This document shows, one piece after another, positions 1 to 15,902 of a stretch of DNA of 15,902 bases (its first letter is position 1; every line of letters starts with the position of its first letter). Source of the stretch: a virus; IMG/VR virus record IMGVR_UViG_3300045988_117751, positions 1 to 15,902 of that record; one strand, given 5' to 3'. The notes beneath the pieces were generated by a model. It searched no databases. It was given only the letters and a program-made list of their open reading frames with translations, and was not told the origin of the DNA. Position numbers and translations under genes: made by a program.

Positions 1-27
1 TATGCCTATTCTATTCCAACCCTGTAC
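1..27. repeat. Left inverted terminal repeat (27 bp perfect; 31/32 if extended to nt 32)
   Basis: nt 1-27 TATGCCTATTCTATTCCAACCCTGTAC equals the reverse complement of nt 15876-15902. The first mismatch is at position 28 and positions 29-32 match again. Confidence 0.9.
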
Positions 28-47
28 ACCATTTGTACTTAAATATT

Positions 48-86
48 AAAAAATTATACAGGCTACCATTGCGGCAACCTGTATAA
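48..86 (-). terminator. Rho-independent terminator closing the late (structural) operon
   Basis: On the minus strand, just after the stop at 92-94: stem TTATACAGG (54-62) pairs with CCTGTATAA (78-86), with a 15-nt loop. A run of six T follows on the minus strand (plus-strand A run 48-53). Confidence 0.75.
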
Positions 87-91
87 TTAAA

Positions 92-1714
92 TTATTCTTC
101 TATATTATCATTACCAAATACACCATGAGCATAAATAGCAGTAATGTCTGTAAGGTCTGTTTTAACTCTGTATAATATTTTTCCTTCGTTAGTTATGTAA
201 ACACAACATGGTATTGCTCCTTCAGTAGTTGAAATGGCAATCGCTGACAATGGGTTATTTACTAAAGGAAGATATAAGTTGTTAATGCTACCATAGTTAA
301 CAAGGGTATTTAATGTTGGATTATCAATTTTTAAGCTGATAATATTAGCGAATTTAGTCCTTCTATAGCTAATGTCTTTATTCGATACAGGTGTTTTTAA
401 AGCTGGATAATATTTTCTTGTGTATGTGTTAAAACCTTCAATTACATTATACCAGTTAAGTACGCCGTTTGTTGGCAACCCACCTGCACTACTCCTTGAA
501 TTAATATAAATAAAATCAGTATCTACTACAGGCACAAATGGTAGTATAAATAAGTTCCTATAACCTGTTTCGCCATAATCACTAGCCAGACTCGTGTTAT
601 TAGAATCGGATACACCGGGGTAAATTGATGTTTTTCCGCTATTCTTATTATACTCATAGTCAATAGAAATTATCAGTGTATATTGCCTGTCTTTTTTAAA
701 TCCATTAACAGGTGTACAAGTTGTTGTGCCATTGAAATTTTCTATTGTGTTTTTTGTGCTTGCGCCTATATTATTAACAGGTAACGTATAATTGCTATAC
801 GGTAATCTAGCCGCCATCACCAACTGATTGAAATAAGGTGTTAAATATTTGGCTATTTTGGGAACTGTTCCAACCTCCCAAACAGTGTAAACCGCATCGT
901 TATTAACACAACTGAAAACAGCACTGTGATTGATGCCAAAAAACGAGGGGTCTGTTCCGCCACCTTCAAGGTTGTAGAAAAGTATATCACCGGTTTTTAA
1001 TTCGTTTACGCTTTTAGGCTTAAAGCAATATCCTCTATCATACAGCCACTGACATAACTGACCAGAAAATTTCCATGTTGTATCATCAGCATCGTCGCCG
1101 CTTGAATAGAAATCTTTAATATCCTGATTTTCAAAAAGCAAATTATTCATGATATTATTTTTTCCGTTATATTTTGAGTTGTTAAATGTTACCCCTAATA
1201 GTAAAAGCATAACAAAAGTAGAACAGTTAATTTCATATTTGTTATCAACTTTTTCAACATTTTTTCGGAAAGCGGCATGTTTGTATCCATATACGAAATC
1301 ATTTCTGTTAACATAAGTGTTTGCGGTATTAGCTATTTCAGTGTAAGCCTGTGTCGAATTTGTAATTTTCGGTTGCATAGGTAAAAGAGCTGTTACTATA
1401 GCGGTTGTTAAACTGCCATCTTTAAGCATCGCATCCAGTTTGTTGTTAATTTCATTCTGAACATCCAGATTGTTAAAGTAATTATTAACATATCCTTGTA
1501 ATTCAACATATGCCTTATGCAAATTAGTTACATCGCCGTGTAAAGTGTCGACATCCTCCATAGTTTTATTAAGATAATCAACAACCTTACAAAGCAACTC
1601 ATAATAACTTAAACTATCATCATACACCAATGGCAACACTTTCTGACACCAATATCTAAATGGCTGTAGCTCTCTATACTCACCTAAAGGTGGCGTAAAA
1701 TTAGCATTACTCAT
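92..1714 (-). CDS. Tail appendage / receptor-binding protein (gp12 position) with an internal NlpC/P60-like cysteine peptidase domain
   Basis: ATG at 1714 with RBS AAAGGGGA 8 nt upstream. It is the last gene of the structural operon, after the lower collar, as gp12 is in phi29. The N-terminal segment FTPPLGEYRELQPFRYWCQKVLPLVYDDSLSYYELL looks like the conserved anchor of Firmicutes phage tail fibres. Residues ~135-305 carry INCSTFV (Cys), GDILFY and INHSAVF (His), typical of NlpC/P60. The C-terminal ~230 aa are unrecognised and presumably bind the receptor. Confidence 0.7.
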   Translation of the reverse strand: MSNANFTPPLGEYRELQPFRYWCQKVLPLVYDDSLSYYELLCKVVDYLNKTMEDVDTLHGDVTNLHKAYVELQGYVNNYFNNLDVQNEINNKLDAMLKDGSLTTAIVTALLPMQPKITNSTQAYTEIANTANTYVNRNDFVYGYKHAAFRKNVEKVDNKYEINCSTFVMLLLLGVTFNNSKYNGKNNIMNNLLFENQDIKDFYSSGDDADDTTWKFSGQLCQWLYDRGYCFKPKSVNELKTGDILFYNLEGGGTDPSFFGINHSAVFSCVNNDAVYTVWEVGTVPKIAKYLTPYFNQLVMAARLPYSNYTLPVNNIGASTKNTIENFNGTTTCTPVNGFKKDRQYTLIISIDYEYNKNSGKTSIYPGVSDSNNTSLASDYGETGYRNLFILPFVPVVDTDFIYINSRSSAGGLPTNGVLNWYNVIEGFNTYTRKYYPALKTPVSNKDISYRRTKFANIISLKIDNPTLNTLVNYGSINNLYLPLVNNPLSAIAISTTEGAIPCCVYITNEGKILYRVKTDLTDITAIYAHGVFGNDNIEE

Positions 1715-1729
1715 TTCAATATCCCCTTT

Positions 1730-2608
1730 CTACCATAACCCGAAAAATAAATCTTTGAACTCATCAATAACCTGCATATCAATGTTAATAAAAGTATCCC
1801 TATACTCAATCAGCATCTTACTATAACTTCCACCACCCATTTTCCCCGTAACACTCTCACTAAAAGCATCCCCCTTCGTACCGCTCTTAGCATTGGTATT
1901 ATTCAACGTGCTGTTAACCGTCTGACTATTAACACCCTTAACTTCACTTGTCCCAGCATCAGTAACAGTCTCGTCAACATCCGTATTACTATTACCGCTA
2001 TCCGTAACCTTCCTAGCGTTCGTTAAATATGTTTCATTTTCAACTCCAGTCAACGCCCCCTGTGGAGTATCACTATACAAGTCTTTAGAAGTCCCACCGG
2101 TACTCCCAACCTCTGTTGTTTTTCCGGTTCTCGTATTACCTGTCTTACCAGTATCCGTGCTACTTCCTTCACTCTGGGTCTGTCCCTTATTCTCATAACT
2201 GCCATGCTCTGTTTCCGTAACATCCCTCTGACTACTTCTCGTATAATCCACATCATAGAATGGTTCAAACTTTAACTTAGCGCTTTCATACAACTGGTTA
2301 TAATAAGGCATAATTTCTTCAAACTTAGTGTTCATCCAGAGCATCCAAATACCAACAGTCTCAGCACCTATCTCCCTCAGATAGTAATGTTTCAAAACCT
2401 TACTAACCAGTTTCTCACGATAAGCTTCATCAAAGATAGCGAAGTTAGACGTAACTACCTTATTCCAGCTATTACTCAGCACTTCATCCACATCAGAAGC
2501 ACCAACGCTACCCTCAAGTCCAGCTTTCTGTTCGCAAATAAATCTCACTTCTGTAGTATACTTACTCACCTTCCTCACCGCCTTCACTATCAACTTCACC
2601 GTCAACAT
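1730..2608 (-). CDS. Lower collar protein (gp11-like); start uncertain
   Basis: 292-aa ORF directly after the connector gene, matching the size and position of phi29 gp11. It has a central Thr/Ser/Gly-rich low-complexity segment. The ATG at 2608 has no obvious RBS and overlaps the connector by 47 nt. An in-frame GTG at 2569 overlaps the connector stop (GTGAGTAA) and may be the real start. Confidence 0.6.
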   Translation of the reverse strand: MLTVKLIVKAVRKVSKYTTEVRFICEQKAGLEGSVGASDVDEVLSNSWNKVVTSNFAIFDEAYREKLVSKVLKHYYLREIGAETVGIWMLWMNTKFEEIMPYYNQLYESAKLKFEPFYDVDYTRSSQRDVTETEHGSYENKGQTQSEGSSTDTGKTGNTRTGKTTEVGSTGGTSKDLYSDTPQGALTGVENETYLTNARKVTDSGNSNTDVDETVTDAGTSEVKGVNSQTVNSTLNNTNAKSGTKGDAFSESVTGKMGGGSYSKMLIEYRDTFINIDMQVIDEFKDLFFGLW

Positions 2609-3440
2609 CAGGAATCTGGAAATCTTCTCTATACTTCACGCTCACGTCCAGACCAAACAAATCATTAATCCTATCACACGCCTGTTCTCTCATAGCCAGT
2701 CTGCTATACCTACTCGCAACAGTTCCACCCTGGCTTCTCGTAACCTCATCAGTTATCAACCTTTCCCTCTTCTGATAACTAACATTGCTAATACCCAAGT
2801 ACGTCAGCGCTTCATTCCAAATCTGGCTTTTTAACTCATACAGTTTATCAGCGACAAAGGGTGCATCTGTTTTAAGAACTCCGAACCCCTTAATGTCCAA
2901 GTTCTTATCTCCAAATAAAACAGGACTATTACCGTCATACTCCTTATAGACATTTAAGAGTGACAACCTCTGTTTCTCATCGCACTGAATAAGAACAGGA
3001 GTTTTTTGTGCTTTAGCATTAATGTCAATCGCGCTATCTAAATCCCACAATCTTTGAGCGTAATACATGACATCCTGAGCACTCGGAACTCTCATATAGT
3101 TGTTCCATATAATGACACTATCTTTATCAGTGAAAGAGTCAGAATTGTAACCACTATATCGACTGTACGCTCTACGGACTTTAGGCTCACCATAGACATC
3201 AAAACTACCATTAGCCAGACACCCCAGAGCCAAATACCCCAGAACATCATCCTTAAAAAATAACGTCTGACCTGTCAGAAACAACTCCATTTCAAGATAT
3301 CTCACATCAACGCTTTCCGGTAATCCCTCCCACTTAAACATACTCATAGATAACTCGCATAATCTTCTCAGGTACATGTTATTTGAAAGCATGTTTTTCG
3401 CCAAACTTGACGAGAAATTATTTTTACCTCTTCTTCCCAC
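2562..3440 (-). CDS. Head-tail connector / portal (upper collar, gp10-like)
   Basis: The segment NAKAQKTPVLIQCDEKQRLSLLNVYKEYDGNSPVLF parallels the phi29 gp10 connector as I recall it (NAQKTPVLI..QLSL..VY..YEGNAPVIF). FKWEGLPESV parallels FEWENLPPTI. The N-terminus is basic (MGRRGK). The start codon is GTG at 3440, 8 nt after AGGAGG. Confidence 0.9.
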   Translation of the reverse strand: MGRRGKNNFSSSLAKNMLSNNMYLRRLCELSMSMFKWEGLPESVDVRYLEMELFLTGQTLFFKDDVLGYLALGCLANGSFDVYGEPKVRRAYSRYSGYNSDSFTDKDSVIIWNNYMRVPSAQDVMYYAQRLWDLDSAIDINAKAQKTPVLIQCDEKQRLSLLNVYKEYDGNSPVLFGDKNLDIKGFGVLKTDAPFVADKLYELKSQIWNEALTYLGISNVSYQKRERLITDEVTRSQGGTVASRYSRLAMREQACDRINDLFGLDVSVKYREDFQIPDVDGEVDSEGGEEGE

Positions 3441-3457
3441 TTCATCACCCTCCTTTC

Positions 3458-5026
3458 CTAACTTATAGCACTGGGACTATTATCCAGATGATACTGCCCG
3501 ATTTCACTACCTTTTTTCCAAAAGGTAATACCGTTATCATAAATACCGCATATTTTTCTCATGTCATCACACGGTATACTACCAGTTATCGTGCACCCTA
3601 CGGTTTTCACGTAGTTCCAATGAGGTCGAGAGTTTCTGTTTGGTCTAACCAACTGTTTTACTGCATACCCGAAACGAGTAAAATAATCATCAATAACAAT
3701 AGCATTATCCAGATTAATGCTACACCTCGTATAGTAAAACTGGTTTTGTCTATGAGCTGTGATAGCACTACCAGAATTAAAGTTTCCACTACTAACGTCT
3801 GCTCCTCTCTTTGCTTTATACGCACCACTTATAGTATTTGTGACAGCACTTAAAGCGTTCACACCCCCAGCCGCTGTAGCAAGTCCACCTCCACCAGCCA
3901 ACGCACTAATACCAGCGAACAGTGCGTTTAGAGCCGCTGAAAAAGTATTTGGTACAGCCGTTTGCGCTATGTAAGCCTGATACCCGTCTATAGCCCAACT
4001 ACACATAGGAAAAGAGTTTAACTCTAAACTTTCTGTAGGACACAGAGTTGTTCCCTTGTACCCTATCGGTCGACATATTGCCTGTACAGGCTGGGTTATT
4101 GATGTAAGTAATTCAAAACCATATCTACCGTTTGTTGCTTGCATGAACTCATAACGTAAGTTCATTTTGTTTCCCGAACCATTACAGACCTCCATATAAT
4201 TATACGGATAACTGTACAGTTTTTTGTTTTTCGGTCTGTACCCGTTTAATGTTTCATTACCAGTTAAGGCATCAACAGCAGAAAGAAAGTCTGTTGAGAT
4301 ATCCTGATTAAGTAGTTCTTTACCCCCGTCTGGAATTTCGGAGTTTAAAGCTCGTAACGGGCACGTGTAAATAGCTTGGATATTATCTGTTTTTTGAGCC
4401 ATAGTTTTAAGGTGTTCGTTAATGCCGTGTGTGTCTGTACCCTTAAACGCCATGATAACACCGCTACCATAGATACCTTCGTAGTTTCTACCATTTCCCA
4501 AACTGTCTGTAACATTGATTTCGTTTATCAATACAGCTAATTCTGAAAGGTCACCAAATAATTCGTGATACCCCTCATTTCTAACATACTCACCAACTTC
4601 AAAATTTTCTGGGACTAAATTACTCCCTACCTCGTCTGTTGCTGTATGCTCTCTTTCTACGAAACAATAGTCCAGCGTGTAGTCAAAAAACCATGTTTGC
4701 ATAACGTCAATTTCAAATGCAATTTCAGATGTTTCATTGTTCACATACTCTACACTTTTAATAAATGCATAAAACCATTTATTTCCATAGTTAGTATTCT
4801 GAAACATCATATAATTGCAGTCGTACAGATTATCGGCTTTAACCCTAACCCTAGCCACACCTCTCTTAACTCTCTGGTATGTATAGTTTGTCAGGTTATA
4901 CTTTGTCAAACCAATAAAATAATTCGACTGACTGGCTTTATCTGCAAAGTAAATTGTGTGGTCGTAAGTTGTATCTAAAGGGCAATCCTTCAAAATCTTA
5001 ATATTTGTGCCGGGCTCGATATACAT
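3458..5026 (-). CDS. Tail knob / major tail protein (gp9-like)
   Basis: The N-terminus has the Caudoviral major tail N-terminal pattern (KILKDCPLDTTYDHTIYF..YQRV..NYMMFQN..NKWFYAFI..IDVMQTW). It lies just upstream of the connector, as gene 9 does in phi29. A hydrophobic Gly/Ala-rich loop spans aa ~355-403. ATG at 5026. Confidence 0.85.
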   Translation of the reverse strand: MYIEPGTNIKILKDCPLDTTYDHTIYFADKASQSNYFIGLTKYNLTNYTYQRVKRGVARVRVKADNLYDCNYMMFQNTNYGNKWFYAFIKSVEYVNNETSEIAFEIDVMQTWFFDYTLDYCFVEREHTATDEVGSNLVPENFEVGEYVRNEGYHELFGDLSELAVLINEINVTDSLGNGRNYEGIYGSGVIMAFKGTDTHGINEHLKTMAQKTDNIQAIYTCPLRALNSEIPDGGKELLNQDISTDFLSAVDALTGNETLNGYRPKNKKLYSYPYNYMEVCNGSGNKMNLRYEFMQATNGRYGFELLTSITQPVQAICRPIGYKGTTLCPTESLELNSFPMCSWAIDGYQAYIAQTAVPNTFSAALNALFAGISALAGGGGLATAAGGVNALSAVTNTISGAYKAKRGADVSSGNFNSGSAITAHRQNQFYYTRCSINLDNAIVIDDYFTRFGYAVKQLVRPNRNSRPHWNYVKTVGCTITGSIPCDDMRKICGIYDNGITFWKKGSEIGQYHLDNSPSAIS

Positions 5027-5027
5027 A

Positions 5028-5417
5028 TTATTTCAGCTCCCTATACTCAAACTCAAACAAAATTGCTTTATAACCAGCGTCAACGCCAGAAATATAACAG
5101 CCACCAGCACTATCAATACCGAGTATAGGGATAGCTTTCCCAGCAACCCCCGGGGATTTTTCAATAACAGCAACGTTGAAATCCGTAATACTGATAGGGC
5201 TAGAAAAGTATATAGCATTGTTGTCAGTATTAAAGCTTGCACCTGCAACCCCACTTTCTGTGAGTACACCCTCACGCAACATGATAGAACCTGTTTTCCA
5301 GTTCAGTCCGAAATGTTTATTTGCTTTCTGACCATATCGGATATTTTCGCCCACCGTAGGGTAAACATTACCGGCACTATCAATATAATCCGCTGGATAG
5401 TATGTGCTTTTATTCAT
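5028..5417 (-). CDS. Hypothetical structural protein (position of the phi29 gp8.5 head fibre)
   Basis: ATG at 5417 with RBS AGAGGTG. The stop TAA is one nt before the tail-knob ATG. It lies between the capsid and tail-knob genes. No motif recognised. Confidence 0.5.
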   Translation of the reverse strand: MNKSTYYPADYIDSAGNVYPTVGENIRYGQKANKHFGLNWKTGSIMLREGVLTESGVAGASFNTDNNAIYFSSPISITDFNVAVIEKSPGVAGKAIPILGIDSAGGCYISGVDAGYKAILFEFEYRELK

Positions 5418-5438
5418 GTTAACACCTCTTTCATATAT

Positions 5439-5463
5439 GGTGGGCTAGTCAAACCAACCCACC
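5439..5463 (-). promoter_or_regulatory. Stem-loop just downstream of the capsid gene (possible attenuator or mRNA stabiliser)
   Basis: GGTGGG (5439-5444) pairs with CCCACC (5458-5463) around a 13-nt loop, in the 93-nt gap after the capsid stop. No T tract follows on the minus strand, so it is not a canonical terminator. Confidence 0.3.
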
Positions 5464-5510
5464 ATCGCACAACATATAGATTATTTGTTAACTTGTTAAA
5501 CTTTTTTCAA

Positions 5511-6920
5511 TCAACCTTTATTCATAACCACGGTTGCTCCCACATCGCTAGCACTTGTGATATTGGTGGCTCCTGTATAAGTTACGCCATTGATTGTTGC
5601 GACAAGTTTAATTTTTGTATCGGCTTTCGTAGCTGGCACAAGGAGGGCTCCGAACGGATGAACTGCAATACCGTCAGTTGTAAGCTGTTCGGTCTGAACA
5701 AATGTAACATTGTTCGGTGCAAGTGTAGCACCGTCTGCGCTAGCCTTAAGCGTAAGAGTAACAGCTTCCTCAGAAACACTCTTGTCTACAATTTCTGCTG
5801 TAATACTTGCCGGTTCAGCAATAGTAGCTGTATCAGTAACAAATACAACTGCATTGGCGAATGGACTTGTTGAAACTGTTTTCCACTGATGATAGAAGTA
5901 ATTCCAGTACAGTCCAGATGCTACATAGTTTTCTGTAAACTGATTCTTGTTATCATAAACCTGAAACCAATTTTCATCACAAATAATAGCCTTAACATCT
6001 GTCATCAGTGCAAGCTCATCCGCTGTCACCTCTTCGATGCCTGTACAGTTCTCACGGATTTCATTAAATCTGGCATTGTCAAATGTACCCCAGTTGTCAA
6101 TAAGGAAAAGTCTACCCATGAAGTCAGCTTTGTCCATATTGAACGCACCAGCCAGAACATCCACATCAAACTCTGCGTTAAAGTCTGCGTCCATGAAAAT
6201 AACCTGTCTGTCTTTTGGTGTAGTTGTCTTAACACCGGAATCGTTGTAGTCAGAACTCATGAAAGGCAGTTTATTTGAAGTACCTCTGAATTTCTTTGCT
6301 GCATCTGTGAGTTTTGTACCGTCACCTACAGACATCGGGTACATGTGACCATGTGATACAGCCTTGATGATAAGATACTTAAACAGTAAGAACTCGTCAT
6401 AATTTGCAGCTGTGTAAACAGAATCTACGATTTTAGCAATAAGATTCTGCACACCGTCCATAGATAAGAAAGCCTGTTTTAAATCCTCGTCCTGGATTGT
6501 AACCGGGTACATAACACGCCAGTTCATGACATGGAAAGCTGAACGTACATCCGGGAAGGTTCTCTTGAACTCTCTTGCACTGGCTTTCTCAGGGTCGAAC
6601 TCTACGACTTTAGCGATAGATACGAAAATATCTTCGACTGTTTCACCAAACTCGATATAACCCTTTTTAAGAATCTCATATGGGTTGTTAAATGTTGCAC
6701 TCTGTACTCTTACAAGCGCAATCCTGTTCACCAGTGCATTGATAAACTGGTTTGCTAAAGCCGGTGTACCATAAAGGACATCTCCGACTTTAACAACGTC
6801 TTCTGCTGTTGCTACAACCGGTACGTTCTGCTGGTAGTCATAACTTGCGTTCTGACGAATCACATTGAGAATATCAATGGTTGAAGCGTTCAGCGTATTT
6901 ACTGCAATTTTACGTGGCAA
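5511..6920 (-). CDS. Major capsid protein (gp8-like) with a C-terminal Ig-like domain
   Basis: 469 aa immediately after the scaffold gene. The C-terminal ~95 aa (ASITAEIVDKSV..TLTLKASADGATL..KIKLVATINGVTYTG) look like a Big_2/Ig-like domain, as in phi29 gp8. The start codon is TTG at 6920, 9 nt after GGAG. There is no in-frame ATG for more than 100 codons. Confidence 0.85.
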   Translation of the reverse strand: MPRKIAVNTLNASTIDILNVIRQNASYDYQQNVPVVATAEDVVKVGDVLYGTPALANQFINALVNRIALVRVQSATFNNPYEILKKGYIEFGETVEDIFVSIAKVVEFDPEKASAREFKRTFPDVRSAFHVMNWRVMYPVTIQDEDLKQAFLSMDGVQNLIAKIVDSVYTAANYDEFLLFKYLIIKAVSHGHMYPMSVGDGTKLTDAAKKFRGTSNKLPFMSSDYNDSGVKTTTPKDRQVIFMDADFNAEFDVDVLAGAFNMDKADFMGRLFLIDNWGTFDNARFNEIRENCTGIEEVTADELALMTDVKAIICDENWFQVYDNKNQFTENYVASGLYWNYFYHQWKTVSTSPFANAVVFVTDTATIAEPASITAEIVDKSVSEEAVTLTLKASADGATLAPNNVTFVQTEQLTTDGIAVHPFGALLVPATKADTKIKLVATINGVTYTGATNITSASDVGATVVMNKG

Positions 6921-6934
6921 TTTAATTCACTCCT

Positions 6935-7216
6935 TTACTTAAATAAATCTTCAAAAGTTTTCGGTGCTTCTGGTTCTTCTTTTACCTCTTCCCGTTCTTC
7001 TTTTTTCTCAAAAAATCTGTCTCTGTATTTTTCTCTCCACTGTTTATCGTTTTCCTCGTATTTTTTTTTCCAATCTTCCTGACCCTCTGTTTTATTTTTA
7101 AGGTCTGAAAGTGTATCTGTAACATCTTCAAGAAGTTCAAGGTCAGTATCCTCGGTGCTTTCACCTACTCGAGTTCTAATACTTTCCAGAATTTCCTCAG
7201 TTGTACGTACAGCCAT
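6935..7216 (-). CDS. Scaffolding protein (gp7-like)
   Basis: 93 aa, highly charged and helical (E/K/D-rich), directly upstream of the capsid gene, similar in size to phi29 gp7. I prefer the ATG at 7216 (RBS GGGGGT 7 nt upstream) over the TTG at 7249 used by the ORF track. Confidence 0.7.
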   Translation of the reverse strand: MAVRTTEEILESIRTRVGESTEDTDLELLEDVTDTLSDLKNKTEGQEDWKKKYEENDKQWREKYRDRFFEKKEEREEVKEEPEAPKTFEDLFK

Positions 7217-7217
7217 A

Positions 7218-7388
7218 TTATTTACCCCCATTCTCATAATCTTCGTCAATGATTTTCCAGTTCTTCGGGTTAAGAAATTCGCTAATTCGCATGCTTAATG
7301 GCGCATCGGGTGAAACATATACGCCACTTGAATCAATTTTCACTCTAAAACCAGAAACGTGTTCATATGTCCCATAAACAAACATCAT
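7218..7388 (-). CDS. Hypothetical 56-aa protein
   Basis: Below the ORF-track size cut-off. GGAGG (7396-7400) lies 7 nt before ATGATG at 7388. Translates to MMFVYGTYEHVSGFRVKIDSSGVYVSPDAPLSMRISEFLNPKNWKIIDEDYENGGK. It exactly fills the gap between the hydrolase stop and the scaffold start. Confidence 0.55.
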   Translation of the reverse strand: MMFVYGTYEHVSGFRVKIDSSGVYVSPDAPLSMRISEFLNPKNWKIIDEDYENGGK

Positions 7389-7400
7389 AATGTAACCTCC

Positions 7401-8519
7401 TTATAAATGATAATTAATCTTCATCCAGACAGGCATTTTCTTAATCGGGTCTCTTGTATTTGTTCCGGGCTGTTTGGGGTCGATAGTTTTTAAGATATCA
7501 AACCACTTCCTTGCATACTCAGCTCTTTCCATGTGTACGCTTGCCGGTCTTTCGTAACAAGCTTGCCAAACAAGTGCAAGGAAACCGGGGTCTTGTGTAC
7601 TCTTAATGAAGTCATTCCACGACATACGATATTGAGCTGGTGCCAAACTTTCGTACCACTGTGGGTCTATACCCCAGTCTTTAACGCCAGTCGATTGCTC
7701 AAATTCTGCTTCGATAGCATCACACTGATAGTTTCCGTTTGCGTAATCAGCCCAGTCATATCCTAGAGCGTTAAAAACTTCATGCAACGGGTTTAAACCT
7801 GAGTATCTATCTACGGGAGTCCACTGGACTAAACCAGTTCCTTTTCCCTCATCTGGATAGGGGACATGCTGTTCAAGCAACGCTGGGTTGAAACGAGACT
7901 CTTCCATAATGTTTCCGCATAGTGCGGCAATGGATTGCAATGACCAACCCTTAAAATAAAAGTAAGAATATATACAGGCGGCATTGTTTTTCTGCTTATC
8001 GCCATAGTCCTCAAAGTATTCGGAGTTACTACCAATTACCCATGTGTAACCTACTTCTCCACTTGCACCTTCACCATATCGCCATATCCGTGGAAAGGTT
8101 CTTCTGTATGTAGCATCGCCACTACTTGAACCAATTGAAACTTGGTTTGCTAAAGGTGCGTTGTCCGTGTGTGCACCCATAAAAATAGCAGAGCCTTCAC
8201 CACCCTCGTAACACATTTCTGTGTGCGTACTCGATACACCTATATCCCCGGGCTTGATGATTCCTGATGCTGTAACATCTGTGAACCCTAAAGATTGTAA
8301 TACACCTTCCATTGTGTAAGTTGTAAAGGCGTTGCTATTTGGAGCGTAACCGGGTGTTTCCCAGCCTCCAGCTAATAAGGCGTAATTGATAAAAGAGCTA
8401 CAGTCATAGTATGTGATACCGTTAACTGTTTGCTGGTTTCTGTATGCCTGAGAATATCCCACGTTAGGTAAATTACAACATGTAACAGCCCATGTATAAG
8501 CGACATTAATATCTGGCAT
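7401..8519 (-). CDS. Bifunctional peptidoglycan hydrolase: N-terminal CHAP/NlpC-P60-type cysteine peptidase plus C-terminal phage tail lysozyme-like domain (gp13-like and/or endolysin)
   Basis: N-terminal domain: YYDCSSFINYAL (Cys40) and PGDIGVSSTHTEMCY (His99). C-terminal domain: SIAALCGNIMEESRFNP and GTGLVQWT, typical of the lysozyme-like fold of phi29 gp13-type tail lysins. ATG at 8519 with RBS GGGGGTGA. Confidence 0.85.
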   Translation of the reverse strand: MPDINVAYTWAVTCCNLPNVGYSQAYRNQQTVNGITYYDCSSFINYALLAGGWETPGYAPNSNAFTTYTMEGVLQSLGFTDVTASGIIKPGDIGVSSTHTEMCYEGGEGSAIFMGAHTDNAPLANQVSIGSSSGDATYRRTFPRIWRYGEGASGEVGYTWVIGSNSEYFEDYGDKQKNNAACIYSYFYFKGWSLQSIAALCGNIMEESRFNPALLEQHVPYPDEGKGTGLVQWTPVDRYSGLNPLHEVFNALGYDWADYANGNYQCDAIEAEFEQSTGVKDWGIDPQWYESLAPAQYRMSWNDFIKSTQDPGFLALVWQACYERPASVHMERAEYARKWFDILKTIDPKQPGTNTRDPIKKMPVWMKINYHL

Positions 8520-8520
8520 A

Positions 8521-8781
8521 TCATGTCACCCCCAGAAGTTTCCAGCAAGCTTGACCAAAAGCTGAATCGTTCTTACCGTTTGTGCCACACTCAAAACCAT
8601 ATGCTCTCATACTCGTCTGAAAAGAATTGATAGCGTGCACGGTATTTGTGCGACAATCGCCGTCAATCGTAAGTGGCTTTCCGTCTGCACCTACATAATG
8701 TAGCATGGATAACACGGTTTGAAGAACTACAACATCTGTGCCAGTTGACCCATAACAAACGGTTGAAAAACTATGTGCCAT
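8521..8781 (-). CDS. Stand-alone peptidoglycan-binding domain protein (PG_binding_1-like)
   Basis: 86 aa. GSTGTDVVVLQTVLSMLHYV..DGDCRTNTVHAINSFQ fits the G-x-G-x-V-x-x-LQ...DG-x-F/C-G-x-x-T-x-x-A-V/I-x-x-FQ pattern. Its ATG directly abuts the holin stop (TAAATG). Its own stop is 1 nt before the hydrolase ATG. Confidence 0.7.
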   Translation of the reverse strand: MAHSFSTVCYGSTGTDVVVLQTVLSMLHYVGADGKPLTIDGDCRTNTVHAINSFQTSMRAYGFECGTNGKNDSAFGQACWKLLGVT

Positions 8782-9135
8782 TTACTCACCTTCTTTCGTA
8801 ATGGAGCTGATGTGAAACAGCGACATAAGTTTTTCCGGTAAAAGGTCTGGATTGATTTTGCTGATATTCTCCAAAATAGAGACCAGCTCTGTAGTGCAAG
8901 CATAGAATACTATAATAGGAAGAATTAAAAAATCCAAGTGTATTCCAGCGATAGCACCGTAGTTGTCAATAATCCATGCCAGAAAATAACAGAACATGAA
9001 GCCAACTTTTTTAAAGAGACCGTCCCTTAATTTAGAGGACTGGATTTCCTTGTTTTTAATAGCTGAAATAAATCCTGTGCACAAGTCTAGTGCGTTGAAT
9101 CCAAGAGCTACTAAAATCGGAGTAAGCTGATTCAT
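8782..9135 (-). CDS. Holin (phage_holin_4_1 / TcdE-like, three predicted TM helices)
   Basis: 117 aa with three hydrophobic segments and the family-typical LDLxTGxxxAxKNKEIxSxKxRxGxxKK motif. ATG at 9135 with RBS GGGGGT. It is the first gene after the promoter. Confidence 0.85.
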   Translation of the reverse strand: MNQLTPILVALGFNALDLCTGFISAIKNKEIQSSKLRDGLFKKVGFMFCYFLAWIIDNYGAIAGIHLDFLILPIIVFYACTTELVSILENISKINPDLLPEKLMSLFHISSITKEGE

Positions 9136-9164
9136 CTTGTGACCCCCTTTCTTTTTACATATTA

Positions 9165-9193
9165 ATTATAAAATAAGGGTTGACAAAAGTCAA
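9165..9193 (-). promoter_or_regulatory. Near-consensus sigma-70-type promoter for the lysis and structural operon
   Basis: On the minus strand: TTGACT (9193-9188), a 17-nt spacer, then TATAAT (9170-9165). It lies about 30 nt upstream of the holin ATG. Confidence 0.7.
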
Positions 9194-9208
9194 GTTATAT
9201 ATTAAACT
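9180..9208 (+). promoter_or_regulatory. Divergent promoter for the packaging ATPase
   Basis: On the plus strand: TTGACA (9180-9185), a 17-nt spacer, then TAAACT (9203-9208). Its -35 forms the palindrome TTGACAAAAGTCAA with the -35 of the opposing promoter. Confidence 0.5.
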
Positions 9209-9211
9209 AAT

Positions 9212-9284
9212 TAATAAGTAGTAATAAGTATTTCTTATAAGTGCTTATAAGTGTAACTTATTAATAACATTTTATTTATAAGTG
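9212..9284. repeat. Phased array of short repeats (consensus TWATAAGTR), likely regulator binding sites
   Basis: TAATAAGTA at 9212 and 9222. CTTATAAGTG at 9234 and 9244 in tandem, each containing the palindrome CTTATAAG. An inverted copy ACTTATTA at 9256. TTATAAGTG at 9276. The first four copies are spaced by 10, 13 and 10 bp. Confidence 0.6.
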
Positions 9285-9294
9285 GGTGAAATAG

Positions 9295-10323
9295 ATGTTT
9301 TATGACGGTACAAAGTTATTAAGCTTAAAAGATTTAAACGGTAACCAGCCAGAAATTTATATGTGTACTTCAAACCGAAGCGGCGGAAAGACTACATACT
9401 TTAGCAGACTGTTAGTAAATCGGTTTATCAAATATAGAGAAAAATTTGGACTGATATATAGATACAATTATGAGTTGGATGATGTTGCTGATAAGTTTTT
9501 TAAGGATATTGGCGAGCTGTTCTTCACAGGTTATGAAATGGAAAGTAAAAGAAGGGCAAATGGAATCTTTCATGAGCTATTTTTAAACGGAGAACCCTGT
9601 GGATATGCTGTAACTTTAAATAGTGCTGATACCATAAAGAAGTATAGTCATTTCTTTTCTGATATACAGCGACTTTTGTTTGACGAATTTCAGAGTGAAA
9701 CTAATCACTATTGCACCGATGAAGTTAAGAAGTTTATTAGCGTGCACACTACTATTGCAAGAGGACAGGGAAAACAGACAAGATATGTACCTGTATTCAT
9801 GTGTTCAAACCCTGTAAGTATTATCAATCCATACTATGTTAACATGGGTATAAGCTCTAGGCTTCAAGAGTCAACTAAATTCCTTAAAGGAAATGGCTTT
9901 GTATTAGAGCAAGGCTTTAACGAGAGTGCTAGCAAAGCTCAGACTGAAAGCCAATTTAATCAGGCTTTTGCTAATAATGAGTATGTTGCTTATAGTAGTC
10001 AGGCTGTATACTTGAATGATAATAAGGCGTTTATTGAAAAGCCTGTGGGGAATAGCAGATATATAGCTACGCTAAAATATAAGGGATGCAATTTTGCTGT
10101 AAGGGAATACACAGAAAGCGGCTACTTGTATTGTGACGATAGGGCGGATATGACATTTCCCACTAAAATTGTTGTTACTTGCGATGACCATAGTATTAAC
10201 TATGTGATGCTTAAAAGAAATGACTTTATGATTGCAAATTTCAGATATCTTTTTGAGCGTGGATGCTTTCGATTTAAAGATTTAAGATGTAAAGAAGCTA
10301 TATTGACAGCATTAAGCTATTGA
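9295..10323 (+). CDS. DNA packaging (encapsidation) ATPase, gp16-like
   Basis: 342 aa, against ~330 aa for phi29 gp16. Walker A NRSGGKTT and Walker B RLLFDEF. It is the only convincing plus-strand gene. Confidence 0.85.
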   Translation: MFYDGTKLLSLKDLNGNQPEIYMCTSNRSGGKTTYFSRLLVNRFIKYREKFGLIYRYNYELDDVADKFFKDIGELFFTGYEMESKRRANGIFHELFLNGEPCGYAVTLNSADTIKKYSHFFSDIQRLLFDEFQSETNHYCTDEVKKFISVHTTIARGQGKQTRYVPVFMCSNPVSIINPYYVNMGISSRLQESTKFLKGNGFVLEQGFNESASKAQTESQFNQAFANNEYVAYSSQAVYLNDNKAFIEKPVGNSRYIATLKYKGCNFAVREYTESGYLYCDDRADMTFPTKIVVTCDDHSINYVMLKRNDFMIANFRYLFERGCFRFKDLRCKEAILTALSY

Positions 10324-10435
10324 TATCTTCCAACGTTTGTTAACTTGAGTTGTATAGGAGTGCACTGGTTAAATGTCCAGCCTATAAACTGTCGTTGTTG
10401 CGGAACGCTTGCTTAACTTCGTTGGTTATAGATAT
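10323..10435 (+). ncRNA. Candidate structured RNA (possible pRNA analogue or ATPase 3' UTR element); strand not established
   Basis: An interrupted long-range helix closes the segment. ATATCT (10323-10328) pairs with AGATAT (10430-10435), CCAACG (10330-10335) with CGTTGG (10420-10425), and GTTAA (10339-10343) with TTAAC (10413-10417). An internal hairpin has TATAGG (10353-10358) pairing with CCTATA (10381-10386), and CTGG with CCAG inside it. No ORF is present. Confidence 0.3.
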
Positions 10436-10436
10436 A

Positions 10437-10482
10437 GAAAGCCCTGTATGAAACAATCGTATGATTGCCATACAGGGCTTTT
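10437..10482. terminator. Bidirectional rho-independent terminator shared by the ATPase gene and the replication operon
   Basis: A 10-bp stem, GCCCTGTATG (10441-10450) with CATACAGGGC (10469-10478), is flanked by AAA upstream and TTTT downstream. It therefore reads as a hairpin plus U tract on both strands, between convergent genes. Confidence 0.8.
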
Positions 10483-10487
10483 GTTAA

Positions 10488-10814
10488 TTAAAGAGTGTTA
10501 ACGTACCACTTATATTCATTTTTATCATCATTAATGATTGAAACAATTTCACCATCATATGGATATAACCTTTCTGCTATCATATCATAATTAGGTGAAC
10601 CTGTAATATATTCGGGTACTTCATTAATATAAAGGACAAGTTTTCTTTTCATGCACATCTTCACAATATTGTTATGAACTTCCTCATCTGATAATACTGT
10701 TGGCTCTTCTGGTTTATTCATACACATATCTGGGTAAGTGTTAGCAATGCACTGAGTACCATAAATACAATTTAATAATATCTTTGCTTCTTCTAATGTC
10801 AAATTAATTTTCAT
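10488..10814 (-). CDS. Hypothetical protein (last gene of the replication operon; gene-1 position)
   Basis: 108 aa. ATG at 10814 with RBS AAGGGGAA 7 nt upstream. No motif recognised. Confidence 0.65.
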   Translation of the reverse strand: MKINLTLEEAKILLNCIYGTQCIANTYPDMCMNKPEEPTVLSDEEVHNNIVKMCMKRKLVLYINEVPEYITGSPNYDMIAERLYPYDGEIVSIINDDKNEYKWYVNTL

Positions 10815-10837
10815 TTTTTATTCCCCTTTTTCTTTTT

Positions 10838-10857
10838 AATGTTTCATGTGAAACATT
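10838..10857. promoter_or_regulatory. 20-bp perfect palindrome AATGTTTCA-TG-TGAAACATT overlapping the DNA polymerase stop codon
   Basis: 9-bp arms with a 2-nt centre. The core GTTTCA-NN-TGAAAC recurs at 13382-13395. Confidence 0.4.
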
Positions 10858-12871
10858 ATCTCATTTTATAACTTGTTTCGTGTAACAGTATACCGCCAAT
10901 GATTCTTTTAGGAACCAATTTTCCCGGAATTTCCAGCCCTATCTTAAAGTCTTTAAGTGTTCGCTCTTTCGGCACCCCGTCAGGCAAGAATAAAAATTCT
11001 CGTTCAGCATCGTTATAATCATCTTTGTTATAAACTTGTCCTTCCGCAACTGATAAAGATTTGTTGAATAATGCTTTACACTTATCTGGCAATCCAGCGC
11101 ATTTAATATTATAGTAGGGTTCAATCTTTTCCCCATACCATTTACCTTCTTTTCTCTCCAAATCTTCCTCTACAACGTGCTCAATATAGGTTTTCTGGCG
11201 AACGAAAATAGCTTTATCCCATTTGCTTTCCAGTTTCCAACAGCAAAAGGCTGAGTTGTGAACCTTAATCCCTGTAACTTCTTCGGGTTTTAAATCACAA
11301 TGTATACTATCTGTGTCTGCATATATGAAACCGGGTTTATCCACACCGTGATAATTCTTCTGAGCCGCACGTATTGTGAAGTTTCGTGCATATGACGTGA
11401 TCGCTGAACCACAAGCTATATAACCGGGCTTCTTGTTCTCCTGATGAATTGGATAGAAACCAACCACACCGTTGTCTTTTACATAAGCCAGCTTAAATGA
11501 GCTATCTGTACTGGTTGCAAGTTTACCATATAAGTTATTTAAGAAAAGCTTTGCAAGTGTACGCATAGCACCCTTGCTGTTCATCTTGATTTCTTTGTAC
11601 TTATCTATATACTCATCAAAAATTCCTATATCAGTGTAGAACCAACAGCCGTCCAGTATTTCAAAGTCCACAAGCTCATAATGCTCGAGCAATAATATAT
11701 AATCTGTCATGGTTAGCGTCAATTCCACCCTAGTATCTTTCACATTTCCGTTCTTATCAGTATAGTGTGTGTAATATTCTCCTGTTTCATTATCATATAC
11801 GTCTGTGGATTCTAGGCACTCTGTACCACTGTATAAAGGGCTGTTTTTAATCTGTACAAATGGGAGATAACCGGGTTTTAAATAAAATCTGGTTTTTATT
11901 CGTACAAAATAATAACGATTATCTTTCAAAGCATTATCTGGAATGTAATTACCTTTCCAAAAATACGGAAGCCCTATTGGGTATCTGTTTCCGCTTTCTG
12001 AATGCATCATAGAGGGGTATAAGGAATTAACGTCTGCCGTAACTCCGTTTCCGTATTCAATATTTTCTTTACCTTTGACTAGGTAACACCAACCACCTTT
12101 ATAGGACTTCCTTATCCAGTCACCAGCTGTAACATACTTGTGCACTTGTTTGTCAAGACTAACATCGTATAAATCAGGAAACATTTCATTGTATGTTAAC
12201 TGATTCTTCAATGAGGACTTGCATATCTTTTTATATTCTGAAAAACAGCATGAGCCTATTGTTAACTTGTCGTGTCCCTCATTAAACATAAACTCAAGCG
12301 CTTCTTTTACAACCAGAACGTCGTTTGCTATATACTTTCGTTCTTCATCTGTAATTTCACACCCGGCATAGCGAAAACCCTCATACTCCATTTCCAGTTT
12401 TTTATGCTTCGTTGAAAAACCTTTTCCGATTTGCTTAACTGAAAATGGTAACAGTTTTAAGGAGTCCCTGATTTCAATTAACTGACGACCTGTTTTGATT
12501 TTTATTGAGTACCATTGACCTCTATCAGAAATTGAATACTTAAATTCTCCTGATTTCATATCCTTATCTTTTTTCCAGTCCATGTTGGCGGTATCTGATA
12601 AATCGCCCTCAATGGCTTGTGTATACTTTAGCTTTGTTAGCAAAAAGTCTAACCAAAAAGCACCGTCAAATTTAAGGTTATGAAAGAAAATAACAACATT
12701 TGTTTTAAGTGATTTTATACGCTCAAACATGGCTTCGATGCTGTGGTCAATAGTAACGTCCTCAGTGTATAGCTCTACCAGTGCCGCCGCCCAGACTTCT
12801 GTGCTTTCCTGACCCTTATAGACTGTAGTTTCAAAATCCCCGACAAAATACCGGGGTCTACGGGCTGACAT
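10856..12871 (-). CDS. Protein-primed family-B DNA polymerase (gp2-like)
   Basis: Exo I FVGDFETT, Exo II HNLKFDGAF, Exo III YIANDVLV. Motif A DVNSLYPS, motif B KLFLNNLYGK, motif C YADTDS, and KxY as QKTY. 671 aa. Confidence 0.95.
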   Translation of the reverse strand: MSARRPRYFVGDFETTVYKGQESTEVWAAALVELYTEDVTIDHSIEAMFERIKSLKTNVVIFFHNLKFDGAFWLDFLLTKLKYTQAIEGDLSDTANMDWKKDKDMKSGEFKYSISDRGQWYSIKIKTGRQLIEIRDSLKLLPFSVKQIGKGFSTKHKKLEMEYEGFRYAGCEITDEERKYIANDVLVVKEALEFMFNEGHDKLTIGSCCFSEYKKICKSSLKNQLTYNEMFPDLYDVSLDKQVHKYVTAGDWIRKSYKGGWCYLVKGKENIEYGNGVTADVNSLYPSMMHSESGNRYPIGLPYFWKGNYIPDNALKDNRYYFVRIKTRFYLKPGYLPFVQIKNSPLYSGTECLESTDVYDNETGEYYTHYTDKNGNVKDTRVELTLTMTDYILLLEHYELVDFEILDGCWFYTDIGIFDEYIDKYKEIKMNSKGAMRTLAKLFLNNLYGKLATSTDSSFKLAYVKDNGVVGFYPIHQENKKPGYIACGSAITSYARNFTIRAAQKNYHGVDKPGFIYADTDSIHCDLKPEEVTGIKVHNSAFCCWKLESKWDKAIFVRQKTYIEHVVEEDLERKEGKWYGEKIEPYYNIKCAGLPDKCKALFNKSLSVAEGQVYNKDDYNDAEREFLFLPDGVPKERTLKDFKIGLEIPGKLVPKRIIGGILLHETSYKMR

Positions 12872-13608
12872 TAATACCTCTCAAAATTGGAATCTTCGTA
12901 CATGGCATTTTCCATAGCGGATAGCTCATTCCAAAACTCATCCATTTCGTCCTGATAAAAGTCGCCTTGTTCAGATAGAAATTGGATGATGCCTTGTGTA
13001 AAATCAGTGGCTTTTTCAACATCATATACGACTGACCATGACACTTCGTAACCATTTTCCGCACCTTTAGTAAGCATCTCTGCTACAGCTTCATCTCCGT
13101 TGTCAGCTCTTAATTTATTAAACCACCGTAGTAGTAAAGGGTATGCCTTACCGTTTCGGCATGTTTCAAGTGTGTAAAGAAATGTTTCTATAACTGCTCT
13201 GGTATAAAACCCTCTGTCTTCATTTGTTTTCTTTTTACGCTCTCGTTTTGGTTTTTCTGGTTTTGGATATTCTTGTTTCTTCTCTTTCTGAGCTTTCTTT
13301 CTTGCTTTTGTTGCTTTAGCCTTTTGTGCGGCTTCTTTTCGAATTCGTTTCTTGTGCTCTTCTGGCGTTTCTATTTCACCCGTTTCACGTGAAACATATA
13401 TAGCTTTTTTGTAAAGCTCTTTTGGCGTTAACCTTGCCAGACGTGAGACTGAAGCTTTTGTAACTCTTTTCGGGATAGCTGGAATGATGTTTTCATCAAA
13501 AATATATCCTTGTTTTTTAGCTCGGCTAATAAAATTCTGTATACGTTTACGTTGCTTGTTGTATTCTACTCTTGTTTGTGTTAATTTACGTTTCTTTCTT
13601 TTTGCCAT
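12871..13608 (-). CDS. Terminal protein (gp3-like), inferred
   Basis: 245 aa immediately upstream of the polymerase, with a TAATG stop/start overlap. The N-terminus and centre are strongly basic (MAKRKKRK..., a K/R/E-rich stretch) and the C-terminus is acidic, as in phi29 TP. ITRs show protein-primed replication. No direct sequence match recalled. Confidence 0.65.
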   Translation of the reverse strand: MAKRKKRKLTQTRVEYNKQRKRIQNFISRAKKQGYIFDENIIPAIPKRVTKASVSRLARLTPKELYKKAIYVSRETGEIETPEEHKKRIRKEAAQKAKATKARKKAQKEKKQEYPKPEKPKRERKKKTNEDRGFYTRAVIETFLYTLETCRNGKAYPLLLRWFNKLRADNGDEAVAEMLTKGAENGYEVSWSVVYDVEKATDFTQGIIQFLSEQGDFYQDEMDEFWNELSAMENAMYEDSNFERY

Positions 13609-13627
13609 TGTTTAACCCCCTATCTGT

Positions 13628-13660
13628 AAAGAAAGGGCGGTGGACATTAACCCACCACCC
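13628..13660 (-). terminator. Intra-operon intrinsic terminator / attenuator between the SSB and terminal protein genes
   Basis: On the minus strand, GGGTGGTGG pairs with CCACCGCCC (9 bp including one G-U, 8-nt loop; 13660-13635), followed by TTTCTTT (13634-13628). Confidence 0.55.
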
Positions 13661-13680
13661 TAATTGAAACTTTTTATTTA

Positions 13681-14034
13681 TCAGAGCTTTGAAGTATCTA
13701 ACTCTACGTTAATAAATGTACGTCCAGCCTTTGTAATACCACTTGTTTTAATGATAGCGAACTGCTCACCGTCCATAATTTTCTCGATATCGGAAAGTGA
13801 CCGCTTTACTGTTTTTGACTGTGCGCTGTATACTTTCTTGTCTGGTGTGATGATAGATACAACCTCAGAAACTTCACCAGTTGTTTCCTTCACGTCATTA
13901 AATTCGATGGTGCCAGAAACTGTAATGCTAGTCCCGTCTGGAACATCCTTTAAAGATGTAATTCCTGGCGCTACGGTCATAAGATACTTCTCTACCTTAT
14001 CAAATTCTCTTGATTCTCTTGTGATTTCTACCAT
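13681..14034 (-). CDS. Single-stranded DNA-binding protein (p5-like)
   Basis: 117 aa with RBS AGGAGA. VPDGTSITVSG..., KVYSAQSKTVKRSLSDIEKI and GITKAGRTFINVEL resemble my recollection of phi29 p5 (LPDGTIIEAN..., SLYSAISKTVAEAASDLIDL, GTSSKGNVFFSLQL). Its position between the p6-like and TP genes matches phi29. Confidence 0.6.
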   Translation of the reverse strand: MVEITRESREFDKVEKYLMTVAPGITSLKDVPDGTSITVSGTIEFNDVKETTGEVSEVVSIITPDKKVYSAQSKTVKRSLSDIEKIMDGEQFAIIKTSGITKAGRTFINVELDTSKL

Positions 14035-14057
14035 TGTTTATTCTCCTTTTCTTACTA

Positions 14058-14360
14058 TTAGTCCTGTGCGTTTTCGTCTGTTTCTGTTTTTGTTCTTGGC
14101 GGTAACTTTTCCGCCAGCTCGATAAAGTTCTGCTCTGTCATACCGTAAAGAGTTTCCACGATTTCTGTAGAAATAACTTTTACGGGAATGAGCGTTGCAT
14201 CCATTGTTTCCTTAACTGCCTTAAGTAATTTGCTGTCGTCTGTGTAAGTGCGTGGCACTTCAACCACCTGTGTTACTGTTTCCTCTGCTACTGTGTTCAC
14301 GCAAAGAATCGTTGCTTTTGTTGTTGTGACTGTTCTTGTCACCATTGGTTTTCTTGCCAT
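14058..14360 (-). CDS. Small DNA-binding protein (p6-like histone-like protein), tentative
   Basis: 100 aa from the ATG at 14360 (RBS AGGAGA 10 nt upstream). It is the first ORF of the replication operon, as gene 6 is in phi29. The C-terminal tail is acidic (TKTETDENAQD). TRTVTTTKATI and LYGMTEQNFIELA loosely resemble my recollection of p6. The ORF-track start at 14462 is rejected. Confidence 0.45.
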   Translation of the reverse strand: MARKPMVTRTVTTTKATILCVNTVAEETVTQVVEVPRTYTDDSKLLKAVKETMDATLIPVKVISTEIVETLYGMTEQNFIELAEKLPPRTKTETDENAQD

Positions 14361-14425
14361 TTGGGAGTGGTCTCCTTTCTTAATTTGATTTTTGTTTAGT
14401 TGTTTCGGCTTATGCCAGACTACTG

Positions 14426-14481
14426 TCACGCTACGACACCGGGAGCGAACTGAGATTTTCAAAATTTCGGGTGTAGCGTGA
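14426..14481 (-). other. Long stem-loop immediately 3' of the tRNA
   Basis: TCACGCTAC (14426-14434) pairs with GTAGCGTGA (14473-14481). The stem extends by ACC/GGT across a 3-nt bulge, and an inner AT-rich hairpin is present. It starts 1 nt after the tRNA discriminator base. No U tract follows. Confidence 0.35.
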
Positions 14482-14482
14482 A

Positions 14483-14555
14483 TGGACTATACAGGAGTTG
14501 AACCTGTGACTAAGCGTTTATGAGACGCTTGCTCTGCCTACTGAGCTAATAGTCC
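14483..14555 (-). tRNA. tRNA with anticodon CAT (elongator Met or lysidine-dependent Ile2)
   Basis: Hand-folded 73-nt cloverleaf. Acceptor GGACTAT/ATAGTCC, D stem GCTC/GAGC, anticodon stem AGCGT/ACGCT, loop CT-CAT-AA, variable loop TAGTC, T stem ACAGG/CCTGT with loop TTCAACT, discriminator A. No encoded CCA. G1-C72 is paired and there are no three consecutive G-C pairs at the base of the anticodon stem, so it is not an initiator. Confidence 0.9.
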
Positions 14556-14563
14556 TGGGGTTT

Positions 14564-14596
14564 CCGGGGTTGGTGTTTGGATAGGAGCAACCCCGG
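14564..14596 (-). other. GC-rich hairpin in the leader, 8 nt upstream of the tRNA
   Basis: CCGGGGTTG (14564-14572) pairs with CAACCCCGG (14588-14596): a 9-bp stem with a 15-nt loop. In RNA sense the loop reads CUCCUAUCCAAACAC. Confidence 0.45.
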
Positions 14597-14635
14597 TGAA
14601 TGGCTTGTAACAAGTTATTTCTTATTACATTATTT

Positions 14636-14664
14636 ATTATATCAGTTGTTGTGGTGTTTGTCAA
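14636..14664 (-). promoter_or_regulatory. Consensus sigma-70-type promoter for the tRNA and replication operon
   Basis: On the minus strand: TTGACA (14664-14659), a 17-nt spacer, then TATAAT (14641-14636). Both hexamers match the consensus perfectly. Confidence 0.8.
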
Positions 14665-14776
14665 CGGATTTTTTAGATTTTTTAAAATTATCTGTTGACC
14701 ATTTAGCGCCGTGATATAAACCTAACTGATAAGCAAATATGGCACTCATAAGCATGGTTAATAAGTTATGAATCAT
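14642..14776 (-). CDS. Hypothetical 44-aa protein with one hydrophobic helix and a basic tail
   Basis: Below the ORF-track cut-off. RBS AGGAGA lies 8 nt before the ATG at 14776. Translates to MIHNLLTMLMSAIFAYQLGLYHGAKWSTDNFKKSKKSVDKHHNN. Its 3' end overlaps the downstream promoter. Confidence 0.4.
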   Translation of the reverse strand: MIHNLLTMLMSAIFAYQLGLYHGAKWSTDNFKKSKKSVDKHHNN

Positions 14777-14821
14777 TGTTTTTTTCTCCTTTCGTATGAA
14801 CAAAATGGACTAAATAATAAA

Positions 14822-14998
14822 TTATGGAAATTGAATTTCCGTATCTGAGTCTGCCTCTGGAGGATAATTATCCCCTTCTATTACCTGAAATGGGTAGCGC
14901 TTAAATTGTCTATAATATGCGTCACATACCTTATCATGCATGCATTCTCTGCATGTTCTACATAAATAGCAAATTATAACTAATTCTTTACTTTTCAT
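14822..14998 (-). CDS. Hypothetical 58-aa Cys-rich protein (C-x2-C-x2-C-x2-C-x5-C)
   Basis: Below the ORF-track cut-off. RBS AGGAGA lies 6 nt before the ATG at 14998. Translates to MKSKELVIICYLCRTCRECMHDKVCDAYYRQFKRYPFQVIEGDNYPPEADSDTEIQFP. Confidence 0.5.
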   Translation of the reverse strand: MKSKELVIICYLCRTCRECMHDKVCDAYYRQFKRYPFQVIEGDNYPPEADSDTEIQFP

Positions 14999-15039
14999 GT
15001 TTAGTCTCCTTTCTGGACTGAATTATCGTGTGAAATATT

Positions 15040-15333
15040 TTATATCACAATACCGCCGTTCTGACGCTCTGTGATGTTAAGCTCACACATCATTGCTATA
15101 ATTCGTGCTCCCTCGAACGAATCAAGACCTAACACTTCGATGCACTTTTCTTCTGGTACTACAGACCTGCCTGTTCGCTCTAAATCTCCGTTAAAATAAA
15201 TGTACAATTTTTTGTAACACATCACTGCGCGTCTGGTGTAATACCCTAATAACATTTCGTAGTAACACTCAGCATCTTCCATATCATCGTATTTATTTGC
15301 GGCTTCCTGTGCTAGCATCATTTTAATATTCAT
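15040..15333 (-). CDS. Hypothetical early protein (97 aa)
   Basis: ATG at 15333 with RBS AAGGAGAA 7 nt upstream. No motif recognised. Confidence 0.65.
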   Translation of the reverse strand: MNIKMMLAQEAANKYDDMEDAECYYEMLLGYYTRRAVMCYKKLYIYFNGDLERTGRSVVPEEKCIEVLGLDSFEGARIIAMMCELNITERQNGGIVI

Positions 15334-15374
15334 ATTGTTTTCTCCTTTTCTTATTGGTGTGTTTGCTTGTTACT

Positions 15375-15413
15375 AAAACCCTTCCCGGGAGTTGCACCCG
15401 GGTTGTACTAGGG
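15375..15413 (-). terminator. Two-tier hairpin plus TTTT after the first early gene (probable attenuator)
   Basis: On the minus strand: outer pairing CCCT/AGGG, inner stem CCCGGG (15402-15397) with CCCGGG (15389-15384) and a 7-nt loop, then TTTT (15378-15375). Confidence 0.45.
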
Positions 15414-15695
15414 CTATTTCTTATGTTTATACTGGGATTTAACACTAACTACAGCAAAAACATAATCATTAACAATAGGATTTTTCAATATTTCATTCCA
15501 ACCCGTATATTCATGCATTTCGTTAATCACATCTATAATTGAATACCTTTTTTTCGATTTAGCCAACCTAATCGCGACATTTAATTCCTGTGAAGCCATG
15601 TCAACGAAATTTAAGTCAATAGTAGCAAGCTGAAAATGGTCACGTGCTTTTTTAAGTAACATCTCAACTGTTTTGTCCTTTTTACATGTTTTCAT
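15414..15695 (-). CDS. Hypothetical early protein (93 aa), first gene at the right end
   Basis: I prefer the ATG at 15695 (RBS AAGGAGAA 6-7 nt upstream, MKTCKKDK...). The ORF-track start at 15755 lies upstream of the predicted transcription start. Confidence 0.65.
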   Translation of the reverse strand: MKTCKKDKTVEMLLKKARDHFQLATIDLNFVDMASQELNVAIRLAKSKKRYSIIDVINEMHEYTGWNEILKNPIVNDYVFAVVSVKSQYKHKK

Positions 15696-15745
15696 ATCCT
15701 TTTCTCCTTTTTTCTTTATTCTGTTTATTTCCTTTTGACAATTAT

Positions 15746-15774
15746 ATAATAACACATGTGTACCTATATGTCAA
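15746..15774 (-). promoter_or_regulatory. Right-end early promoter
   Basis: On the minus strand: TTGACA (15774-15769), a 17-nt spacer ending in TGT (extended -10 type), then TATTAT (15751-15746). Confidence 0.7.
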
Positions 15775-15780
15775 TACTAT

Positions 15781-15800
15781 TTGCACATAAATATTGCACA
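15781..15800. repeat. Direct repeat TTGCACA x2 (13-bp period) just upstream of the right-end promoter
   Basis: TTGCACA at 15781-15787 and at 15794-15800. In promoter orientation this reads TGTGCAA-N6-TGTGCAA-N6-TTGACA. Confidence 0.4.
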
Positions 15801-15833
15801 AAAATGAGCTGTAAATAATATATGATTTTCTAC

Positions 15834-15862
15834 TTGACAAATGTACTGGTTTGTGATATGAA
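15834..15862 (+). promoter_or_regulatory. Possible outward-facing promoter pointing into the right ITR
   Basis: On the plus strand: TTGACA (15834-15839), a 17-nt spacer ending in TGA, then TATGAA (15857-15862). The -10 lacks the final T. Only about 35 nt of template remain. Confidence 0.25.
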
Positions 15863-15875
15863 GGGGGAATATGGG

Positions 15876-15902
15876 GTACAGGGTTGGAATAGAATAGGCA
15901 TA
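15876..15902. repeat. Right inverted terminal repeat
   Basis: This is the reverse complement of nt 1-27. Confidence 0.9.

What the first reader, a model, noticed from the sequence alone, without database searches (positions are those of the whole stretch)
7401..8781. Split cell-wall module: stand-alone PG-binding protein next to a CHAP plus tail-lysozyme hydrolase, with no separate endolysin visible
After the holin come an 86-aa protein that is essentially a single PG_binding_1-like domain and a 372-aa enzyme. The enzyme combines a Cys/His peptidase domain with the lysozyme-like fold characteristic of phi29 gp13-type virion-associated tail lysins. The genes are coupled (TGA-T-ATG, with the hydrolase in the +1 frame and its own GGGGGTGA RBS). 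I recognise no other catalytic lysis enzyme apart from the peptidase domain inside the appendage. Three readings are possible. The binding subunit and enzyme may form a heteromeric endolysin, as known for multimeric endolysins such as PlyC. One enzyme may serve both entry and exit. Or the pair may be a recent split or fusion intermediate.
Basis: partly seen in the sequence, partly recalled or inferred. Interest (0 to 1): 0.6.

Follow-up and report, generated by a model that had tools for sequence, protein, structure and literature searches.

The report
Orphan wall-binding gene beside tail lysin
A 15.9-kb gut phage has no self-contained endolysin: behind its holin sits a free-standing 86-residue cell-wall-binding protein, tightly coupled to a tail-type double hydrolase, and this pairing is kept under strong selection in roughly a hundred related phage contigs, which points to a lysis enzyme split over two genes.

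Summary
The window is a complete phi29-like phage genome.

- **Gene order:** a promoter, a holin, an 86-aa protein and a 372-aa enzyme open the late operon.
- **86-aa protein:** a genuine PG_binding_1 three-helix domain. Evidence is the family-wide HMM hits, an AF2 model at pLDDT 94.8 and a fold match to the SleB wall-binding domain.
- **372-aa enzyme:** a papain-like Cys/His peptidase or amidase, then a phi29 gp13-type lysozyme, then a conserved C-terminal peptide. It has no binding domain.
- **Rest of the genome:** no other Pfam-recognisable wall hydrolase.

Comparison changes the reading. The position behind the holin holds ordinary endolysins in close relatives. In about 59 contigs it holds only this orphan binding protein (dN/dS about 0.09). 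In 36 further contigs, including cultured Clostridium and Hungatella phages, it holds only an unrelated CW_7 domain. The two states exclude each other and switch within shallow clades. Gene boundaries also vary: [PGB][Pept-Lyz], [PGB-Pept][Lyz] and [PGB][Pept][Lyz].

So this is neither a recent split nor a remnant. The best reading is a two-gene lysin. The tail-type enzyme supplies catalysis, probably at both entry and exit, and the orphan protein supplies wall targeting in trans. A physical complex is not shown. The resemblance to PlyC is in logic only, not homology.

The parts
9165..9193 (-). Late-operon promoter-like site TTGACT-17-TATAAT just upstream of the holin
   Evidence: Consensus scan, 11 of 12 matches. 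No minus-strand terminator-like site lies between it and the structural genes.
8782..9135 (-). Holin, 117 aa (Phage_holin_4_1)
   Evidence: PF05105 E 2.7e-18 and phrog_199 holin. Homologous holins precede the same position in relatives at 58-99% identity.
8521..8781 (-). Free-standing 86-aa PG_binding_1 wall-binding protein in the position where relatives keep their endolysin
   Evidence: Family-wide PG_binding_1 hits. AF2 pLDDT 94.8. Fold matches to PG-binding domains. 37 clusters of 64-91 aa, mostly ~85-aa, stand-alone homologues. dN/dS median 0.09.
8517..8533 (-). Coupling junction GGGGGTGA-CA-TGA-T-ATG: a Shine-Dalgarno-like run inside the end of the 86-aa gene, its stop, one base, then the start of the enzyme gene
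   Evidence: Read directly from the sequence. In 56 of 59 related loci the two genes are separated by -8 to +4 nt.
8064..8519 (-). Enzyme residues 1-152: papain-like Cys/His peptidase or amidase domain (Amidase_5/ELLD type), with Cys40 at 8400-8402 and His99 at 8223-8225
   Evidence: Amidase_5 25.8 bits. Cys40, His99 and His117 are invariant in alignment A2. The orthologous domain in L137 folds like Lys2972, CwlO, LysIME-EF1 and CHAPK.
7485..7997 (-). Enzyme residues 175-345: phi29 gp13-type tail lysozyme domain, with Glu207 at 7899-7901
   Evidence: PF18013 83.9 bits. PDB 3csr/3csq gp13 at 8e-15, with Glu207 aligned to gp13 residue 45. tblastn to phi29 gene 13 gives 30% identity, E 7e-10.
7404..7484 (-). 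Enzyme residues 346-372: linker plus conserved basic and aromatic C-terminal peptide KKMPVWMKINYHL
   Evidence: M362, P363 and W365 are invariant in A2. The same MP[IV]WM tail ends the CHAP-Lyz and Lyz-only proteins of relatives. It is absent from the homologue encoded between the tail-knob and portal genes in L024.

Best explanation
Shown. The phage opens its late operon with holin, an 86-aa free-standing PG_binding_1 protein, and a 372-aa enzyme without a binding domain. The enzyme consists of a papain-like Cys/His peptidase or amidase, a gp13-type lysozyme and a conserved C-terminal peptide. The 86-aa gene occupies the position behind the holin that in close relatives holds a complete endolysin (catalytic domain plus binding domain). 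It is a functional, strongly constrained gene. Its pairing with a gp13-type enzyme is conserved over deep divergence and across different partner N-domains.

Inferred. The phage has given up a self-contained endolysin. The enzyme is the tail lysin by homology and by its structural gene context in a sister group. Surplus copies of it provide the catalytic activity for host lysis once the holin opens the membrane. The orphan binding protein is made in step with it through translational coupling and supplies wall targeting in trans, as a detachable subunit. A detachable binding module would let one catalytic gene serve both in the virion (without a binding domain) and at lysis (with one), saving about 0.5 kb in a 16-kb genome.

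Not shown. There is no evidence here that the two proteins bind each other, at what stoichiometry, or that either is in the virion.
For: (1) Domain identities.
(2) Complete genome with no other Pfam wall hydrolase.
(3) Content of the position behind the holin in relatives. ELLD/Amidase_5-type catalytic domain with a C-terminal extension that gave no Pfam hit (L003, L044). Amidase_3 alone or with a sub-threshold C-terminal hit (L004). ELLD plus two CW_7 repeats (L011, L062). Amidase_3 plus SPOR (L061, L230). NlpC/P60 with a PG_binding_1-like C-terminus seen by eye only (L020)..
(4) The orphan PGB gene sits directly upstream of a gp13-type enzyme in 59 of 63 IMG/VR loci that encode a relative of it, and in 38 of 39 loci of the CHAP-Lyz clade. 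Gene junctions are -8 to +4 nt.
(5) Convergence. An unrelated single CW_7 domain of 52-65 aa (one ORF called at 82 aa; PF08230 4e-16) sits in the same position in 36 contigs and in the cultured phages CH17P1 and CS229P1-3. The complete CS229P2 genome shows no other hydrolase.
(6) The orphan and the full endolysin never occur together. They switch within a shallow clade: L011 and L012 nest inside the PGB-only clade with supports of 99/100 and 95/91, and the label needs 3-5 changes on the tree.
(7) Purifying selection: median dN/dS 0.09 for PGB over 418 pairs, 0.012-0.058 for the window against near relatives at dS 0.35-0.64, and 0.108 for CW_7-only.
(8) Rosetta-stone variants: [PGB-Pept 237-259 aa][Lyz 248-252 aa] in L135 and L137, and [PGB 84][Pept 176][Lyz 226] in L111 and L113.
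(9) The same PGB subtype is the binding domain of ordinary endolysins, such as GH25+PGB at 57% identity and ELLD+PGB.
(10) Tail-lysin identity. The lysozyme domain is homologous to phi29 gp13. A 45%-identical homologue is encoded between the tail-knob and portal genes. gp13-like lysozyme-peptidases are virion proteins by mass spectrometry in C. perfringens podoviruses (PMC3362512).
Against: There is no direct evidence of a complex. AF2 of the natural PGB-Pept fusion gives two well-folded domains, a weak linker and pTM of only 0.71, so there is no confident fixed interface even in cis. The enzyme has no recognisable docking domain. Its conserved C-terminal peptide also occurs in relatives that have a full endolysin, so it is not specific to the orphan partner. 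Binding-domain-free lysins can be active alone, so the enzyme might not need the 86-aa protein. Virion location is inferred only. Most contigs come from one metagenome project (IMG 3300045988), so the counts are not independent.
Confidence: 0.5

Rival explanations
1. The tail-type enzyme alone performs lysis, and the orphan binding protein works independently of it, without forming a complex. It might coat wall debris or neighbouring cells after the burst, for example limiting adsorption to debris or damage to future hosts. It might instead perturb host autolysin control at the wall.
For: No predicted fixed interface between the PGB and Pept domains (pTM 0.71). No docking domain is recognisable in the enzyme. 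Two unrelated folds (PG_binding_1 and CW_7) fill the position, which is easier to explain if only wall binding is selected and not a specific protein-protein interface.
Against: Strict adjacency and tight coupling to the enzyme gene persist over deep divergence. Natural fusions of the PGB to the peptidase domain exist. The orphan and complete endolysins exclude each other in the same position, which points to the orphan taking part in the endolysin function.
Confidence: 0.22
2. The 86-aa protein is a virion accessory that sits with the tail lysin at the tail tip and helps entry by holding the tip on the wall. Exit is then handled by the enzyme alone or by host autolysins.
For: The gene lies in the late operon next to a gp13-type enzyme and ahead of the scaffold, capsid and tail genes. 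The pairing is conserved.
Against: The gene sits in the holin-proximal position, where relatives carry standard endolysins that are not virion parts. Where the Pept-Lyz homologue is embedded among the tail genes (L024 group), no small binding-protein gene accompanies it in the ORF list. No virion data exist.
Confidence: 0.1
3. A true endolysin exists elsewhere but is unrecognised, for example the Cys/His-motif domain inside the 540-aa appendage or one of the small orphan ORFs. The 86-aa protein would then be its binding partner or unrelated to lysis.
For: The appendage centre (window 725-1357, minus strand) has invariant Cys and His motifs across 20 homologues. The best profile hit in the PDB, though not significant, is an NlpC/P60 dipeptidyl-peptidase VI (E 0.49). 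Several early ORFs have no annotation.
Against: The appendage domain is part of a structural protein, and homology to NlpC/P60 is not significant (hhalign probability 1-7%). The central domain has few relatives in the 5.8-billion-protein database (5 clusters), and the complete CW_7-only genome CS229P2 shows no other hydrolase. The unannotated ORFs lie in the early and replication region.
Confidence: 0.1
4. The 86-aa gene is a recent split product, or a decaying remnant of an endolysin that lost its catalytic domain and has no function.
For: Its nearest fused homologues are C-terminal binding domains of endolysins, so it probably did originate from one.
Against: dN/dS of 0.012-0.058 at dS 0.35-0.64 against near relatives and a median of 0.09 overall. 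An intact ORF is present in about 59 contigs down to 41% identity. The junctions are compact with no leftover catalytic sequence. The independent CW_7-only case is under the same constraint.
Confidence: 0.03

Closest known systems
PlyC of streptococcal phage C1 (PlyCB wall-binding subunits plus PlyCA catalytic subunit, encoded by separate genes; named from established knowledge and the review PMC6116005)
   Same: The phage is phi29-like. The binding subunit is a small protein encoded upstream of a catalytic subunit that carries two hydrolase domains and no binding domain of its own.
   Different: There is no homology. The 86-aa protein has a PG_binding_1 three-helix fold, not the PlyCB fold. 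No docking domain is evident in the enzyme. The catalytic partner here is a homologue of the virion tail lysin gp13. No complex or stoichiometry is known.
Single-gene multimeric endolysins with a free binding domain from an internal start (Lys170, CTP1L/CD27L, LysIME-EF1, phi2638A; PMC4777826, PMC6116005, bioRxiv 10.1101/2024.01.16.575832)
   Same: A free wall-binding module is made alongside the catalytic chain and is thought to act with it. The peptidase fold here resembles the LysIME-EF1 CHAP domain.
   Different: In those enzymes the free module is an in-frame product of the same gene and associates with the identical binding domain of the full-length chain. Here it is a separate gene and the enzyme has no binding domain.
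phi29 gp13 tail-associated peptidoglycan hydrolase (PDB 3csq/3csr)
   Same: The lysozyme domains are homologous, with the catalytic Glu conserved. The design is bifunctional, with two hydrolase domains and no binding domain.
   Different: The domain order and the partner differ. gp13 is lysozyme followed by an M23 peptidase. This enzyme is a Cys/His papain-like domain followed by the lysozyme and a conserved C-terminal peptide. phi29 also has a separate endolysin gp15, and this phage does not.
Ordinary modular endolysins with a PG_binding_1 domain (phiKZ gp144, Burkholderia AP3 endolysin, and the GH25+PGB or ELLD+PGB proteins found here)
   Same: The binding fold is the same. The same PGB subtype occurs at 44-57% identity.
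   Different: In those proteins the binding and catalytic domains are in one chain. Here the binding domain stands alone.
Virion-borne lytic enzymes that also cause host lysis (PRD1 P15, phi6 P5; from general knowledge, not checked here)
   Same: One enzyme is proposed to serve both entry and exit.
   Different: Those are membrane-containing phages of Gram-negative hosts, and no separate binding subunit is involved.

Membership tests
PG_binding_1 (PF01471) | Match to the family HMM | tested here: met
   The window protein alone scores 20.6 bits, below the cut-off of 23. All 27 aligned homologues match at E below 0.01, best 3.2e-9, and many database relatives carry a precomputed PF01471 annotation.
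PG_binding_1 (PF01471) | Three-helix-bundle fold shared with solved PG-binding domains | tested here: met
   AF2 pLDDT 94.8 with helices at 15-26, 45-60 and 77-82. Foldseek top hits are 6tci (TM 0.80, rmsd 2.1), 5tv7, 9h68, 1lbu, 5nm7 and 3bkh.
PG_binding_1 (PF01471) | Actual binding to peptidoglycan | not testable with these tools
   Needs a binding assay with purified protein and sacculi.
phi29 gp13-type tail lysozyme (PF18013) | HMM match and homology to the gp13 N-domain, with the catalytic Glu | tested here: met
   83.9 bits against a cut-off of 28.2. 3csr at 8e-15, with Glu207 aligned to gp13 residue 45. Glu207 and Ser208 are invariant in A2.
phi29 gp13-type tail lysozyme (PF18013) | gp13 architecture: lysozyme followed by an M23 endopeptidase | tested here: not met
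   There is no M23 hit. An N-terminal Amidase_5/ELLD-type Cys/His domain is present instead.
phi29 gp13-type tail lysozyme (PF18013) | Location at the tail tip of the virion | not testable with these tools
   Supported only indirectly, by a homologue encoded between the tail-knob and portal genes and by virion mass spectrometry of a gp13-like protein in other phages (PMC3362512).
CHAP (PF05257) | Match to the CHAP HMM | tested here: not met
   The window enzyme has no CHAP hit; it matches Amidase_5, and its orthologues match Amidase_5 and ELLD. CHAP proper occurs in the partner enzymes of other clades (L114, L136, L148).
Papain-like NlpC/P60-CHAP superfamily | Fold, and conserved Cys and His | tested here: met
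   Cys40 and His99 are invariant. The model of the orthologous domain in L137 matches 8tw1, CwlO, 6ist and CHAPK. The window's own enzyme was not modelled.
PlyC-type two-gene endolysin | Binding and catalytic subunits encoded by separate neighbouring genes | tested here: met
PlyC-type two-gene endolysin | Binding subunit homologous to PlyCB | tested here: not met
   No sequence match in the PDB, and the fold is PG_binding_1.
PlyC-type two-gene endolysin | Stable heteromeric holoenzyme | not testable with these tools
   No multimer prediction was available. The cis fusion gives pTM 0.71, which is uninformative.
Internal-start multimeric endolysins (Lys170/CTP1L type) | Free binding domain produced in frame from the endolysin gene, pairing with the same domain in the full-length chain | tested here: not met
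   The 86-aa protein is a separate gene in another frame, and the enzyme has no binding domain.
Canonical modular endolysin | Catalytic and binding domains in one polypeptide encoded next to the holin | tested here: not met
   Not met in the window. Met in relatives at the same position.

The most novel reading that the evidence does not exclude
Small phi29-like phages of gut Clostridia have repeatedly lost the catalytic half of their endolysin. They keep only an orphan wall-binding protein: PG_binding_1 here, CW_7 in cultured Clostridium and Hungatella phages, and possibly SH3b according to an earlier scan note. This orphan would dock non-covalently onto surplus tail lysin, giving a detachable-targeting, two-gene lysin. 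The same catalytic protein would then work without a binding domain in the virion at entry and with one at exit.
Probability: 0.35. Interest if true: 0.8.

Novelty: new variant of a known kind. Interest (0 to 1): 0.62.

Why it matters
If correct, this shows how the smallest tailed phages economise on lysis genes: one catalytic gene serves two steps of the life cycle, and targeting comes from a separate small protein. It would add a second, widespread and independently evolved class of multi-gene lysins alongside PlyC. It would also give a natural system for studying what a wall-binding domain contributes when it is not tethered to the enzyme. Finally, it offers compact binding modules and binding-domain-free double hydrolases aimed at gut Clostridia for lysin engineering. 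The hypothesis is directly testable, because phages with the CW_7 version (CS229P1-3 on Clostridium symbiosum, CH17P1 on Hungatella) are in culture.

Tried and rejected
- **PlyCB homology.** Rejected: no PDB sequence hit, and the fold is PG_binding_1.
- **Decaying remnant or recent split.** Rejected by the dN/dS values and the depth of the family.
- **Holin-PGB read-through fusion.** In the window the two ORFs are in the same frame, separated by a single TAA. In relatives they overlap out of frame (L010, L014-L018). Rejected.
- **Frameshift fusion of the 86-aa and 372-aa ORFs.** There is no slippery motif at ACA-TGA-T-ATG. Relatives have junctions from -8 to +4 nt in different frames. Rejected as a conserved mechanism.
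- **Internal start separating the Pept and Lyz domains.** No Met lies near the domain border (residues 150-175). Not supported.
- **Fixed PGB-Pept interface.** AF2 of the natural fusion L137 gave good domains but pTM 0.71, so the result is uninformative.
- **Appendage Cys/His domain as an NlpC/P60 hydrolase.** No Pfam or PHROG hit. The PDB profile search gave E 0.49. hhalign probability was 1-7%. Inconclusive.
- **86-aa protein in cultured phages.** tblastn against the INPHARED phage records found nothing, so no cultured phage in that collection has the PGB-only version.
- **Literature.** Searches for an orphan binding-domain gene next to a tail lysin found nothing specific.
- Those rows were dropped.
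Full report
**1. What is in the window**

The window is an entire virus record of 15,902 bp with inverted terminal repeats, and CheckV rates it complete. It encodes a phi29-type gene set:
- protein-primed family-B DNA polymerase, gp16-type packaging ATPase and phi29-type SSB;
- Phi29_MCP capsid protein, gp9-type tail knob, connector and lower collar;
- a 540-aa appendage.

The genes of the finding lie on the minus strand. A near-consensus promoter-like site, TTGACT-17-TATAAT, lies at 9193-9165. It is followed by:
- the holin at 8782-9135 (PF05105, E 2.7e-18);
- the 86-aa gene at 8521-8781;
- the 372-aa gene at 7401-8519;
- a conserved 56-aa ORF, then the scaffold-position gene, capsid and tail genes.

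The holin stop TAA abuts the ATG of the 86-aa gene.

**2. The 86-aa protein is a real PG_binding_1 domain**

Taken alone it misses Pfam's cut-off (20.6 against 23 bits), and it has no sequence match in the PDB. The wider evidence settles the assignment:
- It belongs to a family of 37 clusters of 64-91 aa (mostly ~85-aa) stand-alone proteins, found on contigs up to about 18 kb long.
- Every one of the 27 aligned members hits PG_binding_1, the best at 3.2e-9.
- AF2 with that alignment gives a three-helix bundle at pLDDT 94.8 and pTM 0.87.
- Foldseek's top hits are all wall-binding PG_binding_1 domains: the SleB N-domain 6tci (TM 0.80, rmsd 2.1 Å), the C. difficile PG-binding protein 5tv7, SleC, the Zn DD-peptidase 1lbu, and the AP3 and phiKZ gp144 endolysins.

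It is not PlyCB-like. There is no hydrophobic N-terminus, so by eye the protein should stay in the cytoplasm until the holin acts.

**3. The 372-aa protein**

- **Residues 20-102** match Amidase_5 (25.8 bits). Cys40, His99 and His117 are invariant among homologues.
- **Fold of this domain.** The orthologous domain in a relative, L137, was modelled at pLDDT 93.6. It resembles the S. thermophilus phage endolysin Lys2972, the NlpC/P60 endopeptidase CwlO, LysIME-EF1 and CHAPK. Whether the domain acts as an amidase or an endopeptidase is open.
- **Residues 179-343** match Phage_lysozyme2 (83.9 bits). They align to the phi29 gp13 lysozyme domain (3csr, 8e-15), with Glu207 on gp13 residue 45.
- **The last 27 residues** carry a conserved basic and aromatic peptide, KKMPVWMKINYHL. 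Its MP[IV]WM core ends every related enzyme that is encoded next to a holin.
- **No binding domain** is present.

**4. No other endolysin**

hmmscan of the 20 largest ORFs (56 aa or longer) finds no further wall hydrolase. The one open candidate is the centre of the appendage. It has invariant Cys and His motifs in 20 homologues, but it has no Pfam or PHROG hit. The only PDB hint is non-significant (NlpC/P60 dipeptidyl-peptidase VI, E 0.49), and hhalign probability against the Pept domain is 1-7%. In any case this domain is part of a structural protein.

**5. The comparative picture**

IMG/VR holds at least 546 relatives of the enzyme.

*5a. The position behind the holin is the endolysin position.* In the group with the window's gene order (ATPase on the opposite strand, then holin, X, enzyme, scaffold, capsid), X is a standard modular endolysin in many genomes:
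- ELLD/Amidase_5-type catalytic domain with a C-terminal extension that gave no Pfam hit (MT835814, L044);
- Amidase_3 with a sub-threshold C-terminal hit (MT835854);
- ELLD plus two CW_7 repeats (L011, L012, L062 and others);
- Amidase_3 plus SPOR (L061);
- NlpC/P60 with a C-terminus that looks like PG_binding_1 by eye (L020).

In phi29 terms, X is gene 15 and the enzyme is gene 13.

*5b. In the window's clade, X is only the binding domain.* A scan with the 86-aa family found 63 loci. In 59 of them an 81-94 aa PGB ORF (called longer, up to 128 aa, where an upstream in-frame start exists) lies directly upstream of a gp13-type enzyme. Gene junctions are -8 to +4 nt in 56 of the 59.

*5c. The partner enzyme varies.* It is the Amidase_5-type Pept-Lyz in one set and CHAP-Lyz in another (L114-L133, L136-L148). 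A separate scan of the CHAP-Lyz clade found the PGB orphan in 38 of 39 loci. The one exception, L230, has a complete Amidase_3+SPOR endolysin instead.

*5d. The two states exclude each other and switch.* On a maximum-likelihood tree of the enzyme, L011 and L012 (full endolysin) nest inside the PGB-only clade with supports of 99/100 and 95/91. The PGB-only label needs 3-5 changes on the tree. No contig with a full endolysin in this position appears among the contigs that carry the orphan.

**6. Independent replicate**

In the cultured Hungatella phage CH17P1 and the Clostridium symbiosum phages CS229P1-3, X is a 59-60 aa protein made of a single CW_7 repeat (PF08230, 4e-16 and 4.5e-12). It is again followed, within 1-4 nt, by a 336-339 aa Pept-Lyz enzyme. 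Thirty-six IMG/VR contigs share this arrangement. The complete CS229P2 genome shows no other Pfam hydrolase. These phages form plaques, so a phi29-like phage with only an orphan binding domain and the Pept-Lyz enzyme completes a lytic cycle.

**7. The orphan is functional**

Nei-Gojobori dN/dS for the PGB gene has a median of 0.09 over 418 pairs. For the window against its nearest relatives it is 0.012-0.058 at dS 0.35-0.64. For the CW_7-only gene the median is 0.108. This rules out a decaying remnant or a recent accident.

**8. Origin and Rosetta-stone variants**

An exhaustive HMMER search shows the same PGB subtype, including its ECGTNGKNDG insertion, as the C-terminal binding domain of ordinary endolysins. 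Examples are GH25+PGB at 57% identity and ELLD+PGB. It also occurs N-terminally, fused to M23, Amidase_3, Amidase_2 or Amidase_5-type domains.

Within the phi29-like contigs the three modules occur with different gene boundaries:
- [PGB][Pept-Lyz] in the window and most relatives;
- [PGB-Pept, 237-259 aa][Lyz, 248-252 aa] in L135 and L137;
- [PGB 84][Pept 176][Lyz 226] in L111 and L113.

The Pept domain in all three carries the same GITYYDCSSF signature. By the Rosetta-stone argument, the fusion of PGB to Pept indicates that the two act together.

**9. Is the enzyme a virion protein?**

This is inferred, not shown. Three lines support it:
- the lysozyme domain is homologous to that of gp13;
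- in a sister group (L024 and relatives, about 45% identity) the Pept-Lyz gene lies between the tail-knob and portal genes;
- relatives with a complete endolysin still keep the enzyme, so there it has a role other than the endolysin's.

gp13-like lysozyme-peptidases are virion components by mass spectrometry in C. perfringens podoviruses, which also have a separate amidase-SH3 endolysin (PMC3362512).

**10. Mechanism proposed, and its limits**

The most economical reading is that catalysis for lysis comes from the tail-type enzyme. The orphan protein is co-translated with it and provides wall targeting in trans.

The weak point is the physical link. AF2 of the natural fusion gives pTM 0.71 with a low-confidence linker. 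No docking domain is apparent. The conserved C-terminal peptide is not specific to enzymes that have an orphan partner. The independent-action and virion-accessory rivals therefore stay open.

**11. Comparison with known systems**

PlyC shares the logic: a podophage, a small binding subunit gene upstream, and a two-domain catalytic subunit. It shares no homology. The Lys170, CTP1L and LysIME-EF1 systems make a free binding domain, but from an internal start, and it pairs with the same domain in the full-length chain (PMC4777826; PMC6116005). I found no paper describing orphan binding-domain genes paired with a tail lysin in phi29-like phages. A recent review of phi29-like phages notes only that wall-degrading domains are hard to assign among tail proteins and endolysins (PMC11476376).

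**12. Verdict**

- Novelty: a new variant of multi-component lysins.
- Caveat: most contigs come from one large metagenome project, so the counts overstate independence.

Noticed in passing
window 7404-7484 (-); also the C-termini of the enzymes in L003, L004, L011, L093, L109, L111, L114, L127, L135-L137 and L148: A conserved C-terminal peptide (K/R)x(K/R)MP[IV]WMx[IL](K/R)Y ends every gp13-type enzyme encoded next to a holin, whatever its N-domain and whether or not an orphan binding protein is present. It often follows a poly-Gly or Pro-rich linker. The homologue encoded between the tail-knob and portal genes (L024 group) lacks it. It may be a docking or membrane-contact peptide.
   Followed up: partly
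window 7218-7388 (-): A 56-aa ORF between the enzyme and the scaffold-position gene (MMFVYGTYEHVSGF...) has a recognisable homologue at the same place in MT835814 (L003 9956-10105). It has no Pfam hit, and its function is unknown.
   Followed up: partly
window 725-1357 (-), inside the 540-aa appendage gene 92-1714: The central domain has invariant YEINCSTF and GI(N/D)HSA motifs with GDILF between them. These are shared with about 23 clusters that have no Pfam annotation, including ~350-aa proteins with a signal-peptide-like N-terminus. It looks NlpC/P60-like by motif, but homology was not significant in any test.
   Followed up: partly
L013/L089 compared with window 7401-8781: There is mosaicism inside the enzyme gene. 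In this relative the orphan PGB is 96-97% identical and the Pept domain 86% identical to the window's, but the lysozyme domain is only 53% identical. This suggests a recombination breakpoint at the Pept/Lyz linker.
   Followed up: no
L024 1303-5949 and about 45 similar loci (L023-L084): A sister group of small phages has a different gene order: scaffold-like, capsid (399 aa), tail knob (458 aa), Pept-Lyz, portal (314 aa). The enzyme is embedded among structural genes, with no holin or binding-protein gene beside it.
   Followed up: partly
window 8779-8784 (-): The holin and the 86-aa ORF are in the same reading frame, separated only by TAA. Read-through would give a membrane-anchored binding protein. 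Relatives have out-of-frame overlaps instead, so this is probably coincidental.
   Followed up: yes
L069 3684-3986, and L070 and L082 at the equivalent place: Some relatives carry an extra 100-142 aa ORF between the holin region and the ELLD+CW_7 endolysin. It was not characterised.
   Followed up: no

Follow-up and report, generated by a model that had tools for sequence, protein, structure and literature searches.

How does a phage that reads all but one of its protein genes from the same strand control the single gene that points the other way, when the promoter of that gene crosses the promoter of its late operon and a run of short repeats lies in the leader of that gene? The window, by which we mean the whole stretch of DNA analyzed here, was a complete virus record, 15,902 bp long and bounded by inverted terminal repeats, and its gene content was that of a phi29-like gut phage with podovirus genes. 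Profile searches found the connector (PF05352), a tail lysozyme and a holin. An SSB of the phi29 type (PF17427) was also found, and both a terminal-protein-like gene and a family-B polymerase were encoded. Of the protein genes, the packaging ATPase alone lay on the plus strand and the minus strand carried all the others; replication and early genes were read from promoters at the far right (15774 and 14664). The nearest named relatives were the Clostridium symbiosum phages CS229P1-3, in which gene order was identical; a review places CS229P1 among the gut phi29-like phages and is silent on its promoters (PMC11476376). Clostridium phage HM2, the next named relative (38% ATPase identity), had a co-directional ATPase and no crossed promoters. 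To our knowledge, nearly all that is understood of how phi29-like phages control transcription comes from phi29, through p4 and p6, and the abundant gut relatives on Clostridia lack p4; we know of no account of how these phages time or balance late expression.

At this locus the earlier note had described two near-consensus divergent promoters with -35 boxes only 2 nt apart, and both were present (Table 1), with columns that were conserved in 18 lineages. Each had a 17-bp spacer, inside the 16-18 bp that separates the hexamers of sigma-A (sigma-70 type) promoters, and match scores were 11/12 for the minus-strand promoter and 10/12 for the plus-strand promoter. The two -35 hexamers jointly read TTGACAAAAGTCAA, and each lay within the spacer of the other promoter, so that the promoters do not simply adjoin but cross. 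The genome contained four promoter matches of 11/12 or better against 0.72 expected (300 dinucleotide shuffles, P = 0.007), and a crossed pair was expected 0.01 times per genome, again from 300 dinucleotide shuffles. The leftward promoter was predicted to give a leader of about 23 nt, with a Shine-Dalgarno sequence, AAGGGGGT, at 9149-9142 and the holin ATG at 9135. Judged by their sequence and its conservation, these are very probably genuine host sigma-A promoters that diverge and overlap. The footprint of RNA polymerase extends from about -55 to +20, so two polymerases at the crossed pair would overlap almost completely and the promoters should compete. The suggestion that two polymerases could not sit here together was therefore supported by what is known of RNA polymerase footprints, and a polymerase bound at one promoter would probably exclude a second from the other. 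Such competition has been documented at bidirectional promoters, where it is significant when the promoters are strong (PMC12825309); the window promoters are strong, and competition between them is expected to be significant on the same grounds.

Table 1. Positions of the divergent promoters, leader sites and flanking features in the window (1 is its first nucleotide).
Feature	Position	Strand	Remarks
Holin (Phage_holin_4_1), first gene of the leftward operon	8782..9135	-	E = 2.7e-18
-10 TATAAT, leftward promoter	9165..9170	-	Without TGn extension here; ATTATA(nCA) columns kept in 18 dereplicated lineages
-35 TTGACT, leftward promoter	9188..9193	-	Inside the spacer of the rightward promoter
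-35 TTGACA, rightward promoter	9180..9185	+	Inside the spacer of the leftward promoter
-10 TAAACT, rightward promoter	9203..9208	+	TAAAAT in the five closest relatives
Predicted leftward start site	9158	-	7 nt past the -10; predicted from sequence
Predicted rightward start site	9215	+	Predicted from sequence; about 57 bp from the leftward start
S1 ATTAATAAGT	9210..9219		8/10 to ACTTATAAGT; its centre falls on the predicted ATPase start and at -56.5 of the late promoter
S2 AGTAATAAGT	9220..9229		8/10
S3 TCTTATAAGT	9233..9242		9/10; least conserved copy in close relatives
S4 GCTTATAAGT	9243..9252		9/10
S5 ACTTATTAAT	9256..9265		8/10; the 'inverted' copy of the earlier note
S6 ATTTATAAGT	9274..9283		9/10; adjoins the ATPase Shine-Dalgarno GGGTGA (9284-9289)
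Packaging ATPase (Podovirus_Gp16, PF05894)	9295..10323	+	E = 5.5e-29; synteny shared with CS229P1
Structured RNA of about 115 nt (pRNA-like)	10324..10437	+	Predicted to be co-transcribed with the ATPase; compensatory changes in relatives

We evaluated the crossed pair in 83 relatives from GenBank and IMG/VR (ATPase identity 68-98%), which with the window made 84 sequences. A pair scoring at least 20/24, with both spacers fixed at 17 bp, was found in 78 of them, including the isolated phage CS229P1, in which the core TTGACAAAAGTCAA was identical to that of the window. Most often (62 cases) the segment spanning both -35 boxes measured 14 bp; in 12 it measured 15 bp, and the remaining cases had 12, 16 or 17 bp. 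Each promoter kept its 17-bp spacer while their offset slid over 6-11 bp. When the set was dereplicated to 18 lineages (<85% identical), the conserved columns were exactly ATTATAnCA ... TTGAnA-nn-nnTCAA ... TGnTATAAT, with spacers that varied freely, which is the pattern of a pair of sigma-A promoters that each have an extended -10 box. On this distribution, the crossed core is an old, family-wide trait. The near-perfect 14-bp palindrome TTGACAAAAGTCAA, being conserved family-wide, could instead be an operator for a dimeric regulator in its own right, in place of the -35 boxes or besides them. We consider this very unlikely, as conservation within the core covered only TTG, CAA and the positions adjacent to them, which is the pattern of -35 hexamers, with central bases that varied. 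The distance from one half of the palindrome to the other also varied (12, 14, 15, 16 or 17 bp), each half lying exactly 17 bp from a conserved TGnTATAAT, and in five lineages (L002, L070, L029 and L022/L027) the two promoters were fully separated yet both kept. An offset that slides, together with promoters that are retained once separated, points to constraint on two promoters rather than on one palindromic operator.

The leftward unit started with the holin, followed by a PG-binding protein, the tail lysin and the virion genes. The rightward unit comprised the packaging ATPase and a conserved pRNA-like RNA situated directly past its stop codon, with a hairpin terminator following at 10441-10485. 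This RNA had no match in Rfam, and compensatory changes were seen in 20 of its 25 predicted pairs across 30 relatives. Both divergent units carry late or morphogenetic functions, and the arrangement thus does not amount to a p4-type early/late switch as in phi29. Some features are shared with phi29: both are protein-primed viruses of about 16-19 kb (PMC3100819, PMC10899789), in each the late promoter has a divergent partner and, upstream, a set of repeated sites, and the window encodes a p6-like protein. The comparison with the p4 switch between promoters A2b/A2c and A3, which the earlier note had drawn, nevertheless failed on the partner promoter, which is early in phi29 and drives late packaging functions in the window. 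It failed also on the late promoter, which in the window has a good -35 box (TTGACT, 17-bp spacer) and for that reason should need no activator, unlike phi29 A3. Moreover, the phi29 promoters are separate, whereas those of the window cross at their -35 boxes. The observation that no p4 gene is recognizable was borne out: a six-frame search of the complete genome for a p4 homologue (Pfam PF05464) returned no match even at E <= 10, and the p4 site of phi29, CTTTTT-15-AAAATG, had zero matches genome-wide when the gap was set to 13-17 bp.

The ATPase leader held the second feature of the locus, reported at first as six copies of the 9-bp motif TWATAAGTR. Five copies were exact (at 9212, 9222, 9235, 9245 and 9276) and none occurred elsewhere in the 15.9 kb; the sixth, an inverted copy at 9255-9263 that reads TAATAAGTT on the minus strand, had one mismatch, making the count of six slightly generous. 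The two tandem pairs with a 10-bp period were present as described, and CTTATAAG is palindromic, as had been claimed. When the 86-nt leader was shuffled 20,000 times with its dinucleotide content kept, six occurrences of one hexamer came up in 27 shuffles (P ~0.0014). The units fitted better as imperfect 10-bp palindromes, ACTTATAAGT, with 8-9 of 10 positions matched and the first five spaced at 10-13-10-13 bp (S1-S6 in Table 1); matches to ACTTATAAGT with one mismatch numbered three in the genome, all of them inside the array. Sites S2-S6 lay at +10 to +64 of the predicted ATPase start, and relative to the predicted late start the sites occupied -56 to -120. No second cluster of the motif was found in any of six genomes, giving no sign of autoregulation or looping.

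Unlike the crossed core, the array was found in one shallow lineage (11 loci) and one sister clade. A metagenome scan contributed three further members of the window lineage and two sister-clade contigs (L206 and L207; 80-81% ATPase identity), of which one measures 7 kb and is chimeric and the other measures 1.9 kb; the sister clade is known only from these. Most relatives had no array and leaders of 21-29 nt, so the array is dispensable for the basic design. By these sequence comparisons the repeats are real but lineage-specific, and, with a crossed core that is family-wide, the two features are separable. The evidence on the array from co-occurrence and conservation is phylogenetically shallow, coming from that one lineage of 11 loci. 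Among the 18 lineages, the window lineage was also the only one in which TGn was absent at both promoters; this loss alongside the array is a correlation from a single lineage. Other clades with long leaders did not have leader repeats of their own that were significant by shuffling, L010/L011 being marginal (P 0.04-0.08), and a motif-pair scan of IMG/VR returned more than 118 chance matches and two unrelated perfect microsatellites, none of them informative.

Conservation of the repeats in related genomes, which the earlier note had named as a check, was evaluated in six genomes of the window lineage, with the 4-fold degenerate sites of the holin and ATPase genes, 57 of 129 of which were invariant, as the baseline. 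Both the leader and the cores of the sites were conserved far above that level: 58 of 76 leader columns were invariant (P = 1e-5 against 4-fold sites), as were 32 of 36 columns of the ATAAGT cores (P = 1e-6 against the same sites), and core columns differed from non-core columns within the leader (P = 0.017). These figures support constraint on the array, which lies where a protein bound to it would obstruct the ATPase promoter. The leader of L206 (ATPase 81% identical) was collinear with that of the window and had five sites at the same centres, at +6.5, +16.5, +29.5, +39.5 and +52.5 from the -10 box, which preserves the 10-13-10-13 spacing. The well-kept half-site was the left one, ACTTA, in L206 and the right one, TAAGT, in the window. 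Turnover of half-sites at fixed centres is expected of a two-fold symmetric site in double-stranded DNA and not of a motif in single-stranded RNA, and the conservation pattern favours a double-stranded DNA operator over an RNA motif. An inversion of the array in L206 was considered and rejected, since direct collinear alignment scored higher (74 against 62 locally, and 124 globally). Strict helical phasing was likewise not relied on: the conserved copies were in phase in five genomes, but L004 had a 7-bp insertion that alters the phase between proximal and distal sites. L004 and L204 also had an extra duplication of about 30 bp.

We propose that the crossed pair would split polymerase between two late or morphogenetic transcription units, and that the window lineage has added to this the six 10-bp palindromes (ACTTATAAGT) in the ATPase leader, both promoters having lost the extended -10 TGn. 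These palindromes would serve as an operator, bound cooperatively by a dimeric protein that recognizes a specific DNA sequence. With S1 on the predicted ATPase start and the other sites downstream of it, occupancy would shut the packaging promoter; because the two promoters compete, an occupied array would also free the late promoter, which it may in addition stimulate from -56 and upstream. The logic of blocking one promoter and thereby freeing the other has been shown experimentally for the pLS20 promoters Pc and Pr under Rco (PMC4207663). That the array is a DNA-protein operator with a promoter-switching effect has, in our estimate from the sequence evidence, a chance close to even or just short of it, and to the explanation as a whole, in which competing sigma-A promoters are joined by a lineage-specific operator array, we give even odds. 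As both operons are late, the benefit of switching between them is not evident.

The array might be occupied by a phage protein, by the p6-like protein or by a factor of the host. Searches of Pfam and PHROGs gave no match for ten small early proteins of the window and no helix-turn-helix (HTH) family among them, and no HTH was found in the early proteins of L002, one of the lineages with separated promoters. The earlier note had proposed the early proteins of 93, 97, 58 and 44 aa as regulators, and these fared differently. Profile searches across all loci showed p97 and p93 to be missing from several array-bearing genomes. The p58 family, which has an invariant C-x5-C-x2-C-x5-C and one to four paralogues per genome, also occurred in the array-less clade L054-L064, and the AlphaFold model of the family was confident (pLDDT 90) yet had no PDB neighbour. 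The 44-aa protein did co-occur strictly with the repeats: p44, together with p108, which the earlier note had not named, was present in every array-bearing locus that covered their position and nowhere else. However, neither of the two resembles a classical operator binder. p108 is acidic, with a net charge of about -7, and had a weak match to a uracil-DNA-glycosylase-inhibitor family (E = 0.023); its model was partly confident, and its structural matches were meaningless (TM ~0.3) and included no DNA-binding neighbour. p44 consists of a membrane helix and a basic tail. On the side of the host, no Spo0A box was found near the promoters, and the motif showed no evident likeness to the consensus sequences of Fur/PerR, WalR/PhoP, LytTR or CodY.

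The p6-like protein deserves separate consideration because it could explain the array without any specific reading of sequence. The array might be a nucleation site for this protein (p134, 14058-14360), which would coat and bend the promoter region. The best hit of the p134 family profile in the whole PDB was phi29 p6 (8pw4), collinear over its full length, though the homology is weak (E = 0.031); p134 also matched PHROG 6370, 'dsDNA binding protein' (E = 2.4e-5), and the gene order DBP-SSB-TP-polymerase corresponded to phi29 genes 6-5-3-2. The array can be divided into 23-bp units with two sites each (10 + 13 bp), a mean of 11.5 bp per site, close to the spacing of p6, which in phi29 takes up 12 bp as a monomer and 24 bp as a dimer, the figure for GA-1 p6 being 11 bp (PMC10899789). 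The C2 promoter of phi29, furthermore, is repressed by p6 alone (PMC10899789). Against these points, p6 is reportedly not sequence-specific, whereas a specific 10-mer was conserved here across two clades, and the p6-like gene occurred in at least 51 relatives while the array was confined to one lineage. We therefore think nucleation by p134 unlikely.

Two further explanations would place the function of the repeats elsewhere or deny them one. The repeats could work as RNA and not as DNA: in the leader of the ATPase mRNA, a bound protein or alternative pairings would control how the message is translated or how stable it is. The predicted 5' UTR does hold five of the six copies, S6 adjoins the Shine-Dalgarno sequence, the copies can base-pair with one another, as they do in the minimum-free-energy fold, and constraint extended over the whole leader, non-core columns included (26 of 40 invariant against 57 of 129 4-fold sites, P = 0.03). 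Yet the fold energy of the leader was no better than that of shuffles (z = -0.97), on which ground we rejected RNA structure as the main explanation. In addition, the RNA words of L206 and the window differ at the same centres (ACUUAU against AUAAGU) with the duplex site unchanged, S1 straddles the predicted start, so that part of it would lie outside the RNA, and significant repeats were missing from the long leaders of other clades. An action in the mRNA leader accordingly appears improbable to us. The array might otherwise have no regulatory role, being AT-rich filler produced by 10- and 23-bp slippage and perhaps supplying the late promoter with nonspecific AT-rich DNA upstream. Tandem 10-bp duplications make up S1/S2 and S3/S4, the duplication of about 30 bp in L004 and L204 would be more of the same, the same word occurred in simple 10-bp microsatellites of unrelated viruses, and most relatives do without the array. 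Filler would not be expected to be more conserved than 4-fold sites, with the cores highest of all, or to hold five site centres in place at 81% ATPase identity despite many substitutions; and the leader had a single run of four T and no phased A-tracts, so that classical intrinsic curvature is unlikely. An array without a role is, on this balance, a rather poor prospect. The reading of the array as an operator for a dimeric DNA-binding protein is the one that we favour.

One of the known systems closest to such an operator beside crossed promoters is the conjugation switch of the Bacillus subtilis plasmid pLS20, where the overlapping divergent promoters Pc and Pr are accompanied by 7 + 4 copies of an 8-bp motif and Rco represses one promoter and activates the other (PMC4207663). 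As in the window, divergent sigma-A promoters overlap there, and a short repeated motif (8 bp in pLS20, 10 bp in the window), mostly in one orientation and with one copy flipped, lies at or over the core. The motifs themselves are unrelated. Rco is an Xre-type HTH protein encoded beside the promoters, whereas no such gene was found in the window, and pLS20 needs a second operator 75 bp away for looping, whereas the window has a single cluster. The immI region of phage P22 offers another parallel: its promoters Pant and Pmnt are divergent and overlap, and the Mnt repressor, sitting over one of them, has an indirect activating effect on the other, as it displaces the polymerase that competes there. 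Mnt itself is a tetramer of the ribbon-helix-helix type with a single operator, whereas the window has an array of six sites and yielded no ribbon-helix-helix candidate. The bidirectional promoters that the Grainger laboratory described in E. coli and other prokaryotes contain a pseudo-symmetrical region that engages RNA polymerase either way, one binding event excluding the other (bioRxiv 10.1101/2020.01.31.928960; PMC12825309). Exclusive binding, with competition that matters when the promoters are strong, would be common to these promoters and to the pair in the window. They share a symmetrical -10 element, however, and have starts 10, 18 or 23 bp apart (PMC12825309), whereas the window promoters share a -35 zone, have separate -10 elements and have predicted starts about 57 bp apart.

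The last difference allows a bolder reading. The family could possess a distinct class of bidirectional promoter defined by a shared -35 zone, fully palindromic over its two strands as TGnTATAAT-N14-TTGACA-NN-TGTCAA-N14-TGnTATAAT and with starts about 57 bp apart. It would act as a built-in divider of polymerase between the packaging motor (ATPase and pRNA) and the virion and lysis genes, and in the window lineage it would have been turned into a toggle by the array and by a lineage-specific p108, p44 or 4-Cys p58-type protein functionally replacing p4. Taken jointly, these propositions are a long shot. The quantification of the crossed pair across the family and the re-reading of the array as palindromes are new here.

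A crossed promoter pair in about 80 genomes provides a concrete design by which the supply of packaging motor would be coupled to the supply of virion and lysis proteins. The lineage-specific palindrome array can be regarded as a natural experiment in which a fixed promoter pair may be becoming regulated, and its 75 bp make a defined bait with which a new regulator, of phage or host origin, could be sought. The compact, symmetric promoter of 58 bp could, in addition, serve as a minimal bidirectional part in the synthetic biology of Gram-positive bacteria.

The RNA element that follows the gene for the Gp16-type packaging ATPase was predicted to fold into a closing helix (TATCT/AGATA) with two inner hairpins, and compensatory changes were found in 20 of its 25 predicted pairs across 30 relatives. 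No match to it was found in Rfam. This RNA is probably the prohead-RNA equivalent of this phage family, co-transcribed with the ATPase.

Features of the window and of two relatives (L002, L003) compared with it
Feature	Location	Strand	Remarks
Structured RNA, ~115 nt	window 10324-10437	+	directly 3' of ATPase stop codon; conserved
Terminator	window 10441-10485	+	downstream of structured RNA
p108 gene	window 10488-10814	-	last of early operon
Palindrome GTTTCA(C/T)GTGAAAC	window 10838-10857; L002 ~10175-10200; L003 10528-10549		
134-aa ORF	window 14058-14462	-	called from TTG
p58 gene	window 14822-14998	-	paralogues in L005-L008, L206
Palindromes between the two promoters	L002 (MT835854) 8884-8924		

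The 108-residue protein p108 was present in all 11 of the loci that carry the array of imperfect palindromes in the ATPase leader, and was absent from every other relative examined. It is acidic, with an invariant block MNKPEEPTVLSDEEVHN and a C-terminal alpha/beta domain that was modelled with confidence, and it weakly matched the uracil-DNA-glycosylase-inhibitor family PF18880 (E = 0.023). p108 may be a DNA mimic similar to p56 of phi29. Within the first codons of its gene lies a promoter-like site (TTGACA-16-TATTAT, 11/12, at 10802-10775 on the minus strand).

In the relative MT835854, 83 bp separate the two divergent promoters. A 21-bp palindrome without mismatches, TAATAGACAC-A-GTGTCTATTA, lies in the insert between them, with a related second copy 20 bp upstream. 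These look like an independent and different candidate operator at the same locus; a helix-turn-helix protein was sought among the early genes of this phage and none was found. The palindrome GTTTCA(C/T)GTGAAAC is situated just 3' of the ATPase gene in the Clostridium symbiosum phage CS229P1 (L003), and in MT835854 it lies close to the terminator of that gene; as it is shared by these two phages and the window, it is a recurrent motif of the family.

The left ends of two sister-clade contigs, L206 (1-297) and L207 (1-45), were unfit for use. The stretch in L206 meets the rest of the contig within the promoter core, and by eye we take it to resemble an RluD/S4-domain gene; L206 is probably a chimeric low-coverage assembly. 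The stretch in L207 is presumably Illumina adapter sequence.

A full-length tRNA (14483-14555, minus strand; 69 bits) is preceded by a perfect promoter, TTGACA-17-TGnTATAAT (14664-14636, minus strand). The 58-residue protein p58 belongs to a family of small, helical proteins with the four-cysteine pattern C-x5-C-x2-C-x5-C, which occur as one to four tandem paralogues per genome and are also found in the distant clade L054-L064; a search of the PDB with the family model (pLDDT 90) found no structural neighbour. The product of the 134-aa ORF is probably ~100 aa long, starting at the Met at 14360. When the profile of its family was compared with the whole PDB, the top match was the phi29 histone-like protein p6 (8pw4; E = 0.031), and on the basis of this match the window phage keeps p6 but not p4.

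Follow-up and report, generated by a model that had tools for sequence, protein, structure and literature searches.

The prohead or packaging RNA (pRNA) of phage phi29 binds to the connector of the prohead and is needed for DNA packaging, and mature virions do not contain it. To our knowledge, no other RNA is known that forms an essential structural component of a viral DNA-packaging motor. The phi29 pRNA group (Rfam RF00044) covers the Bacillus phages phi29, SF5, B103, M2/Nf and GA-1 and the Goe4 group. In phi29, the RNA is expressed from promoter A1, 147-320 bp from the left genome end (PMC11476376), and a ring arises through base pairing between the CE-loop of each pRNA and the D-loop of its neighbour (PMC4201828, PMC2241910). 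According to a 2024 review, pRNA is, as far as currently known, confined to phi29 and its relatives among the Bacillus phages (PMC11476376). For Streptococcus phage Cp-1, a putative pRNA was proposed (Martin et al. 1996, as cited in PMC6266182); covariance models find pRNA in Bacillus phages, but not reliably in Cp-1, which is the one proposal from outside these phages (PMC6266182). Here we describe a family of structured RNAs, encoded just downstream of the packaging ATPase gene of uncultivated gut phages, that probably represents a distant counterpart of pRNA. A literature search found no description of this RNA family.

The window, by which we mean the whole stretch of DNA analysed, is 15,902 bp (15.9 kb) long. 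It encodes a phi29-type major capsid protein, a tail knob, a gp10-type connector, a lysin, a gp16-type encapsidation ATPase and a family B DNA polymerase of the protein-primed type (Pfam hits to PF05894, PF05352, PF25622, PF20934 and PF03175), and identical 27-nt inverted repeats are found at its two ends. The repeats, together with this phi29-type gene set, identify the window as a phi29-like podovirus genome that is linear and complete. On the + strand there is a single gene, that for the ATPase, lying between the structural and the replication genes, all of which are on the - strand; in the relatives examined it also stands alone, its neighbours being genes of the opposite strand or a genome end. 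In one sub-clade the cassette is located a few hundred bp from a true genome end, and it is in the middle of the genome in the window. The ATPases of Bacillus phages are only approximately 24-26% identical to that of the window, among cultured phages the identity does not exceed approximately 28%, and the nearest GenBank records are unannotated contigs from human faeces.

The connector begins with a GTG start codon followed by GRRGK, in agreement with the MGRRGK that had been read in the original prediction, and resembles in this respect the MARKRS of phi29. A basic N-terminus is kept in 31 relatives of the connector (51-94% identical), with 2-4 basic residues at positions 2-7. This feature fits a docking site for RNA, although it may be common to the protein family at large.

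According to the original prediction, the ATPase stop codon is followed by a non-coding block of 164 nt, the first part of which is closed by an interrupted 17-bp helix between its two ends and contains a bulged hairpin and a weaker second hairpin, and a strong terminator hairpin comes next. The ORF table confirmed the block, and folding with RNAfold returned the predicted helices and hairpins at the positions listed in Table 1. In the fold of the first ~116 nt, the ends are closed by 6 + 6 + 5 = 17 bp, and the closing helix leads to a three-way junction from which a long arm, with a bulge and a small capping hairpin, and a short second hairpin emanate. The element starts inside the ATPase stop codon. 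It had been proposed that both strands be folded; the predicted structure was recovered, but the folding energy of the 117-nt piece alone was not significantly different from that of shuffled sequences on the + strand (z = -0.74) and was marginal on the - strand (z = -2.4). The whole gap yielded z = -4.3 and -6.5, which is attributable to the terminator and not to the core. Single-sequence thermodynamics was, therefore, dropped as evidence either way.

Table 1. Features of the ATPase/RNA unit and the connector gene in the window (positions counted from the first nucleotide of the window).
Feature	Position	Strand	Basis or remark
gp10-type connector, N-terminus (M)GRRGK, presumed docking partner	2562-3440	-	PF05352, E = 2.6e-68; translation
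sigma-A-type promoter of the ATPase/RNA unit, TTGACA-17-TAAACT	9180-9208	+	
gp16-type DNA encapsidation ATPase, 342 aa	9295-10323	+	PF05894 Podovirus_Gp16, E = 5.5e-29; ORF table
Non-coding gap	10324-10487		ATPase ORF ends at 10323 (+), next ORF 10488-10814 (-)
Whole pRNA-like domain, 116 nt	10322-10437	+	covariance model R1, 85.9 bits; only R1 match in the window below E = 0.05
Helix A, 5' strand, three segments	10323-10328, 10330-10335, 10339-10343	+	RNAfold pairs 10323-10328/10430-10435, 10330-10335/10420-10425, 10339-10343/10413-10417
Helix A, 3' strand	10413-10417, 10420-10425, 10430-10435	+	
Conserved 4-nt bulge UUAU in helix A 3' strand	10426-10429	+	
C/E arm	10348-10390	+	
Helix C, 10-bp lower stem of first hairpin	10348-10358/10381-10390	+	
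5'-side bulge AGUGCA, 6 nt, CE-loop equivalent	10359-10364	+	UGCA at 10361-10364 complementary to D loop
Helix E, 4-bp upper stem	10365-10368/10377-10380	+	
E loop	10369-10376	+	
Helix D hairpin (weaker second hairpin), CGUU/AACG	10393-10407	+	
D loop GUUGCGG	10397-10403	+	UGCG at 10399-10402 pairs with bulge
Intrinsic terminator	10438-10486	+	hairpin 10438-10481, -28.1 kcal/mol, UUUUGUU tail

For a comparison among relatives, 80 loci were obtained from an IMG/VR scan with the ATPase (69-98% protein identity) and one from GenBank. In all 81 fetched relatives, the sequence GGUAUC(U) is found directly 3' of the ATPase stop and AGAUAU(A) approximately 110 nt further on, followed by a GC-rich hairpin. 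Twenty-eight representatives, less than 93% identical to one another, were aligned with MAFFT, and a covariance model (R1) was built from this alignment. In every one of the 82 sources R1 detected exactly one copy of the element, which was on the ATPase strand without exception and scored 52.7-110.4 bits; the copies lie 0-52 nt after the ATPase stop.

Covariation among relatives, which the original prediction had named as a check, was strong. RNAalifold, applied to the 28 representatives, recovered helices A1-A3, E and D, with compensatory changes at 19 of the 24 predicted pairs. When the full structure was laid over the MAFFT alignment (n = 28), 90.9% of the cells were paired, compared with 31-41% when the partners were shifted by 1-3 columns, and double (compensatory) changes were seen at 25 of 33 pairs. 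The covariation score was 0.529 as compared with 0.06-0.11 for shifted partners, and none of 500 shuffles reached the observed values. With the 68 distinct sequences, 96.5% of the cells pair (30-46% in the shifted controls), compensatory changes occur at 23 of 28 pairs, and the covariation score is 0.626 versus at most 0.092 for shifted partners; because this larger alignment was fitted to R1, the result from the MAFFT alignment is the more conservative figure. Compensatory changes were found at every pair of helix A segments A2 and A3, and the helix E pairs, the top three pairs of helix C and the stem of helix D also covary. In segment A1 the UAUC/GAUA core is invariant, and the distal end of helix A (GGUAUCU/AGAUAUA) as a whole is nearly so. 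Judged from these alignments, the element is a real, conserved and structured RNA on the ATPase strand, since one copy is present at the same place in 82 sources and its pairs covary strongly.

The strand, which had been left undecided in the original prediction, could be settled as the + strand. Among the paired cells there are 111 G-U and 7 A-C combinations (65 versus 7 without the conserved closing G-U pair), and this large excess of G-U over A-C indicates that it is an RNA transcribed in the direction of the ATPase gene that takes up the structure. A small ORF within the element was also considered and rejected; a reading frame across the element is open in at most 6 of the 28 representatives.

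We fetched the phi29 genome and folded its 120-nt pRNA by minimum free energy. The elements of the gut-phage RNA follow the same order as those of the RF00044 consensus and of the phi29 fold, element by element. From the 5' end, the first strand of helix A is followed by a junction and by helix C, which has a single bulged base. A bulge confined to the 5' side separates helix C from the 4-bp helix E and its loop, and the returning strand of helix C lacks an opposing bulge. After a short and often U-rich junction come the helix D hairpin and the 3' strand of helix A. The total length is 114-120 nt (median 116.5) in the gut-phage family and about 118 nt in phi29. Helix A has a median of 20 bp in the family and 24 bp in phi29, helix C a median of 10 bp and 9 bp, respectively, and helix E 4 bp in both (a median in the family). 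The bulge is 6-7 nt long (median 6), as compared with 9 nt in phi29, the E loop 8-10 nt (median 8) as compared with 6 nt, and helix D 4-5 bp (median 5) as compared with 6 bp (range 4-6 bp). The junction strands measure 3/2/3 nt (median) and 1/3/0 nt, respectively.

The correspondence in architecture was not visible to sequence models. The RF00044 covariance model (gathering score 100 bits), with which a scan had been recommended, scored 145.4 bits on phi29 as a positive control, and it gave no match at E <= 10 on the window or on a 176-nt piece, and none at E <= 0.1 in eight relatives. In the other direction, R1 misses the phi29 pRNA, its best phi29 hit (E = 0.42) being inside a coding gene and off the pRNA locus. 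Because the covariance models are blind in both directions, common descent has to be argued from architecture and context. The 4227 covariance models of Rfam 15, which include self-cleaving ribozymes, produced only chance-level hits that were driven by the terminator, and none at E <= 0.1 in the eight relatives.

Every intact sequence of the family shows complementarity between the bulge and the D loop. Three to six contiguous base pairs can be formed between them in all 28 representatives, and compensatory changes are present at three positions. In most clades AGC in the bulge faces GCU in the D loop. Other combinations are ACGC with GCGU (the L050 group), AGAC with GUCU (L047), UUGCA with UGCAA (L037), UAGCAU with AUGCUA (L017) and, with the register shifted by one, GCAA with UUGC (the L021 clade). 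In the window UGCA is combined with UGCG, and sequences of its own near-identical lineage vary at a bulge-loop position, having U-G, U-A or C-G. The pair of alignment columns 45-107 is occupied by AU (33), CG (7), UA (4), UG (3) and GC (2), and the pair 46-106 by GC (65) and AU (2). The bulge-loop covariation score was 0.193 versus at most 0.058 for shifted partners. Furthermore, a bulge and a loop from the same RNA form on average 4.29 contiguous bp (minimum 3), as compared with 3.48 for those from different RNAs (permutation p < 1e-4). The self-complementary GTGCAC to which the original prediction had drawn attention falls in this region; the bulge itself (AGUGCA) is real, but the self-complementarity of GTGCAC is incidental, because the relatives, with AGCAC, ACGCAC or AGACAC, conserve the pairing with the D loop instead.

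The covariation of the bulge with the loop of the second hairpin is the most specific match to pRNA, since it corresponds to the defining contact of pRNA between the CE-loop and the D-loop. The pairing could be an intramolecular pseudoknot; a contact between molecules fits the sequences equally well. By geometric analogy in arm lengths to phi29, in which arms of such lengths make contact between molecules (PMC4201828), intermolecular pairing may give rise to dimers and to a ring of five or six members.

The interpretation that we favor, with a probability of roughly 0.78, is that the element is the pRNA of a distant, uncultivated lineage of phi29-like gut phages; the packaging function is suggested by the sequence comparison and by analogy with phi29. 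The proposal of a pRNA analogue, put forward in the original prediction, has thus gained support from the match in topology and from the covarying bulge/D-loop contact. The RNA would be a variant of pRNA that is unrecognisable by sequence, with the same architecture and probably the same mechanism, outside RF00044 as delimited by its model, and differing in its position and mode of expression. In the mechanism we envision, the RNA would be released from the mRNA, or would become active once the mRNA is no longer translated. Copies would join head-to-tail through bulge-to-loop pairing between neighbours, which in the window phage would involve UGCA and UGCG, and a ring of five or six copies would be positioned on the basic connector N-termini at the portal of the prohead. 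Helix A would point outward and might dock the gp16-type ATPase by its distal end, GGUAUCU/AGAUAUA, and the RNA would bridge motor and portal during DNA packaging, as it does in phi29.

A strong TTGnnn-17-TATAAT-like promoter is located 27-86 nt upstream of the ATPase start in all 28 representatives, and in 27 of them no promoter for the RNA itself was found within 150 nt upstream of it. A strong hairpin lies 0-4 nt 3' of the RNA in 28/28 representatives, each time of unrelated sequence. In the window, this terminator is flanked by an A-tract and a U-tract and is, therefore, probably bidirectional. A simple terminator scan had found none because of its loop limit of 8 nt, but the hairpin is clearly shown by folding. 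As read from the sequence, promoter, ATPase gene, RNA and terminator make up one transcription unit; the RNA is transcribed together with the ATPase gene and, physically, constitutes the 3' UTR of its mRNA. Two aspects of this arrangement count against the pRNA reading. One is that, because the RNA lacks a promoter of its own, a processing step must be assumed, by which, we infer, the RNA is released from the mRNA. The other is the overlap between the stop codon and the initial bases of helix A (UGA-UAUC, UAG-GUAUC), as a result of which a terminating ribosome would open the helix.

One alternative is that the RNA is a cis-acting 3' UTR element without any role in the packaging motor, whose three-way junction is locked by an intramolecular pseudoknot between bulge and loop. 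Such an element could guard the mRNA from 3' exonucleases, aid termination or be a site at which the ATPase binds to regulate its own expression. The co-transcription just described (with an ATPase-upstream promoter in 28/28 representatives and an RNA-upstream one in only 1/28), the position of the element adjoining both the stop codon and the terminator, and the bulge-loop covariation, which agrees with a pseudoknot as well as with an intermolecular contact, are all in keeping with this explanation. However, the terminator hairpin by itself would stabilise the 3' end, and other phi29-like phages do without any 3' UTR after the ATPase gene. Moreover, the match to pRNA would have to be a coincidence, including the unusual 5'-side bulge approximately 10 bp up an arm that faces a hairpin of 4-5 bp, and it is precisely in phages of the group known to require an RNA of this kind for their motor that the element is found. 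We consider a purely cis-acting function, the main competitor of the pRNA reading, unlikely. The original prediction had given a 3' UTR stabiliser equal standing with a packaging RNA; the RNA is indeed physically a 3' UTR, but the pure cis role now ranks below pRNA. The pRNA and the 3' UTR readings do not exclude each other, since the RNA lacks a separate promoter and physically forms a 3' UTR.

A second alternative is that a trans-acting regulatory small RNA is processed from the ATPase 3' UTR and pairs with phage or host mRNAs through the bulge or the E loop. One class of bacterial small RNAs typically originates in 3' UTRs that end in a terminator, and two single-stranded stretches, GCA in the bulge and a GAA-rich one in the E loop, are conserved. 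These stretches, however, are very short, and the bulge varies together with the D loop of its own RNA, rather than staying fixed to suit a target elsewhere. Conservation is for the most part a matter of structure, in the 20 bp of helix A, and this is untypical of small RNAs that act through a seed; a regulatory role in trans seems to us very improbable.

The last alternative, that there is no RNA at all and that a chance fold or a DNA-level element (an inverted repeat bound by a protein, or a replication or packaging signal) lies between the convergent operons, could appeal to the failure of single-sequence folding on the + strand to do better than shuffles (z = -0.74), but it can practically be dismissed, given that 111 G-U against 7 A-C combinations are unexpected for DNA hairpins or duplex sites, that compensatory changes occur at 23/28 pairs while the primary sequence diverges, and that position and strand are fixed in 82/82 sources.

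R1 gave no match at E <= 1 on four more distant phages, MT836152, Eggerthella LE1-1, OP549880 and Clostridium CI130P1. In MT836152, a shorter version of the element can be seen by eye, and a sister clade of 12-kb phages carries a shorter version after the ATPase gene. In Enterococcus phage Athos, Rhizobium phage RHph_N3_8, Clostridium phage phiCP7R and Curtobacterium phage Fairywren, the gap after the ATPase gene is at most 31 nt. The idea that an RNA following the ATPase gene is a general trait of phi29-like phages was rejected, there being no room for it in Athos, RHph_N3_8, phiCP7R, Fairywren and Cp-1. Because these cultured phi29-like phages lack room at this site, the placement is specific to the gut-phage clade and its 12-kb sister clade.

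One could envision a broader scenario, which we regard as speculative and rather doubtful, in which this lineage produces its pRNA as the 3' UTR of the ATPase transcript and the self-contained, co-inherited motor cassette (promoter, gp16, pRNA and terminator) represents an older state than the arrangement in phi29. Dependence on pRNA might then be general to gp16-type motors well beyond the Bacillus phages, the pRNA of each lineage being too diverged for sequence models. If the pRNA reading itself is correct, RNA-bridged motors would not be confined to Bacillus phages, and the features of pRNA that are truly conserved would be its topology, its arm lengths, the bulge-loop contact and the bulged helix A, rather than its sequence. 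There would also be a different route to a pRNA, from the ATPase mRNA itself. RNA nanotechnology would gain dozens of natural variants that combine a three-way junction with a kissing loop, the 68 distinct sequences serving as orthogonal modules. The R1 covariance model can be used for annotating these abundant gut phages.

Three described systems can be set beside the gut-phage RNA. Bacterial small RNAs derived from 3' UTRs share the terminator of the upstream mRNA and act by seed pairing with mRNA targets. Their biogenesis is likely to be similar, in that the gut-phage RNA has no promoter of its own, shares its transcript and terminator with the gene upstream, and would need processing at the 5' end. 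Unlike these small RNAs, it conserves a large, closed three-way-junction fold and an internal or self complementarity. With Cp-1 the gut-phage family has in common that a pRNA is proposed outside the Bacillus phages and that covariance models based on Bacillus sequences are unreliable on it. The Cp-1 proposal, however, concerns a single sequence whose RNA is unannotated in GenBank, whereas the gut-phage family consists of 68 distinct, covarying sequences; the location of the RNA differs as well, since the ATPase gene of Cp-1 is overlapped or directly followed by the holin gene.

The closest resemblance is to the phi29-type pRNA. In both, helix A, the C/E arm and the D hairpin meet, in the same order, at a three-way junction, and a core of approximately 116-120 nt is closed by a long, bulged helix A formed from its two ends. 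A conserved bulge of 3-4 nt is present in helix A of both RNAs, although it is in the 3' strand in the gut-phage family and in the 5' strand in phi29. The bulge that corresponds to the CE loop shares 3-6 bp of covarying complementarity with the D loop, and a 3' hairpin domain comes next, the gut-phage terminator sitting in the place of domain II. The gut-phage RNA follows directly 3' of the ATPase stop without a promoter of its own, whereas phi29 pRNA has its own promoter near the genome end. Both RNAs come from phi29-like phages that replicate by protein priming and encode a gp16-type ATPase and a gp10-type connector whose N-terminus is basic.

Shorter and altered forms of the pRNA-like RNA that follows the encapsidation ATPase occur in relatives. 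Gut phages of 12 kb, with 41% identity in the ATPase, have an element of only about 83 nt but the same layout after the ATPase stop (L083:4003-4085; L088-L105, about 2509-2590). Its end-closing helix A is formed by AUAUCACCGUG and CGCGGUGCUAUUAU, with A-U to G-C changes, and its bulge, GUGCUAAA, and D hairpin, GUUUAGCA, share 7-8 nt of complementarity. The covariance model R1, built from the aligned RNA elements of relatives, gave no match to the short element of these phages (L083, L088-L105). In another relative (L061:4028-4132; 52.7 bits), the entire C/E arm, the long bulged arm, is swapped for an unrelated U/C-rich stretch, with helices A and D intact. The L061 genome could be defective or recombinant, or the replacement could stem from an error in assembly.

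The tandem repeat in the ATPase leader (see the table) may be an operator controlling the ATPase/RNA unit. In two relatives, a spacer of 40-52 nt lies between the ATPase stop and the RNA (L016:4027-4078, L001:10025-10063). The L016 spacer contains an inverted repeat that is AT-rich (TTATTCACAA/TTGTGAATAA), as well as a weak promoter-like sequence, TTGTGA-17-TACTAT, that ends immediately 5′ of GGUAUC, which suggests that some lineages may have gained a separate start site for the RNA.

Features of the window outside the RNA element
Feature	Position	Strand	Description
Tandem direct repeat, CTTATAAGTG x2	9234-9253	+	ATPase leader, between promoter (9180-9208) and start codon (9295)
Divergent promoter, TTGACT-17-TATAAT	9193-9165	-	overlaps that on the + strand
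tRNA-Met, anticodon CAT	14483-14555	-	69 bits to RF00005; within early/replication gene block
Weak L20_leader match	13623-13750	-	23.8 bits vs gathering score 58.7; E = 0.61
Inverted terminal repeats, 27 nt, perfect (TATGCCTATTCTATTCCAACCCTGTAC)	1-27 and 15876-15902		

The L20_leader match is driven by a terminator-like hairpin and U tract 3′ of a 245-aa ORF, and is probably merely a terminator. The window genome encodes a tRNA-Met. Genes for tRNAs are reported to be absent from the phi29 genome (PMC11476376).

Because inverted repeats are present at both of its ends, the window represents a complete linear genome, which is presumably replicated by protein priming. The contigs of one sub-clade of relatives (L021-L044, L048, L049) end 100-400 nt 3′ of the RNA. 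At the ends of several of them (L030, L033, L043), the sequence ...GAAGTTGAAATGAAATACCACTC is followed by the Illumina adapter AGATCGGAAGAGC; adapter sequence is still present in the public contigs. The contig ends of the sub-clade appear to be true genome ends. Its ATPase/RNA cassette adjoins the terminus and is directed towards it, as is the case for phi29 pRNA.

What the first reader, a model, noticed from the sequence alone, without database searches (positions are those of the whole stretch)
14361..14664. Perfect consensus promoter driving a ~270-nt untranslated RNA island with a full-length tRNA(CAT) ahead of the replication genes
Most genes in this genome abut or overlap, yet about 270 nt between a TTGACA-17-TATAAT promoter and the first replication ORF are non-coding. 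The interval contains a 9-bp GC hairpin, a canonical 73-nt tRNA with anticodon CAT, and a long stem-loop starting 1 nt after the tRNA. To my knowledge tRNA genes are typical of large phages and not of ~16-kb protein-primed podoviruses. RNase P and 3' processing of the tRNA would also cut the early transcript, separating a ~70-nt leader RNA from the replication mRNA. If the tRNA is an Ile2 type (lysidine, reads AUA) it could support AT-rich phage codon usage. It could also act as a replacement or decoy against host tRNA-targeting defences. Both functional ideas are hypotheses.
Basis: partly seen in the sequence, partly recalled or inferred. Interest (0 to 1): 0.7.

Follow-up and report, generated by a model that had tools for sequence, protein, structure and literature searches.

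The report
tRNA-based punctuation in phage replication leader
A small gut phage carries a genuine tRNA gene in the untranslated leader of its DNA-replication genes; relatives keep stripped-down tRNA-like stubs at the same spot, so the element probably serves mainly as a cutting signal that shapes the messenger RNA.

Summary
A 12/12 extended -10 promoter (14664-14636) drives a ~269-nt structured leader (z = -6.2). It contains a 5' AT hairpin, a 9-bp GC hairpin, a canonical CCA-less 73-nt tRNA(CAT) (14555-14483; ARAGORN; Rfam 69.3 bits) and a long hairpin starting 1 nt after the discriminator.

The window is a complete 15.9-kb phi29-like genome with 32-nt terminal repeats. The leader precedes a p6-like/SSB gene pair that ends at a conserved terminator.

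All 14 genome sequences of this lineage keep the tRNA. Every stem shows compensatory changes and the anticodon loop never varies, so it is a working elongator tRNA, probably Ile2.

At the same position, about 60 more distant relatives carry tRNA-derived elements of 41-110 nt. Their anticodon arm is expanded, scrambled or deleted, but the 12-bp acceptor/T-arm stack and T loop are kept and a hairpin again follows directly. Some relatives have a second copy inside a polycistron.

The best reading is a tRNA or tRNA-like punctuation module excised by host RNase P and RNase Z. This is inferred; no transcript ends were mapped. The closest analogue is the plant mitochondrial t-element. I rate it a new variant of a known kind.

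The parts
14636..14664 (-). Sigma-70/SigA-type promoter: TTGACA (14664-14659), 17-nt spacer, TG-n-TATAAT (TG 14644-14643, TATAAT 14641-14636). Presumed transcription start near 14629.
   Evidence: It is the only 12/12 match in the window, with an extended -10 TG. Both hexamers are invariant in six close relatives. Equivalent strong promoters sit at the same place in distant relatives. The transcription start site is not mapped.
14606..14629 (-). TSS-proximal AT-rich hairpin (UGUAAUAAG ... CUUGUUACA).
   Evidence: It appears in the RNAalifold consensus and in the MFE structure. A homologous AAUGUAAUA hairpin starts the short leaders of clades that lack the tRNA-like element.
14564..14596 (-). 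9-bp GC hairpin. A C-rich 8-nt spacer (14563-14556, AAACCCCA) follows and runs up to the tRNA 5' end.
   Evidence: L006 carries a compensatory U-A to A-U change. An analogous GC hairpin ends 7-9 nt before the element in most tRNA-like-element types, with a C-rich spacer. In the 19-sequence L045 group, pair 24/43 is AU:8, GC:8, GU:3.
14483..14555 (-). Canonical 73-nt elongator tRNA with anticodon CAT and no encoded CCA. Probably tRNA-Ile2.
   Evidence: Found by ARAGORN and by Rfam at 69.3 bits. Compensatory changes occur in the acceptor, D and anticodon stems. The anticodon loop CTCATAA is invariant across the 14 genome sequences recovered for the lineage, window included; a few may be the same genome recovered twice. 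It is 80% identical to a phage tRNA annotated Ile2.
14426..14481 (-). Long stem-loop (about 14 bp) starting 1 nt after the discriminator. It is the proposed protective 5' end of the processed p6-like/SSB mRNA.
   Evidence: RNAalifold finds compensatory pairs at columns 153/200 and 155/198. About 33 of 38 distinct downstream sequences in relatives have a hairpin beginning within 2 nt of the discriminator. This count adds the seven window-lineage sequences by inspection, because their stem is longer than the 40-nt window scored. The scored criterion gave 68% against 21% at random positions.
14400..14424 (-). Small GGC-AUAA-GCC hairpin and the conserved CCGAAACAAC motif.
   Evidence: Conserved in alignments A1 and A3. 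L006 and L008 have GGC-GAAA-GCC. The CCGAAACAA motif is also present in the L013 group. Its function is unknown.
14358..14375 (-). Shine-Dalgarno GGAG (14375-14372), which can pair with CUCC (14367-14364), then the ATG (14360-14358) of the p6-like gene.
   Evidence: The 4-bp mini-hairpin is kept in all six aligned lineage members and is present in the MFE structure.
14058..14360 (-). 100-aa gene for a p6-like dsDNA-binding protein.
   Evidence: Matches PHROG 6370 'dsDNA binding protein' at E = 1e-5. Orthologues starting MAR.PM follow the element in relatives.
13681..14034 (-). 117-aa phi29-type SSB gene.
   Evidence: Matches Pfam PF17427 Phi29_Phage_SSB at 37.6 bits and PHROG 14995.
13634..13661 (-). 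Intrinsic-terminator-like hairpin (12 bp) followed by a T-rich tail (TTCTTT), between the SSB and terminal-protein genes. It is the 3' boundary of the p6-like/SSB unit.
   Evidence: Found by the terminator scan. A strong GC-rich hairpin sits at this position in 19 of 19 representative relatives, followed in most by a T-rich run.

Best explanation
The interval is the 5' leader of the phage's most heavily needed early transcription unit: the p6-like DNA-binding protein and SSB genes, closed by a terminator hairpin.

A consensus promoter drives an RNA with this layout: 5' hairpin, GC hairpin, an 8-nt C-rich spacer, a CCA-less tRNA(CAU), 1 nt, a long hairpin, an A-rich spacer, then the SD and ATG.

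The tRNA is a working elongator tRNA, most likely Ile2, which would be lysidinylated by host TilS to read AUA.

It is also this lineage's version of a family-wide tRNA-derived punctuation element. I propose that host RNase P cuts at its 5' end. Host RNase Z, the enzyme for CCA-less precursors in Bacillota, cuts after the discriminator. Excision would leave two products:
- an upstream RNA that ends in a GC hairpin and so resists 3' exonucleases;
- a p6-like/SSB mRNA that begins with a hairpin, resists 5' exonuclease, and ends at the terminator hairpin, giving a stable message.

Shown here: the tRNA, the structures, their conservation and covariation, and the syntenic tRNA-like elements. Inferred: the cleavages, the enzymes involved and the stabilising effect.
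For: tRNA reality:
- ARAGORN and Rfam at 69.3 bits both call it.
- RNAalifold on six sequences finds 8 pairs with double compensatory changes.
- The lineage shows four fully compensated anticodon-stem versions plus one imperfect one, around an invariant CTCATAA loop in the 14 genome sequences.

Family-wide element:
- In the 330 nt upstream of the p6-like gene, a strict acceptor plus T-arm detector is positive in 51 of 110 relatives. It is positive in 0 of 110 shuffled sequences and 0 of 110 coding controls.
- With near-misses read by eye, about 61 of the 67 genomes that have MAR.PM, MRESMV or related (non-MFTRTL-type) p6-like genes carry it.
- A further 16 of 54 independent metagenome loci are positive: six carry the lineage's tRNA and ten carry elements, most of new types.
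- The Rfam tRNA model still scores four element types above its gathering threshold although the anticodon loop is destroyed. L009 scores 46 bits with a 31-nt insert. L073 scores 51 bits, L090 scores 44.4 bits with the arm deleted, and L045 scores 44 bits with a 23-nt insert.
- Only the window lineage has a canonical tRNA.
- In 25 distinct acceptor/T-arm sequences, 11 of 12 pairs covary. The covariation score is 0.995 against 0.19 for shuffles.
- None of the elements encodes CCA.

Architecture and punctuation:
- About 33 of 38 distinct downstream sequences have a hairpin starting within 2 nt of the discriminator, counting the window lineage's long stem by inspection. The scored criterion gave 68% against 21% for controls.
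- A GC hairpin ends 7-9 nt upstream of the element.
- Second copies lie directly after an ORF stop, with no consensus promoter, ahead of a p6-like paralogue or another small ORF. Each is again followed by a hairpin. This fits internal punctuation.
- A strong hairpin follows SSB in 19 of 19 representatives.
- Clades without the element start the mRNA directly with a homologous hairpin.

Ile2 assignment: plus the C4:G69 TilS determinant from PMC11947777.
Against: - There are no RNA data: no mapped 5' or 3' ends and no cleavage assays.
- The primary transcript already begins with a hairpin, so the benefit of re-cutting is not obvious.
- About 49 of 110 relatives do without the element: the MFTRTL-type clade, L029-31, and L032/36/38.
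- The L024 group and L035 lack the adjacent 3' hairpin.
- In the L045 group, the loop of the expanded 'anticodon' arm is almost invariant in sequence. A pure cutting signal does not explain that; it hints at an additional binding function.
- My detector required base pairing, so the 99% paired figure is circular. Only the controls and the variety of pair types carry weight.
- The host is unknown. Clostridia is suggested only by cultured relatives and by binning of relatives into metagenome-assembled genomes (MAGs).
- The Ile2 call rests on similarity, not on isotype-specific models.
Confidence: 0.58

Rival explanations
1. An ordinary phage-encoded codon-supplement tRNA (Ile2 for AUA, or elongator Met). 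Its position in the leader is incidental, and it has no role in shaping the mRNA.
For: - The tRNA is fully canonical and under purifying selection.
- The phage is 37.9% GC. ATA accounts for 72 of 292 Ile codons, with 18 in PolB. There are none in the capsid, SSB, p6-like or scaffold genes, so ATA behaves as a rare codon.
Against: - Relatives keep non-decoding stubs of the tRNA at exactly this site, with covarying acceptor and T stems and adjacent hairpins.
- ATA usage in PolB is as high or higher in L009 (0.59) and L034 (0.60), which have no canonical tRNA.
Confidence: 0.17
2. The excised element, alone or with its flanking hairpins, is a trans-acting structural RNA. One example would be the missing prohead (packaging) RNA of non-Bacillus phi29-like phages.
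For: - The phage has a Podovirus_Gp16 ATPase and a gp10-type connector, yet no pRNA.
- The island is by far the largest non-coding segment.
- It is driven by the strongest promoter.
- The loop sequence of the L045-type elements is conserved.
Against: - There is no Rfam pRNA match even at E <= 10.
- Its position differs from that of the phi29 pRNA gene.
- I saw no covarying loop-loop complementarity. That check was by eye only.
- About 49 of 110 relatives, judged by their shared SSB gene and genome size to be the same kind of phage, lack the element in the stretches examined. Their packaging genes were not checked.
- Element sizes range from 41 to 110 nt.
Confidence: 0.07
3. A cis-regulatory tRNA mimic. 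The acceptor/T-arm module binds a host or phage protein that recognises the tRNA top half, such as the CCA-adding enzyme, EF-Tu, TruB/TrmA or a phage factor. This would control translation or stability of the p6-like/SSB mRNA without cleavage.
For: - Only the top half is conserved.
- An SD-sequestering mini-hairpin sits nearby in the window lineage.
- The GTTACGTTTGCCA leader motif is conserved and unexplained.
Against: - The conserved module is exactly the minimal RNase P / RNase Z substrate and is CCA-less.
- Internal copies sit at cistron boundaries.
- No candidate binding partner has been identified.
Confidence: 0.1
4. A decoy or replacement tRNA that counters host tRNA-targeting defence nucleases.
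For: The only support is precedent in other phages, recalled from memory (phage T5 tRNA-Lys against the PARIS defence system; mycobacteriophage tRNAs). Nothing in the sequence points to it.
Against: - Known anticodon nucleases read the anticodon loop. Relatives keep the element after losing that loop.
- The anticodon loop shows no unusual substitutions.
Confidence: 0.04
5. The elements in relatives are merely decaying tRNA pseudogenes with no function, and the window tRNA is a recent passenger.
For: Anticodon arms are lost or scrambled in different ways in different clades.
Against: - Neutral decay would not preserve a 12-bp stack through 11 covarying pairs, the T-loop motif, and the fixed hairpin spacing across more than 25 distinct sequence types.
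- Elements have been duplicated to second sites.
Confidence: 0.04

Closest known systems
Plant mitochondrial t-elements and the organellar tRNA punctuation model (PMC1920247)
   Same: - Both are tRNA-like folds with non-canonical cloverleaves but a conserved GGTTCRANYCC T arm.
- Both lie in mRNA leaders or between cistrons.
- Canonical tRNAs and degenerate elements are used interchangeably at such sites.
- In plants the elements are proposed, and partly shown, to direct RNase P and RNase Z cuts that create mRNA ends.
   Different: - This case is in a bacterial virus of about 16 kb that relies on host enzymes.
- The elements are tightly tied to one gene (p6-like) and flanked on both sides by hairpins at fixed spacing.
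- No transcript ends have been mapped here.
Murine gammaherpesvirus 68 tRNA-miRNA units and the MALAT1 mascRNA (from memory: Bogerd et al. 2010; Wilusz et al. 2008)
   Same: - A viral or cellular tRNA-like element is immediately followed, or preceded, by a structured RNA.
- tRNase Z or RNase P cleavage at the element defines the end of the neighbouring functional RNA.
   Different: - Those are eukaryotic Pol III or Pol II transcripts, and the partner RNA is a pre-miRNA or a lncRNA 3' end.
- Here the partner is a bacterial-type mRNA 5' end.
Phage-encoded tRNA genes, including Ile2(CAT) genes of large Bacillus and Enterococcus phages
   Same: - The window tRNA is 78-81% identical to CAT tRNAs of Enterococcus phages. 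It is 80% identical to the 'tRNA Ile2; CAT anticodon' of Bacillus phage KLEB27-3.
- Its acceptor stem GGACTAT/ATAGTCC is identical to that of one of the two CAT tRNAs of phiSHEF13.
   Different: - Those genes sit in tRNA clusters of 37-217-kb genomes.
- This is a single tRNA embedded in the 5' UTR of the replication operon of a 15.9-kb protein-primed phage.
- The review of phi29-like phages records tRNAs only as predictions in some metagenomic clusters.
phi29 prohead RNA (pRNA, Rfam RF00044)
   Same: Both are abundant non-coding RNAs from a strong early promoter in a phi29-like genome that encodes a Gp16 ATPase and a gp10 connector.
   Different: - There is no match to the pRNA covariance model.
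- The genomic position differs.
- The fold here is tRNA-like rather than a three-way junction with interlocking loops.
Bacterial tRNA-mRNA co-transcripts and RNase P cleavage of polycistronic mRNAs (from memory: the E. coli tufB operon; Li and Altman 2003)
   Same: tRNA processing enzymes act on transcripts that also encode proteins.
   Different: Those cases involve true tRNAs or weak non-tRNA sites. They are not a conserved series of anticodon-less tRNA derivatives with flanking hairpins.

Membership tests
Bacterial-type elongator tRNA gene | Cloverleaf with 7/4/5/5-bp stems and a 7-nt anticodon loop, recognised by tRNA predictors. | tested here: met
   ARAGORN calls tRNA-Met(cat) at 14483-14555 on the minus strand. 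Rfam RF00005 scores 69.3 bits against a gathering score of 29.
Bacterial-type elongator tRNA gene | Conserved tertiary-interaction nucleotides: U8, A14, G15-C48, G18G19, U33, G53-T54-T55-C56, A58. | tested here: met
   Read directly from the sequence GGACTAT TA GCTC AGTAGGCA GAGC A AGCGT CTCATAA ACGCT TAGTC ACAGG TTCAACT CCTGT ATAGTCC A. All are present.
Bacterial-type elongator tRNA gene | Structure kept by compensatory substitutions among homologues. | tested here: met
   Double changes are seen in the acceptor stem (A-U to G-C), the D stem (C-G to U-A) and the anticodon stem (several pairs). The anticodon loop is invariant in the 14 genome sequences.
Bacterial-type elongator tRNA gene | Expression, CCA addition and aminoacylation. 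| not testable with these tools
   CCA is not encoded: TTC follows A73. No RNA data are available.
Initiator tRNA-fMet | 1:72 mismatch, three consecutive G:C pairs at 29-31/39-41, and A11:U24 (features recalled from established knowledge). | tested here: not met
   The tRNA has G1-C72 paired. Anticodon-stem positions 29-31 are C, G, U. Pair 11:24 is C:G.
tRNA-Ile2 (lysidine, reads AUA) | CAU anticodon plus acceptor-stem TilS determinants. C4:G69 is shared by the E. coli and B. cenocepacia systems (PMC11947777). | tested here: met
   C4:G69 and A73 are invariant in all lineage members. The determinants are species-specific, so this is supportive only.
tRNA-Ile2 (lysidine, reads AUA) | Closest isotype-labelled homologues are Ile2 rather than Met. 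| tested here: met
   The tRNA is 80% identical to the KLEB27-3 tRNA annotated 'tRNA Ile2; CAT anticodon'. In phiSHEF13, which has two CAT tRNAs, the window tRNA matches the GGAC-type one (78%, identical acceptor stem). It matches the other at only 57%.
tRNA-Ile2 (lysidine, reads AUA) | Best score with the Ile2 isotype-specific covariance model (tRNAscan-SE 2), and lysidine at position 34. | not testable with these tools
   tRNAscan-SE 2 is not available here and there is no modification data.
t-element / tRNA punctuation signal | tRNA-like fold with a conserved T arm and acceptor stem but a non-canonical remainder. | tested here: met
   Met in relatives, not in the window itself, whose copy is canonical. 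The relatives' elements are 41-110 nt with a 12-bp acceptor/T stack and a T[TG]CRA loop.
t-element / tRNA punctuation signal | Located at mRNA or cistron boundaries. | tested here: met
   The element always lies in the leader of the p6-like gene. Second copies lie directly after an ORF stop.
t-element / tRNA punctuation signal | Transcript 5' and 3' ends coincide with the element's ends, and RNase P/RNase Z cleave it. | not testable with these tools
   This needs RNA end mapping or enzyme assays.
phi29 prohead RNA (pRNA) | Match to the pRNA covariance model or fold. | tested here: not met
   There is no RF00044 hit at gathering threshold or at E <= 10.
Sigma-70/SigA promoter | -35 TTGACA, 17-nt spacer, (TG)-TATAAT, conserved in relatives. 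| tested here: met
   12/12 with TG, and invariant in six relatives. The transcription start site is not mapped.
Codon-supplement phage tRNA | The cognate codon is enriched in genomes that carry the tRNA relative to those that lack it. | tested here: inconclusive
   The ATA fraction of Ile codons in PolB is 0.37-0.52 in the lineage. It is 0.59 and 0.60 in L009 and L034, which have no tRNA, and 0.19-0.39 in other groups.

The most novel reading that the evidence does not exclude
The excised tRNA or tRNA-like element, possibly with its flanking hairpins, is itself a functional trans-acting RNA of these phages. The most striking version is the long-sought counterpart of the phi29 prohead RNA in non-Bacillus phi29-like phages. 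Another is an RNA that titrates a host factor which reads the tRNA top half. This would explain the near-invariant loop sequence of the L045-type elements and the strong dedicated promoter.
Probability: 0.08. Interest if true: 0.9.

Novelty: new variant of a known kind. Interest (0 to 1): 0.64.

Why it matters
If host RNase P and RNase Z do excise these elements, small gut phages use tRNA punctuation. That device is known from mitochondria and from one herpesvirus. Here it would set the ends and stability of the mRNA for their most abundant replication proteins.

The series of forms runs from a working tRNA(CAU), through anticodon-less cloverleaves, to 41-nt minihelices. It is a natural experiment in how a tRNA gene turns into a pure processing signal, and it marks out the minimal substrate that bacterial tRNA-processing enzymes accept in vivo.

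There are two practical consequences:
- Genome annotators report these elements as odd tRNAs with inconsistent anticodons (Phe, Leu, Lys, Glu and an undetermined type). Such calls should not be read as decoding capacity.
- A cultured system exists for testing the idea: the C. symbiosum phages CS229P1-3.

Tried and rejected
- Classifying the tRNA by BLAST against annotated E. coli genomes. The best hits were a tRNA-Met and tRNA-Thr genes at 73-77% identity, which is uninformative.
- Looking for a pRNA or any other Rfam family in the window at E <= 10. Only the tRNA was credible.
- Correlating ATA usage in PolB with tRNA presence. There was no clean pattern.
- Recruiting more lineage members from IMG/VR with a flank pattern. 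It returned only the five contigs already held, plus chance hits.
- Searching metagenomes with the SSB alignment. The one intermediate relative found (L142, SSB 79% identical) is truncated before the island.
- Inferring the host from genome contigs. Only three distant relatives turned up, binned in Clostridia metagenome-assembled genomes (MAGs), which is weak evidence.
- Testing the long-range GCCA/UGGC helix that would enclose the whole domain. It is predicted in the window lineage but is not found in other clades, so I do not rely on it.
- Looking by eye for pRNA-style complementary loops between the 5' and 3' hairpins. I found only a non-conserved 4-nt AT match.
- Building a custom covariance model of the stub elements. 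I dropped this because the variable middle segment (9-60 nt) makes a single model unsuitable. The Python detector with controls and the Rfam tRNA scores were used instead.
- Literature searches for tRNA-like elements in phi29-like or other phage leaders. They found nothing specific.
Full report
**1. Observation**

All the features lie on the minus strand.
- The promoter scan finds a single 12/12 site in the window: TTGACA (14664-14659), a 17-nt spacer and TATAAT (14641-14636), preceded by TG.
- ARAGORN finds one tRNA in the window, at 14483-14555 (minus strand), with anticodon CAT.
- Rfam's tRNA model scores it at 69.3 bits, against a gathering score of 29 (E = 1e-13), full length.
- Reading the strand confirms the 9-bp GC hairpin (14596-14588 pairing with 14572-14564).
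- It also confirms a long stem (14481-14426) whose first pair is 1 nt after discriminator A14483.
- The downstream ATG is at 14360, behind AAGGAG.
- The 269-nt leader folds to -78 kcal/mol, against -50.5 +/- 4.5 for 200 dinucleotide shuffles (z = -6.16). The minimum-energy fold contains the cloverleaf and all the flanking hairpins.
- CCA is not encoded.

Three refinements apply:
- The -35 hexamer lies inside a conserved 44-aa ORF whose TGA stop supplies the extended -10 TG.
- There is an additional TSS-proximal AT hairpin (14629-14606).
- The Shine-Dalgarno (SD) GGAG can pair with a CUCC just before the ATG.

**2. Context**

The window is a complete linear genome with 32-nt inverted terminal repeats.
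- Pfam and PHROGs identify a Phi29-type MCP, connector gp10, tail knob gp9, Gp16 packaging ATPase, protein-primed family-B polymerase and Phi29-type SSB.
- PHROG 6370 identifies the 100-aa product of the first downstream ORF as a p6-like dsDNA-binding protein.
- The gene order is p6-like, SSB, terminal-protein candidate, polymerase, as in phi29.
- A terminator-like hairpin followed by a T-rich tail sits between the SSB and terminal-protein genes (13661-13634). A strong GC-rich hairpin occupies that position in 19 of 19 representative relatives, followed in most by a T-rich run.
- The island therefore leads a bicistronic p6-like/SSB unit.

As for the host, the closest cultured phages are the Clostridium symbiosum phages CS229P1-3, with PolB 62% identical. 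Three relatives are binned in Clostridia metagenome-assembled genomes (MAGs). All metagenomic relatives come from human gut samples.

**3. The tRNA is real and under selection**

The tRNA is present in every recovered member of the window's lineage:
- six IMG/VR contigs with PolB 91-97% identical;
- seven gut-metagenome contigs with SSB 91-96% identical.

At least one metagenome contig appears to be the same genome as an IMG/VR contig. The count of 14 genome sequences, window included, is therefore an upper bound on independent genomes.

An RNAalifold run on six full leaders gives 61 pairs, 8 of them with changes on both sides. These are:
- acceptor pair 6:67, A-U to G-C;
- D-stem pair, C-G to U-A;
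- three anticodon-stem pairs;
- the GC hairpin, U-A to A-U;
- two pairs in the 3' stem.

Across the lineage the anticodon stem occurs as AGCGT/ACGCT, AGCGT/GTGCT, ACCGT/GCGGT and CGTAT/ATACG. One low-coverage variant is imperfect. The loop CTCATAA never changes. One-nucleotide indels in the leader rule out a conserved ORF.

**4. Which CAT tRNA is it?**

It is not an initiator. G1-C72 is paired, there is no run of three G:C pairs in the anticodon stem, and 11:24 is C:G. These hallmarks are from established knowledge.

Four lines favour Ile2:
- C4:G69, a TilS determinant in both tested systems (PMC11947777), is invariant, as is A73.
- The closest homologue with an explicit isotype label is 'tRNA Ile2; CAT anticodon' of Bacillus phage KLEB27-3, at 80% identity.
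- Enterococcus phage phiSHEF13 has two CAT tRNAs. The window tRNA matches the GGAC-type one at 78%, with an identical acceptor stem GGACTAT/ATAGTCC. It matches the other at only 57%.
- ATA makes up 25% of Ile codons. It is absent from the capsid, scaffold, SSB and p6-like genes and frequent in PolB (18 codons), the pattern expected of a codon limited by a minor tRNA.

Two points count against over-reading this:
- PolB ATA usage is equally high in relatives without a canonical tRNA.
- No isotype-specific model could be run.

I put Ile2 at about 0.7 and elongator Met at about 0.3.

**5. What relatives have at this site**

ARAGORN finds no tRNA in relatives with PolB at or below 65% identity. Even so, nearly all of them have a strong promoter followed by a 200-300-nt non-coding leader in front of the p6-like gene. 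That leader contains tRNA-derived elements.

I wrote a strict detector. It requires a 5/5 T stem, a 7-nt loop T[TG]C[AG][AT]NN, and an acceptor 3' strand directly abutting the T stem and pairing at 6-7 of 7 positions with an upstream strand.
- It fires in 51 of 110 leaders, in 0 of 110 shuffled leaders and in 0 of 110 coding controls.
- Counting near-misses read by eye, about 61 of the 67 genomes with MAR.PM, MRESMV or related (non-MFTRTL-type) p6-like genes carry the element. The near-misses have, for example, a 6+6-bp stack or a single T-loop change.
- The roughly 43 genomes with MFTRTL-type genes, plus six others, have short leaders without it.
- Sixteen of 54 independent metagenome loci were also positive: six with the lineage's tRNA and ten with elements, most of new types.

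Sizes run from 41 to 110 nt. The Rfam tRNA model still scores several types above its gathering threshold while showing that the anticodon loop is gone:

| Element | Rfam tRNA score | State of the anticodon region |
|---|---|---|
| L009 | 46 bits | 31 nt where 9 are expected |
| L073 | 51 bits | unpaired A/U-rich filler |
| L090 | 44.4 bits | arm deleted |
| L045 | 44 bits | 23-nt insertion |

ARAGORN, when it calls these elements at all, gives 80-93-nt 'tRNAs' with inconsistent anticodons: Phe, Leu, Lys, Glu and one undetermined.

The L045-type insert still contains CTCAT. This suggests descent from a tRNA(CAT).

Other groups keep only a minihelix: acceptor stem, a short filler and the T arm. 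These include the L013 and L024 groups and L035, L049, L081, L104 and CS229P2.

In 25 distinct acceptor/T-arm sequences, 11 of 12 pairs show changes on both sides. The covariation score is 0.995, against 0.19 for shuffles and 0.22 or less for slid registers. The detector demanded pairing, so the percentage paired is circular. The diversity of pair types and the negative controls are the evidence.

**6. Conserved architecture**

- A hairpin starts 0-2 nt after the discriminator in about 33 of 38 distinct downstream sequences. This count adds the seven window-lineage sequences by inspection, because their stem is longer than the 40-nt window scored. The scored criterion gave 68%, against 21% at random positions.
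- A GC hairpin ends 7-9 nt upstream of the element, with a C-rich spacer.
- In the 19-sequence L045 group, RNAalifold recovers the 5' hairpin, acceptor stem, extended arm, T arm and 3' hairpin, each with covariation.
- None of the elements encodes CCA.
- Several genomes carry a second minihelix elsewhere in the early region. It sits directly after an ORF stop, with no consensus promoter, ahead of a p6-like paralogue (L081, L001, L095) or another small ORF (L013 group, L018). Each is again followed by a hairpin.
- The cultured phage CS229P2 has this internal arrangement.
- Clades without the element begin the mRNA directly with a hairpin homologous to the window's TSS-proximal hairpin.

**7. 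Mechanism (inferred)**

What is conserved is a 12-bp coaxial acceptor/T stack, a T loop and no CCA. From established knowledge, that is the minimal substrate of RNase P, RNase Z and the CCA-adding enzyme.

In Bacillota, CCA-less precursors are cut by RNase Z right after the discriminator (Pellegrini et al. 2003). 5'-terminal hairpins protect mRNAs from RNase J1 (work from the Bechhofer and Condon laboratories). Both statements are from memory.

I therefore propose excision of the tRNA or stub element. This would leave an upstream RNA capped by a 3' GC hairpin. It would also leave a p6-like/SSB mRNA bounded by a 5' hairpin and a terminator hairpin. Such a stable message would suit two proteins that phi29 needs in very large amounts (from memory). 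In the window lineage, the excised product is in addition a decoding tRNA.

Weak points:
- There are no RNA data.
- The primary transcript already has a 5' hairpin.
- About 45% of relatives lack the element.
- The near-invariant loop of the L045-type arm suggests an extra, unknown interaction.

**8. Comparison with known systems, and novelty**

The closest analogue is the plant mitochondrial t-element. There, canonical tRNAs and degenerate tRNA-like folds with a conserved GGTTCRANYCC arm mark mRNA ends through RNase P and RNase Z (PMC1920247). MHV68 tRNA-miRNA units and MALAT1/mascRNA work similarly (from memory).

Phage tRNA genes are common in large phages. For phi29-like phages, the 2024 review says only that most have none and that some metagenomic clusters have predicted ones.

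Four literature searches found no description of tRNA-like leader elements in these or other phages. The library searched is incomplete.

The element is not a pRNA.

I classify the finding as a new variant of a known kind. The tRNA itself is an ordinary kind of gene in an unusual host genome. The family-wide series of anticodon-less derivatives at a fixed mRNA position, flanked by hairpins, appears to be undescribed.

**9. Verdict**

The decoy idea is unsupported, and the family-wide element was missed.
- Interest is 0.64.

Noticed in passing
window 1-32 and 15871-15902: A 32-nt inverted terminal repeat, 97% complementary. The window is therefore a complete linear, protein-primed genome.
   Followed up: partly
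window 13634-13661 (minus strand): A terminator-like 12-bp GC hairpin followed by a T-rich tail lies between the SSB and terminal-protein genes. A strong GC-rich hairpin sits at that position in 19 of 19 representative relatives, including clades without the tRNA-like element, and most are followed by a T-rich run. It probably attenuates read-through into the TP and polymerase genes.
   Followed up: partly
window 14364-14375 (minus strand): The SD GGAG of the p6-like gene can pair with CUCC 4 nt downstream. This mini-hairpin is kept in all aligned lineage members and could modulate translation.
   Followed up: no
window 14601-14611 (minus strand); L045-L066, L049, L073, L090, L104, L001 leaders: A conserved leader motif, GTTACGTTTGCCA(T/C)AG (GTTACAAGCCA in the window), sits at the foot of the 5' GC hairpin in many clades. 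In the window lineage, GCCA 14604-14601 could pair with UGGC 14417-14414. That pairing is not family-wide, and the motif's function is unknown.
   Followed up: partly
L045-type loci (for example L045:1837-1928): The roughly 23-nt loop of the expanded 'anticodon' arm is almost invariant in sequence across 19 distinct genomes (ATCTTAAATAA..TCATCGCTCATT), while the stems covary. A pure processing signal does not explain this.
   Followed up: no
L198 (Clostridium phage CS229P2, OP172773.1) 1916-1969: This cultured relative, which infects Clostridium_Q symbiosum DA229, carries an unannotated minihelix tRNA-like element. The element lies directly after an ORF stop and upstream of its p6-like/SSB pair. 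It offers an experimental system.
   Followed up: partly
L081:1024-1068, L001:1029-1074, L095:785-838, L013:686-732, L018:826-885: A second minihelix element followed by a hairpin occurs further upstream in the early region. It often precedes a second p6-like paralogue (MARERMV, MARKRMV or MARVKMV).
   Followed up: partly
L002 (MT838485.1) 662-3629: This unrelated 5.2-kb human-faecal phage contig has a tRNA cluster (Gln, CAT, Arg, Cys). It also holds several tRNA-like elements with long insertions, for example a 121-nt element at 1570-1690.
   Followed up: no
window 15746-15774 (minus strand) and 9136-9294: A second near-consensus promoter (TTGACA-17-TATTAT with TG, 11/12) lies near the right end, so upstream early transcripts probably read through the island. 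Divergent promoter-like sites (TTGACT-17-TATAAT on the minus strand, TTGACA-17-TAAACT on the plus strand) lie in the gap before the plus-strand packaging ATPase gene.
   Followed up: no
window 14822-14998 (minus strand); L003, L005, L006: The 58-aa Cys-rich early protein (CxxC motifs) is present as 2-4 tandem paralogues in close relatives.
   Followed up: no
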